Below are positions 1 through 64,000 of a DNA stretch of 64,000 nucleotides, in pieces. Origin of the DNA: Podarcis pityusensis (lineage: Eukaryota). The position numbers were made by a program, and so were the translations under genes. Position 1 is the first letter of the stretch. The number at the start of each line of letters is the position of its first letter. Location of the stretch: the NCBI GenBank assembly GCA_964106645.2, contig OZ067038.1; one strand, written 5' to 3'. Below the pieces are notes generated by a model. The model did not search any database and had not been told where the DNA came from. It saw only the letters and a list, made by a program, of their open reading frames with translations.

Positions 1-117
1 TATCATTCATATGGCTATTTTAATTCAAATTGTCACCCCCTGAAATATGGCTGTTTAATTTGATTGCTATGGTAGAATCATACCGCTCTGCTCAAAGGTG
101 ACCACTTACACATCATA

Positions 118-226
118 TAGCTCAGTCAGTACAGCATGAGACTCTTAATCTCAGGGTTGTGGGTTGAAGCGCCATGTTGGGCAAAAGATTCTTGCATTGC
201 AAGAGGTTGGACTAGATAATGGTCCC
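118..226 (+). mobile_element. tRNA-Lys(CTT)-derived SINE with CR1-like 3' tail
   Basis: TAGCTCAGTCAGTACAGCATGAGACTCTTAATCTCAGGGTTGTGGGTTGAAGC resembles tRNA-Lys-CTT. It is followed by TGCATTGCAAGAGGTTGGACTAGAT, the CR1 3' end motif also seen at ~43390. Confidence 0.8.
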
Positions 227-227
227 G

Positions 228-938
228 TTCAGCAGTTAAGGAGGCAGTTTCTTCATGTGCTGGAGAGGGAAGTGTGGGGTAGATGGGGCCCGTCAATCTG
301 AGAAGATAGCAAATCTAGAAGAAGAACTCTGATGCTAAACTGCTGCCTTGTGGAATATTTTTTGGGAGAAGACAAGGCTAAGGAGTAAATCCTGTACAAA
401 TCTGGAGTGGAGTCCTTGTACAGTCGTACCTCGGGTTAAGTACTTAATTCGTTCCGGAGGTCCGTTCTTAACCTGAAACTGTTCTTAACCTGAAGCACCA
501 CTTTAGCTAATGGGGCCTCCTGCTGCCGCCACGCTGCTGGAGCACGATTTCTATTCTCACCCTGAAGCAAAGCTCTTAACCCGAGGTACTGTTTCTGGGT
601 TAGCAGAGTCCGTAACCTGAAGCATATGTAACCCGAGGTACCACTGTACAGCTCCTTCTGGCAATTCCTGCAGCCAAGCTGGTTCCAAACCTTTGGACCA
701 CATCAGCAAAGCTGAGAGGAGGATCTTGTCATCTGGGCAGCCCAGGACCTCCATACACACTGGCCAGGCTTGTGCCCTAAGGAGGTAACTTCAGTGATGC
801 TAATTTAGAAAGCAACAATGTGGAAGGCAGCTGTTACCGGTCTCTGCAGCCACAGCAGGTGCTGTGATTCTCCAGCAGTTTGACTTCACCCCTGGAGGCA
901 CACTCCATTGTCTCTTGAGACAGATAGTTGCCAACAAC
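228..938 (+). mobile_element. Degenerate non-autonomous RTE-like retroelement, interrupted by a MITE
   Basis: RTE-5'UTR-like text (CTAGAAGAAGAACTCTGA...AAACTGCTGCCTTGTGG) and a CAACAAC-type 3' end. Family assigned from memory of similar elements. Confidence 0.4.
421..646. mobile_element. Tc1/mariner (Tigger/pogo-like) MITE
   Basis: TIRs CAGTCGTACCTCGGGTTA / TAACCCGAGGTACCACTG, flanked by TA on both sides. A second copy lies at 9124-9357. Confidence 0.9.
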
Positions 939-982
939 TAGAATAGTGGTGGCATGGGAATATAAAAGACCTGTAAGGTTTC

Positions 983-1251
983 TAGGGTTGCCGTATGTCC
1001 AGATCTCCCCAGACATATCCGGAATACTGTAGTCGGCAGCAGTGTCCAGGTGGGAATTGGAAAAAATGTCCAGGAAAATCTGGACGTATGGCAGTCTTAT
1101 GTTGGCAGTGCCGTTTTTCCATACAAATGTTCAAAAACGGCATTATTTCAAGATTTTTACCTAAAAAGCTCAACAACGTTGGGCAAAAATGAAATAAATA
1201 AATGCTCAACAACTTTTCCAGATTTTCACTGTTTGAAATATGGCAACCCTA
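983..1251. mobile_element. hAT-like MITE with 6-bp target-site duplication
   Basis: TIRs TAGGGTTGCC / GGCAACCCTA, with GGTTTC on both flanks (977-982 and 1252-1257). A shorter relative lies at ~51808-51921. Confidence 0.75.
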
Positions 1252-1385
1252 GGTTTCCCAGCATCCTTTGATAAGACTGTAGACCAAAAGGGCATGGGTT
1301 GGTTAAACAAATGAGTAGTAGAATATTTGTCCTTCCTACTTTGCAAAATATGCAGTGTCCCCTGACCAATATTAATTGCCTGACA

Positions 1386-1462
1386 TCTTAAAGACCAACT
1401 AAGTTAGTTCTTGGTATATTTATTTCGACTATGGCAGACCAACACGGCTACCCATCTGTAAC
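1386..1462. mobile_element. Tiny Penelope-like insertion with an inverted segment
   Basis: Shares GACCAACTAAGTT (forward) and AGACCAACACGGCTACC (reverse) with the element at 20216-20367. A 13-bp duplication TAATTGCCTGACA lies at 1373-1385 and 1463-1475. Confidence 0.75.
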
Positions 1463-4400
1463 TAATTGCCTGACACTTTTCTTTAAAAAGCTTGTCCATT
1501 TCCCACCTATTATCAGTTTCCAAGCTAAGGTATTGCAACAACTTTAAATGAGCTTGTATTTAAATAAATTAATGTTATGAGGGAGAGCAAGGGAGGACTG
1601 TCTAGGTGGGGTGGCAACTCTTAATTTTACGTGACTGCCGAACTTAATATTTTTTCTCGTGCAATCTCTTTTTTGCTAGTCGTGCATGGTTAATCTGACT
1701 TCAGTTAAATAATGGGAACCAATATTAAGAAAGAAATCCATAAGCATCTAATATATAAAAGCTATGAGCGTAAGCAGCTTGGGCTCATAAGAAATTAATC
1801 ATGCTAGATGAACTACTCAATCACTAAAGAAAACTTAATTGCAAAATGAGTGTGTCGGAGAAGTTCAGCGACTGTGATGAAGTGGTGTTTAGCGAGAGTA
1901 TCTGTTACCATGCGCCACAAAAGCTTACCTGAGATAGTAATTCTAATTGGCTCATATAGATGCATATTTAGAGCGTCTAAACATTGGCTAAAGGGCTGCG
2001 TTGCAACAGGCATGGCCACTGCCTTGAAATAAGGGTTGCCAAGGAGCCGCAAAGGCTGGCCCAAGCCAAGGCTGCCTTTCCACCATTAACTAGCTAAAAG
2101 AGGGAAAAATTCAATGAATTAATCTTGAAGATAATAATGTGGGAGGGGCTGCAAGCTTCAGTGAAGCTGTGGAAGCAATATGCAGGGTGTGGGATATTTT
2201 ACGTAAGGAGAAGAAGGAAACAACATTAAACTAGGGAAACATACCGGCTATAGAGAAAATATCTCAAATGCTGGATATGCAAGTTCTGAATGGGTTTGGT
2301 GGAAGTTACAAAATGTCTGTGGTTAATTGTGACGGAAATGGAATGAGGATGTGACACTGGTGAACTAAAGTCAGATAAACAAATTCCTGCTCCTGCCTCT
2401 AAATTAGGATCTGTGTCTTTTTCAACTGGCCATCGCTCATCTGACCTATCCTTGTATGTTTCCATGTTCCCTCAGTCGGAGGAAGGGCTGGCCAGTTCTG
2501 TAAGAGTTTCCAGTCAGGGCTTGGCTGTTCTGTTTGCTGCACTCTCGGAACATCTGTGCTTATAATAATGAGCTCCACCCATTAACGCAGCCTTTCTATG
2601 GACTCATATATATTACTCCATGTGAAATGCCACTGGCAAGAACATTTATGAGGCCTGGTCTTCTCAAGGCAGTTCTGTAGCATGGTGTAACTCGGACTTC
2701 TCTAAAGCGTTAGGAGGATCCTATGCTGCTGCGGTTGCTGCTGTATTAACTAAGCCATGATCTGGCTTGGCATTATGTCCAAACTCAAACTTGTGGTTTG
2801 TTGCACCCCAGACAAACTATAAGCTATAACCAAGGGGAGATGAACCACAAGCCCAGATTTGCATAGAGTTGTGTAGTGTGGCTGCAGCAGAACTGGGAGA
2901 GGAGCACAGTGGAACCAGCATGTTTGCACTTAGACCTTCCCTCTGAAAACCCACTTGTTCCTTGTGAGCTGCGCCATTTTGTCCTCAGGCACCAGGGCCG
3001 AAACGACACATTGCCTTAGTTATGTATTTGTTCCTTTAAGTACAGTATTTGGTGTTGTTGTTTTTTACACAAATTGCCAGTGTAGGGCCTCTGATGTGAA
3101 TTGGGATCCTGAGGCAGGGGCTTTAATCTGCCCCTCAGTATGGTCCTGATCAGGGGCTCCACATTGGCAATTTTTATTTAAAAACTCTAAACTTAAAGGC
3201 ACAGCTACATAAGCTAACAGTACATGTACCCTGCCCCATAGTTTCTGAATGGCAAAACATGAGGGATGAATTAGAAAACCCTGAAAGAAGAATGATCCAG
3301 ATGGCAAGGTTGCTGGCTGATAAAGTGTTATGGAAATAAGATGTTTTAGTTTGACCGAGGGATGCCCATTCCAGTTTATGACAATTCTATTCCAGAAGTA
3401 TCTAGAGTGTTAAATGCCAAGTAATGAGAGACTGTCGGAAAGTACCAAGTAGGAAATAACGAGGTGGAATAAAATGCAATTGCTTACTTTCATTCTGAAG
3501 GCTGAAGTCCAAATCTCTGCGATAAATTAGATTGCGAGTTTAGTCTGCTGGGGAGGATGTGGCATTGTCCTCTTGTGGGTAATAGAAAAGTAAAAAGGAC
3601 AACACATTAGAAAAATAGCGTGCTTAAGGGACAAAACAGCCCCGGCTGCTGTGAAGGGAAAGGGCAGTGGGGAAGAGGGATGGGAGCCGCAGACGCTTAA
3701 TAGTTCTCTTCTGTCTCCAATTTCAGTAATTCTGCAAAATCCCCACTAATAGGGCTAAGCCACCGAGTGTTGGCTAACAATCCATAGCACTCTGCCTGCT
3801 TCACAAAGCATTCTAAAGCATTTTAATTTACAGCTGAGAATTAAATAATCAGTTCTTTCTTTTGTTTCTCTGAAAATATTCCCCCTCACCTTCTATTTCC
3901 TCACTTTCATCTATTCCCGTCATTTTCACCTCTGCTCAGACCTGTGCACATTTACTCAAAGGTAAGCAAATTAGGTACAATGAAGCTTGCTCCCAAGTAA
4001 ATGAGCGTGGGGTAGGACATTTACACGGGAGTAAGAAATATGGAACGGGTGGGACTCACTTCTGAATAAATACAGATTGTGCGGTCCACCTCTTAAATAT
4101 TGTATCATGTTTTAAGAATTTAAAGCTGTGTGTTCTTGAGCGGGTAACGCAGGGAGTGCGGAATTGCTGCTGCCAAAGCTTGAGATACGGCCTTCTGACC
4201 ATGTTGCACATGTGTTTGCTTGGCACAGCATAAGCTTCAGCGTAAATAATTACTTTTCTTAAGAACATGACTGAGCCAAAGAAGTTCTTGCATCCTTACT
4301 CTTTAAATATTTATAAAATGACCGCATTCCCCTCTTTGCAAATGTGCGGCTCCCGCTAGTAGATTTGCCACAGTGATTAATGGGTATGTGCGTGTTTGCG

Positions 4401-5466
4401 CATCACTTCCTTCAGGTGCACTTTTCCCTGAGGAAAGGGGAGGGGGTAGCCTTTCTTTAAAAAAAACAACCCAAAAGAAAGCCATTATTCAAATGTCTAT
4501 AGCTTTCTGAAATTGCCTCCTTCCAGTGAAATTGCCTCCTTCCAATTGCTGTCTCCTTCAAAAGGGATGGAAAACATTTTCTTATGCCCTATAATTCCTC
4601 CTGCTGCTGTTTGCTTATAAATCAGAAATGCATTTCATTGTCAACAATCCCCCCCCCAAAAAACCCAGAACTCCTATTTTGCTACTGCTAAAATGAAGAG
4701 ATTGCTGGGATCTGAATCATTGTGAATTGTCAAGGTGTCTGACTCTGACTTAGCCCTCCAGCACTGCCTCTTTTTTTTAATATCTTGCTACGGCAGGCTA
4801 TATGGGTGACCAGACAGCTCTTGAAATTCCATTGCCATAAACTCCAGGTCCTTGATATATTTACTTAAGAGGTACCACAAAACAGCCACAAGCTTCTGTC
4901 ATGGGCTGCGAAGAGCTAATATCTGTAGAACTAATGGATGGAGTCAGATTCAGCACTGGGTCGGGACTGAGCAGTGCTGAACCGGTAGGGCATTTACAGC
5001 AGGTCTTAAAGATAGTACACAGCACAGAGAGAAGCATGGGCAGCGTCTTGCTTCGGATCTGGAGCCAACAAATTGTCTCAGAAGAAACACAAAATCTGCA
5101 AAACAGTTTGAGATATATTCCTTTACAGCCTTTGACAGGGAGATTCACATTGAGCTTTGGAATATTTATATAAAATATGTTGATGGGCCTCATTCCACTT
5201 CCTGCTGGACAAAGGTCCATTGGTTGGATTCCTCCTGTTCCATCAGCAGAAGCTCCATTGGACAAGTACTTACACTTGTGCAGTGGGACTTCCCATCTCC
5301 TCCTCCCTCTGGGTTGTCTCTGCAGCTCCAGAATTGGCTCTGCGGGATTGGGAGAACCCCCCAGAACAGAGCATGGGGGAGGAGAGGAAGGATTGTTTTG
5401 TTTGGCAAGCGAAATTTAACATTTGTTGAACTCCACCTCAAGTTTTTACACACAAACACATAAATA

Positions 5467-6109
5467 CAAGGTGTGACCAGAAAGTTCAGTGAATGGTCAC
5501 TGAAATCAGACAGTGGGAAATATATGAACATACATACCTTACAGGCCTTCAGAGTAGGCCCCCTATGATACAATGCACCATTGACAACGTTTGTAGAACT
5601 GTTGGAAACATCTGGAGAAGTTCTTTTTTCGTATTGCGTTCAGTTCCCGTGTCACAGCAGCTTGGATGCGTGAAATGTTGGAAAATCTGTGCCCTTTCAG
5701 GGCAAATTTCAGTTTTGGAAAAAGAAAGAAATCTGGTGGGGCCAGATCAGGAGAATACAGAGGGTGGGACAACTCATTAACCTCAGTAATGATTTCATGC
5801 AGAATATGCAGTTCTTCCACCATCATTCGGACAAACAAACGCCAATCTCACATCAATAACTCACGAACTCTGTTGACATCTGCAGCCATTCTGCTCGTCA
5901 GTGGTCTGCCAGACCAAAGGTCGTCATTGATGGTTTGCCACCCTTAATGGAAATGCTATAAACCACTCATACACTGTCTTTCGAGTTACAGCTTCATCTC
6001 CATACACAATTGTGAGCATTTCGTGGGTTTCCAAAGCCGATTGTATGTTTGAATATTTCTCGCTGTCCGATTTCTGTGACCATTCACCAAACTTTCCGGT
6101 CACACCTTG
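5467..6109 (-). mobile_element. Internally deleted mariner transposon with transposase remnant
   Basis: ~30-bp TIRs (CAAGGTGTGACCAGAAAGTTCAGTGAATGGTCAC and its reverse complement) with TA flanks. The minus-strand ORF contains HPLYSPDLAPPDFFLFPKLK, the mariner YSPDLAP motif. Confidence 0.92.
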
Positions 6110-7899
6110 TATGTTCAGAAGGGTATCCGTTTAACTAAATCTGCTCACCTGGAAGCTGGTTCAACCAGGGCTCCTCAAATGTTCTGAAGCGAGACCCACT
6201 TTGAGATCTGCGGAAAATTTACTCATCCTTATGGGACTCGCTTGTAAACTGAACCTCATCTTTCAAACCCTGCTTTCCAGCTGCAAATCGGAGTGCCTTT
6301 TCTAATAGCAATTTGCCTGTTCACTGAGATTATTGGGCTCGCCTCAAGGTGCTCCTACTTGCAAAGGCTAGTTGACTGGCAACTCAGGCTAAGCTTTCTC
6401 TGCTGGCTCCGTGATCACGGAATAACCTTTCTAGAAATAGTAACTCAGCATCTCCTCTTCTGCCTTCTAGGTGTCGAGATAAAGCTGTTTTCTTTTCCTG
6501 AACATTTAGTGAATGACATTATGACAGTATCCTACTCTATTGCCGCTGCAACATTTAATTGGATCTTTTTATGTGGATTATATTGTGAAATGGTTTTTAT
6601 TGATTTTGTAAGCCACCTTGAAGGCTTGGTATTGGAAAGGCAGGATATAAATGTTTTGAACAAATATATAAATCAACCCATTTCTGTACCTTTTTTTCTC
6701 CTTTTAAGAAGAATAAAACAGTTCCATGAAGGAAGTAAAGCAGGAAGTAAAGGCTTTCAAGCTTTCTGATGGGAGTTCATGAGGACTAGTCAGCTTGCTT
6801 CCAGGTGCTCTTTCTTCCCTGGAGAGTCTATTCTGCAAGGAGTGCCACAGGGTCACGCTGAGGGAAAGACAACCACTTCATCTTTTATACTTAACAATTG
6901 GCTCCTGCTGTTAGGCTGTGGAAAGCGGCTAGTATACACCTCTTATCAAGCAGACAAATAAATTGATCTTCCCAACCCGGCCCCCGTGTGTCAATAAAAT
7001 TCTGACTAGGTCTGCCCAGCATTTGGGATGTTTTACATGAAAGCAAATGTGAAGCAAGACACTCGGCAAAGTAAGGATGTGGAGTACATTGGAGTGAGAT
7101 TACTCTTCTTAAATGCTGTTGCAGTGGGGAGGATGTGCAAATAACTATAGTCTTCTGTCACTCGTCTGCTTTATAAATACCTGTGGCTGCCGTATGTGTG
7201 TGTGTAGTGGCTTGTGTGATGTGGCAGGGCTGCAGGGTGGTGGCAAAGTTGGGGCAACTGGATCTCCTAGTGTCTTCCTTCCCCCATGTATCTTCCAATC
7301 ACAAGCATCATCCCAGATTGCAATCCAGAAACCCATAGTCAACAGCACCTTGGCGAATAGCAGTTTGAGGAAATCTCTTCTTCCCCCACCCTAGGAAACA
7401 AAAACCCAGTGGCAAGCGTTTCACGAACCAAACAATTTAGAAAATCCAGTCATGGTTCTCCTGTGTAATGTGTAGTTTTGACCCTGGAAGCACAACCACC
7501 CTTTTTGTTTTAGACCCCTACAATAAATTAAAAGGATTAGAATCCCCAATTTCAGCCAGAAGCAGGGGCTGAAAGGGCAGTGAATATCCTCCTTTATATG
7601 TACAGCCTTGATTGCAAATATGAAAAAAGTGATGGAAAGTGTGTGAAAGGGTAACAAATCCATGTCAAGTGATCCTTAAGTTTGCATATTTCTATTTATA
7701 AAAATGTTTCAGGAAGAAAGAGAAACACAAAGCCAGAGAAAGTATAAATACCATGGGGGTGTACACACTGTCGATCAATTGTGATAAAATCAGTCAAGTC
7801 TAGTCTTTCAAAGTTATACCCAGCTGTGCTCCTCCACTGATGGAAGCCTCTTGGATCCAGTGGAGGAATGAAAGGGCGGGTGATTCTCCCTTCCCTCTA

Positions 7900-8238
7900 C
7901 AGTGGTGCCTCGCAAGACGAACTTAATCCGTTCCGCGAGTGTCTTCGTCTAGCGGTTTTTTTGTCTTGCGAAGCAACCCTATTAGCGGATTAGCGCTATT
8001 AGCGGTTTAGCGGCTATTAAAGGCTTAGCGGCTTAGCTGCTAAAAGGCTATTAGCGGCTTAGCGGCTTAGAAAAAGGGGGGGGAAAGCGGAAAAAAACCT
8101 CAAGACTCGCAAGACATTTTTGTCTTGCAAAGCAAGCCCATAGAGAAATTCGTCCTGCGAAGCAACTCAGAAACGGAAAACCCTTTTGTCTAGCGGGTTT
8201 TCCGTCTTGCAAGGCATTCGTCTTGCAGGGCACCACTG
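7900..8238. mobile_element. Tigger/pogo-like MITE with internal TAGCGG tandem repeats
   Basis: TIRs CAGTGGTGCCTCGCAAGACGAA / TTCGTCTTGCAGGGCACCACTG with TA flanks. Confidence 0.88.
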
Positions 8239-9123
8239 TATATCCTTCTGCATCTCAAAATTTACTTCAGAGGGTGGGAGGCATCTGGAGGTAGGAGAAA
8301 GGGGGAATTTGCAAAGATTGCCTCCCTCTTTCCGTTCATGGAAACAAAGAGCCTTTCACCAGTGGAGGGACACAACTGGATACAACCCTCAATATGTACA
8401 TCTAGTTTGTTGCAGAAATCAACAGAACCTTTCTTTCTCCTTTTGGAGGCGGTTGTTCTTTTCTCTCTCTTGTGAGTGCTGTGTTTATCCATTCTTTGAA
8501 ATAACAATTCTATGCCATTCCCTTGGTTGCTCGGCCAGTGATTCACAATTGAGGGGACAGAACTGTGTGTTGACTCAGCACACACAACCCAAGCATTGTT
8601 TGCCACTTAACAGCGATGAGGAGGCAGGGGAGATTTGGGGGCAGAAGTTGCTTAACCTCCCTCTCCTACTAATAATATTCCTACACATCCCCTCCCCTAA
8701 GTGACTTTTCCTTCTCAGCTGGGCTGCTATTTCTGGTCTGAGAGCTGACTGGCAGAAAATGGGGAAATACAGTTGGGAAGGGAGCGGTTTCAGAGAATTG
8801 TTATTGATAAAGAAATACTTATGTACTCCCTACCCATGGGTCAATGCTTCTTTGTAAACATCTCCTTTCCTTGCATTAGTCTTACAAGGCAAAGATGGGG
8901 GTTGCCTTTCAGCAGAGAGTTCTGAAGGTGCTTTTAAGTAGAGACCTCTAAGAACTTGAAAAGAGCCTGCTGGTTCAGGCCACTGGCTCCTCTAGTCCAG
9001 CATCCAGAAGTCTGGGGGAAACCAGCAAGCAGCTTCTAGCCATATTCACAAAATTAACTGAATAGCCTTGATAAAATCTGTGTCTCTCCTGCCATTTCCT
9101 CCAACTGGTATTCAGAAGCATTA

Positions 9124-9357
9124 CATTGGTACCTCGGGTTAAGAACTTAATTCGTTCCAGAGGTCTGTTCTTAACCTGAAACTGTTCTTAACCTGAGGTA
9201 CCACTTTAGCTAATGGGGCCTCTCGCTGCCACCGCCACCCAATTTCTGTTCTCATCCTGAGGTAAAGTTCTTAACCCAAGGTACTATTTCTGGGTTAGCA
9301 GAGTCTGTAACCTGAAGCATCTGTAACCTGAAGTGTCTGAAACCTGAGGTACCACTG
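9124..9357. mobile_element. Tigger-like MITE (same family as 421-646), nested in a reverse CR1 3' remnant (~8950-9460)
   Basis: Near-identical to 421-646, with TA flanks. Confidence 0.88.
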
Positions 9358-9475
9358 TACTGCCTCTGACTGTGGAGGCAGGGCAGAGCTATGGTGGTTA
9401 GTAGCCATTAATAGTATTCTCCTCCATTAATTTGTCTAATCCTCTTTTATAGCCACCCTAGTTAGTTGGTTGGTA

Positions 9476-9735
9476 AGGGAGTGGGGGGTGCTGTGGTCTA
9501 AACCACCAAGCCTCTTGGGCTTGCCAATCTCAAGATTAGCAGTTCAAGTCCCCATGATGGGGTGAGCTCTTGTTGCTCTGTCTCAACTCCTGCCAACTGA
9601 GCAGTTCAAAAGCACACCAGTGCAAGTAGATAAATAGGTACCGCTGCAGCGGGAAGGTAAACAGCGTTTCCATGCTGTCTGGCACTTGTCACAGTGTCCT
9701 ATTGCACCAGAAGCTGGCCACATGACCAGAAAGCT
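9476..9735 (+). mobile_element. Degenerate, 3'-truncated Sauria SINE
   Basis: Shares GTGCAAGTAGATAAATAGGTACCGCT and the overall layout with the full copy at 55324-55684. Confidence 0.85.
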
Positions 9736-10704
9736 CCAGGTTGGAGAAGCCTGCTTTTAAGAAGTCAGCAGTCCTTAGTACTTCGCATGTGCCATGTTTC
9801 TACGTGGAGAAAATCTCCTTTGAAGGAGGGGAGAAGCCCAGTGTATCCCCCACAATTGGATATGTTTCGAAGATGTAGCACTCACAACAGTTTCTAAATA
9901 GGACAAAAAGGACATGGTGATGTTTAGATTTGTGATGCTGGACATTTCCTACATCCAAGCAGCATTTTTTAAACAAATAAATTTCAGGTTTTAGTTTTCC
10001 TGGAGAAAAAGCAGGATCCCTTTCTGCCTTTAGCTATTTATGCTACACTGGTGTCTCCAGCCCAGCTAGTCCTCTATCCACTGCAGGCATGGTGGAAAGA
10101 TTATTTCCTACAGCAACCAGAGCCGAGGCTGGTGGTGAAGAGAGCAGCAGACCTGCTAGACTTCTTTCTGCCGTGAACTTCTTTAGGAATCCATCCGAGT
10201 GAGCATCTGGCAGTGCTGTTTTTAAATTCATGTCCTGCTTCAGGCTTAAAATGACACAATCCCTTTTTGAGCACTGTCCACAATCTGAGCTATGTCCTAA
10301 AATATTTTTTTTAAGAACTGAGCTGAAAGATATTTGTAAGTGATATGATTGTGACAGCAAATGAACAAGATAAACTCTTGGCTCCACCTTCTTCCTGATG
10401 TCAGAGGTTGTTGAAAACAGTTGCGGAGATTCAGGCTTCAATCTCGTGTGCATTTACAAGGGAGTATAAGCTTAATTGAAGTCAGTAGGACTTTTAGATG
10501 CTAGAGCTGCTTTACTCATTTGTAATATAGGGAGGTTGGATTACTTTAGCTGCTTTTTATTTTGATTAGCATTTTTGCACATTATTATTATTATTATTTT
10601 ACAAGTGAGACCTGTAACAAACTGTTGCAGTGTGGAGTTTCCATATTCAGGGTGCCAGCCAGCCAGGCATACCTGGTTTTCCTGAATACTCCATTGCATT
10701 CTCC

Positions 10705-11098
10705 CCATTTCACCTGCAATACCTCAAGGACTACATCTATAAACCAACTCAGACTCTGCATTCATCACCTGAGGCACTTCTTTGTGTGCCTCCTCCACGT
10801 GAGGTCCAAAGGGTGGAAACAGGAGAATGGGTGTTTTCTGCACTAGCTTCCCATTTGTGGAATGCTATCCCCAGGGAGGTGCCTTCTTTATATATATTTA
10901 GGTGCCAGGCAAAAACATTCCTCTTCAACCAGGCGTTTGGCTGATTAATATTCTACAGCCTTTTAAATGTGCTTATGGGAGGGGAGAGGGCTATTGTTTT
11001 GTTGTGTTTGTTTTAATTGCTTTTTTGTGTTTTTATCTTGCAATTTTCTCTTCTGAACTCCCCTGAGATCTTTTGATTAAAGGTGGTATATAAAGCTA

Positions 11099-11129
<31 letters not shown>
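10705..11129 (+). mobile_element. L2 LINE 3' end with (TAA)n tail
   Basis: An L2-type 3' coding tail (SALASHLWNAIPREV...FRCQAKTFLFNQAF) followed by a T-rich UTR and a TAA microsatellite. Confidence 0.75.
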
Positions 11130-12423
11130 GCCAGCAATTGTTGACCACTGAGCATGCTCAATCCTCATTAGATTCTACCCCCTTATTTTTTTTGCAAACA
11201 TTGTGATCCCCCGCCCCTCCAAGCCTATTGACACCTTCCATTTCGGCTGCATAAATATCTATGCTTGAAGAATGAGTCTGCCATTTGTTTATAGGTTGAC
11301 ATTCTCAAGAATACTGGTATGTTAAATGGAAATGTTAGTGTAATAGTCAGTGTTGAAGACTACAGGCTGGATCGTGCATATTTAACAATTCTATGCGCGC
11401 CTAACAGTCAGTTCATCTTCCCAGGGAACTTTGTGGAAGTGTAATTCTGTGAAGGGAATAGAGGTCTCCTAACAACTCTCAGTGCCCTTAACAAACTACA
11501 GTTCCCAGGATTCTTTGGGAGAAGGCGCAACTGATTATAGGGGTATGACACTGCTTCAATTGTTTAGGGTCGATGGGGATCTATGGAGGATGCAAAATGA
11601 TGGCCAGCAGGAGTGCCAACTTGAATATAATAATGGGGGGGGGGGGAGAGTAAGCCCCACACCGTAGCATTGATCACATGATGTGATGCATGCACGCCAT
11701 TTGAATGGCAAAATGGCAATGCCCATCAACTTGGGGGGGGGTTAGGGTATTTTATTGAGGGGGTGAAGGGAGTTGGCTCCTATGATGGCCAGGCAGCTAA
11801 CACTGGTGCTGGAGTGGGGGGGAGAAGTTAGGAAAAAAGAAATAAGCTGTGCAACTGCCACTGGTAATAGCGAGTCCCATCTTTTGGATGATTTCTCCTC
11901 CCCCTGGAGAAATCTGATGAAAAAATTCCCTGCAGGTTTCCTTCCCTCAAATAGCATAAGACAATTTTGAGAGTTGTGCATAGCTCAGCTGTTCTTGATC
12001 CTTTCCACACATTGGCCTGGTAGGAGCTCATGGACCACAAAATGAGAACCTCGGCTCTAAACTCACATTCTTTCTTAGAAATCCTGTTGCAACTCACACC
12101 CTTAGAGTGGCATCCCCATACCTGGTATTTCATACTGCCAACTCTAATTAGCCCTGGTCAGCATGGCCAATGGTTAGGGGTGATGGGTGTTGTAGTCCAA
12201 AAGTCTGGTGGACACCAGGTTGGGAAAGGCTGCTCTAGAGATCCAGGTTGTAACATGTAACTAGTTGTGATCACGACTGCTGTAACTTTGTGAAAAAGGA
12301 TATGTAGAAATTCAAAACTTTTGTTTTCTTTTAGTCACTGGTTACTAGTTGTTTAGCAGAACATTCTAGAAATCCTCTCTTTAGGGCTCTTTTCAACACA
12401 CAAAAATTTTCTCTAGGGTTTAG

Positions 12424-12640
12424 AGCCAGTGTGGTGTAATGGCTAGAATGTTGGGCTATCTCTTGGGAAACTAGGGTTCGGATATCCACTCAGCTTACTG
12501 GGTAACCTCAGGCCAGTTACTTTCTCTCAGCCCAACCTGCCTCACAGGAATGTTGTGGGCATAAAACGTGGAGGAGAGAACCATGTGTGCCTCTTTAAGC
12601 TCCTTGGAGGAAAAGATGGCATAAAAATGTAGTAAGTAAG
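12424..12640 (+). mobile_element. Old Squam3-like tRNA-derived SINE
   Basis: AGCCAGTGTGGTGTAATGGCTAGA...CTCTCAGCCCAACCTGCCTCACAGG is a diverged reverse complement of the copies at 14250, 23030 and 36073. Confidence 0.65.
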
Positions 12641-14249
12641 TTCATAATAAATTTCTGGTGACAATTTGGATTACAAATTGTAATGCATTTTTTTTTTTAA
12701 AAAAAACTTGCCTCTCCCTTAAGAATTTTTGTTGGTTCATTTGCAGAAAAGTACAGATACCATTGCCAAAATCCAAGCCTAGGTTTTTTAAGTGGTTTGG
12801 GTTTTTTTGCAGGTACAATCTGTATGTGCATAATCATGCAATGTGCAGCGCAATCAAAGTAATTGCACATGCAAATTATGCATAAGAAGAACTCTCCTAA
12901 TGTGGGCTTTAATATCCACATACTGTTAACAAGAGAACTGAGCTGTGTGAAAGCAGCTTTTCTTATTTAATTTACATATTTATTTTCAGCTGTTGGCAAT
13001 ACATTCACAATGTGGTTTTTATTGAAAAAAATTGCTCTCTGGTGAGTCTTTCTGCACAGGGTACACAAAACACACCCGATCTTTTGATCTTGCTCTCTTG
13101 CTTTGAACAAAGCCCACGAAAACAGGAGGCTCTGCTGCTTCTACCTCTCAGCTTAGAAACAGAAGCCGGTAATTAATTCCGCAGTATATTGTTAATGCAA
13201 AGACTCTCAAACTCATACAGCTGCCTTCTAACCAGAAGGACAATTTTCGTATGAGGTCAGTTTTAAAAGCAGGCCAACAAGATAGACATTTCTCTTCTGA
13301 TGCAGTGTTTTTGAATCAATGGGAGAGAGGATCCCCTGTTCCCATGAATAGCACGATTTGGGTGGCACCTACGCAAGTGACAGCTTACCCCTTCAACTTT
13401 TCCTCTTCCATCTCTTTGCCCTGATCTGTGGGAAACAAATTCTCCTGGCCAATTAAAACATTGCTATTTCTCTCTTTCCAAATCCATTTAAAAACAACTG
13501 AAACCGTTGAGAAGCGGGATCACGTATGCATTCACATAACTGTTTTAGACATAAGAGGAACATGTGAACTGTAAATTAACACGTGAACTGTTTTTGTATC
13601 TGAGATGCAAGTTCTGCTTGTGGTGTTAAACCTGTGCTGGCCATGAGATTGTAACTTTCCTGGAGTCCTTTCTCTACCGAGCAGCACCTCTTCAGTTCAC
13701 ACATGCATGTGAGCTGATCGATTCCTCCCCCGCCCCACTTGATTAGTTGACACTGGATAACACGCAGCTTGAATGTGTAAACTCACACCACTGAAAACCC
13801 TTCTGCTTGTGGTGATGTGATAAAGAAGACCCATCTGTGGTGTTAGATCGGACAGTTCACACATGCAGGTCACCATCACATCAGGTGACAAGCATGTTAT
13901 TAAGTAGATTTTTCTTTGCTCAGCTACATTTGTATATTCACTACAGACCACCTCAAAGGCAAGTCTTGGGGTGGGGATTAAAATCAATAATCAGTGTGGG
14001 GATTAAAATCAATAAAAAGTGTAAAAATGGAATGGGGAAAGGCTGGGGTTTTTTGGTTTAAAAACCCCAGCCCTTTTGGTATCATGGTATCACAGCAGGT
14101 GACCTGTAGGACAACACACACACACAAAAATAATGACAATTTTTGAGAGGTTTGCGGGTTATAAAAAAACCTATTGGATGTGGCCCGTAGGATAGTTCCC
14201 CCATGTGGAACGCTGCGTATCTATGCAGCCACATATTTTTCTGCCTCAG

Positions 14250-14498
14250 GAAGAAGAAGAAGAGTTTGGATTTGATATCCCACTTTATCACTATCCTAAG
14301 GAGTCTCAAAGCAGCTAACATTCTCCTTTCCCTTCCTCCCCCACAACAAACACTCTGTGAGGTGAGTGGGGCTGAGGGGCTTCAGAGAAGTGTGACTAGC
14401 CCAAGGTCACCCAGCAGCTGCATGTGGAGGAGCGGAGACGCAAACCCGGTTCACAAGATTACGAGTCCACTGCTCTTAACCACTACACCACATTGGCT
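14250..14498 (-). mobile_element. Squam3-like SINE with (CTT)n tail
   Basis: Three highly similar copies occur in the window. The tRNA-like head GCCAATGTGGTGTAGTGGTTAAGAGC is on the minus strand. Confidence 0.85.
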
Positions 14499-15694
14499 TA
14501 GGAGGACAATGATCTTCAAGCCTCCCCCCCCCCCGCCAGGCGCTGTATTCTACATGAATACAGAAAAGGATATGCCTGTCTTAAAAGCTGGTCGTCATGG
14601 AACCTTGCACCAACATTTATCTTCAGTGATTAATTTGAGTCAGGGCTTGCAGAATTGGCCCCAGAATCCGCTTTACAACCTTAGCTTCTCTCTGCCTAGA
14701 CTAACACCAAAAGTCAGGTCCAAATTAGAAAAGGAAATAAATAACTAGGCTTTCAGAGAGCCAGGCAGAAAGAATATGTCATGTCTGAATTAATCTGTGT
14801 AATGCCAAGGAGATGTGTTACTTCTTTCTGTCCTCATCTATCCCAAGGATGTCTGATATGGATTTGTGATTCTGATACCACAAAATCAATTCTCTCCATT
14901 TTTCAGGCCTGGTGGGTCTTTTTGTTGTTGTTCATTTGCAGCCGCTGTTCGTTCTTTTCTTCCTGTTTTGCTTGTCATTATATATACTTATCTGAAAGCT
15001 TATAAAAAAATTATTGGTCGTTGCTGATACTGGACAGATTATGCCTGCTTGGGGGTAGAAGCGAATGACACAACATGATGATAAACCTGCCATTTATGAT
15101 GCATCTGTTCACACTGATAACATTCAAACGATTCCTGGAATATACTCAGCACTGCAAATTCTTTAGTCATTTGAGACATTTCTGGTCTATGATTATGCAT
15201 ATAAACTATTTAACTCTGGCCATGTGCGCAGGGTTCTTGGAATCTCTTCTAACCGCGCTAGTGAGAGGTTCAGAATGCATGACATGTGCCACTAGAGCCT
15301 GCAGGTGGGCTTATTCAGATTTATGTGTCAGCAAATTATAGATACAGCTTTGCAGCAATGAGTAGCTCACAGCAGAAGTAATAAGAACTAGGCTTTGAGT
15401 CAGCTTCTCAGATTGTTCAGAGAAGTGTAAGTTCTTTCTGTTTGCTCCCTCACCTCTGTTTTGTGGACTGGACTGGACTCTGTTTTGTGGACTGTTATGT
15501 GGACTGGACTGAGAGGCAGAGGTTGGGCTCTGTAGCCCACCGCCATGCCAAAGTCTCTTTATGAGTGATCAGCTTCATGCTATTGCAGGTCCTTTCCTTT
15601 CCCCAGGGATCCTTTCCCGCTTGACACTGAAAATATAGGCAAAGTGATTTTTAAGAGTTTTGGTGGTCGTCGGAACACGCAGAGGATCCATGTA

Positions 15695-15850
15695 CAGTGG
15701 TACCTCGGTTTACGAACTTAATCCGTTACGGAAGCTTAATCCGTTCTGAACTTAATCCATTCTTAGACCGAGGTAAGTTCGCAAACCAAGACACTATTTC
15801 TGGTTTTGGGAGTTCGTAAACCAAATTGTTCTTAAACTGAGGTACCACTG
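15695..15850. mobile_element. Short Tigger-like MITE
   Basis: TIRs CAGTGGTACCTC / GAGGTACCACTG with TA flanks. Confidence 0.85.
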
Positions 15851-15905
15851 TATACTGGTTGGACTGGGTAGTTTCCTAAAGGTGCTAGCTTAGCCATATA
15901 CTGGC

Positions 15906-16190
15906 CATAGAATCAAAGAACTTTAGAGTTGGAAGGGACACTGAGGATCCCAGTGTTCCCCAAACTTGGGTCTCTAGCTGTTTTTGGACTACAATTCCCA
16001 TCATCTCTGACCACTGGTCCTGTTTGCTAGGGATGATGGGAGTTGTAGTCCAAAAACAGCTAGAGACCCAAGTTTGGGGAACACTGATTAGTCCAATTCC
16101 CTGCAGTGCAGGAATATACAGTTGTCCCTCGCAGGGGGTCAAACCTGCTACCTTGGCGTTATCAGCACCATGCTCTAACTAGCTGAGCTA
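15906..16190 (-). mobile_element. tRNA-Ile-derived SINE with CR1 tail, interrupted by a palindromic MITE
   Basis: The minus strand reads TAGCTCAGCTAGTTAGAGCATGGTGCTGATAACGCCAAGGT (tRNA-Ile-like) and later GTCCCTTCCAACTCTAAAGTTCTTTGATTCTATG (CR1 tail). Confidence 0.8.
15951..16086. mobile_element. Near-perfect hairpin hAT-type MITE (136 bp)
   Basis: ~53-bp arms CAGTGTTCCCCAAACTTGGGTCTCTAGCTGTTTTTGGACTACAA.TCCCATCAT with one mismatch. Degenerate relatives lie near 12100-12235, 30130-30245, 33170-33300 and 35530-35650. Confidence 0.88.
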
Positions 16191-17049
16191 CCCGTTACAC
16201 TCTTCTTTTTTATGTTGTACTCTACTTACCTCTCTCCCACTTCCTTGATCATTACTTGTTTAAAATAAGCTGTGTAGTTGAGAATGCTGTAGGCTGGCTG
16301 GTTGCTTTAGAGCACTGTGGCTTAACTCCCACGAAACAGACAGCTCTGGCAACACACAGGGCTTGTACATACAGGGAATCTGGAGAAGATGGGTTGACTC
16401 TTGTGTCCAGCAGTGACGGGCAGTTTCCCAGGCCCCAGAACAAAAACTGGAAGGTTGTCTCCCCAGTAGGATCTGGGGTTCCTAAGCACAGTGGGGGAAC
16501 TCCTGAGTAGTGGTTCGATCAGAGAGTAGTGCTGTGCCATCTCACGGGGTGAGTGTGCTTGGAAACTTATTGTGACAAGGCCATTTTGGGTGTGGAGAGA
16601 CTCTGAGCTTTCATTTCATTTTCATTTTTATGTCTCTAGCCCTTATAGAGTGAGAATTAGAAAGCAAAATGTGCAGGAACCCCTCTAACCAATTGCTTTA
16701 TGAGAAATGAGCGTGTCCTCACCTTCCAGTGTTGATAGTCAATGAATAAATTCAGAACAGTGATTGACAAGTGATATAGAGAAATCTGAGAACTCTCACA
16801 AACACATGAGGAAAATCCCCAAATAGCTTCAAAATAAACCAGGAAGTTTAGTTCTGTGGCGGCAAAGAAGTAGTATTCCTGGTGTGTGCCCATAGAAGTG
16901 GGAGATTTGCATCCAGTCCTATACAGACTTACCTAGGAGTAAGTCTCACTGAACTTAATAGATATGGATAGGATTGGGTTGCACATAGCTGCAATTTTTT
17001 CATCTCTATCTGCATCGTGGTAGGACTGACTCTTGTGGTAGAGTTTCCT

Positions 17050-17662
17050 TGATAATAATTCAATTTCCATTTGGGAACTGTTTTCATCCTGAAATAAAAA
17101 AATTAAGGTCTTATATATATAAAATAAATGTTTATAAATGTACCAACAAAGCATGTACATAGCTATGTGGACCACATGTCTGGAGCAGCACAGGAAGACC
17201 GCCCTGAAACCATTTTGACTCCCAAACTGACCAAATGTTTTCTCTGCAAGGAGGGAGGGGGTGAGGGAACCTTCCAATTGTCTCAGGAATTGGGAAATCA
17301 CCATCTCAAAGGAATGGCCAGACTACCAGGAAAGGCAATCAAATAAGGCATTACCAGATAACCTGACAGAAAGGAAAAACAGCAACATTCAAATTTCTGT
17401 TGTAGACCACCTATGATGTTTGGGGGGGGTGGTCTTGAGCTCCAGGGAAGGCAATTTAAAATGTCTATATAAAGGCAGGCACACCTTTGTTCTGGGTCCT
17501 CCTCCTTTCCTGCGTGTGAGGGGAGCACCCTGTTGCAACAGTTCAATAAAGATCAGGCTTACTAGCTACTTTGCTTCTCAATATTCTCTGGTTGGCCTCT
17601 GTTATTTTCTCCTACCGATGGAGAACCTACAAAGGACTTTATAAGGGCTTGTGTCCCCCATA
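17050..17662 (+). mobile_element. Putative ERV solo LTR (boundaries approximate)
   Basis: U3-R-U5 layout: TATATAAA at 17466-17473, AATAAA at 17545-17550, then a U5-like pyrimidine-rich tract. TG...CA ends and a TSD could not be pinned down. Confidence 0.55.
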
Positions 17663-17954
17663 AGGGAATAAGAGCAGATTTTGTTTATTATAATCCAGAG
17701 ACGGGTATCTAAATTAACTATACTGTTAGTGACTGTGGGATCTGTGTAAACATTTGGCCTCTGAATTTTTTGCTCATCAGTGCTACAATTTTGCCTGTGC
17801 TGCATAAACACCTCCAGATATTGTTGCTGTTTCCCTGTATACTTAATAAGTAGATGTGACTTGAGGTGAATAACAGTGAAGCACTTTGTTTATGTACGAA
17901 ACAGCTTTCTTTTGTTTTCTTTCATCTCATACTTCTCATTCTTTTCTGTTGCAG

Positions 17955-18011
17955 GTTCTTAACCTGGAAAGAAGACTGTTGCCTCTGTACAGTAGAAGCT
18001 AAATCTTGTGT
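17955..18011 (+). other. SLC8A3: 5' UTR portion of the SLC8A3 large exon
   Basis: A long pyrimidine tract (~17905-17950) followed by GCAG|G, then 57 nt with no ATG before the start codon. Confidence 0.85.
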
Positions 18012-19780
18012 ATGGCGTGGTTAAGGTTGCAACCTGTCAGCTCAGCCTTCCTCCGTTTTGGGCTCATTACTTTTGTCCTTTTTTTACATGGTCTGCAGGT
18101 GGACGCTGGCACGGGGGCAGATCCAGCCAGCATAGGACAAAACAGTACATGCTCAGGTTCCTCGGTGTGCAAGGAGGGTGTTATCTTGCCAATATGGTAC
18201 CCAGAAAACCCATCTCTGGGGGACAAAATTGCCAGGGTTATTGTTTACTTTGTGGCGCTGATCTATATGTTCCTCGGTGTCTCTATCATTGCTGACCGCT
18301 TCATGGCATCCATAGAGGTCATTACTTCGCAAGAAAAAGAGGTCACCATCAGGAAACCCAATGGAGAAACCACCACCACCACCATCCGAGTTTGGAATGA
18401 AACTGTTTCCAATTTGACCCTCATGGCTCTTGGTTCCTCTGCTCCTGAGATCCTCCTGTCATTGATAGAGGTCTGTGGCCATGGATTCATTGCTGGCGAT
18501 CTGGGACCTTCAACCATAGTTGGCAGTGCAGCTTTCAATATGTTTATTATCATAGCCATCTGTGTCTATGTCATTCCTGATGGCGAGGTGAGGAAGATAA
18601 AGCATTTGAGGGTCTTCTTTGTCACTGCAGCTTGGAGCATCTTCGCCTATATCTGGTTGTACATGATCCTTGCGGTTTTCTCTCCAGGCGTGGTCCAGGT
18701 ATGGGAAGGCCTCCTCACTCTGTTCTTCTTCCCTGTTTGTGTCCTCCTGGCTTGGATAGCAGACAGAAGGCTGTTCTTCTACAAGTATATGCACAAAAAG
18801 TACCGTACTGACAAGCACAGAGGTATTATCATTGAGACTGAGGGGGAGCACCCCAAAGGGATTGAAATGGACGGTAAGATGATGAACTCTCACTTTCTGG
18901 ATGGAAACCTAGTGCCTATGGAGGGGAAAGAGGTGGACGAGTCTCGCAAAGAGATGATCCGGATTCTCAAGGATCTGAAGCAAAAACACCCAGAGAAAGA
19001 CTTAGACCAGCTGGTGGAAATGGCCAATTACTATGCCTTATCTCATCAGCAAAAGAGCAGAGCGTTCTATCGGATTCAGGCCACCAGGATGATGACTGGA
19101 GCAGGAAATATCCTTAAAAAGCATGCAGCTGAGCAAGCCAAGAGGAGTGCTAGCTTGCATGAGGTGCGGCCAGAGGAACCAGAGGACTTTATCTCAAAAA
19201 TTTGTTTTGATCCTTGCTCCTACCAGTGTCTGGAGAACTGTGGTGCTGTCCTCCTAACCGTCGTTCGGAAAGGAGGAGACATATCCAAGACAATCTATGT
19301 GGACTACAAAACGGAGGATGGCTCTGCCAATGCGGGGGCTGACTATGAGTTTACAGAAGGGACGGTTGTCTTGAAGTCAGGGGAGACCCAGAAAGAGTTC
19401 TCTATAGGGATCATTGATGATGACATCTTTGAGGAAGATGAGCATTTCTTCGTGCGCCTCAGCAACCTGCGGGTGGTTGAGACAGACGAACCTCCTCCGG
19501 AGCTCAATAACTTGCCATACCCCAAGGCCATGCTGGCCTCTCCTTATGTGGCTACTGTGACTATCTTAGATGATGACCATGCGGGCATCTTCACCTTTGA
19601 GTGTGACGTGATACATGTCAGTGAGAGCATTGGGGTAATGGAGGTGAAAGTCCTTAGGACATCTGGTGCCCGAGGTACAGTCATAGTCCCTTTTAGAACA
19701 GTAGAAGGAACAGCAAAAGGAGGTGGAGAGGACTTTGAAGATGCGTATGGGGAGCTGGAGTTCAAGAACGATGAAACTGT
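18012..19780 (+). CDS. SLC8A3: Sodium/calcium exchanger 3 (NCX3), first large coding exon: signal peptide, TM1-5 with alpha-1 repeat, XIP, CBD1 and start of CBD2. Partial CDS; it continues in exons not seen in this window.
   Basis: The translation MAWLRLQP...CKEGVILPIWYPENPSLGDKIARVIVYFVALIYMFLGVSIIADRFMASIEVITSQE...GSSAPE...GSAAFN...RRLFFYKYMHKKYRTDKHRG...DDDIFEEDE...LEFKNDETV matches the NCX3 paralogue-specific N-terminus and loop. The acceptor is a polypyrimidine tract plus TTGCAG| ending at 17954, and the donor GTAAGT is at 19781 (phase 2). The true start is the ATG at 18012, not the TTG at 18006. Confidence 0.98.
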
Positions 19781-20215
19781 GTAAGTACCTTGCTTTAATT
19801 TCTTCAGAGGTCAACTATTTATTTAACTCCAGAATTTTCTTCCATCACAGGTAAACAAGGGCAACATGTAATGGACTGTCCTCTTTCCCTTCCCTCTAGT
19901 CTCCATACTTATCTCCCCCCAGGCAAGAACCCTACAGCAGGATCTGGGCTTTTCTGCTCTCCTCCTAGGAATGAATAAATAGGGCTGCATTTTTCTTTAA
20001 TGGCCTAATGGGAATACCTTTGAAACTTTACTTGAGTATTGTTAAAATTGTGACAAGATTAAATTCCAAAATAAAATTGGGGTCTTGGTCTAGATGAATA
20101 TTCCCCAAATTAATTGTCATTGACTCATGCTATTATCAAATTGAATGAGTTATGGTTGTAGGACTAGATCCTTGGTCATCATACCCTGATCTTACTGGTT
20201 CATCTAATCAGTTAC

Positions 20216-20367
20216 AAGATTCGGGTAGGTAGCCGTGTTGGTCTGGCGCAATCAAAATAAATTTTAAAATTGTCCAGTAGCACCTTAGAGACCAACTAAG
20301 TTTGTTCTGGGTATAAGCTTTTGTGTGCATGCACACTTCTTCAGATACAATTTTTAAATTTTTTTTT
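20216..20367 (-). mobile_element. Penelope-like element fragment carrying a minimal hammerhead motif
   Basis: A 14-bp duplication ATCTAATCAGTTAC at 20202-20215 and 20368-20381. The minus strand contains CTGAAGAAGTGTGCATGCACAC(A)AAAGCT. Confidence 0.8.
20311..20348 (-). ncRNA. Minimal type I hammerhead ribozyme motif, probably inactive (GAAA>AAAA)
   Basis: GUAU-CUGAAGA-A-GUGUG[CAUG]CACAC-AAAA-GC-UU/AUAC gives stem I, the CUGANGA core, stem II and a palindromic AGCU stem III. Confidence 0.7.
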
Positions 20368-23029
20368 ATCTAATCAGTTACTTTCTCCTCTGCTTCTTTC
20401 CAGCCCACAAATTAATCACTATTCCCTGCAATAATGATAGTTCAGTTTGAGTCTGAGTAACACATTGGTCGCTTCAAGAGAGAGATAAAAGCTTCTAATT
20501 AGGTTTTAAGAAATATGGTAGGAAACCCAAGCAGTTTTCATGTGCTCCCCTGCAAATAAAATTCCTTTACATACCAAGGGATTTCTACCATCTTTGATGA
20601 TGCACATTGCAATTATTCCTGGGAACAAAATCTTCTGCTAGCCAAGTCTACAGCAATGTACATTCCTCAATAAGGTTTGGTAGCATGACCACCTCTGATC
20701 TACAGTTTAAATTAGCAAGATATTTTAGATAAAGTTGGAAGGTGGAAAAATCTGTAAGATGCCTTCAGTGTAATCATCTCTTTTAGCTTGAAGCTTAAAA
20801 CAGACACAGCTTTATTAATCACACATTTAATTTGTTATACCTTCCTCTTAATAAAATACATATTAAGGCACCCTCTCTAGTAGATCTATTATGCTGCTCT
20901 ACTTGCCCTGCCTCTGTTGATTCCTCTGTCACTGTGAGGGTTTGTTAGTGAATGCAAGAGGAACAGACCATACTGAGCTAGGTGCTCCAATGGTCTGACT
21001 TGGTCTCAGGAAGCTTCCTATGTTCCCCTGGGCAGAGGCATTTTTCTCTTTCACTCGCAATCATATAATTGCATTTTCTGTGACTGTCCCATGACATTGC
21101 AGCAAAATGCACTAGACATGTTAACATTTTCATGCTTAATTAATAGTTCTCTAATTTCCATTATGGAAAAAGCCGATCCTTCAGGAGGAGATTCTGGATG
21201 CTGTGCCATATTAAAAAAAAATGGCAAATGGCAACCTGTCATATGCAACCTAAAGGTCACCTCTATTTACAAGAAAAGAGTGGTAAAGCGAAACAGCTAC
21301 AACTGCAAGTTGTTTTCCTTTAGAATTCTAAGTTGCTCTTTTCCAAGTCAGCACTAGGTTAGCTGCATTCACAAATGCCCCCCCCCCCCCCAATTGTTCT
21401 CAATCAAATAGGTATACAGGAAAAAATTAAGAGTCAGGAAATGGAGTTTGCTCTGTCCTGGAGATATTGCCTGCCACTTAGGAGACAATGACCAGAGATG
21501 ATTGCATGGGATGCTTTTCCTTAAGTGGCAAAAGTTTGTGTATCATTAAAATATTTAAAAAGAAAAGAAACCATCCTGAATCCTTAAAAATGTTTATCTT
21601 GGGCAGAATATAGGGATAAAAAGACCCCTGAATCAAACTTCAATTCTCTGGGAAGCAGACGGATCCTGCTGCTGGGTCTTGCTTATTGCTTCTGTAATTC
21701 CAGTATGGTCAAAGTTTCCTCACCCATATTTAGGGAGGTGGGTTGGGAGAAATTATTTCTCTGTTGTTGGTGGAAAGGTGATCTTCTGTGTAACTCTCTT
21801 GTTGAAGGAGTGTGGAATTGAGGGGAGTTCTAATTTCTGTGACTCTGCAAGCAATCCAAATCCCACAACCCAGCTGTTCTACACAGGTGGGCTGGTACTG
21901 CCACCGGTGCCAACCCATTGATGGTGTGCAGCTTATATCACTGTTGCTCTACCTCTGCAGGCTTCCTCTTAGTAAGCATGGAACTGAGTTCATTTTGGCC
22001 AACACAGACTAGTGTTGACTTGTGTGGTGGTGGTGGACACAGTGGTATCCTCCTGTCAGCAGTGTCTCCAAGCTCATTGGATGGGATGGGGCAAGTTGAG
22101 GTGGCAATGAGGTCACAACTATGCACAGACCTGTGAGGTCTGCACCCTGGTGCTCCCCCCTTAAGCAGTCCCATCCACCATATTGGGTTGGGGCCTATGG
22201 AAGATCAACTAGCCTCATCCAACAGCTATAATTCTGCTGCCACCTGCTCTGCTCTATCAGCTTCAGAGCTGATTGGCAGGTAGCTGTGAGGTCTAGGACA
22301 GCAGTGCTCAAGCCTCTACAGATCCTATGTGCTTTATCCTTTCTCAGAGAATCCTGCCTTCTGGTGAGGAGTGCTAGGCCACTGGAGAGCACCCAGGCCA
22401 CTGGAACCATTTCCCTCTGCCCCTGCTCCTTGTTGACGTGGGCCTCAGGCAGCCCTTCTCATATCCCTCTTATTCCATCCCCATCATTAGTCCAGGTTAA
22501 TGCACTGAAGTGCCTTTTGGGAAAGTAGCATGCTCAAACACATTAGACATTTGGATCTTCTTCTTCTTCTTTTTTTACGTAATCCATTTAATAGTTCAAG
22601 AGCCAATTCTGCAACATTGAATAGCTGCCACGTTGCCCCAAGTAATGCCGCAAAGGGCAAATGTGAGAACTACATATATTTAGCAGGACTTGTGCTGTCA
22701 CTGCGATGCCTGTGAACCTGCTAGATGAAGTTCCATTTTCTCCAGTAATTGATTTTAAAATTCAAGCCGCTGTTTTGGAGGACACATACATCACGGCTTT
22801 CCAGCATGGCAGATTTCCAAACATAGCAACTAGTACAGAAGAAGCACCCATAGATTGGGCTGATTTATTTTTCTCTTTTTTTAATCATAGAATATGAGCA
22901 AGGATTTGGGGTGCAAATCAAACTGGATGCCCCTTGTTGTCCCTTCCAACTCTACAATTCTATTACTTTTTAGCCCACTGGATGAAGTGACCACCACTGA
23001 AACTTTTCATCAAATCTGTGTACCAGTTC

Positions 23030-23262
23030 TATGGATTTGATATCCCACTTTATCACTACCTGAAGGAGTCTCAAAGCAGCTAACATTCTCCTTTCCCTTC
23101 CTCCCCCACAACAAACACTCTGTGAGGTGAGTGGGGCTGAGGGGCTTCAGAGAAGTGTGACTGGCCCAAGGTCACCCAGCAGCTGCATGTGGAGGAGCGG
23201 GGATGCGAACCCGGTTCACCAGATTACGAGTCTACCGCTCTTAACCACTACACCACATGGGC
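23030..23262 (-). mobile_element. Squam3-like SINE
   Basis: Near-identical to 14250-14498. Confidence 0.85.
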
Positions 23263-25690
23263 TCACATGCATGCTCTATATTCAAACGGTCCCATTTATA
23301 ATTGGGGAGGAGCCCTTCAGAGATTATTTCTGAAGAGTGTAGAGTAATCCACAGATATTTGATTCAGTGCAGATGCCTGCCTACTTTAAGACATAACGTC
23401 ATTGTGGTTTAGTAAGGGAATATGGTGGCAGATAAGTTACCAGTTTTGAGAGGCTGCCATGACTTTAGAGCAAGGACAGTAAGTCTGTATCTAATTATTG
23501 AGGACAGTAAGTCTTTATCTAATTATTGATAGAGATGCCTAAGTAGAAGTTACATGGTTTTAAAGAATATTTTAAAGAATTTCGTAATTGCAGACAGCAT
23601 TGTCTAGCAGGGTGTTTGTAACTTCTGAATGTTGACAATACTAGATGCTTTCTCTCCATTCACTGCCTTACATCCTTGCCACTTATTTGCTGCTGCTGCC
23701 GACCTCCCAACTTCCCATCAGATTCTATCTTATAGGGATTGTGGGCCGCCCATTGTCAGCTGAGCTATTTAAGAATCATCTCTCATGCTTCTCTTGGGAA
23801 TTCTCTGATTACCACAGTCAGTGCCCTGGAATTAATAATGTTAAGAAGGCACATTTCCCTCTTATGAGTTTACTGACGTACCAAGTTTAAATTACAGCTT
23901 CTGTAACTTTTTGTAAGCAGGCTGAGGTCTGCTTCCCTTAGCCAGTATTTCTCCTCTATAATTTTTTGTTTCACAAAACGACCCTTTTCAATTAAATAGT
24001 TCCAGAGAGGAGATTGCAATCATTTGAAGACAAGCCATTTAAATAATTCATCCAAAACATTGAGATACTTGCATGGTTTTATCAAGGAGTTTGTTTTGTG
24101 TTTATGAGAGACAGGATACACACAGGTCCTAAATATCAGTGTCATGTACCCACATATATAGATGTTTGAAGGTTTGTATAATAGGGGCTCCACAATGGTG
24201 GAAGCTTTTTTTGGTGGGGGGGGGTAAATGTTGGATTTATTCTTATGTCCTGCTCCTTGGATATGTGTCAAAGGTTGTAGATAAGCTCCCCTTCTTTCAG
24301 GATTTAATAATCACTAAGAAAAAAATCTATTTTCCCTTTGACATGCAGTGCTTATGGTACATACTTATGGTATGAAACACCATACTTATGGTATGAAACA
24401 CTTCAGCGTGAATGTTGGCTGTGCATTGGCTGGCATGACTTGGGGAGATTATCCGTGGTGTTTTCATGTTGACTGGCTGAGGAGCAGTGTGTGTTGTGTG
24501 CGGCTTTCTAGAGATTAGGATCAGGTGATTGTGGTGGCGTTTCAGGAATGCATGAAATCAGTCTTCTGAAATGGGACACCCTGACAATTGCTTAAACAGG
24601 AGAAGCATTGGGTTGATCTTTACCCTCTTACAGCCTTTGCTGACAGGTGCTGATGGGGATTACATGCCAACTGTCCATGTGAAGGACAAATGGCATCCTG
24701 TCAGGGGTGGGTGGGTGGAAGGGAATGGAATGGCGTGTGAACGGATTTGTATGACAACTTCAAATGAGGGAAACTCCCAGAGTCCCAAATCGCCCATAGC
24801 TTGAGTGAAATACATTGACAGTGAAGATAATAGGTGAAGAGGATTCTTAGCAGCCCATGGTAGAAGGGCTGTAAGATTAATTCACGGGCCATGTGTTTGC
24901 ATAATCTTAGAGGGAACTTATCCCAAAGTGGATTAAAAATGGCATTTTTCAGGTCAAACAACTAATTGGTGGTTGGTTTCAGAGTTCTGCTACTCTTGCT
25001 CACTGTGGTAAGGAAGTAACTTGTTATATCCTGTGTCTTAGTGACATGGAACAGAGATGAGATCTATCCATCGATGTTTAGAAATGCAGGCAAAAAGTCG
25101 CTTCCCATCTGCTTTTGCTATACTGGTTCATTCATGGTCTTGCCCATATTTCTTTATATACATAACTGTAGGTTGAACTTCAGCCTAGAGGTGATGGTGT
25201 TGCTTGATGATCTCATGGTTAGAAGAAGGTAAGGTTGGCCATTGTTGAAAAGGTGTCCTTGCCCCATTAAAAATAGATGTGTTGGGGTTAGAGTCCAGAT
25301 CCAACCTTGTTCCTGCAGGTGGCTGGCTTTCCATTTCACTGGATTTGCAGAGTGCATACTTTTTTTGATCAGACAAAAAGCATCCATGTGATATGAGCCC
25401 TTCCATTCATTCAGGTCTGCAAAAGGCCTTTGTTTAGGATCCCTTTGCTACAAAGCTAGAAGGATTCAATTATCGGCCCTCCTTTACTGTGGCCTTGCAG
25501 CCTAAATAAATCCATCTCAACCATTCCCTCCAGATTTTGTAGGGAAAGATCTATTTTTATTTCACTGGCTTTCAATCAGATAAACACAGAGAGAGAGAGA
25601 AATCTGCTGCTGGGAGGAAAATCCCTAAAATTCCTTTATATAGAATTAGATATTTCTACAGCCCCATTTACTATCACATGCATGCATGCA

Positions 25691-25693
<3 letters not shown>

Positions 25694-25724
<31 letters not shown>
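25694..25724. repeat. (TG)n microsatellite
   Basis: Read directly from the sequence. Confidence 0.95.
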
Positions 25725-25726
<2 letters not shown>

Positions 25727-27191
25727 TGACTGTCTGTCTGTCTGATCAAAGACTAAATAATTTGAAAAGGTTACCCGGAGCTTCACAATCTTCTTTGAAT
25801 GTGCTTTAGTAGACAAGTCCATATTCCTCAAGGCACTTAAATTATATTAACATGAATGGACCAGTCTGAATCCCGTGAGCAGTTGCACCAAGCCAAACAA
25901 GGCATAGACTGAAGGTTATATATCACAATATTGTGCCTTTACACCAAATCTTGCATTTGATCTCAAGTGCTCCTTCCAGATGAGCCGCACCAAGGGCTTG
26001 TGCTGCTTCAAAAGTGACGGGAAGGAGGCAGCAACAACTCTTTGCGCAGCGTCCCAAAGAGTGTCCCAAGATGATCTGGCAATGCCCTGAGATGGCAGAG
26101 CCTCATATGTGGGTTAAAGCTGGCCAATGGATAGTGGTTAACCTTAGATTTTCACATATTGAATATATTTCTGCCAGAATGAACTTTCGTTTCCAGTATG
26201 GATCGGAATGTCCAACACCTTTTCATTTTAGGTATTAAATAAGACTCTGGAAATATTAATGGGGAGCAAACCTGTTGATCTGATTTCTCATCCAATATCG
26301 TCTGGGAAGGATGCCTGATAGCTGCCTTACATTTAAATCTCATCTTCAAAAGCTCCAGCAAAAAGGCCAGTACATATGTTAATACAGCCAGAAAATGTGC
26401 CAGAACCTCATATGCTGTGGTAGTACAAACATCGTCACTGTCATTAAATTATCCACCAACCGAGTATTGCACCCCTGAATGGGAAACGTGCCAGGACCTC
26501 CTGTTAGACTAATGTAAGACTTCATGCTGCAGTGTTAACCCTAGTTTTACAAGGATTTGAATCCAAAAGTGCCCTTACAAATGTGGAAAATGTTTACCCA
26601 AAGAGCTTGTGCAATCATGAGAACTGCTTTAGATCCTTAATATTAAAGCATTATGTAAACCTTTGCACAACCTCTTGTGCAAGCTTTTGTGAAACTAGCT
26701 ATTATTTGGATCCAACTCATAGTTACTGGTAGTAGTATTGTAGGGGCATCTCTACCACTCTGGGCCATCCTCTACTGTCCCCCCTAAGCCCTGGTGCCGG
26801 ACAGAGCTGTGTATGCTACATGACCTGTCCTGGACCCCCTAGATGACCTGCAGGTGCAGTGGGGGGTGCGATCCTGCCACCAGTGTTGAAATAAGATGCA
26901 ACAGCCATGCCAGTTAGCTTCCACACGTGGAACAAGGAGGGGTGCAATCTTGTTCTTTGCCTCAGGCAGCAAAATATGTTTGGCTGCCCCTGACCTAGAC
27001 GTGTTTGCACCCTAAGTCTGCAAGAATGTGGTTTTTGCGTGTGAGGTGCATTTTCTCTTCACCAGCTTAGATAGCTGAATTTAGCATGTGCAATGAGTAG
27101 CAGTAGTTGCTTTCCTATGTACCTGGTAGTTTGGGTTGTACTAAAGAGGGTCTCCATGCTAAAGTCAAGGTTTCAGTCCAGAGCAAATGCA

Positions 27192-27212
27192 TTTAGCACC
27201 ATGGATAGCAGC
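27192..27212 (+). promoter_or_regulatory. Candidate RE1/NRSE (REST-binding) site
   Basis: TTTAGCACCATGGATAGCAGC matches TTCAGCACCATGGACAGCGCC at 17/21 positions with canonical half-site spacing. Confidence 0.5.
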
Positions 27213-27280
27213 AACAATGTTCTTTTGCTCAAAAGGTGACTTCGTTGTTAAGCCATTTCCGAACTTCAGAGGAGAGGGGG

Positions 27281-28011
27281 TTGCGGGACATCCCCTCCCG
27301 CACACGCGGGGGCTGACCTTTTGCCCCTGCGAGAACAAGGGAATCCCCGGGCGTGCCTGCGACCCTGCCCGCCAATCGGCGGGCTGGGGAGGCGTGGCCT
27401 AGCCCATTTAAGGCCAGGCGCGCCCGGGGACCGCCCTCTTTGCCCCGTTGCAGCTGATTGGGTTTTCCCATCCCTCCCACCCTCTAGGTTAGCTAGCTAT
27501 GACCTTGCTATGGACTCCGGTTGGTCGCCGCAAGGGGCCTGGTAGGAATTTTTCCAACTTGGCGCACTTCCAGCCTTTTGGTTTTTTCGCCTACCTCGTA
27601 GTAAACGTCACAACTTCCTCGGTATTGGCGGTTAGGCATTGGCGGGGGTAATTGTTATGCAAATGAAGGGGGGGAAGGAAGCGCCATCACCTTCCCCCAA
27701 TGAAAAGGGTAGTCCGGTAGAGGACTCCGGGGGGCGTTGCCTTGTCCGAAACCTAGGGAGGTAAGGGCCTCCGGCACGCCCCCGAGCGGTGACACCCGTG
27801 GGATTCTAGTTGGCGTACTTCAACAGGACTCCCACGGCTTGTGGATAACCCTTCCCGGTCTCCATGCCGGGTAGTCGATAGGAGCCAATGCCTAAGGCTA
27901 ATACCTTTCAATTCCTGTAATCAATAAAGTTGTGGCCTTTTTATGCCCATTAACCTTAAATAATGTGTCCGGTGTCTTCATTTCACATGGGGGAGGGGAC
28001 TTGCCACGCAA
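27281..28011 (+). mobile_element. Young CpG-rich LTR-like solo repeat, likely from a tyrosine-recombinase (Ngaro/DIRS-type) retrotransposon
   Basis: Abrupt rise in GC and CpG content. Imperfect inverted termini TTGCG-GGACA-TCCCCTCCC / GGGAGGGGACTTGCCACGCAA and no TSD. CCAAT at 27372, a GC box, TATA-like CATTTAAG at 27405 and AATAAA at 27923. Confidence 0.6.
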
Positions 28012-28060
28012 TAAGGATTGATGTGCCTCATACAATCACTGTATTCATGGAATAAAATTA

Positions 28061-28445
28061 CTGTATTTTCCTGTGTATAACACGTCCCCGTGTATAACAC
28101 ACCCCCTATTTTGCGGGACTCCAATTTAAGAAAATGGGGGGAGATGGTCCAGAGTTGTTGAGCTTTTTTGGGGGGGGGAATGCTAAATATCACTCACCCG
28201 ACTGACAAACGCTGCCAATCGCACGCGTCGCCAAAGCCAACAGCAGCCATCAATTGGACGCAGCAGCAGCCAATCCAAGCCAGCCCTTGACGCAACCACC
28301 CACCAAATCACTGCTGATAAGCTCCTGATCACAGATGCAACCAATCGCCCATCCCCCCTCTGCACTTCCCATGTATAAGATGACCCCAGATTTTTAACAT
28401 TATTTTAGAGTTTAAAAACCTCGTCTTATACACGGAAAAGTACGG
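28061..28445. mobile_element. TcMar (Tc2/pogo-like) MITE
   Basis: TIRs CTGTATTTTCCTGTGTATAA / TTATACACGGAAAAGTACGG with TA flanks. Confidence 0.8.
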
Positions 28446-28482
28446 TATTTTTTGTTGCCATGTTCTTAAATGAGCTGACAGG

Positions 28483-28572
28483 CATAGCTGTCAACTTTTC
28501 CCTTTTCTTGCAAGGAATCCTATTCGGAATTAGGGAATTTCCCTTAAAAAGGGGGAAACGTTGACAGCTATG
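28483..28572. mobile_element. 90-bp hAT-like MITE
   Basis: TIRs CATAGCTGTCAAC / GTTGACAGCTATG. The 8-bp flanks CTGACAGG / CAGATAGG match at 6/8. Confidence 0.75.
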
Positions 28573-29229
28573 CAGATAGGACAATGCCCTAAGACTTTGA
28601 GGCTGGCTGAAAGTGTTCTAGCTTATGAAAGTGCAATAAGTCTTGCAACTGGTGTTACCTCCCTATAAGCAGGTGAATAAAAAATAGGAGCATAGTTTCA
28701 TTTTGGAGGCAGCCTCAACAGGAATAAAGAAAACACAATACGAATGACAATGGGATACTCATCATGCTGACGGAGCCTGTGAAGACATATGAGGAATGCC
28801 ATTCCTTTTCCTCTTTCACAGAGCCTTGTGTACATTCCCATTCTGAATTGAAACTTTATCTATTCCTTGTAAGCTGTAGAAAATCGGATCTGCCCATATA
28901 TGGAAAGAACTTTAAAAAACAACAACGCACACACAAGATTAGAAGAAATTATTGTCGCTAGTTCTGGTAGTTGAGATTTAAATTAACATTAGCAATATAG
29001 GTTGATTTTTGTTGGAATATGTAAATGCTTAGAGATCACTAGTAATATAAAATGGCATACAAATTAAAATAATCATAATAAAGTGAGTTGGCAGTGAATT
29101 CCCAAGGTTGAATTCTTGAAACGTAGGTAACATCTTAAAATATGCCAGGTTCAACATTTCATGATGGGTAAAATCAATATCATGAATTTTATAATTGGTG
29201 GTGGTGATGATGATGATGATGATATTTAT

Positions 29230-29263
29230 ATTTATATCCTGCCCACTCTGGGTGGCTCCCAAC

Positions 29264-29296
<33 letters not shown>

Positions 29297-29545
29297 TGAT
29301 AAAATATAAAAAATATCAAATATTAAAAACTTCCCTAATCAGGGCTGCCTTCAGATATCTTCTAAAAGTCAGATAGTTGTTTATTTCTTTGACATCCGAT
29401 GGGAGGGCGTTTCACAGGGCGGGCACCTCTACTGCCCTCTGCCTGGTTCCCTGTAACCTCACTTCTCACAGTGAGGGAACTGCGAGAAGGCTCTCAGAGC
29501 TGGACTTCAGTGTCCAGGCAGAACGATGAGGGTGGAGATGCTCCT
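29230..29545 (-). mobile_element. L2 LINE 3' fragment
   Basis: Reverse complement of the L2 at 42484-42922 (GCCCTCTGCCTGGTTCCCTGTAACCTCACTTCTC). Confidence 0.85.
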
Positions 29546-32500
29546 ATCTGTATTTTATATACCACACTTTCTATTGCAACAGAAATACACAGGGTGGCTA
29601 ACAGGGAATCGTGCTGGAAAGGTTGCTAGAATTCCTGACATATGTCAGTTGACTGGTGTAATAGTCATGATGATCAGGCCTTCCTTGTTGCATCTGGCTG
29701 CCCCTGACAGGTCAGTTATTTTGAAAGGGATGGGAAGAGGCAATTTGGAGGGGATCAGGGAGGGAGACTGGATGGAAAGGTTGGGGGAGATAAGGTGAGG
29801 TGGGCTAAGCTAGGAATTACTTTCTGGCCCACAGAATATTTTGGGGGCTCATAATGATTGTCTCATCTTTTATGCAAGCATCACTGGTACCCAAAGCTCA
29901 TTTCTGGGATCTCTATGCAAATAAAACGGGTTGCCAATATTCAGTGTGGTTAACACTGAACTTGAGCAAATAGCTTCATAGTACATGAAACCAGGGCACT
30001 GGCTTTTTCAATTCCAGTTTCTTTTCACAAAGCATCACAGTGAAATTTGCCATGTATGCCCAGATTCATTTATATTGCTGTTGACGTTCAGCTGTTGAGG
30101 TGCACATTGTGAAATCTTCTCCTTTCCTCTGCAGCCCTCCTCCAGAGGGTTGTTGAACTCTCAACTCCCATGAGCTCCAGCCAACATGTCCAATGGTTAG
30201 GGGTAATGGGAGCTGTAGTCCAGCAATGTATGGAGGGTCGTGCAATAACTGTCCTTGCTTTTAAGTTAACTGCAGTTCAGGCTTGTGTTAAACCAGGTCA
30301 TGGCTTCCTACATATTTATAGCTGTCCTCTTGCACTGTCTCCTTTACAATGTTGCAACAGACTAACAGCTACCCCTCTGAGGCGGAGCACTGTCATGAGC
30401 CCCACAATCCCGACTGACTGGAGGCTAGGATGACAATTGCTGTCAGAGGAGGAAGAAGAGGAGGGCTTGGAAGGCACTGTCAGCAGGGATGGGCTGAGGG
30501 GAAGGACTCTGGCCTTGCTCCTTCACCTTTAGATGTCAGGGAGGAGCAGTAGTCCTGCTGTCTCCCTGTCCTGCCCCATCAACAGAGTGGAGTACAGGTT
30601 CCTTAGCATTGAGGAAGGGTGTTGACCAGCTGGAGAGAGGAGGCTGGTCAGCTGGAGGGAAGGAGGAGCCAGAGGAGCTTCCACCATTAGCAACAGACAC
30701 TTGTCCCTCCAAATGCACCATATTGTAAGGTGAAAGAGTCTCCCAAGACTGCCTTTAAAAGCTGCCTGGAAGGGTGTGACCATTTGTTGAGACACCTCTG
30801 CAGCTTTTGTCTGCTGTTGGAATCTGATGCTGTTCTTGAACTCTTTAACCATGCCTTTGGAATCTGTATCCATGGCCTGACCTGTGCCATTGTAAACCTT
30901 GAATAAAGCTTTCTTACTTTTCCGTACATAAGAGCCTCTTTTCGTAGCGTTTGGGGTGGGAGCCTTGAGACAGAGGACGCTATTTTCTTTGTGTAAAACA
31001 AACTCAGCACAGCCAGTTTGATTACAGGAGAACCTCGTTTTCAATTGAAGGCATGGTGGAAAATATCAGGTAGCAGGTATGTAATTAACTGTACGTGTAG
31101 TTTAGTCATTTAAACTCCTCATCCAATATTTGCAGACAGAATATATAATCTTTGTTCCTGGGTGAAAATAGCACCTCCAGTAGTGTCATGCTTTCTGACA
31201 CAATCGCGGATGGAGGAGAAAGGGAGTAGGAGAGAGCTGTGCAAAAATAGCTATAGGCTTGCTCATATCTCAGATTTAAGCAGGGGCAAGCAAGCTGAGG
31301 ATATGGGAGGGGAATCTGTGAATCTTAAGATTGCTAACTAAAAAAACAACAACAATCGACGTGTTTATAACAAATGACTTCATGAGGTAAGGTCACACTC
31401 CCCGGAGGGTACTTCTAATTTAATTACGGGGTGTGTCTCTATCTTCTTCTGGGCAAGAGAACGGCTCAGCTTCCTTTAACCACTGCCCAGAATGCTTGTG
31501 AGACACCCTATAATTCAATTAGAAGTACCCTCCAGGGAGCATATAATTATATCCTATCAGTGAAACCTAATGACAAGCGCCTCATATCACATGGTGAGTA
31601 ACTCTATCCTGCTGCCCAGAACCTTTCACCGGTAAAGAACTAATCTGCTTAGCGCAGATTGAACTCCGTGGTGTGCAGCACTTACCCAAATGCTTCTGAA
31701 AGGAATCCCTGCCAGCGGAATAAACCTGTTAAAGGCGCGTGCTTGCCGTCCGTTGGGCTGGCCACCTCCTGGTTCCCAAGCGGCAGGGTCATTCATCTTT
31801 CAGATGTTACAGAAAACAATCTGGAGAGCGATTCTAAACTCACTGAGCTTCAGGGAAGTGGCGGGAACGCTGCTCTGGCAGTAGAGAAAGAGAAAGACTG
31901 GTGGGATGATAAGGATGCTGCCCAAAGTCCACTGGCCTGGTCATGGGAAGTTGCATGGTCATAGGTGTCCTGCCTGTGATCTTCTGCTGGCAGGGGAGAG
32001 GGAAACTGGGCATGCCAGGAGGTATGGAGGGGTGATAGGGCAGGGGTGGATATGCCACCGCCTGAACCCCTTTGCTTCTCCAATAAGTGCCAGGAACCAG
32101 TTCAACTCTCTGCCAGCCCTGGAACTGGTGTAAGGAATTCCCTCCGATTGCAAAGTGGAACATGAAGAAATTCCTCCCTCATGTCCTACCCATGTTGAAA
32201 TGGCAGAGCGTAGGATGTGGCAGTTGTTTCACCGGTGAATCTTTTCTCCCCATCACCCCACCCGGTTAATATACAGTAGGATTACATTATGGTAGCCATT
32301 GTTACATAAGATAACCAAAGATTTCCAGACACGGTAAAGGTTAAAGCTTTTGTGGATGAGTCAGAAAGCAGTGCTAAAAATGAAAACCTGACTGAAATAT
32401 CTGTTCTTTATTAGTAACTTTACTGGTGTTTATGCAACAAAAGAAGCTAAATCAGATACCAAGTATGTATTACTTGGTCTAAAAGAAAAGGGTATTGCCG

Positions 32501-33636
32501 CAGTGTTGACTACAGGGAGGAGTGGAAATGCCAACCATAGCTGAGTGTCACCTTAGCAGCTGTTGGAGGCATGTAAATATAACTTGTGCTGTAACTTGGA
32601 ACAAGAAGTTTTGATCATTCCCTTGGAGGCCAAGGTATGGTAAGAGCAAATGGAAAGGATCGCTATTGCTAGAATTTGGGATAAGCATAGAGATGTGTTA
32701 GCCTTTTCTTTCTAGCTAATACAAGTCTATACATCACAAATATTTTAGCGTGGCAGACGCACAGGTGATTTAAGTACATGGGAGAAATATGCCTTTATGT
32801 ATTTTTTTTTTTTAAAAAAAAGAACATGAAAGTATTGCATTCCAATAAATAAGAGAAATCATGCAGTCTGGAAGTCTGAGCAACAAAGAGACTGACGAAA
32901 GCATTATAACATAAATTGCCGTGGCCCAGGGTCCATTGGCCCATGGAAATTTGTGCAAGTCTTCTTGTGCCTTGAGACTGTTATTTTGCTGCAACAGACT
33001 ACCTATGTTTAGACAGATCATGAATTTAACTGCAGAGAGCTGACCAAGAGAATAGAAAGATAGCGGGACCTCTTAGAGTAAACTTAAGAACTTCTAAACA
33101 AGCTCTCTCAAGTACCTGTAATATATTGATGGGGGTTCAAGATATACTAATATATGGGAGGAATATCTAGAGCAGCTGGGTGAACTCCAGGTATTCTTGC
33201 ACGGCAACTCCCATCATCCCTGACCATTGGCTATCCTGGCTGGGACTGATGGGATTCGAGAGTCAAAAGCATCAGAGGGCACCAGGTTGGGGAAAGCTGA
33301 TCTAGCAGTTCATAATCCCAGTATCTCAATGGTTGCATTTTTTGTTGTATCTCTAAATGCAGCAGTGCTTGGACATTTTTTTTTTTAAAAAAAGGATTTG
33401 TACCAGTGGCATTATACATGTGCAAGAAAATTAAAAAGAAGTTTGGAAATACATCAGAAGAATATTGAAGGGTAAAAAGATCAACCAGACTATATGAATA
33501 AATATACTGTATAAAGATATGGCAATTTTGGAAAGCTGCTAAGGATCATTTATTGTTTTATTGAGCTTGATGAAATACAGTATTAGCCCTGAACGCTGAG
33601 AGTTGATAGGTAATTTATTGGTAGCAACAAGGATGG

Positions 33637-33637
<1 letters not shown>

Positions 33638-33666
<29 letters not shown>
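33638..33666. repeat. (TG)n microsatellite
   Basis: Read directly from the sequence. Confidence 0.95.
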
Positions 33667-33668
<2 letters not shown>

Positions 33669-34177
33669 GTAAAAATAAAATTCAGTTTTGTGGCTGGAAG
33701 GAGAAATCTAATAAACTTACAGAATATAAATAGTTGAAGGCAATGTGGAAGAAGTTGTGTTGCATTATTGGAACAGATTGGAACTCATTTATTACATTTT
33801 ACGTTTGACTTTTATTTGTACATTTTAATGAAAAAGAATGAAACTATAATACACGCACACACCAGCACCTTGATCTGTGCCAGACGGAAACAAGGGACCA
33901 GTTCAGATGCTGAACTTGGGATGAATGTGTTTCCAGTGGCCTACCCTATCGGAAGACGGGCTGCTGCTTTCTGCACAGGGGGAGACCTTAAAATTCTCAT
34001 CAAGGGCAGCCCCATATTCAACACGTTACTGTAGTCTACTACAAAGGCATGAAAGAGATTTGCTAGGTCTGCCCCAGACAACGCAGTTGCGGCCTTCTTG
34101 CTGGATTGAGTTGGCAGAGAGAGCTCCTGGCCTCTGCAACAGCCTGGGCTTCCAGGGATAGAAAGAAATCCATGGAT

Positions 34178-34686
34178 CCAGAGGCATTTTTGTTAGGCAT
34201 TTTAGGTACAGAGATTCTGAGGGAGCAGAAATTATTATTCATGTACGCGACGACAGCAGCAAGGATACTGTTGACCCAGAGATGGAAAGAAAACAAAGTT
34301 CCAACCAGAGAGGAATGGCTGATGAAGATGATGGACTATGCCGAAATGGCGAGACTGACTAGAAAAATCAGAAACCAGGAAGAATTTTAAGAAGGAATGG
34401 GAGAAAATTATAATGTATTTAAGAGAACACTGTAAACAACTAAAAACTTTGGCAGGATTTGAGTAATGCTTGTAATGTATGAAAAACTATGGAAAATGGA
34501 CTATTAAAAAAAAAACAAATCGGAGAAAATAAGATAAACAGATGGAAAAAGAATGGCAATGGTAACCACGGAAGGGCGGAGGGAAGTCAAGGAATTCAGA
34601 GAATCCTAAATGAGGAGGTGAATGATGTGTTTGAATTAAAATTTGTTATGTAAAAATTAATAAAAAATACATTTAAAAAAAGAAGA
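34178..34686 (+). mobile_element. 5'-truncated L1-clade LINE 3' end
   Basis: The ORF2 C-terminus PEAFLLGI...FMYATTAARILL...EEWLMKMMDYAEMA is homologous to the 586-aa ORF. AATAAA plus an A-rich tail. An 18-bp TSD AGAAAGAAATCCATGGAT at 34160-34177 and 34687-34704. Confidence 0.92.
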
Positions 34687-36072
34687 AGAAAGAAATCCAT
34701 GGATGCTCAAAACCATTTCCCCACTTACAGCAGATCACTTCAACGGTTATGTTTTTAGCATGTACCCATATAATGCATTCTGAAAACAGAATGTTTCATA
34801 CCACCAAAACAGTTGTTTTTAAAAGATACATTTGATGTACTGCAGAGATTTCCCAAATGACTTCAGATCTTTATAGTGTGTTCCCATGTGGGAAACCAGT
34901 CCCCCCCCCCACAAGACAGTGTGTGAAATGGCCCAAAGTAAGCCCCTTAAAATGTGCTAATCTCTTCTGTATGCATTAGCTGGAATCGTGTGTTCATTTG
35001 TCATTTCCAAATGCTTCCCTTCCCAGCATGTCTCAAATGTCTATTATCCTGTGGGTCTATTGCTCTAATGACTAGGAAGACGGTGTTTGTTCTTTCATCC
35101 TTTGCAATTCTCGCCCAGCTGAAAAGGTATCACAGGAATGAATGTAGCTGCCACAGTTTGTAATGAATATGTTAGCATTACTGTCCTAGTCCTGAAATTC
35201 AGCATATGCCTTTAAATCATTTTAATCTGTGGGAGGTGGATGTCATCTGAATGTTATCTTTAAAAAGAAGAAGAAGAAACAAATAGATAATGGAGACAGT
35301 TTTCGTAAAAAAGATGAGCAAGGGCTGTGTGTGGATCTCCAATTCCTTTCTGGAAGGGAGAATACTGAATGAAGGGACCTTGAAGATGGCAGATCTGAAT
35401 CTCAATGCCAAACTGAACTGAGGACTGAGCCACTTGAAAAGAAGGGAAAGCAAGTAGGTGGGAGTGGGGAGCCTTTGAGGATGAGTACTTGTGAAATCAC
35501 CTTCCAGCTGGGCCAATTTAGCAAAATATCTAGACCCAGAATGGTGAACTTGCAGCTCTTTAGATGTTGTTGAAGTCCCAACTCCCATCAGCTCCGGTTG
35601 CCTTGGCCAATAGTCTGGGATGATGTGAGTTGTAGTCCACAGACAGCTCCTAATCTTGCTACAGGTATGCAGAACACCAAGAAGGCTGGGGCAGAATGTG
35701 CATTTGAGGCCCCCTGTCCACTTCCTCACAGCACCTCATGTAAGGGTCATATCCCCAATCAGCTGAGGGAAAAAGTACGTATGGACACAATGCTTTCTAA
35801 AAGCTATGTTTGACACCAGAATGTTAACATTTTCAACTCTCAGCCTAACCTACTTTGCAAATGTTCTCTATAAATTCCTGGCAGAGATGTGCCAGATTCC
35901 AGAAAATAGTAATTGCCAGCAATAATTCATTGAGAGGGGATCTGTGGAGTGGGTGCTCACACAAACTACAAGGCATCTCAGACCTTTTGTCCTAGAAGGC
36001 ATAAACGGACCTTCTTCAGCCACCTTTCCTTCACACAAAGCCTCCACTCTATAGCCCCAGAAATAGCCCTGA

Positions 36073-36301
36073 GAAGAAGAAGAGTTTGGATTTGATATCC
36101 CGCCTTTCACTCCCTTTAAGGAGTCTCCTTTCCCTTCCTCCCCCACAACAAACACTCTGTGAGGTGAGTGGGGCTGAGAGACTTCAGAGAAGTGTGACTG
36201 GCCCAAGGTCACCCAGCAGCTGCATGTGGAGGAGCGGAGACGCGAACCCGGTTCCCCAGATTACGAGACTACTGCTCTTAACCACTACACCACACTGGCT
36301 C
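36073..36301 (-). mobile_element. Squam3-like SINE
   Basis: Near-identical to 14250-14498. Confidence 0.85.
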
Positions 36302-36584
36302 TCAGGTCACACAGCCTAGCTCTGGATGTTACACAGAATCATGTGTTTTGTTTATATTTTTCTGGAGCCATTTCCAGAGTTCCAGTTCAGAAACCTGTGT
36401 TCCTCCCTTTCCAACATGGTGAGATGGATGAGCCAGATAGGGATCTAGAGCACAAACATTCTCAGGTTTTGGAGGAGATGGTTTGTGTGTGTGGTTATTT
36501 GTCTGTCCATCCATCCATGTTAAGAGAGTAAGTGTGGGTTACTTGTGCTTTGGAGCCACTCAAGGTTCCAGGTACAATCTAAGG

Positions 36585-39332
36585 CAGGGGTCAGCAACCT
36601 TTTTCAGCTGTGTGCCGGTCCACCATCCCTCAGACCATGTGGTGGGCTGGACTATATTTTGGGGAAAAAATGAACAAATTCCTTTTAAAAATAATAATAA
36701 TAATAATATTTATTAAGTTTCCAACAAATTAAGCACAACACTACAAAAAAGCCAAAAAAGAAAAAAACATACAATACAATACAATACAATACAATACAAT
36801 ATAAAAAACAAACAAACATAATAAAAGAAACAAACAAGACAAAACAGAACAAAACAAAAACCATTTAAAATTTCAATTTCAACATCTTATCTTTCTTTCC
36901 CTTATTTCCTCGACCTCCTCACACCTCCCTTTTTGTATTCCACTTCTGTTAATTGTTTCAGCAATTCCTTTCCATCTTCCTCAGTTTTCTATCCTATAAT
37001 TGTCTTAACACATTCTAACCATATTTTTCCCTTTAAAGCTCAATTAATCTATTTATACTTAATTCCAATTCCTATCCATCTTCCCCTGTTTTCTATCCTA
37101 TAATTATCTTAACACATTTTAACCTTATTTTCCTTTAATACTCTATTAATCTATTTATACTTAATTCCTTATAACATTTCTACTGAAGCCATATAACTTC
37201 ATTCCAACGTTCTTCTAACATTCATTAATTTTACAATATTTATATACATAATCTTTAAACTTTTCCCAGTCTTCTTCCACCGACTCTTCTCCCTGGTCTC
37301 GGATCTTGCCAGTCTTTTCCGCCAATTCGATCTAGTCCATCAACTTCATCTGCCATTATCCAACACTTCTGTACTTCTAGGAGACAACCATTCTCTCAGC
37401 CAGCAAAGAGCAGATGATTCACAACAAAGTTTAGGGGTCTGGCAGGGCAGGTCCACCTCCTTCTTTAGCATCCGTCAATATCTTAAGTTTTACTCGAGGT
37501 TTCCTGCCCTGCCAAACAACTCCAAAAACATCCCTCTGCCACCTCCTGATACAGTCCATCCCATCCAAAACTTGCACTGTTTGAAACGAAAGCAACATCC
37601 CCAGCATCACAACAACCCTCATCCCCACCACAACGACTCGGCCCAACAATAGCAACTTCAGATTTGTCCATATTTCCCAATCCCCCTTCTCTTCAATCCA
37701 ACGACCTTGACAGTTACCCTTAAATAAATTCACATTTTTGGCGGTCATACTGGCCCCCAAAAGCCTCTCTTTCTCAACCGATGTTAGTCCAGTCTCCTCC
37801 TGAAGCTCTGTCAGGCTTTCCTTTCCCAATTCAGGTAGGGCTCTGGTCCTCAAATTCTTCTGTTTTCCTTTAAGTTCCATCATAACAGATGTCACATCGA
37901 ATTGCCTTTGAATGGATGGGGCTCTTTCACACTCCAGTTGTATTGTTTTACATTCAGCAGCAAGGGTTTTCTCCCTGACTTCATCCGCAGTTTGCCGTGT
38001 CGACGTAAATTCCTGTATCGATCTCTGAATGGTTTCTGTGTTGGTGTTCACCTTTTGTCCCAGATTGTCTATTTTCCTGTGAAGCTGTTCCAACGAATCG
38101 TTTATTTGCACCAAAGCGACCACTAAGGCCTCTTCTGTCGACATTTCACCTGTTTTTTTCCTTTCCATTTACCATAACACTTGAGAAATTCAAGGTCAAT
38201 CTCAGAGTCTCACAGTTCTTATCTTGCATCTGGAAGTCCCCCTAGCCCAGCTCTTATAAAGTAACCAATTTCAGAGATTACCACTAGAGGGAAACAATGT
38301 CCCCTTTAAACACAACTCATACAATCCAAAGTTAATTTCAGATTTCAGATACTTTCTACTCCTTTTTAGAAGCAGCCGGAGACAATAGAAACAATGTATT
38401 TCTCTTCCTTTGCTAGCTGTCAAGGAACGTTCTAAGTGCTGTCAATGAACATTCCAAAACGTCAGTCCTACTGGCAGCCCGTTTCCAGGGTCAGAGCGGC
38501 TTTATTTTAACTCCCTTCACTCTCTCCTGCAGGCATACTCAGTCCACAACTTCCCCCCCTCTTCTCCTGCCTCCAAGGGGGGTTTTGTGCTCTTTACCGA
38601 TGGAAATTTAGGCTTTTACAAAAGGCTTTCCAAGACTTCAGCCTACAGCCTCCTTGCCTCAGTCTGTTTACAAGTAGGGAAGGCGGACTTCCTGTTTTGA
38701 ACCTCCCCGTTTCGATGCCAAATTAAACTTTTAAAATCCGATTCTCCCGTCTCAGCTCTACTCACGGGTAATTACTTTGGAGTCAAATTGTCCACAGGAA
38801 AAAGTCAATGCTCTCCGGCAACAGCTATGCGGCTTCGCTCCATGGAAGAAGCAGACGATTCGAAGCACCGCGCCGCTCACCCCACGTCGCTCTGGATCCC
38901 CGAAACTGGGTTTCCCCGTGAGTAGGGGAGGCGCAAAAGGTGCCCGCCGAATCCCACGTTCACAGGCTTCTCCAGCCTGTGATTTTTACGGGTCTCCGCC
39001 TTCGCCGCGGCGGTACAGACCCAAATTCCCACGGGGCAAGTTCCTCCCGATCAGAGGAACTCCGCCATTGCTGGAGGCACCAACCCGGAAGTCAAAAAAG
39101 AACAAATTCCTATGCCTCACAAATAACCCAGAGATGCATTTTAAATAAAAGCACACATTCTGCTCATGTAAAAACACCAGGCAGGTCCCACAAATAACCC
39201 AAATATGCATTTTAAATAAAAGGACACATTCTACTCATGTACAAACACGCTGATTCCTGGACCGTCCGCAGGCCACATTGAGAAGGCGATTGGGCCACAC
39301 CTGGCCCCCGGGCCTTAGGTTGCCTACCCCTG
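36585..39332. mobile_element. hAT MITE split by an L1-derived insertion
   Basis: TIRs CAGGGGT...AACCT / AGGTTGCCTACCCCTG and a perfect 8-bp TSD ATCTAAGG (36577-36584, 39333-39340). An uninterrupted relative lies at 62984-63233. Confidence 0.9.
36684..39093 (-). mobile_element. Full-length non-autonomous L1 derivative (~2.4 kb): 5'UTR, ORF1/ORF2 fusion ORF (37431-38168), ORF2 tail and 3'UTR
   Basis: TSD AAAAAA(T)GAACAAATTCCT at 36665-36683 and 39094-39111. The CpG-rich 5' end reads GACTTCCGG...AATGGCGG. The ORF C-terminal half aligns with the 586-aa L1 ORF2, and the tail is (ATT)n. Confidence 0.85.
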
Positions 39333-42204
39333 ATCTAAGGGCTAAGTAATAAGGGAACATCTCATAGTTAAAAGACTCACATTCCCACTTGGTTTTTCTT
39401 AACTTAAGAATGCAATTAAATCTGAAATTCATTTTCTTGGATCTAATAGATACAAAATAGTCATTTCTTATTCGTTGTCATTCTTTTAACTGATGCAATA
39501 AAATTTTTTTAAAAAAAGTTTTACTGAGCAGGCACCTGCAACCCACTGAGGCCACCCTATGTATAAAAAGGGGGAAAGGCTCATATTGGATTCTCATTGG
39601 TGCCATATCTTGAAATGGACTGCCTCTCATCACTGGAGCACCTAGAATTCAGAAGCTCTTGCCATTGCCCTTGAGTAGCACCTAAAATAATACAAATTTG
39701 AAGTTTGTTATCTATTTGTGGATGCTTTACATCTCATGTACCGTTTTCTTTAAAAAGAAAGGTGTGGTTTGAAACTAAAACAACGACAGCATGGTGCCAT
39801 CACAGAATCTCTCCAGTGCCAGTTTCTACCACCTCCTTTGGCACAGGGCAGGCATTGCTGCTGTGTTTTCATTTATTGTTTGCTCTGCCAGTTTTTGCTT
39901 AAGGGAGCAGTTTCCTCCTCCTCCTCACATGCTTCCCACATGCTCACTTCGCCTCCCTTAGCGCTTGCTATTAATTAGGCCCTTGATCCATCAAGTGCTA
40001 ATTGTCAAGGGTTTAAATAGAAAAGAGGAAGGGAAGGGGGGAGAAGCAGAGCAGAAAACTACTGCTTCACAAGCAGAAAATCTACCCACTCCAAATGGGG
40101 TCTGCCGCTCACACATATCTTAATATTTGGTTAGATGGCTGGGGAGGAGTTCAGAGGGTGTTGGTGCAGAGTCAGGCAGAAGACTTATCACAGTTGCAAT
40201 TCCCTTTGTCTAGCAGAAGAGTGTGAGTGTGTGTGTGTGTTTTAGCAGTTTGCTTTTCTTAGCAGCAACATGTATAGAAACTGATTAAAAACGTGCACAG
40301 AAATTGCCAATATGTCATGTTTGGCAGCCACAAACAATGCCCCGTCTGCATGCCTTCAGTACATACTTTGATGTTTCTATTTTGCCTTTCCTGGGCGTGT
40401 GTGTGTGGGGAGAGAGATGGGGGACAAAGAACAGCAAACAGATGAAAGAACGTATTGCTCTCTTCCTCTGGCAGAGTCTACACTGGGGCAGGGGGAAGTG
40501 GTTGAATGGCAGACGATCACTGCCAGATAATAATCTGCCTTTGACCTGGGCAGCTTAAAGGTAACAATGAGCATTATTAATATGATAATAGATGATATGA
40601 GCACATCTATTTGTCTCCATAAAAGCCAGTTTCTAAAGGAGCAGAATTCTAGCATCAAAGTGAAATGTGATTAAGCGCCAGGCTATATCTTACACAAGGA
40701 GTTCTGTGATAAATTGACCTATACACCCACACACACGTGTGGTGTGTGTGGTAATTTAGAGCTGTGGTGTTTCAACCCTTTCCTTTGTGTCGTTTTCTTG
40801 CTGTTAGGTGCCAGTATCAAGCCTGTGCATTTAAAACTGTCTACGCTCCAGGGTGTAGCTAGGCAAAAAATGTCCCCTTCCTTAGACACAGGTGTTACCA
40901 GAGGCATGGGGCAGACTTAACCCCCATCCAATTAGTGTTCCTCAAGTGCATCCCTTCTGCCCATGCAAGTGAGTGCCTATCATTTATCCAAGGGGGAAAT
41001 GTTAAGTGCTGCCTGGAGGCAGCCTTGCACTGGGGGAACACCGCCAGCATCTCTGACAACACATGACCAACCTGCTACCAGCAGATGCTCAAATGGGGAG
41101 GTGTGTACAAGCCCCCCTTCCAACTCTCATCCTGCCTGTCATAATTATGGGCATTTGTCTATTTAGATAAATAGCAAGCTCATTAGCACTTGTTAGGATT
41201 CCTGTGTGGCTAACTTACTGAAACAGCCGTAGTCCATTCATAAGGACAGAAAGTAAATGAGCTTTGAAAAATTGGTTTTGTGAAGAAAAAAATGTGAGGT
41301 GCTCAGTTTGAAAGTGTGACGGGCTCAGCTGTCTAGCCTGCATTGATGGCAATGATCAAGGGGTCTTGAGAGCTTTGGTTTGTTTCAACAACTCTGCATA
41401 ATCGTGTTTTTTAAAAAGCAGGATAGACCGTCTTAGGGTTGGTCCCAATGATGCTCCAGTTATCGCAGGCTATGGAACATTCACCCCCTTCCTGAAAGCA
41501 GTGATCTTTGAACATTGTAAAGCAGCTACCTCACACCACCTTTGATTACCCACAGTGCATTGGGGCTCATACACTGTTAGGAAATGATGCAGATCTAAAT
41601 GTCAGCGATTGCTTCAAGGCTGCTTGAGGGATGTGGTTTCTTAGCAGAGTTTTGTCGTTTAAAGCATCAACCTCAAGCTAACCTCTCTGCAGCTGTAGAA
41701 CTATTTAGTATTTATCCCCAGCCCCTCTCTTTTTTCATGAAGGATATGGCCTTCTCTCTCTATCCCTCTCTTGCAGACAAACATGTATACGAAAAAAAGA
41801 GAGATAATACATTTCCTCCATTTCTCTTCTAAATAGGATTTTGCATTTCATTGTGCATCTTCTCCAATTTTAAAAATTCAATTCCACAAGGCATGCATGA
41901 TGGTTTTTGAGAACTTGTGTGTGTGCTGTCAGACCTTCTAGATTGGTAGCTTTGAAAAGTCAAGTCCTCTAACTTATGCACAGCAGAATATATATGGCAA
42001 TAAAAACATTCCCCCTTCCCCTTTAGCAACCGTCTGTGAAGGAGTACCACCCTTTCCCTGCTCATTCTGCTGTTCTACACATTTCATTCCTGTGTCCATT
42101 CACACCAACCATCCCCTATGAGATTTTTTTTTTCATGCTAAACACTGTTTCGAGTTTTTTCCCCCTCTACAATCAAGCAACATATAATTTTTATGAAATA
42201 AATT

Positions 42205-43458
42205 TACTGGGAGGGATAGCTAATGCCTCAGAAGACAGAATCAGAATTCAAAATGACCTTAACAGATTGGACAACTGGGCCCAAACTAACAATATGAATT
42301 TCAGTAGCGACAAACGTAAGGTTCTGCACTCAGGCAGGAAGAACCAGCTGCACAAATATAAGATGGGAGGCACCTGGTTTAATAGCAGTACATGTGAAGA
42401 GGAGCTAGGGGTCTTGGTGGACCACAAGCTTAACATGAGTCAACAGCAAAAAAAGGTAATGCTATTCTAGGCTGCATCAACAGCCTTAAAGACCTACATT
42501 GGCTCCCAGTATGTTTCCGAGCACAATTCAAAGTGTTGGTGCTGATCTTTAAAGACCGAAATGGCCTCAGCCCGGTATACCTGAAGGAGCGTCTCCACCC
42601 CCCTCATCCAGCCCAGACACGACACTGAGGTCCAGCGCCGAGGGCCTTCTGGTCGTTCCCTCACTGCGAGAAGTGAGGTTACAGGGAACCAGGCAGAGGG
42701 CCTTCTCGGTAGTGGCACCCGCCCTGTGGAACACCCTCCCATCAGATGTCAAGGACTTTTAGAGGACATCTGAAGGCAGCCCTGTTTAGGGAAGTTTTTA
42801 ATGTTTGAAGTTTTATTCTGTTTTTAGTGTTCTATTGGAAGCCGCCCAGAGTGGCTGGGGAAACCCAGCCAGATGGGCGGGGTATAAATAATAAAATTAG
42901 TAGTAGTAGTAGTAGTAGTAGTATAGTGTCCAGATCAAGAGAAGTAATAGTCCTGCTCTACTCTGCCTTGCTCAGACTACACCTGGAGTACTGTGTCCAG
43001 TTCCGGGTGCCACCATTTAAGGAAGAATATTGACACGCTGGAATGTGTGCAGAGGAGGGCAACCAAGATGATCAAGGGTCTGGAAAACAAGCTTTATGAG
43101 GAACAATTGAGGGAACTGCATATGTTTAGCCTGAAAAAGAAACTGAGAGGAAATATGATAGCCATCTTCAAATATCTCAAAAACTGTCACATGGAAGATA
43201 GAGCAAGTATTTTCCCCCTTCTCTGGAGTGCAGGGCTCAAACCAATGGCTTTTAAGTTACAAGAAAAGAGATTCTGACATCTCACATCTTCTGTTAGTAA
43301 GAACTGTTCAACAGTGGAATAGACTCCCTTGGAAGTTTATGGACTTCCTTGGAGGTTTTTAAGCAGAGGCCATCTGTCATGGATGCTTTGCATTGCAGGA
43401 GGTTGGACTAGATGATCCTTGGGACCCCTTTCAGCTCTACAATTCTATGAATCTATGA
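42205..43458 (+). mobile_element. CR1 LINE 3' portion, interrupted by an L2
   Basis: CR1 ORF2 motifs [35 protein letters not shown] and LECVQRRATKMIKGLE. It ends in ATTCTATGA repeats. Confidence 0.92.
42484..42922 (+). mobile_element. L2 LINE 3' end nested in CR1, with (AGT)n tail
   Basis: CTACATTGGCTCCCAGT...GCCTTCTCGGTAGTGGCACCCGCCCTGTGGAAC...ATAAATAATAAA. The CR1 sequence resumes at AGTATAGTGTCCAGATC. Confidence 0.9.
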
Positions 43459-43843
43459 TAAAGAAAATAAATTCAGGATTGGCCAGTATTCGGTAAATCC
43501 TTAGGTCTGGACAGAACCATGGATGACCCCACCAAATGCAGTGTCTACAAAACTCTTTGTAGGTCTTTTTACCCACTCAAAAGATGTTCTATCTCACTGC
43601 TATATATCTGCTTTCTTAAAAAAAAAATAATCATGTGTGTTGCAGTCAGATGCTAATATCATTCATACCTGTTTAATTACCTTTAAAGTGTTGTGTGGTG
43701 GGTTGTGCATTTAAATGAACATCACCACCCACATTCTACCTGAAATAGTCAAGTACACATGACATGGACATAGCCAGGATTTTTGTTGGCGGGGGTGGGG
43801 GCAGAACTGAGCTATCTGTGACTTGATTGGTCAGTTAGTTAAG

Positions 43844-43846
43844 TAT

Positions 43847-43876
<30 letters not shown>
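43844..43876. repeat. (TATT)n microsatellite
   Basis: Read directly from the sequence. Confidence 0.9.
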
Positions 43877-43877
<1 letters not shown>

Positions 43878-44719
43878 CTTGATGGAGGGCAACTGCCCTC
43901 CTGCCCCCCCCCCCCAGCTACACCCATGACACATGACTGAATCAGGTGAGGGAGGTTTGGCCCAGTTGTCTTGGCATTAAGGATGCTTTCCCTCTCTCCC
44001 ACCCCATCCCCGCCCCCATGTCCCTGGTCCCCCTACCAAGCCATCTGCTTGCAAAGGGTGTTACACCCTTTCAACAAGGTGTGGGGAAAGATATTGTTGC
44101 TGGAAAGAGATGCATTTTACATGGGTCAGAAAACGTGTCTAAAACATTCATTGTTTTCACCAACAAGATTGTTTTAGTAAAAGGTTATCCCCCTGTCCTT
44201 TTGTATCTCTTGACATTTGGTGCTAATGGAAATTTGTGTGCCTGCAGTGCAGTCCTGTACATGTCTACGCAGAGGTTTGTTTAATTGAGTTTAATTGGAC
44301 TTACTTCCAGGTAAGTGTGTATAGATTGCAATCTAAATCATATGTGCAAGTTGGAATTTTTGCCTTCTCTTTTCAATGCAACTGTTCTTCTTTCAAAAAG
44401 ATTTTGACAGATGTAAATTATGGGCTGAATGAGTTATATTGGGAACTTACTCAGTGTCCTGTAAAAGTGCAGTTGGAGTAGAATAAATTTTTGACAACAG
44501 AACTTCATGTTTGCTTCTTTTTTTTTACACAGCATGCTAGTTACACACATATGGGGTTTTATGCTACTGTTTGTAAAATGTGAGAAATAGAGTCATAGAC
44601 AGAAAGTCAAACAAGGCCAAGGTGTCCCAGGAATAGCTGGTTAGGAATTGAAAGGCACCGTTCAGGGTAGGATAAATCAGGAAGATAGCTTAGTTAGGAA
44701 TGGTAGAAGACAAGCAGAT

Positions 44720-45022
44720 CACGTGTCCCTGTTTTCCAGGGGCAGTCCTGGATTTATATAAGCCATCCCAGTTTCTGATTTGATCCTGGAATGTCCTGCT
44801 TTTCCTGAGGACATCCCTATTTTCATCAGAGAAATGTTGGAGGGTATGGAGTTATGTAATCCCCGAGCCATGGAAATAAGTAACTATACAACCTTTAGAA
44901 GACATGTGAAGGCAGCCCTGTATAGGGAAGTTTTTAAATGTTTAATGTTTTATTGTGTTTTTATATATGTTGGAAGCTGTCCAGAGTGGCTGGGGCAACC
45001 CAGTCAGATGGGCAGCGTAATA

Positions 45023-45064
<42 letters not shown>

Positions 45065-45075
45065 GACATCCCTGC
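44720..45075 (+). mobile_element. Composite repeat: MITE-like end fused to an L2 3' tail (copy 1)
   Basis: Shares its layout and junction with 63318-63655. Confidence 0.7.
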
Positions 45076-47039
45076 TGGGTGCAGTTGTCCTCATTGTTCT
45101 GCATTTGTCTGAGGTCTGAGATTAGCAGTATAGCAAAATGGTTTAGAATATATGAGGGGAGTTGTGTGACTGTACTGGCTAGTCTCAAACCAGCACCATC
45201 ACAGTGGTTCTCAAAGGGTGTCCATTAGGGGAAATGCACACTAAAATGCTGATGAATTTTCACGAGGAAAAAAATCAGAAACTGATGCAGAAATGTGGGG
45301 AACTGAGCTTAATAGTTTTTTTTTAAAAAAGAGAAACCGAGAAACCAAAACTGAAAGGTTTGCCCATCCATCATCCAAGTAGGGTTGTGTTTGGTGTACA
45401 TGTATAAGCTAGTAAAAGATGCTTTGGCCCACCAAGGACCAAAGGTCAGTGGTTCTCAAACTTTTTTCTCTGGGTCAAACTTTCAGAATAAAAATTTCTT
45501 CGCACCACATCGAATGTATTGGATTTGTGACCATTATGCTCATTTACCTTCAGTAGTAGCAGTAAAGCTCTGCTGGATGAAATATTAATTGCCTCTGGTC
45601 TACTTTTTGGGAATCCTGCAATGTGCTATGTTTATTTTACTCTGCTAACTATATGTTGGAATCTGCTCTGGACCAATATTGAGCAGAATTTATGACAAGA
45701 ACATCTTCAGAGTCCCTTCCCACTAGCTGAAATAAGGCAAGGATGGGAGGTTCACAAGGGAAGGGGCCTTTTCAGTGGTGACCCCTTGCTTATGGAATGT
45801 CTGGATAATATAATGGAGTTGATATTTCCATCCTTGGCACCTTCTTTTATTTTGCTAGCTGTTTACAGGGTGAAACTGGGGGCATGGGAGTGAGAAGTGA
45901 GCTGGGGGCAACCTACAGAAGAATAAAAGGAAACAGCAGGAGGATGCAAATCAAACCTGAGCGTTAAGAGCCAGGGATGTGACATGGCAGCTTAGGCCTG
46001 AGGTCCCACTTGGCTCCTTCCCCGAGAATGGTATCTTATCAGGCAGCAGCTCCTCTGATTTTGATTACTGTCACTCAGGGCTGCAGGAACCGAAAGCCAG
46101 AGATGGGATGGGGCTATTGATTGGCAATCAATAAGGAACAAGGCTGTTTTCATCAGACATGTAGCAGTGAAGTGTATTCACCTGCCAGTGGAAATCTCCA
46201 ATTCCCTGCTGTGTTGGCGCTGATATTGTCTTGACTGCATGTTATGCCCTCTAAGTCATGCCAGAGGTGCTGAGGCATAAAACTAGTCCCGTCAGTCTTG
46301 CCCTCTTTACAGAAGGGGATTCATGTGAGAGAATTATTCTCCTTTAAGCTTCCTCCCTTCAAATGTGCTTAGAAACAAGGCTAGGAATAGCAATCGGAAA
46401 TGGTACAGAATGTATGTTGTGGCAATGTACCCCTTGGTTCAGCAAGCTCCCAGGTCTTTCTGCCTAGTCTTGGTGCTCAGTCTTACAACCATGCTAGCTC
46501 CATGGTTGAGAGGCCCCGGCAAAATGCCTTGTGGTCAGCTTCCCCGACTTCCACACACACTGCCTGGTCATAGGATTATTTGGTAGGAGGAGCTGAGTCT
46601 GGAAAGCTGCCTGCCATTTTCAATTCCCACAATGCCCTGGAGCAACTCCATATCTGCCCCTTTGCAACATTCTGGTAAATACAAAATGGTGGGTGGCTTC
46701 TTAGTTGCTGCCTCCAGTTAAGCCCAAAGGGATTAGGCAGGTTGGTGGTCTGGTACCATCTAGATAGGCTTTTGTGTGATAAGTCCTTTATGCTGATATA
46801 TAAAGAAAAAGCTGGATAGGTCTCCCAGATTTATTTATTTTACCAGTGCTCGCCCTCAGCTCCATTTGCAGATCTATTTCCCAACTGTACATACAGGCCA
46901 ACTTGTTTTTATATTTCTCTTCTGTCAGAATGAGTTGCTCTATATCTGAAAGCAGTCCTCTGGACCTTACCAGATTTACAGGGTGAATTAATGTATATAA
47001 GTCTTGTTAGGTCAGTTTAAAACTTTCCAGGAAGTCCTC

Positions 47040-47230
47040 GGGGAGTGGCTTCATCTCAGTGGCAGAACACATGCCTTACATGCAGAAGGTCCCGGGTGAC
47101 ATCTCCTATGAAAATGGCTGGTGAGGCGAAATACCTCTGCCTGAGACCCTGGAGAGTCCTGCTTGTCAGTGCAAACAACGGTGGACTCAACAGACAAATA
47201 GTTTGCCCTCATGTAAGGCAGCTTCCTTTC
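47040..47230 (+). mobile_element. Old tRNA-Ala-like SINE with CR1-type tail; a reverse copy lies at ~48500-48670
   Basis: CTCAGTGGCAGAACACATGCCTTACATGCAGAAGGTCCCGGGT head and TAAGGCAGCTTCCT tail. Confidence 0.6.
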
Positions 47231-49781
47231 TTCCTAATTCCCAAACTGCTTGTTGCGAGTTAACTTAAGAACATACAGAGAGCCCTGGTGGGACAGGCCA
47301 AAGGCCTACTCAGCACCCTCTTTTCCACAGTGGCCAGCCAGATGGCTCTGCAAAGCCCACAAGGCAATAGCCCTTTCCCACTGCATATTTTATTCCTTAA
47401 GGTCAAATCATAGTCTGTAGAGAGAGAGGGAAACGGTTTCCCAGCAGCAGTCATTTGGATGTTGTGCTCTTCCAAGGACTTGTCTAAATGTTAGGTTCCT
47501 GCTCCTGCTAAACATTACAAGTCCATCCTCCAGTTATGGGTATGTTTGGGCTGACATTTGCTTTTCTCCTTGTCATACTGACTCTACATTTCATATTTGG
47601 TCAATGTGAACTGCGTACTACTCTCACTGAGCGAGATCGTCATAAAGTATTCCTCCCCCCGCCCACCTCCTCTCTTCTGGAGAAAATTGCACATTATAAT
47701 AATTAGAAAGATTGGTGCTGCAGTGACTCTGGCAGAGCACAGCATGATTGCCCTAGCTGAGGATGGCCTGCGCATATGTTATCTGAAGGATGCGCTGGCA
47801 GAGAGGGCACGGCCTTTCCCCCCATAGCGTTCCACACACACTTACATGCCATGCCAACAGGAAGGGTGCCCCAAGACACAGATGTTGATTTCCTGAGGAA
47901 GCTGTTTCTAACCCAGACCTGTCAAATATGTGCAAGCCACACACCCCTAGCCATGTGAATTAACATGTATCACAGCCTTGATAAGCATTTGATAAACTTC
48001 CCCCCTCTTCCAATTTTCAAAACCCCAGGCAAGACTCCGTACATGCATTCCTCCAAGGAAGTATGTGTTTAATGGGCTTACTCTAAGCTTTCCGGACTAC
48101 TCTTAAGAAAATGACCTACATTATAGAGCTAAAGAGAAATGTCGGGGTGAATTAGTCTTAACGTGCTCTGAGGCTTGTAAAAAATAAATATAATAAAATT
48201 ATCTGTAGAGTGGTGCGAATAAAGCCTTATACATTAACCATAATCTATAGCTATATCTATGACTACACCTATATTTGCAAACAATTTAAAGGCATGGTGC
48301 AAGATGTTCCCTAAAAGCCACATTATTTACTGCTATTTGCAGTCATTTGTAGCTCATGCTGCCTTATTACACGGTTTTCTTTTCCTGAGAAAGCCCAACC
48401 AAGCGGGGATCGTGCAGGGAAAGTGACATCATCATTATATTTCATACCCTATAAGCAAACAAAGCATGTATCTGCCCTCAGTCTAACATGTTGGTGAAAA
48501 CATAGGAACAAAGGAAGGGCTCTTATGCCGAGTCAAACCATTGGTCCATCTAGCTGTTAGTCACACTGAGTGACAGTCGCTCTCTGGGATTTCAGACAGG
48601 CTTTCTCCTAGCTCTATCTGGAGATGATGGGGATTGAAACTGGGAGCTTTTTCATGCAGGGGCAGTAATAGTGAGCCCTGGCCCTTCCCCAAGAAACATC
48701 CTCCTACCATTTCAGGTCAACTCTACATATTTCTAATATAGGTCTAAAGTAAAGTCTTGTTTATATCTGCATGGCATAGGTTTCATTGGTACCCATTTTG
48801 GACCGAAATGCATGTTTAATAATGAATAAGTTTGATCTTGCATCCTTCTATGGATTCTTCTTGTATGGCATTTATTTTGGGAGTCTCACTGTTGTACAAC
48901 TGTGGAAACAAGTGGCAATATACCGTTTCCCCGTTTTTCATGCAGGCCAAACCTCCACCCACCTTGAAGCTCAGCTGACTGTATGTTGTAGCAATTTAAG
49001 CCTGTTCTTACTTGGTTACTAAACTTCAAGTAAGCCACCAAATAAGAGTCAAATTGCTAGCCTTCTTCAGCAAAGAGATTCGGTTTGCTGGACAAGAAGC
49101 ATGGAATTGGTATTGTGTTTAGGTAGCATATGACTATTTTATTATTAAAAAAAGCCTGAGATAATTGTTTTAAATAATAATAAAAACCATTAGTGCCTCT
49201 GTCTCAGTGAAGCCACTTCACAACGCAACATTTTCGCTACTTCCATTTATTTTGGTTCATTGATTTTGAATAATAATGACAATATATGAAGATCCAAAGT
49301 GGTTCTGAAATAAAAATGAAGTGATTTAGCAACAGTTTTCTGTTGCTGGTCTGTGTTTGTAAAACTGCCCAGGGCTATTAAAAAAGCAAGTGGAAATCCT
49401 CCAATATACAGCAGACAGCTTTGCAGACAGTTTACTTCCTTCTTTCTCCTTTCATCCACTTCTGTGATGGGCAGGAGTCTACAGCTACATAATATTATAT
49501 GGCTCTACGAGTTATCCCATTTGAGTTCTTGGTAGACCTGCAGAAAGCACACAGCTACCTGAGATTGCCCTGAAAACTCTTCTGGGTTGTGCATCTGCAG
49601 TGGGGTTTTCAGCTTATTTCAGAGTGCAGCATCTTTACTACCAGCTGAGCTGGATAAGGAGCAGAGAAAAGCTGATTTCTATAACAGATTCCAAAAGACA
49701 GCTTGCAGGGTTAGCACTTTCAAAAAGAAGGTTCCTTTGGCTCGTAAATGGAGCATGTTTCATATGGAAGCCAAATGAGAC

Positions 49782-50470
49782 ACAGAATCATAGAACTGTA
49801 GAGTTGGATGGGACCCCAAGGATCCGACGCGCTGCAACGCAGGAATCTCAACTAAAGCATCCATGACAGATGGCCACCCAATCTCTGCTTGAAAACATTT
49901 AAGAAAGGAGATCATACAACATCCCAAGAGAAGGAGACCTTACACATTTTATCAGCTTCCTTGCAAGAATATCTTGGGGGACTTTGTCAAAAGCCTTACT
50001 GAAATCAAGATACACGATGTCCACAACATTTCCCTGGTCCACCAAGTTTGTAATTCCATCAAAAATAGAAATGAGATTCATCTGGCATGACTTGTTTTTG
50101 AGAAACCCATGCTTGGACTTAGTAATCACAGCATCCTAAATGCTCACAGTCTGACTGTTCAATTGTCTGTTCCAGGACCTTTCCTGGTATTGATGTCAAG
50201 CTCACCAGTCGGTAGTTACCTGGGTTTTCTCCCCCCCCCCCTTTGAAGATGGATACATTGCCCACCTCCAGTAAACAGGGACCTCAGCTATTCTCCAATA
50301 ATTCTCAAAGGTTATTGACAGGTGCTCTGAGATTATATCCGCAAGCTCCTTTAGTACCCTTGGGCTCAGCTCATCAGGCCCTGGAGATTTAAATTAATTT
50401 AAAGTAGCTAGGTGTTCCTTACCACCTCTTTTCCTATTTTGGGCAGCAGCTCCCTCCCTAAATCATTTAT
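49782..50470 (-). mobile_element. Internally deleted CR1 LINE fragment
   Basis: Minus-strand RT motif HGFLKNKSCQMNLISIFD...VDIVYLDFSKAFDKVP, with the CR1 3' tail at 49782-49825. Confidence 0.9.
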
Positions 50471-51927
50471 TATGTTTATAAGGTGTTGGGCATTGCTTTC
50501 CTTTTGGGTGAAGACACAGTCTTCCTTCTTACTGCAGGCACATTTTAAGGAGACTAATACATCTCTCTCTCTCCCTCCTTCTGCAGCTCACAAAGCATCT
50601 CAATTGCAAAGCTAAGATGTATTTTAAAAAGATCACCACTTGCTGTGAAACAAGACATATCTTACTTGCTGGCATAAATAGCAAGGTCACTCCTTCCCAA
50701 CTACTCTTGATCCCCTACCCCCAAAATGACAGACTGGCAAGCATCTGCAATCTATTTCCTCTTGCCAGGATGTGACAGGAAAGGTGCACTGAAAGGATTG
50801 ATGGCAAAAGAGTCAGGTTGAATTATTGCCTGTTGCGCATAGAATGGAGGTTTGCTTTGTGGGATGCTGGATCCTCTTAAATCATCCATCTCTCCCTCAC
50901 CCCCAAAGGCATGCAGAAGAACATTCAGAAAGGAAAAGAAGAAAATTAGCCATTTGTTTAAAAGCTCCTGTCAGGGCAAAACAATAAGCATGAATGAAAC
51001 ATTCAAAGGCATCTACTTCATGCAATTTGAGTAGGAGAATTCATTCTCAGACAGGATACTTTAATCCAGGCAAGGAGTCAAAGCAGGATTTCTGTGAAGT
51101 TCTGTTTTACTCATTACTTTGGGAGTGAGAAAACCCCAACAGAAAAAAGCTCCTAAATTCAATAATTATATTCTTAAAAATTGCCTGAATCCCAGTTGAG
51201 CAGAATTTTTAACTGCAGGAATTCCTGAGTTAGGCCTGTTTAAACATAAGGAACACAAATAGCTAATTTTCTTCCTTTCTCTTCTGAATTTTCCTCTGCA
51301 TTTCTTTTGCTGGGTATTGCATTTAGTAAATGGTAAACTTCAGCAAGGGCTGTAGTGGAGAGTTGTGTGAGCAGAGAGGCTGTAATCCTCACTTTGACCA
51401 CCACTAGGAAATGGCCTCTCTGCTGTGGCAGAGGGACTTGTCGGGCCTCATGGCCTCCTTCCAATGTGTGCGATGTCACACGTGTGCTCCACAGGTGACA
51501 TCACACACATTCAACAAGTCCCCCAATGCCGTGCAGAACTTGGTGCCTCTGACCTTTTCTGTAGCCTGCTGGTGTGTTCGTTTCTGTTTCCCCCTGTTGA
51601 TCCATTAACGCCAACTGTATCCTTGCTTGTCGTGCTAGAGAGATGGTGAGTGATTGTTTAAGGCACTGTGCAATTGCACAGGAACAGGAGTATCTCTCAA
51701 GTTTTCTGTTCTCAGTGGTCATTTATCCTTTCTCAAATGGAATTAGAGTTGTTGAGCTTGTATGAGCTATTTTGGGGGGGAATCGGCAAAAATGGCACTG
51801 CTGCCATGGGCTGCCATATGTTCGGATTTTCATGGACATTTTACCGATTTCCACCCAGACGCTGCTAGAGACAGCACTATTCTGGATGTGTCTGGGAAAT
51901 TCCGGACGTATGGCAACTCTAGATTTA

Positions 51928-52155
51928 CCATATTTTTTGCTCTATAAGACTCACTTTTTCCCTCCTAAAAAGTAAGGGGAAATGTGTGTGCGTCTTATGG
52001 AGCGAATGCAGCTATCCCAGAAGCCAGAACAGGAAGAGGGATCGCTGCTTTCACTGCGCAGCGATTCCTCTTGCTGTTCTGGCTTCTGAGATTCAGAATA
52101 TTTTTTTCTTGTTTTCCTCCTCCAAAAACTAGGTGCGTCTTATGGTCTGGTGCGT

Positions 52156-52198
<43 letters not shown>

Positions 52199-54502
52199 GT
52201 AATTTTTATTAAAGTTTTAAACAACAAAGAAATAAAAGAAAAACATACACAATACATCTAACAAAAACACAAAGAACAAAAAAAAGCAAAATTCAACAAT
52301 AAAAATACAAGAAACATAACAATTTAAAAAACAATATCTCTGTTTCATTTCCGATTTTTAGTTGCTTATTTTCTGGACTTCCTCATACCTCCCTCTTTTG
52401 TATTCCAATCCAAATTATTTGTCCAGCAGTTTCTTTTCCACTTTTTTTAATCCCAATCTTTAATTTAATTAGATATTAAAATATATAACTTCAACTTCTT
52501 TAAACCTAATCCTTGGTCTTAATATCATATACCATTAAAATTTTCCCTCTTAATATCAAATTTCCATTTCTTTAAACATCTTTAATCTTAATCTTAATCT
52601 TTAATCTTAGTCTATCATTAACTTTAACCTGTACAGCTGGAAACCTCTTGTTTTCAGTCCAACATCACTCTAACATTCCTTAATTTTACAGTGTTTCTGA
52701 AGGTAGTCTTTGAGTTTCTTCCAGTCTTCCTCCATCAACTCTTCTCCCTGGTCACGGATTCTACCAGTCATTTCCGCCAATTCCATATAGTCCATAAGTT
52801 TCATCTGCCATTCCTCCAGCGTGGGAAGTTCTTGTGTCTTCCAATACTTTGCGATGAGTATTCTTGCTGCTGTTGTTGCATACATAAAGAAAGTTCTATC
52901 CTTTTTTAACACCATTTGGCTGACTATGCCCAGGAGAAAGGCCTCTGGTTTCTTAGGGAAGGTATACTTAAATACCTTTTTTAATTCATTATATATCATT
53001 TCCCAGAAAGCCTTAATCTTTGGGCACGTCCACCAAAGGTGAAAAAATGTACCTTCAGTTTCTTTACATTTCCAACATTTATTATCGGGCAAATGATAGA
53101 TTTTTGCAAGCTTGACTGGGGTTATGTACCACCTGTATATCATTTTCATAATATTCTCTCTTAAGGCATTACATGCCGTAAATTTCATACCTGTGGTCCA
53201 TAACTGTTCCCAGTCAGCAAACATAATGTTATGTCCAACGTCCTGTGCCCATTTAATCATAGCCGATTTTACCGTTTCATCTTGAGTATTCCATTTCAGC
53301 AGCAAGTTATACATTCTTGACAAATTCTTAGTCTTGGGTTCTAACAATTCTGTTTCTAATTTGGATCTTTCCACCTGGAAGCCAATTTTCCTGTCCAATT
53401 TAAATACCTCCATTATCTGATAATAATGAAGCCAGTCTCGCACTTTGTTTTTTAGTTTTTCAAAACTCTGCAATTTCAGTCTATCTCTGTCTTGTTCCAA
53501 AATTTCCCAATATTTCGGCCATTTGACCTCCATATTGACCTTTTTCAAGGCTTTCGCTTCCATTGGTGACAGCCACCTTGGGGTTTTGTTTTCTAACAAA
53601 TCCTTATATCTTATCCAAACATTAAACAGCGCTTTCCTGACAATGTGGTTTTTAAATGCTTTATGTGCTTTGACCTTATCATACCATAAATATGCATGCC
53701 ATCCAAATACATTGTTGAAACCTTCTAGGTCCAAAATGTCAGTGTTTTCAAGAAGTAGCCATTCTTTCAACCAGCAAAAAGCTGCTGATTCATAGTAAAG
53801 TTTGAGGTCTGGCAGGGCAAATCCACCTCTTTCCTTTGCATCCGTTAGTATTTTAAATTTTATTCTGGGTTTCTTGCCCTGCCAGACAAATTTAGAAATA
53901 TCTTTCTGCCACCTCTTGAAACAATCCATTTTGTCCACGATCTGCAAAGTTTGAAACAAAAACAACATTCTAGGCAATACATTCATTTTTATCGCAGCAA
54001 TACGGCCTAGCAGTGAAAGCTTCAAATTTGACCAAATTTCTAAATCTTTTTTCACTTCAGACCAACATTTTTCATAGTTATCTTTAAATAAGTTCCCATT
54101 TTTTGCTGTCATGTTAATCCCCAGGTATTTAACTTTCTTAACCACTGTTAAACCTGTCTCATTCTGAAACCTCTCTCTTTCAAACGGTGTTAAATTTTTC
54201 TCTAGAACCTTGGTTTTTGACTTGTTCAATTTAAATCCTGCCACTTGACCAAATTCTTGAATCAGTTCTAAAACCCTTTTAGTACTAGATTCTGGCTCCT
54301 GTAACGTCAATACTAAGTCATCTGCAAATGCTCTCAATTTGTACTGTTTAGTTCCGACCTGTATACCTTTAACCATCTGGTCCCTTCTAATCATATTCAG
54401 CAGAACCTCCAGGACTGAAATAAAAAGCAATGGGGAAATTGGGCAACCTTGTCGTGTCCCTTTTTCAATTTTCTGGTGCGTCTTATAGAGCGAAAAATAC
54501 GG
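51928..54502. mobile_element. TcMar (Tc2-like) MITE split by an L1 insertion
   Basis: Ends CCATATTTTTTGCTCTATAAGAC / GTCTTATAGAGCGAAAAATACGG. Confidence 0.8.
52162..54471 (-). mobile_element. Young 5'-truncated L1-clade LINE with an uninterrupted ORF2 C-terminal half (ORF track 52670-54430)
   Basis: RT motifs GTRQGCPISPLLF, AFADD and KYLG, plus a zinc knuckle CWKC...HLWWTC. A 16-bp TSD TCTGGTGCGTCTTATA at 52146-52161 and 54472-54487. Confidence 0.95.
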
Positions 54503-55323
54503 TGCTTAATTCCTGTTGCAGGGACAGCATTCATATTTTGCTAGGAGGAGAGATGTGAAAGTTCTGCTTTGGAAGTACAGAGAACAGATGGCATAATTAG
54601 TTTGTGCTTACTGTTCTCCTTCCACTCACATTACACAAACTAACAAATCTGATCAAAGGAATAAGGTGGGAATCTTCATGGGGGCAAGAGTATTGGCAAA
54701 GACGTGCTCAGGTTTGGGATCCTGAATAGGTTGCATTGCTCAAAATGGACTGGCAGGCAGTATATAAACTCAGAACAGAATAGAACAATGTATCTACACC
54801 CCTAATTGTTACCCTGCTGTATAAATTTGATTGAATTAATTCATTTACTCCATTTCTGCCCTGCCATTTATGAACCTATGATCTCAGGATGGGTTACAGA
54901 ATCGCATAATAAACTTGAAAGAACAGCTACATCTTTAACTGTTGCTTAAAAATCATCGGTGTCAGGGAAAGTTGTACCTCAGAGGAAAGGGCATTCTGCA
55001 TTTGGGGTGCTAGCACCAAAAAGACCCCATCCTGTGCCTTGATACTTCCCCTGCACAGATTTTTAAAGACAGGCTGGTGATACATTGATATTAAAAGCAC
55101 CCTTTAAGGTTTCTGGATTCGTTTAGGATCTTCTGATGTTAACATTATCCTCTTGAATTGGACTTGATAGTATATAGGCAGCCAGTGCAGATTCTTCAAG
55201 ACCAGAGTTACCTGATTCCTGTCAGGTGTACTGGTCAAAATTGGACTAAATGATCATCTTCCTTGATAGCAGTATTGTACATGGAAACTGAGCATATGGG
55301 TGCAGGTACATAGTGAGCACACA

Positions 55324-55684
55324 GGGACACGGGTGGCGCTGTGGGTTAAACCACAGAGCCTAGGACTTGCCGATCAGAAGGTCAGTGGTTCGAATCCCTG
55401 CGACGGGGTGAACTCCTGTTGCTCGGTCCCAGCTCCTGCCAACCTAGCAGTTTGAAAGCAGGTCAAAGTGCAAGTAGATAAATAGGTACCGCTCCAGCGG
55501 GAAGGTAAATGGCATTTCCGTGCGCTGCTCTGGTTCGCCAGAAGCGGCTTAGTCATGCTGGCCACATGACCCGGAAGCTGTCTGCGGACAAACACTGGCT
55601 CCCTCAGCCTATAGATCGAGATGAGCGCCGCAACCCCAGAGTCGGCCACGACTGGACCTAATGGTAAGGGGTTACCTTTACCTT
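55324..55684 (+). mobile_element. Full-length Sauria SINE
   Basis: GGGACACGGGTGGCGCTGTGGGTTAAACC head and (ACCTTT)n tail. A 16-bp TSD TACATAGTGAGCACAC at 55307-55322 and 55685-55700. Confidence 0.93.
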
Positions 55685-58600
55685 TACATAGTGAGCACAC
55701 CTGCACACAACACATAAATGTGGGTGGGACTGCTACTTGGGCCATTTCCCTTTGAGGAATCCCTGTTGACCAGCCTCCCAAGAACCTGGGCTGGCATTGT
55801 TAAGAACAGTTTGAGGAGGAGCACCTCCTCCTTCTTCCCCCTCCTTTTCCATTGTTCTTTTTTTAATTGCTGTAATAAATCTCACAAGGTCTCCGAAAGC
55901 GGGAGGGGAAAGAAGCAGGTTTCCTGTCTCATATATTTCAGGTTTTTATGGACTGTCAAAAGGGGCAGTACATTTGCAGCGAAAGGTGAGCCCAGTAGTG
56001 GTGAGTAAAACACAATATGTTTCTGCCAGTGGCAGGTGGAGAGGCATTTTGAGTGACTCACCTGTGCCACGATGGAAGTTTTTTAGTGAGGCCCAAGGCA
56101 GCATGGAGTGGGATTTTATTCCTTGGTGTTGGTTCACACACTTCACCAGTCAACTGAGCCTTTCGTCTGGCCTGCCTGAAGTTAGGCCCTGAAGAATATA
56201 TGCTTCTGCACATAGTGCCCAGGCCATACCTTACATTAGGTGCCAGGCAGACAGAAGGGAAGTGAGTCTGTTTCTCCACCACAAGAGAGAATCAGGCTTT
56301 GGACCTTAAGCTTTTAAAATCCCTTACACACCTGGAAATGGATTAAAGAGCTGGACCTCTGATACATCCGTTTCAGCAGAGGGATATACTCTCTGCCATC
56401 CTCGCATCTGAGGCTCAGATTTAAGTCTGCAAAATGCAGAAGCCCATGTGCGGCCGGCCTTTTAAGCCTTGCTGCCAGGCTGAGCATGGCAACAGCTAAT
56501 GCTCAGCCAGCTGGCAAGGCACCACCCTCCAAGCAGAGCCTCTGCTTGGCCCATTCAAATTTGCCCATTTTAGCGAGAAGACTGCCCCTTGATACTGCTG
56601 ACCAAGGGGAATTCCCCAGCAGCAGCAGCAGCAGCCTGTGAGCAAGCACGGCCTAGTTGCTGGGGATGAAGGCGGAGCGTGAGGGAGCCGCAACCACCAC
56701 CACCCCAGACATGGTGAGCAACCATTTTGTGTGCACTTGACCCTGAAGCACTTTTATACGCCAGGGACTCAGTAATAGTGAGAATTGCTAAATGTGAGGT
56801 ATGTTGGGGGCTTTGCATCCATTTTGCAAGGAAATACTATTCAGACTTAACATGGTCCTTAAGACTTCCCATGAATTCAGATCCATACACATCCTAAATA
56901 TTCCTATACAGCATCAAGGTTAATTTCTGGTCAAAACGAGAGATTTCTGAGACCTCCATGCAACTAACACTACAACGATGTTTCTGTGGTAACAACACCC
57001 TCTGTTGGCTCAGACAAATGGCCTGTCATAGTCACCATCTTGTTTCCCACTGTGGCCAGCCAGATGGCTGGGGGAAGCCCACAAGCAGAATGTGCCCACA
57101 GGAGCCCTCTCCCACTGTTCTTCCCCATAAATAGGTATTCAGAAGGAGGCTGAATACATCATGGAGGTAGTACATCATGACCTCTTGCCAGAACTCATGG
57201 GACCAGGAAGTTAGCTGCCATAAGAGAGGATATGATGAGACAATCCAAGTAACCAGAGTGAATTCCAAGACTTATTTGGGTTATGACTGATGAACTGAGG
57301 GTAGAAAAGACAACCACGCTGTTTCAGAAATGATCCTAACCCCACAACCCCCGGCTTCTCCTTAACCCCATCATGACACTTACTTTCTGTTTAACCACTT
57401 AGAAGCTGTTCTGGCAAATGAACAGTCTGTGTGTGTGTATGTATGTATGTATAAATAGCAAAACTGAGGGTGGTAAGGGTGTGGAGGAATTGGGGCAACA
57501 TGGTTAACATGGCAAGTTTATACTTGCTTTTGGTGTTAATTACTGTATGAAAATATGAGAAAAATCAATAAAACTTATAGCAGCCACAAAAATACCGTAT
57601 TCTTTAGCCTGTTCCAAGAGCTGTTATTATATCCATTCAAAGAAGCCATGGGTGTCATAATGATTGATGGTGACTGTGTAGTCTCAGGAGAAGCTTATTT
57701 TTCTTTTCTCTATTTCAGGATCAATCTATTTCTGGTCTGAATCACTTCTACTTGTGTTCATTCATAAGTCTGCTCCATCCTGTTTCAACAATCTCTCTCT
57801 CCCATATATATCTATATATCTATATGCATGAATATTCATACTTAAATTCAAAATTGTTGAAGATATTTTCTCTCCAAATACATTTCTAGATGTATTTTTA
57901 TCCTGAAATACAGTACTGTATGCATTTTTTGTATGTTTTGAAGTCCAAAACTATATTGAAAAATTCAGAGAAGTGCATGTTCCAATCTGCACAGTAGTCC
58001 GGAAACTGTTAATCAGGCCAGTTCATATAGAATTTTGCAATGTGTGAATTTCTCAAGCATTCTTACTAAAGTGTAACATGATATTAAGCTAATTCTTCTT
58101 GCATGCTTCAGATAAAAAGATGGCCACTATTTTGGCTAGACTTTAAACAGACATTTTGATTTCTCTCTTTAGAATATATTTGCCTGGTGCTTCTTGGAAA
58201 ATTGTATAAAATTGCATAATAACAACATTGGCCCAGATTCATCTAACCTTGTGTGCTAGTTGAAGCCAGTACAAAGACTCCTCTCTACCGCAATAGGCCT
58301 TTCCAATATCTGTCATGTGCCCCCATGCCTCACCCAAATCTGGGAGGAGAGGGGGCAGGTCATTCCATCTGAAAAGTGGAAATGTTTGTGCTGGTGGAAC
58401 AATCAGGAGAGGGTGAATTATAATTCCTCCCACAGGCGGTACTCTACTTACATGTTCCACCAGCGCAAATATTTCTGCTTGTACATCACCCTCCCCCTGT
58501 GCATGCCCTGAACCCTTTCTAAATACGTTCCAGAAAGTTGGGAGGACCCCAAGAACAGATTTAGGGGGTGCACAGGGGCAGGAGAGGGGAGAACATTCTG

Positions 58601-60085
58601 TGGCGCAAGCCGAAATTCTTGCACTGACAGAAGGATTGCCTTAGCTCTATGCTGGATTCCACCCAAAAGTTCCAAGACTACTTTAACCTCATCTGAAAAT
58701 GGGGGGTAATAGGACACGTGGGTGTTAGAAAGGGGGCTCATTTATTCCTTAGCCTGTGGCTTCAGATGGCACGGATGGGAAATAGATTTGAAGCGTCAAT
58801 TCTTGGAGAGCTACAGAGACATGGAGCTGGCAGTGCTGTCACTGACAGATGGAGATCCAACTGGGGATGGAAGGCAGTCTGTGTTTGCAGTTCCTGCTTT
58901 GGTAATTGTTTCTTGTCTCCTGCACAGAGTCCTTTGATTCCATTTTTGCTCTGAGCATTTGTATGAATTAGGCATTAGGATCAGACATTTCTGTGAGTAA
59001 GAATAGCATCTGCAGTAGCATTAGCCAGCAGTCATAATTACTGTGTCTTTGAATTGTCAGGCTTCAGGGCATGAGTTTCTTACCAGCAGAGGTCAGGAAG
59101 AAATCCAGACTCAGGAAGAGTGAGCCGGGCAGCTTTCTTTCTGAAGGCATTTCCACTTTCCTACACATTGGCATCACATGCTCAGGACATTTATCCACAA
59201 AAGCGGACATAGGATTTTCAGAAAGCGGCTCCAAATGATTTTTGCACATTCCATGCAGCCTAATACCAACAACAGACTGGGCTGAACTTCAGGTTCCACA
59301 GTCAAGAGTACAGCGTAATATTGATCTGGACCATTCTTGCATGTTCCACGTGCAGTTTAACTTATTTGAGCAACAGCTTGTGCAATTAAGCCACCAGTTT
59401 TGTTGTTTATATGCAGATTCAACAAAAACATTTCCCCAAATGACTGTCTGTCCTGATGCAGCGAATATGCTGTTTCCATTTTTGGAACAGAAAACCAGGG
59501 ATATTCGCAGCATTCCCATTCCTAGGCTGCAGTAGCCCCATAGGAAAAACAAGTTACTATTTCTTCCATGGTCTGATCATTCCACTGTCCTTCTCTGACC
59601 TTCTGCGCTCAAAGGTCTCTTGACTCTTCACTTTTATTAATACATTTTAAAGCGAGCGGAGTGCTGAAGTGACAGTTCTGCCAACTTGAGGCATTTACTT
59701 TGCTCCAGGACAAGTAGCACACAGGCAGCAGCAAACGCATGCTGTTTCCCCCTCACAACAATGTGTTTTGCATTCCAACGAAGGGCAGGAAGGCATTTTC
59801 TATGGGCAACAAAACGGATGGCCTGGCAAGCTAGTTCCTTCATGTAGAGGTGGCCAACTAAGTAATATTTGATCTCTCCGAGCAGGAAGGAGGGGTTCTG
59901 TTCAGTGACCATGATCAGGGCCTGAAAAGCCAACCAGTTCTGGATCCTGAAAAACTCAGTCCACAACCTCACAGGCTCCTCCTCTAACCACCACCACCCT
60001 GGCAGGTCTACCCAATTCTGCCCCAAGGAGCCATTACTTTTTTAAAATTAAAAGTTGGCAACAGGCCCTCCACAAAACTGTACAT

Positions 60086-60715
60086 TTGTTGTTGTTATTG
60101 TTGTTGTTGTATAGTCATTTAGTCGTGTCCGACTCTTCGTGACCTCATGGACCAGAGCACGCCAGGCATTCCTGTCTTCCACTGCCTCCCGCAGTTTGGT
60201 CAGACTCATGCTGGTAGCTTCGAGAACACTGTCCAGCCATCTCGTCCTCTGTCGTCCCCTTCTCCTTGTGCCCTCAATCTTTCCCAACATCAGGGTCTTT
60301 TCCAAGGAGTCTTCTCTTCTCATGAGGTGGCCAAAGTATTGGAGCCTCAGCTTCAGGATCTGTCCTTCCAGTGAGCACTCAGGGCTGATTTCCTTCAGAA
60401 TGGATAGGTTTGATCTTCTTGCAGTCCATGGGACTCTCAAGAGTCTCCTCCCAGACCATAATTCAAAAGCATCAATTCTTCAGCGATCAGCCTTCTTTAT
60501 GGTCCAGCTCTCACTTCCATACATCACTACTGGGAAAACCATAGCTTTAACTATACGGACCTTTGTCGGCAAGGTGATGTCTCTGCTTTTTAAGATGCTG
60601 TCTAGGTTTGTCATTGTTTTCTCCCAAGAAGCAGGCATCTTTTAATTTCGTGACTGCTGTCACAATCTGCAGTGATCATGGAACCCAAGAAAGTAAAATC
60701 TCTCACTGCCTCCAT
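60086..60715 (-). mobile_element. BovB (RTE-clade) LINE 3' end
   Basis: RVPWTARRSNLSILKEISPECSLEGQILKLRLQYFGHLMRREDSLEKTLMLGKIEG...TKSRTRLND, followed by a (CAA)n tail. Confidence 0.95.
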
Positions 60716-60720
60716 ACAAT

Positions 60721-60721
60721 C

Positions 60722-60754
<33 letters not shown>

Positions 60755-60755
60755 G
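60721..60755. repeat. (CAGA)n microsatellite
   Basis: Read directly from the sequence. Confidence 0.95.
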
Positions 60756-61467
60756 TTAAAGTTGACTTATGTGGATCTGCTTATGGGATGGAACATCTCT
60801 TTATTGGCAACTGGCTTGGTTACTAAGCATTAGGTAACAGGGATGGCCTAAGGCATTTTGCTTCCTGTGTTGAAGGACAGGATTCCCACACATAGAAGCC
60901 AGCTGGACTGGTAATTGACTCAATACTAGTGATGGGATAGGGTCTGCTCCTGCGGCTGAAGCAGCTGGCTACTTTAGGGGAGGGGCAAGATGCTGCATAG
61001 CCTGCATAGACCTGCTCTCCACCAGAGGGGAATGGGCAGGGGTCTTAGGAGGGATTTGCAAGAGTCATGAATTGAATAGGAACAAAAATAGGTTGCTCTT
61101 TGTTTTCTCCCAGTCCTTTGAGGCCTAGTCAAGAGGACAGAAACAGATGCACCAACTATGCCAACAAGAGGAAAGTCACAAGCAAAGAAGGAGTTGAATC
61201 TTTCTTTCTTCTCTTGTAAATGGCAGCACCCTCCACGAGGCAGAAATGCATCTTGTTCTTGCATTTGAGAGTTGTACTTTCACTGTACAACTCAGGACTT
61301 GCTTGTCCTCAGCGTGCAGGAATTGTAATGATTGGATTCTGTACATAGTTTTACGTAAAATTCTTTATGTTGCACAGTTTTAGAAATCATTTTTGGGGAC
61401 TACATATATGAATACATTGCCTTAAACATTTTGTTCATCCTTCTCAACGTATTTCGTAATCCAAATA

Positions 61468-61583
61468 CAGTCGTACCTTGGAAGTCAAACGGAATCTGTT
61501 CTAGAACATTCACAAACCGGAACACTCACTTCTGGGTTTGTGGCATTTGGGAGCCAAGGTGTTTGACTTCTGAGGTACGACTG
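61468..61583. mobile_element. Short Tigger-like MITE
   Basis: TIRs CAGTCGTACCT / AGGTACGACTG with TA flanks. Confidence 0.8.
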
Positions 61584-61689
61584 TAGTCTCCCATTTAAGG
61601 GGGAAAACTCTTTAAACAAAGGGGGAACCCTCTTTTCCCCATATTGTTCTGGGTCCCTCCTCCCCCATGTCTTCACATCTCTATTCTCA

Positions 61690-62700
61690 CCAAATTGCAA
61701 AAGGAAAAGAAAATAGAAGTTCACAACTGGTGAAAAACTTACTGCCAGCTGTCATTGATCTGTGCAGTAAAATGCTTGGTAAGCCAGCAGCTGCAAAGCT
61801 GAAAAGTATACTCTTATCAGAAGCCACAGTAAGTAAAAAATAAAAATGGTGACCTTTCTGATTATCTAAAAACACAAGTTGTTCATCATATAAACCAAAG
61901 CAAGCATTTTGCAACGCAGATGAGTCAACAGATGTTCAGGCATGCTGTTCTTGCATATAGGAGGTATGTATGGGGAGAAGAAATTGCGGAAGAAAGCCAA
62001 CAACAACTACAGAAAATTATATTTTCAAAGCTTTGGACAGCTTCATAATAGAAAATTCAACAATGTGGAGCAACTGTGTTTGTCTACCAGCAGCTGGTGG
62101 AACAGCCGGGACAGGAAAAAATGGACGGATCCAGCTTGTTCACAAAGTTGTTCCAAATGCAGCTTTCTCCACAGAGAAGTGCTAGCTTCTAAAAGTATGA
62201 GGGAAGTCTGCATTCTGTTCTAGAAAAATGTGCAAAAATTGTTAATTTCACCAAAGCCAGTGCTCTTAATTTAAGATGTTTTGAAGTTCTCTGCACACAA
62301 ATGAGCACAAAACTATCATTACACACAGAAGTGAGGTGGTTGGAATAGTGCTCACATGCCTGTTGGATCTTCAACATAAAGTTCTGAAGATTCTGATAAA
62401 TAACAAATCAAAACTTGCTTAGAATGTTACAACTCATTGTGGCTTTTTAAGGTTGGCATACCTTGCAGATCTATCCAGCTGTCTGAATTAATTAAATGCA
62501 GCTAATTAATTAAGTGCAGAGAATAATTGTTGCCATTTTTGACTGTCAAAAAATGGAGGCATTCAAAAAAAGATGCTGAAACTGATTGAGATGTATATTA
62601 GAAAATTCCAGTGACAGGTTTCTAACTGTTGCACAGTTCCTTGAGGAAGATCAAACAGTAAAATTTGCTTTTATCAAAGGAGGTGTTATGCAACAACGGC
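61690..62700 (+). pseudogene. Fossil hAT (Charlie/Buster-type) transposase, frameshifted
   Basis: Fragments across frames: LPAVIDLCSKMLGKPAAAKLKSILLSEATV, DESTDV, FLHREVLASK, IVNFTKASALN and HTEVRWL, all Charlie/Buster transposase hallmarks. Confidence 0.85.
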
Positions 62701-62983
62701 TTCTGAGCAAACATGCATGGATGGGATTTCACTGTTAATTTCTTTTCTGCATTTACTGCATTCACATGCAGCACCTATGCTTGTTAGTATCATGCAAAAA
62801 TGGTCTTCAAGCAACTTTCGATCTTGTTTAAGTAGCCCTGGTTAGCAGTTTACATCTCAGTGGAATAAGGGCACTGTTGTAGCAGCAGCAGCAATGGAAG
62901 TGCTGCCCCTGTTCCCTAATCTTAGATAACCCCAGTACTATGTGTAGCTTGTGTGGTATTTCAATGGCCCCATTAGGTTTGGA

Positions 62984-63233
62984 CAGGGGTCAGCAAACTT
63001 TTTAAGTGGGGGGCTGGTCCACTGTCCCTCAGACCTTGTGGGGGGCTGGACTATATTGGGGGGGAGAGAATGAATGAATTCCTATGCCCCACAAATAACC
63101 CAGAGATGCATTTTAAATAAAAGCACACTTTCTACTCATGTAAAAACACGCTAATTCCTGGACCATCTGCGGGCCGGATTTAGAAGGCGATTGGGCCGGA
63201 TCTGGCCGCTAGGCCTTAGTTTGCCTACCTCAG
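62984..63233. mobile_element. hAT MITE, intact relative of 36585-39332
   Basis: Collinear with the two halves of the split copy. Confidence 0.85.
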
Positions 63234-63317
63234 GGCCTAAGTCCAGTTCCCTTCAGCCCCCAAAGCTGAAGGAAACCCAGGCAGATGGGCAGGGTGTAAA
63301 TAATAAAACTATAATTA

Positions 63318-63655
63318 TCACAAGCGTCTCTATTTTCCAGGGACCTCCCTGATTTAGAAGAGCCATCCCGGTTTCTGATTTGATCCTGGAATGTCCCACT
63401 TTACTTTAGGATGTCCCTGTTTTCATTGGAGAAATGTTGGAGGGTATGGAGTTATTCAACCCCCGAGCCGCCTGAAGACAATCCTGTATAGGGAAGTTTT
63501 AAAACATGTTTAATGTTTTATTATGTTTTTTATATATGTTGGAAGCTGCCCAGAATGCTGGGGCAACCCAATAAGATGTGTGGGGTATACATAGTAAAAT
63601 TATCATTATGGAATGAGACGTCCCCATTTTCATTGGAGAAATGTTGGAGGGTATG
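63318..63655 (+). mobile_element. Composite repeat: MITE-like end, L2 3' tail, repeated MITE-like end (copy 2)
   Basis: TTTTCATTGGAGAAATGTTGGAGGGTATG occurs twice, on either side of an L2 tail. Confidence 0.7.
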
Positions 63656-64000
63656 TTATTATTAAATGACCATCAGAGGCACTGGCACCTGATGGTGGAG
63701 GAAACAGGTGCCTCATGTCTCTTCCTGATTAATGTTTTTAAAGGGAGCCTTCTTGTTCTCCACCTCTGTGTCTTAGTTTATGCGGCAGGCAGGTTAGCAA
63801 AGACTCTGGTCTTTGGAGCAGTTGGGGAGGGTACGAAAGTGCCAGAGGACCCAGATGCGGGAGGGAGAAATTGGGCAGCAGTGGATCAGTAAGGACACTG
63901 AGGGCAGTGGGGGAAGGGAGTATCCCAGGGCAATATGGGATACTTCCAGACATCACCTCAGACCTGGCAGTGCTCCTGCAGCCATTGCCAAATATACTCC

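What the first reader, a model, noticed from the sequence alone, without database searches (positions are those of the whole stretch)
27541..27595. ENE-like triple-helix RNA stability element inside a reptile retroelement
Seen in sequence: GGUAGG-AA-UUUUU-CCAA...UUGG-UUUUUU-CG-CCUACC. This gives a 6-bp lower helix (27541-46 with 27590-95), a U5/U6 internal loop (27549-53 and 27582-87) and an upper helix CCAA/UUGG, extendable by GGC/GCC. It lies ~330 nt upstream of AATAAA (27923). Established: this is the architecture of ENEs (KSHV PAN, MALAT1), which clamp a poly(A) tail in U-A*U triples; TE-borne ENEs have been described mainly from plants and fungi. Inference: this vertebrate retroelement may stabilise its intronless RNA with an ENE. 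From memory, similar GGAAGGAATTTT...TTTTTGCCTTCC motifs occur in some vertebrate CR1 3'UTRs, which would make the module more widespread; this is unverified.
Basis: partly seen in the sequence, partly recalled or inferred. Interest (0 to 1): 0.8.

Follow-up and report, generated by a model that had tools for sequence, protein, structure and literature searches.

The report
Conserved ENE-like hairpin in lizard repeat
A young, very abundant LTR-like repeat of a wall lizard (Podarcis-type) genome carries a hairpin with two facing U-tracts, kept through compensating changes in diverged copies and placed beside the predicted poly(A) site, so it is a credible but untested candidate for a poly(A)-clamping RNA stability element in an amniote mobile element.

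Summary
GGUAGG-AA-U5-CCAA...UUGG-U6-CG-CCUACC lies at 27541-27595. It is the only match to this layout in the window, where about 0.001 is expected.

It sits in a 742-bp, CpG-rich, TG...CA-bounded LTR-like repeat (27247-27988). The repeat is present in thousands of copies in several related lizards. No coding body and no target-site duplication were found.

I fetched 207 kb of Podarcis DNA and found diverged homologues:
- Two intact versions of the hairpin use different stem sequences. Four of 10 pairs changed on both sides.
- U4-U6 tracts, the flanking G-C pairs and a 5' AA are kept in all four copies.

The hairpin abuts a conserved 349-nt folded domain (z -4.2). The closing helices of that domain end about 13 nt before the conserved AAUAAA...CCCA site. 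A poly(A) tail would therefore emerge next to the U-loop.

Against a strict ENE reading:
- AA/CG spacers separate the U-tracts from the lower stem.
- No Rfam family matches.
- The RNA 3' end is not mapped.
- Triple-helix formation is untested.

I put an ENE-like poly(A) clamp at about 0.45.

The scan flagged similar hairpins at four other places of this genome (s1-717123, s1-717125, s1-717165, s1-717282).

The parts
27247..27988 (+). LTR-like repeat unit that hosts everything below. It has TGT...ACA ends, 57% G+C and CpG obs/exp 0.73 against about 0.2 in the flanks. It is high-copy in related lizards.
   Evidence: The single-copy contig ends at about 27273 and depth falls after 27996.
27541..27546 (+). 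lower stem, 5' strand (GGUAGG)
   Evidence: The two pairs next to the loop are kept in all four copies: 27545-27591 is G-C in all, and 27546-27590 is G-C in three and A-U in L004a. U27543-A27593 becomes A-U in L004b.
27547..27548 (+). AA spacer between lower stem and 5' U-tract, invariant in all four copies (GGAAUUUU)
27549..27553 (+). 5' U-tract (U5 here, U4 in three diverged copies). Proposed Hoogsteen strand.
27554..27557 (+). upper stem, 5' strand (CCAA)
   Evidence: Two C-G pairs are invariant. A-U becomes U-A and G-C in L004b, and G-U in L004a.
27558..27577 (+). apical part: GGC/GCC helix (27561-63 with 27573-75) and a 9-nt loop. Its length and sequence vary among copies (4-nt loop in L004b, +3 nt in L004a, 1-nt deletions in many copies).
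   Evidence: (table 4)
27578..27581 (+). upper stem, 3' strand (UUGG)
27582..27587 (+). 3' U-tract (U6 here, U4-U5 in the other copies). Proposed Watson-Crick partner of the poly(A) tail.
27588..27589 (+). CG spacer on the 3' side. Not conserved (A, G or longer in other copies).
27590..27595 (+). lower stem, 3' strand (CCUACC)
27597..27643 (+). 5' strands of the long-range closing helices: 27597-601, 27603-05, 27607-16, 27621-29, 27632-43
27644..27883 (+). variable interior of the closed 349-nt domain, poorly conserved between subfamilies
27884..27945 (+). 3' strands of the closing helices: 27884-95, 27897-905, 27927-36, 27938-40, 27941-45
   Evidence: A27638-U27889 becomes C-G in L004b and L009b.
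27923..27928 (+). AATAAA poly(A) signal, the only one in the element on either strand. Kept in L004a, L009a and L009b.
27946..27949 (+). CCCA, conserved 17-21 nt after the hexamer in all copies. Predicted cleavage and polyadenylation site.
   Evidence: for the conservation. The site itself is an inference; the RNA end is not mapped.
27964..27979 (+). GU-rich stretch in the position of a downstream polyadenylation element
   Evidence: for the sequence. The role is inferred.

Best explanation
The hairpin is a conserved RNA structure in the 3' part of transcripts of an LTR-like repeat family of lacertid lizards. Its most likely job is that of an ENE: to bind the transcript's own poly(A) tail and slow its decay.

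Proposed mechanism:
1. Transcription runs through the element on the + strand and ends about 20 nt after AAUAAA, at the conserved CCCA (about 27949).
2. A 349-nt domain (27597-27945) folds on itself through conserved long-range helices. The start of the tail is thereby brought within about two dozen nucleotides of the base of the hairpin.
3. The first adenosines of the tail run along the GG/CC end of the lower stem.
4. Four to six adenosines then pair with the 3' U-tract (27582-87), while the 5' U-tract (27549-53) lies in the major groove. This gives U.A-U triples capped by the invariant C-G pairs of the upper stem.

Shown here: the layout, its open U-loop in predicted folds, its conservation with compensating changes, the conserved scaffold, and the conserved AAUAAA...CCCA.

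Inferred: transcription, the RNA end, tail binding and stabilisation.
For: - The layout is exact and rare by chance.
- It is the predicted structure alone (z -2.83) and in context (pair probability 0.97-0.99, U-tracts unpaired with P >= 0.97).
- It is the majority state of a repeat with thousands of copies in at least two species. No majority variant lies inside it, and the listed indels fall in the apical loop.
- Diverged homologues were found in Podarcis lilfordi loci by profile search.
- L004b folds on its own into GG(A)AAGG-AA-U4-CCUGC-loop-GCAGG-U4-A-CCUUCC.
- A covariance model made from the window hairpin alone finds all three homologues (E 4e-5 to 0.02).
- On the four copies, 83% of cells pair against 33-61% when partners are slid. 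Four of 10 pairs changed on both sides, against 0-1 slid and 21/500 shuffles. RNAalifold gives the same layout.
- The domain 27597-27945 has z = -4.20. Its 12-bp perfect stem exceeds 60/60 shuffles.
- The closing helices are kept in other copies, with an A-U to C-G change and wobble-compatible changes.
- AATAAA and a CCCA 17-21 nt later are conserved.
- Precedent: ENEs embedded in LTRs of plant and fungal elements (PMC13541005, legend of its figure on where ENEs sit in their RNAs), ENEs in stickleback retroviruses (PMC7583470), and a proven role in Evade mobility (PMC12501189).
Against: - The U-tracts are separated from the lower stem by AA (5') and 0-2 nt (3'). In Evade, the G-C pairs immediately next to the U-tracts were essential (PMC12501189).
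- Three of the four copies have only U4 on the 5' side.
- No Rfam family matched, even when 101 nt were searched alone.
- Two of the four copies (L004a, L009a) have eroded stems and do not fold this way.
- The covariation rests on four sequences, and three of the four double changes come from one copy. The alignment was fitted to the structure.
- The domain folds as well on the minus strand (z -4.96), so energy alone does not pick the strand.
- RNA reads of a related species cover both strands at low depth, with no listed start or end near 27949.
- No coding partner or second LTR was found, so a polyadenylated element transcript is assumed and not seen.
Confidence: 0.45

Rival explanations
1. 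The hairpin and the scaffold are a conserved RNA structure with another job. The U-rich loop would be a protein-binding or processing signal, for example an upstream U-rich enhancer of the nearby poly(A) site brought close by the folded domain, or a packaging, export or priming signal of the element. No triple helix with the tail would form.
For: The same conservation and covariation as above. The invariant AA in front of the 5' U-tract and the non-canonical lower junction fit a sequence-specific ligand better than a plain ENE. The 10-bp closing helix includes two bases of AAUAAA, which suggests control of the poly(A) signal.
Against: Two facing U-tracts closed by G-C pairs on both sides are the specific hallmark of ENEs. 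Single-stranded U-rich protein sites need no symmetric loop. No candidate protein or known motif was identified.
Confidence: 0.28
2. No function. The motif arose by chance in the master copy of a successful repeat, is inherited passively, and the apparent covariation among four copies is luck plus alignment fitting.
For: Chance sites of this strength are expected some tens of times per genome and hundreds of times over the whole scan. Only four homologues were available, and two are eroded. The shuffle control is reached in 21/500.
Against: An independent fold of a copy about 50% diverged elsewhere gives the same layout with different stem letters at the homologous place. The hairpin halves are among the few conserved islands in an alignment of 54% identity. 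The motif sits beside a separately significant, conserved scaffold.
Confidence: 0.15
3. The conserved GGAATTTTCC block acts at the DNA level as a transcription-factor site of the element's enhancer. It resembles Rel/NF-kB-type sites from my own knowledge; this was not tested. The hairpin would be incidental.
For: GGAATTTT(C/T)C is kept in all four copies. LTR U3 regions commonly carry such sites (general knowledge).
Against: This does not explain the conserved 3' half, the compensating stem changes, the facing U-tract or the G-U pairs that work only on the + strand RNA.
Confidence: 0.08

Closest known systems
KSHV PAN RNA ENE (single-domain ENE)
   Same: One stem-loop with a U-rich internal loop of about five U on each strand, closed by G-C pairs. 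It lies upstream of a poly(A) tail and is proposed to form U.A-U triples plus minor-groove contacts with the lower stem (PMC7583470).
   Different: The host is a cellular repeat, not a herpesvirus lncRNA. An invariant AA and a variable 0-2 nt spacer lie between the U-tracts and the lower stem. The hairpin is 328 nt from the hexamer in sequence, but is predicted to be brought close by a folded domain. There is no sequence or Rfam similarity.
ENEs of plant and fungal transposable elements, including LTR-embedded ones and Arabidopsis Evade/Copia93
   Same: A stability element carried by a mobile element near the 3' end of its RNA. Some are embedded in LTRs (PMC13541005), and a functional link to mobility is shown for Evade (PMC12501189).
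   Different: Most plant elements have double-domain ENEs. Here there is one U-rich loop. In Evade, the G-C pairs directly adjacent to the U-tracts are essential, and here the lower ones are offset. The host is an amniote.
ENEs reported in stickleback fish retroviruses
   Same: The only vertebrate retroelement ENEs mentioned in the reviews I could read (PMC7583470).
   Different: I could not read the primary paper (Tycowski 2016 is not held), so no sequence or structural comparison was possible. Host and element differ.
MALAT1-like triple helix plus mascRNA modules, multiplied in anole lizards
   Same: Triple-helix stability modules known to be multiplied in a lizard genome (PMC10869381, citing Zhang 2017).
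   Different: Those use a genomically encoded A-rich tract and a tRNA-like structure cut by RNase P. Here there is no A-rich tract, no tRNA-like fold and no Rfam match, and there is an AATAAA instead.
HTLV-1/BLV-type folded R region that bridges poly(A) signals
   Same: A large folded domain in an LTR that brings distant sequence elements near the poly(A) site (my own knowledge, not checked here).
   Different: There the fold joins the hexamer to a distant cleavage site. Here hexamer and cleavage site are normally spaced, and the fold joins a U-loop hairpin to them.

Membership tests
ENE (poly(A)-binding triple-helix stability element) | Stem-loop with an internal loop whose two strands are both U-tracts | tested here: met
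   U5 facing U6. Both are unpaired with P >= 0.97 and the stems have P 0.97-0.99. U4-U6 is kept in four copies.
ENE (poly(A)-binding triple-helix stability element) | G-C pairs directly adjacent to the U-rich loop (needed for A-minor contacts and triplex capping) | tested here: inconclusive
   Upper side: two C-G pairs, unchanged in the three copies that align there (L009a is gapped), abut the U-tracts. Lower side: two pairs (G-C, one A-U in L004a) are kept, but they are offset by an invariant AA (5') and 0-2 nt (3'). The requirement is as stated in PMC7583470 and PMC12501189.
ENE (poly(A)-binding triple-helix stability element) | Lies near the 3' end of a polyadenylated RNA | tested here: inconclusive
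   AATAAA lies 328 nt downstream on the same strand and is conserved, together with a CCCA 17-21 nt later. The predicted fold brings the hairpin next to that site. The RNA 3' end was not seen in the reads.
ENE (poly(A)-binding triple-helix stability element) | Structure conserved with compensating changes among homologues | tested here: met
   Four copies. 83% of cells are paired against 33-61% slid. Four of 10 pairs changed on both sides, reached by 21/500 shuffles. An independent fold of L004b agrees. The sample is small.
ENE (poly(A)-binding triple-helix stability element) | Binds oligo(A) as a triple helix and stabilises an intronless reporter RNA | not testable with these tools
   Needs melting, gel-shift, probing and reporter assays.
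ENE (poly(A)-binding triple-helix stability element) | Similarity to curated RNA family models | tested here: not met
   No Rfam 15 family matches at E <= 10 over the hairpin, apart from a structure-less lncRNA fragment on the other strand. I could not verify which ENE models the library holds.
LTR of a retrovirus or LTR retrotransposon | TG...CA ends, internal promoter motifs and a poly(A) signal | tested here: met
   TGT at 27247 and ACA at 27988. CCAAT at 27372, TTTAAG at 27407, AATAAA at 27923, and a GU-rich stretch downstream.
LTR of a retrovirus or LTR retrotransposon | Target-site duplication, or a second LTR with gag/pol between | tested here: not met
   There is no matching flank. No second copy exists in 64 kb. 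No Pfam domain was found in 20 ORFs downstream, nor next to the Podarcis lilfordi copies.
   No repeat tail at the 3' end and no reverse transcriptase adjacent. The only reverse-transcriptase ORF in the window is 25 kb away on the other strand, and its relatives carry LINE-1 ORF2 names.
MALAT1-like triple helix with mascRNA | U-rich loops interrupted by C/G, a genomic A-rich tract and a downstream tRNA-like structure | tested here: not met
   No A-run of 5 or more in the element and no tRNA-like or mascRNA match.

The most novel reading that the evidence does not exclude
A lacertid-lizard LTR-like repeat family carries a single-domain ENE variant. It has an invariant AA hinge below the U-loop, and it is mounted on a conserved 349-nt folded scaffold that delivers the nascent poly(A) tail to it. 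This would be the first transposable-element ENE in an amniote, and the first ENE whose closeness to the tail is created by RNA folding and not by position in the sequence.
Probability: 0.35. Interest if true: 0.75.

Novelty: new variant of a known kind. Interest (0 to 1): 0.6.

Why it matters
RNA stability elements that clamp the poly(A) tail are known from a few viruses, two vertebrate lncRNAs and many plant and fungal mobile elements. In Arabidopsis one was recently shown to drive the mobility of a retrotransposon. Among vertebrate mobile elements, the reviews I read name only stickleback retroviruses.

A conserved example in a young repeat with thousands of copies in wall lizards would show that animal mobile elements use the same trick. 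It would give an experimentally easy case: a 55-nt hairpin with natural variants of U4 to U6. It would also test two open points of ENE design: whether the G-C pairs must abut the U-tracts, and whether a folded scaffold can replace closeness in sequence.

If the hairpin does not bind poly(A), it is still a conserved structured RNA module of unknown role in an abundant lizard repeat.

Tried and rejected
- Rfam at permissive thresholds over 2.2 kb and over 101 nt: nothing relevant.
- Other copies in the window: none by repeat finder or sensitive blastn.
- Exact-pattern scans with anchors placed outside the motif found nothing: viral contigs twice, metagenome contigs twice, prokaryote genome contigs once.
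- Using ORFs of the element to find called genes on other copies: no candidate.
- Looking for a provirus body: 20 ORFs downstream and 10 ORFs near the Podarcis lilfordi copies have no retroelement domain.
- The last two contig look-ups gave no new lizard DNA.
- Two weak covariance-model hits (L010 1297-1366, L006 20982-21051) were rejected. There the 5' strand is A-rich and pairs with the U-tract, so they are a plain long hairpin of another repeat.
- The SINE / RNA polymerase III reading was rejected. There is no tRNA-like head, and the T5/T6 runs would terminate that polymerase.
- The CR1 and MALAT1-like readings were rejected (see the membership tests).
- RNA reads gave no verdict on expression, strand or ends.
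- The search of earlier findings by sequence came back blank.
- Primary ENE papers (Tycowski 2012 and 2016, Mitton-Fry 2010, Zhang 2017) are not held.
Majority letters are described place by place only. The profile made from aligned copies served only to find further copies.

Full report
**The observation.**
- Lower helix: GGTAGG (27541-46) pairs with CCTACC (27590-95).
- 5' side of the loop: AA (27547-48) and T5 (27549-53). 3' side: T6 (27582-87) and CG (27588-89).
- Upper helix: CCAA (27554-57) pairs with TTGG (27578-81). GGC/GCC (27561-63 with 27573-75) closes a 9-nt loop.
- AATAAA is at 27923-28, 328 nt downstream.

I scanned both strands of the window for this layout: U-runs of 5 or more, an upper helix of 4 or more pairs abutting them, a lower helix of 6 or more pairs, and spacers of up to 2 nt. 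Only this site matched. None of 450 dinucleotide shuffles had a match. Looser versions scale to about 0.001 expected per window. That is rare for one window. It still allows some tens of chance sites per lizard genome and hundreds over the whole scan, so rarity alone decides nothing.

Thermodynamically, the first test with arbitrary flanks was unimpressive (z -0.40). The hairpin alone (27538-27598), however, folds exactly this way with ensemble frequency 0.62 and z -2.83. Inside the whole element its pairs have probability 0.97-0.99, and all eleven U are unpaired with P >= 0.97. No Rfam family matches.

**What carries it.** The hairpin sits in a 742-bp island (27247-27988) with TGT...ACA ends, 57% G+C and CpG observed/expected 0.73, against about 0.2 in the flanks. 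It holds a CCAAT, a TTTAAG and a single AATAAA, all on the + strand.

Contigs of public runs laid on it show unique flanks at depth about 45 and summed depths of 1e5 to 5e5 over 27484-27996, in two differently labelled organisms. The stretch was held by runs of eight organism labels. This is therefore a repeat with thousands of copies.
- The window copy differs from the majority letter at only about seven places in 513 nt, none of them inside the hairpin.
- The listed one-base deletions in the hairpin region (27565, 27567, 27572) fall in the apical loop.
- The 5' 240 nt are about twenty times less deep, as expected if that part varies between subfamilies.

There is no target-site duplication, no second copy in the window and no retroelement protein domain in 20 ORFs over the next 8.5 kb. 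The element is LTR-like, but it is not shown to be an LTR.

The host is a lacertid lizard close to Podarcis. A LINE reverse-transcriptase ORF of the window is 83-97% identical to Podarcis muralis and P. lilfordi proteins. The element lies downstream of, and on the same strand as, a large sodium/calcium-exchanger exon (18006-19784). This agrees with the neighbouring note s1-717255.

**Homologues.** No DNA collection on hand holds lizard genomes, and pattern scans found nothing. I therefore used annotated LINE proteins of Podarcis to fetch ten 13-24 kb pieces of P. lilfordi, P. raffonei and P. muralis chromosomes, 207 kb in all. I searched them with the element and then with an iterated profile. 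This gave diverged relatives:
- L004 16414-15789 (L004a)
- L004 14460-13943 (L004b)
- L009 16984-17150 with 17638-17745 (L009a)
- Two 5'-truncated or 5'-unalignable copies: L009 20376-20729 and L009 1852-2149.

Window and L004a are only 54% identical overall. The conserved islands are precisely the following:
- the two halves of the hairpin,
- the strands of the long-range helices described below,
- the block around AATAAA.

**Comparative test of the hairpin.** L004b reads GG(A)AAGG-AA-U4-CCUGC-AUUG-GCAGG-U4-A-CCUUCC. Folded on its own, its minimum-energy structure is the same layout: lower stem, two facing U-tracts, upper stem. Its stems use different letters.
- Relative to the window, U27543-A27593 is A-U.
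- A27556-U27579 is U-A.
- A27557-U27578 is G-C.

In L004a, G27546-C27590 is A-U and A27557-U27578 is G-U.

A covariance model built from the window hairpin alone (ten pairs) found L004a, L004b and L009a at E 4e-5, 2e-3 and 0.02. On the resulting four-row alignment, 83% of cells form pairs, against 33-61% when partners are slid by one to three columns. Four of ten pairs carry changes on both sides, against 0-1 when slid. 21 of 500 column shuffles reach that number. RNAalifold predicts the same layout on the alignment.

Kept in the copies: the pair 27545-27591 below the loop (G-C in all four), its neighbour 27546-27590 (G-C in three, A-U in L004a), the two C-G pairs on top of the loop (in the three copies that align there), the AA in front of the 5' U-tract (all four), and U-tracts of four to six (all four).

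Limits:
- There are only four sequences.
- Three of the double changes come from one copy.
- The alignment was fitted to the model.
- L004a and L009a have eroded stems and do not fold this way, as old decayed insertions might.

**The scaffold.** Right after the hairpin begins a 349-nt domain (27597-27945) that folds far better than shuffles (z -4.20, 0 of 100). It is closed by a stack of long-range helices:
- 27632-43 with 27884-95: 12 perfect pairs, a length reached by 0 of 60 shuffles. This is the stem of note s1-717205.
- 27621-29 with 27897-905.
- 27607-16 with 27927-36.
- Two short outer helices.

The minus strand folds equally well relative to its shuffles (z -4.96), so energy alone does not name the strand. 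The G-U pairs and the poly(A) signal point to the + strand.

In the other copies these helices persist. A27638-U27889 is C-G in L004b and L009b, C27614 becomes U opposite G27929 in L009a, and TTGGC/GCCAA is kept or turned into wobble pairs. Two places where the window differs from the family majority (27899, 27805) are G-U pairs here and G-C in most copies. AATAAA is kept in L004a, L009a and L009b, and a CCCA follows 17-21 nt later in every copy.

The geometry follows. The hairpin ends at 27595. The 10-bp helix starts at 27607, and its partner strand ends at 27936. The likely cleavage site is 27949. A poly(A) tail added there would begin about two dozen nucleotides, through one helical junction, from the base of the hairpin, although the two are about 350 nt apart in sequence.

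**Interpretation.** A hairpin with two facing U-tracts, closed by G-C pairs and sitting beside the place where a poly(A) tail starts, is what an ENE is. Reviews define ENEs as a stem-loop with a U-rich internal loop next to one or more G-C pairs that allow A-minor contacts (PMC7583470). They report them in LTRs of plant and fungal elements (PMC13541005) and in stickleback retroviruses (PMC7583470). In Arabidopsis Evade, such an element protects the RNA from deadenylation and raises mobility (PMC12501189).

The tail strand would run parallel to the 5' strand of the hairpin. It would go from the lower stem upward, which fits a tail that arrives at the base.

I therefore take an ENE-like poly(A) clamp as the single most likely function, at about 0.45. 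The main reservations:
- The lower junction is not canonical: an invariant AA, and a variable 3' spacer.
- In Evade, the directly adjacent G-C pairs were essential.
- Most copies have U4 and not U5.
- No curated model matches.
- Nothing shows that such a transcript exists. RNA reads from a related species lie on both strands at low depth, without listed ends.

Rivals:
- A conserved structure with another ligand or a role in poly(A) site control (0.28).
- Passive inheritance of a chance motif (0.15).
- A DNA-level factor site at GGAATTTTCC (0.08).

The remembered CR1 parallel is not supported.

The scan has flagged ENE-like hairpins in LTR-like repeats at four other places of this genome (s1-717123, s1-717125, s1-717165, s1-717282). 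One of those notes claims covariation among three diverged elements. I could not read those stretches. My own comparison, on independent DNA from other Podarcis assemblies, points the same way.

**Care taken.** The copies are compared and described only.

Noticed in passing
window 27597-27945: A 349-nt domain closed by stacked long-range helices (12, 9, 10, 3 and 5 pairs). z is -4.20 on the + strand and -4.96 on the - strand. The interior is free to vary between subfamilies while the closing strands are conserved. The 10-bp helix includes two bases of AAUAAA, which may also control use of the poly(A) signal.
   Followed up: yes
window 28054-28452: A MITE-like element with 31-nt terminal inverted repeats (28054-84 and 28422-52). 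It is very high-copy in the read data, and many copies lack the inner 220-240 nt. It gives weak miRNA-precursor-like Rfam hits (mir-1422, E 0.009), and RNA reads pile up on its ends.
   Followed up: partly
window 28482-28573: A second nearby palindrome with 28-nt arms, 86% complementary and 36 nt apart. It gives weak plant-miRNA-like Rfam hits and is probably another small inverted-repeat element.
   Followed up: no
window 18006-19784 (+): A 592-aa ORF that is the large exon of a sodium/calcium exchanger (Pfam Na_Ca_ex, Na_Ca_ex_C, Calx-beta). The LTR-like repeat lies 7.5 kb downstream on the same strand, so its AATAAA is in sense orientation, presumably within an intron of that gene.
   Followed up: partly
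window 52670-54430 (-): A 586-aa LINE reverse-transcriptase ORF, 83-97% identical to Podarcis muralis and P. lilfordi proteins. This identifies the host as a Podarcis-like lacertid.
   Followed up: yes
L010 1297-1366 (-) and L006 20982-21051 (-): Two copies of another Podarcis repeat that form a long, near-perfect hairpin (CGCAAGACGAAA...UUUUUUCGUCUUGCG). Its flanks faintly resemble those of the ENE-like hairpin. Here the U6 tract is paired with an A-rich strand and does not face a second U-tract. Whether it is a distant relative is open.
   Followed up: partly
L004 13943-16414 (-) and L009 1852-20729 (+): Diverged members of the family occur in clusters: two within 2.5 kb around the first exon of a cytochrome P450 gene, and three within 19 kb on an unplaced scaffold. 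They share orientation but belong to different subtypes, so they are not the two LTRs of one insertion.
   Followed up: partly
window 27938-27944: In most copies of the family the A at 27943 is T. This gives a run of seven U between the hexamer and the predicted cleavage site, and it is the third U-tract of the element. Its role, if any, is unknown.
   Followed up: no
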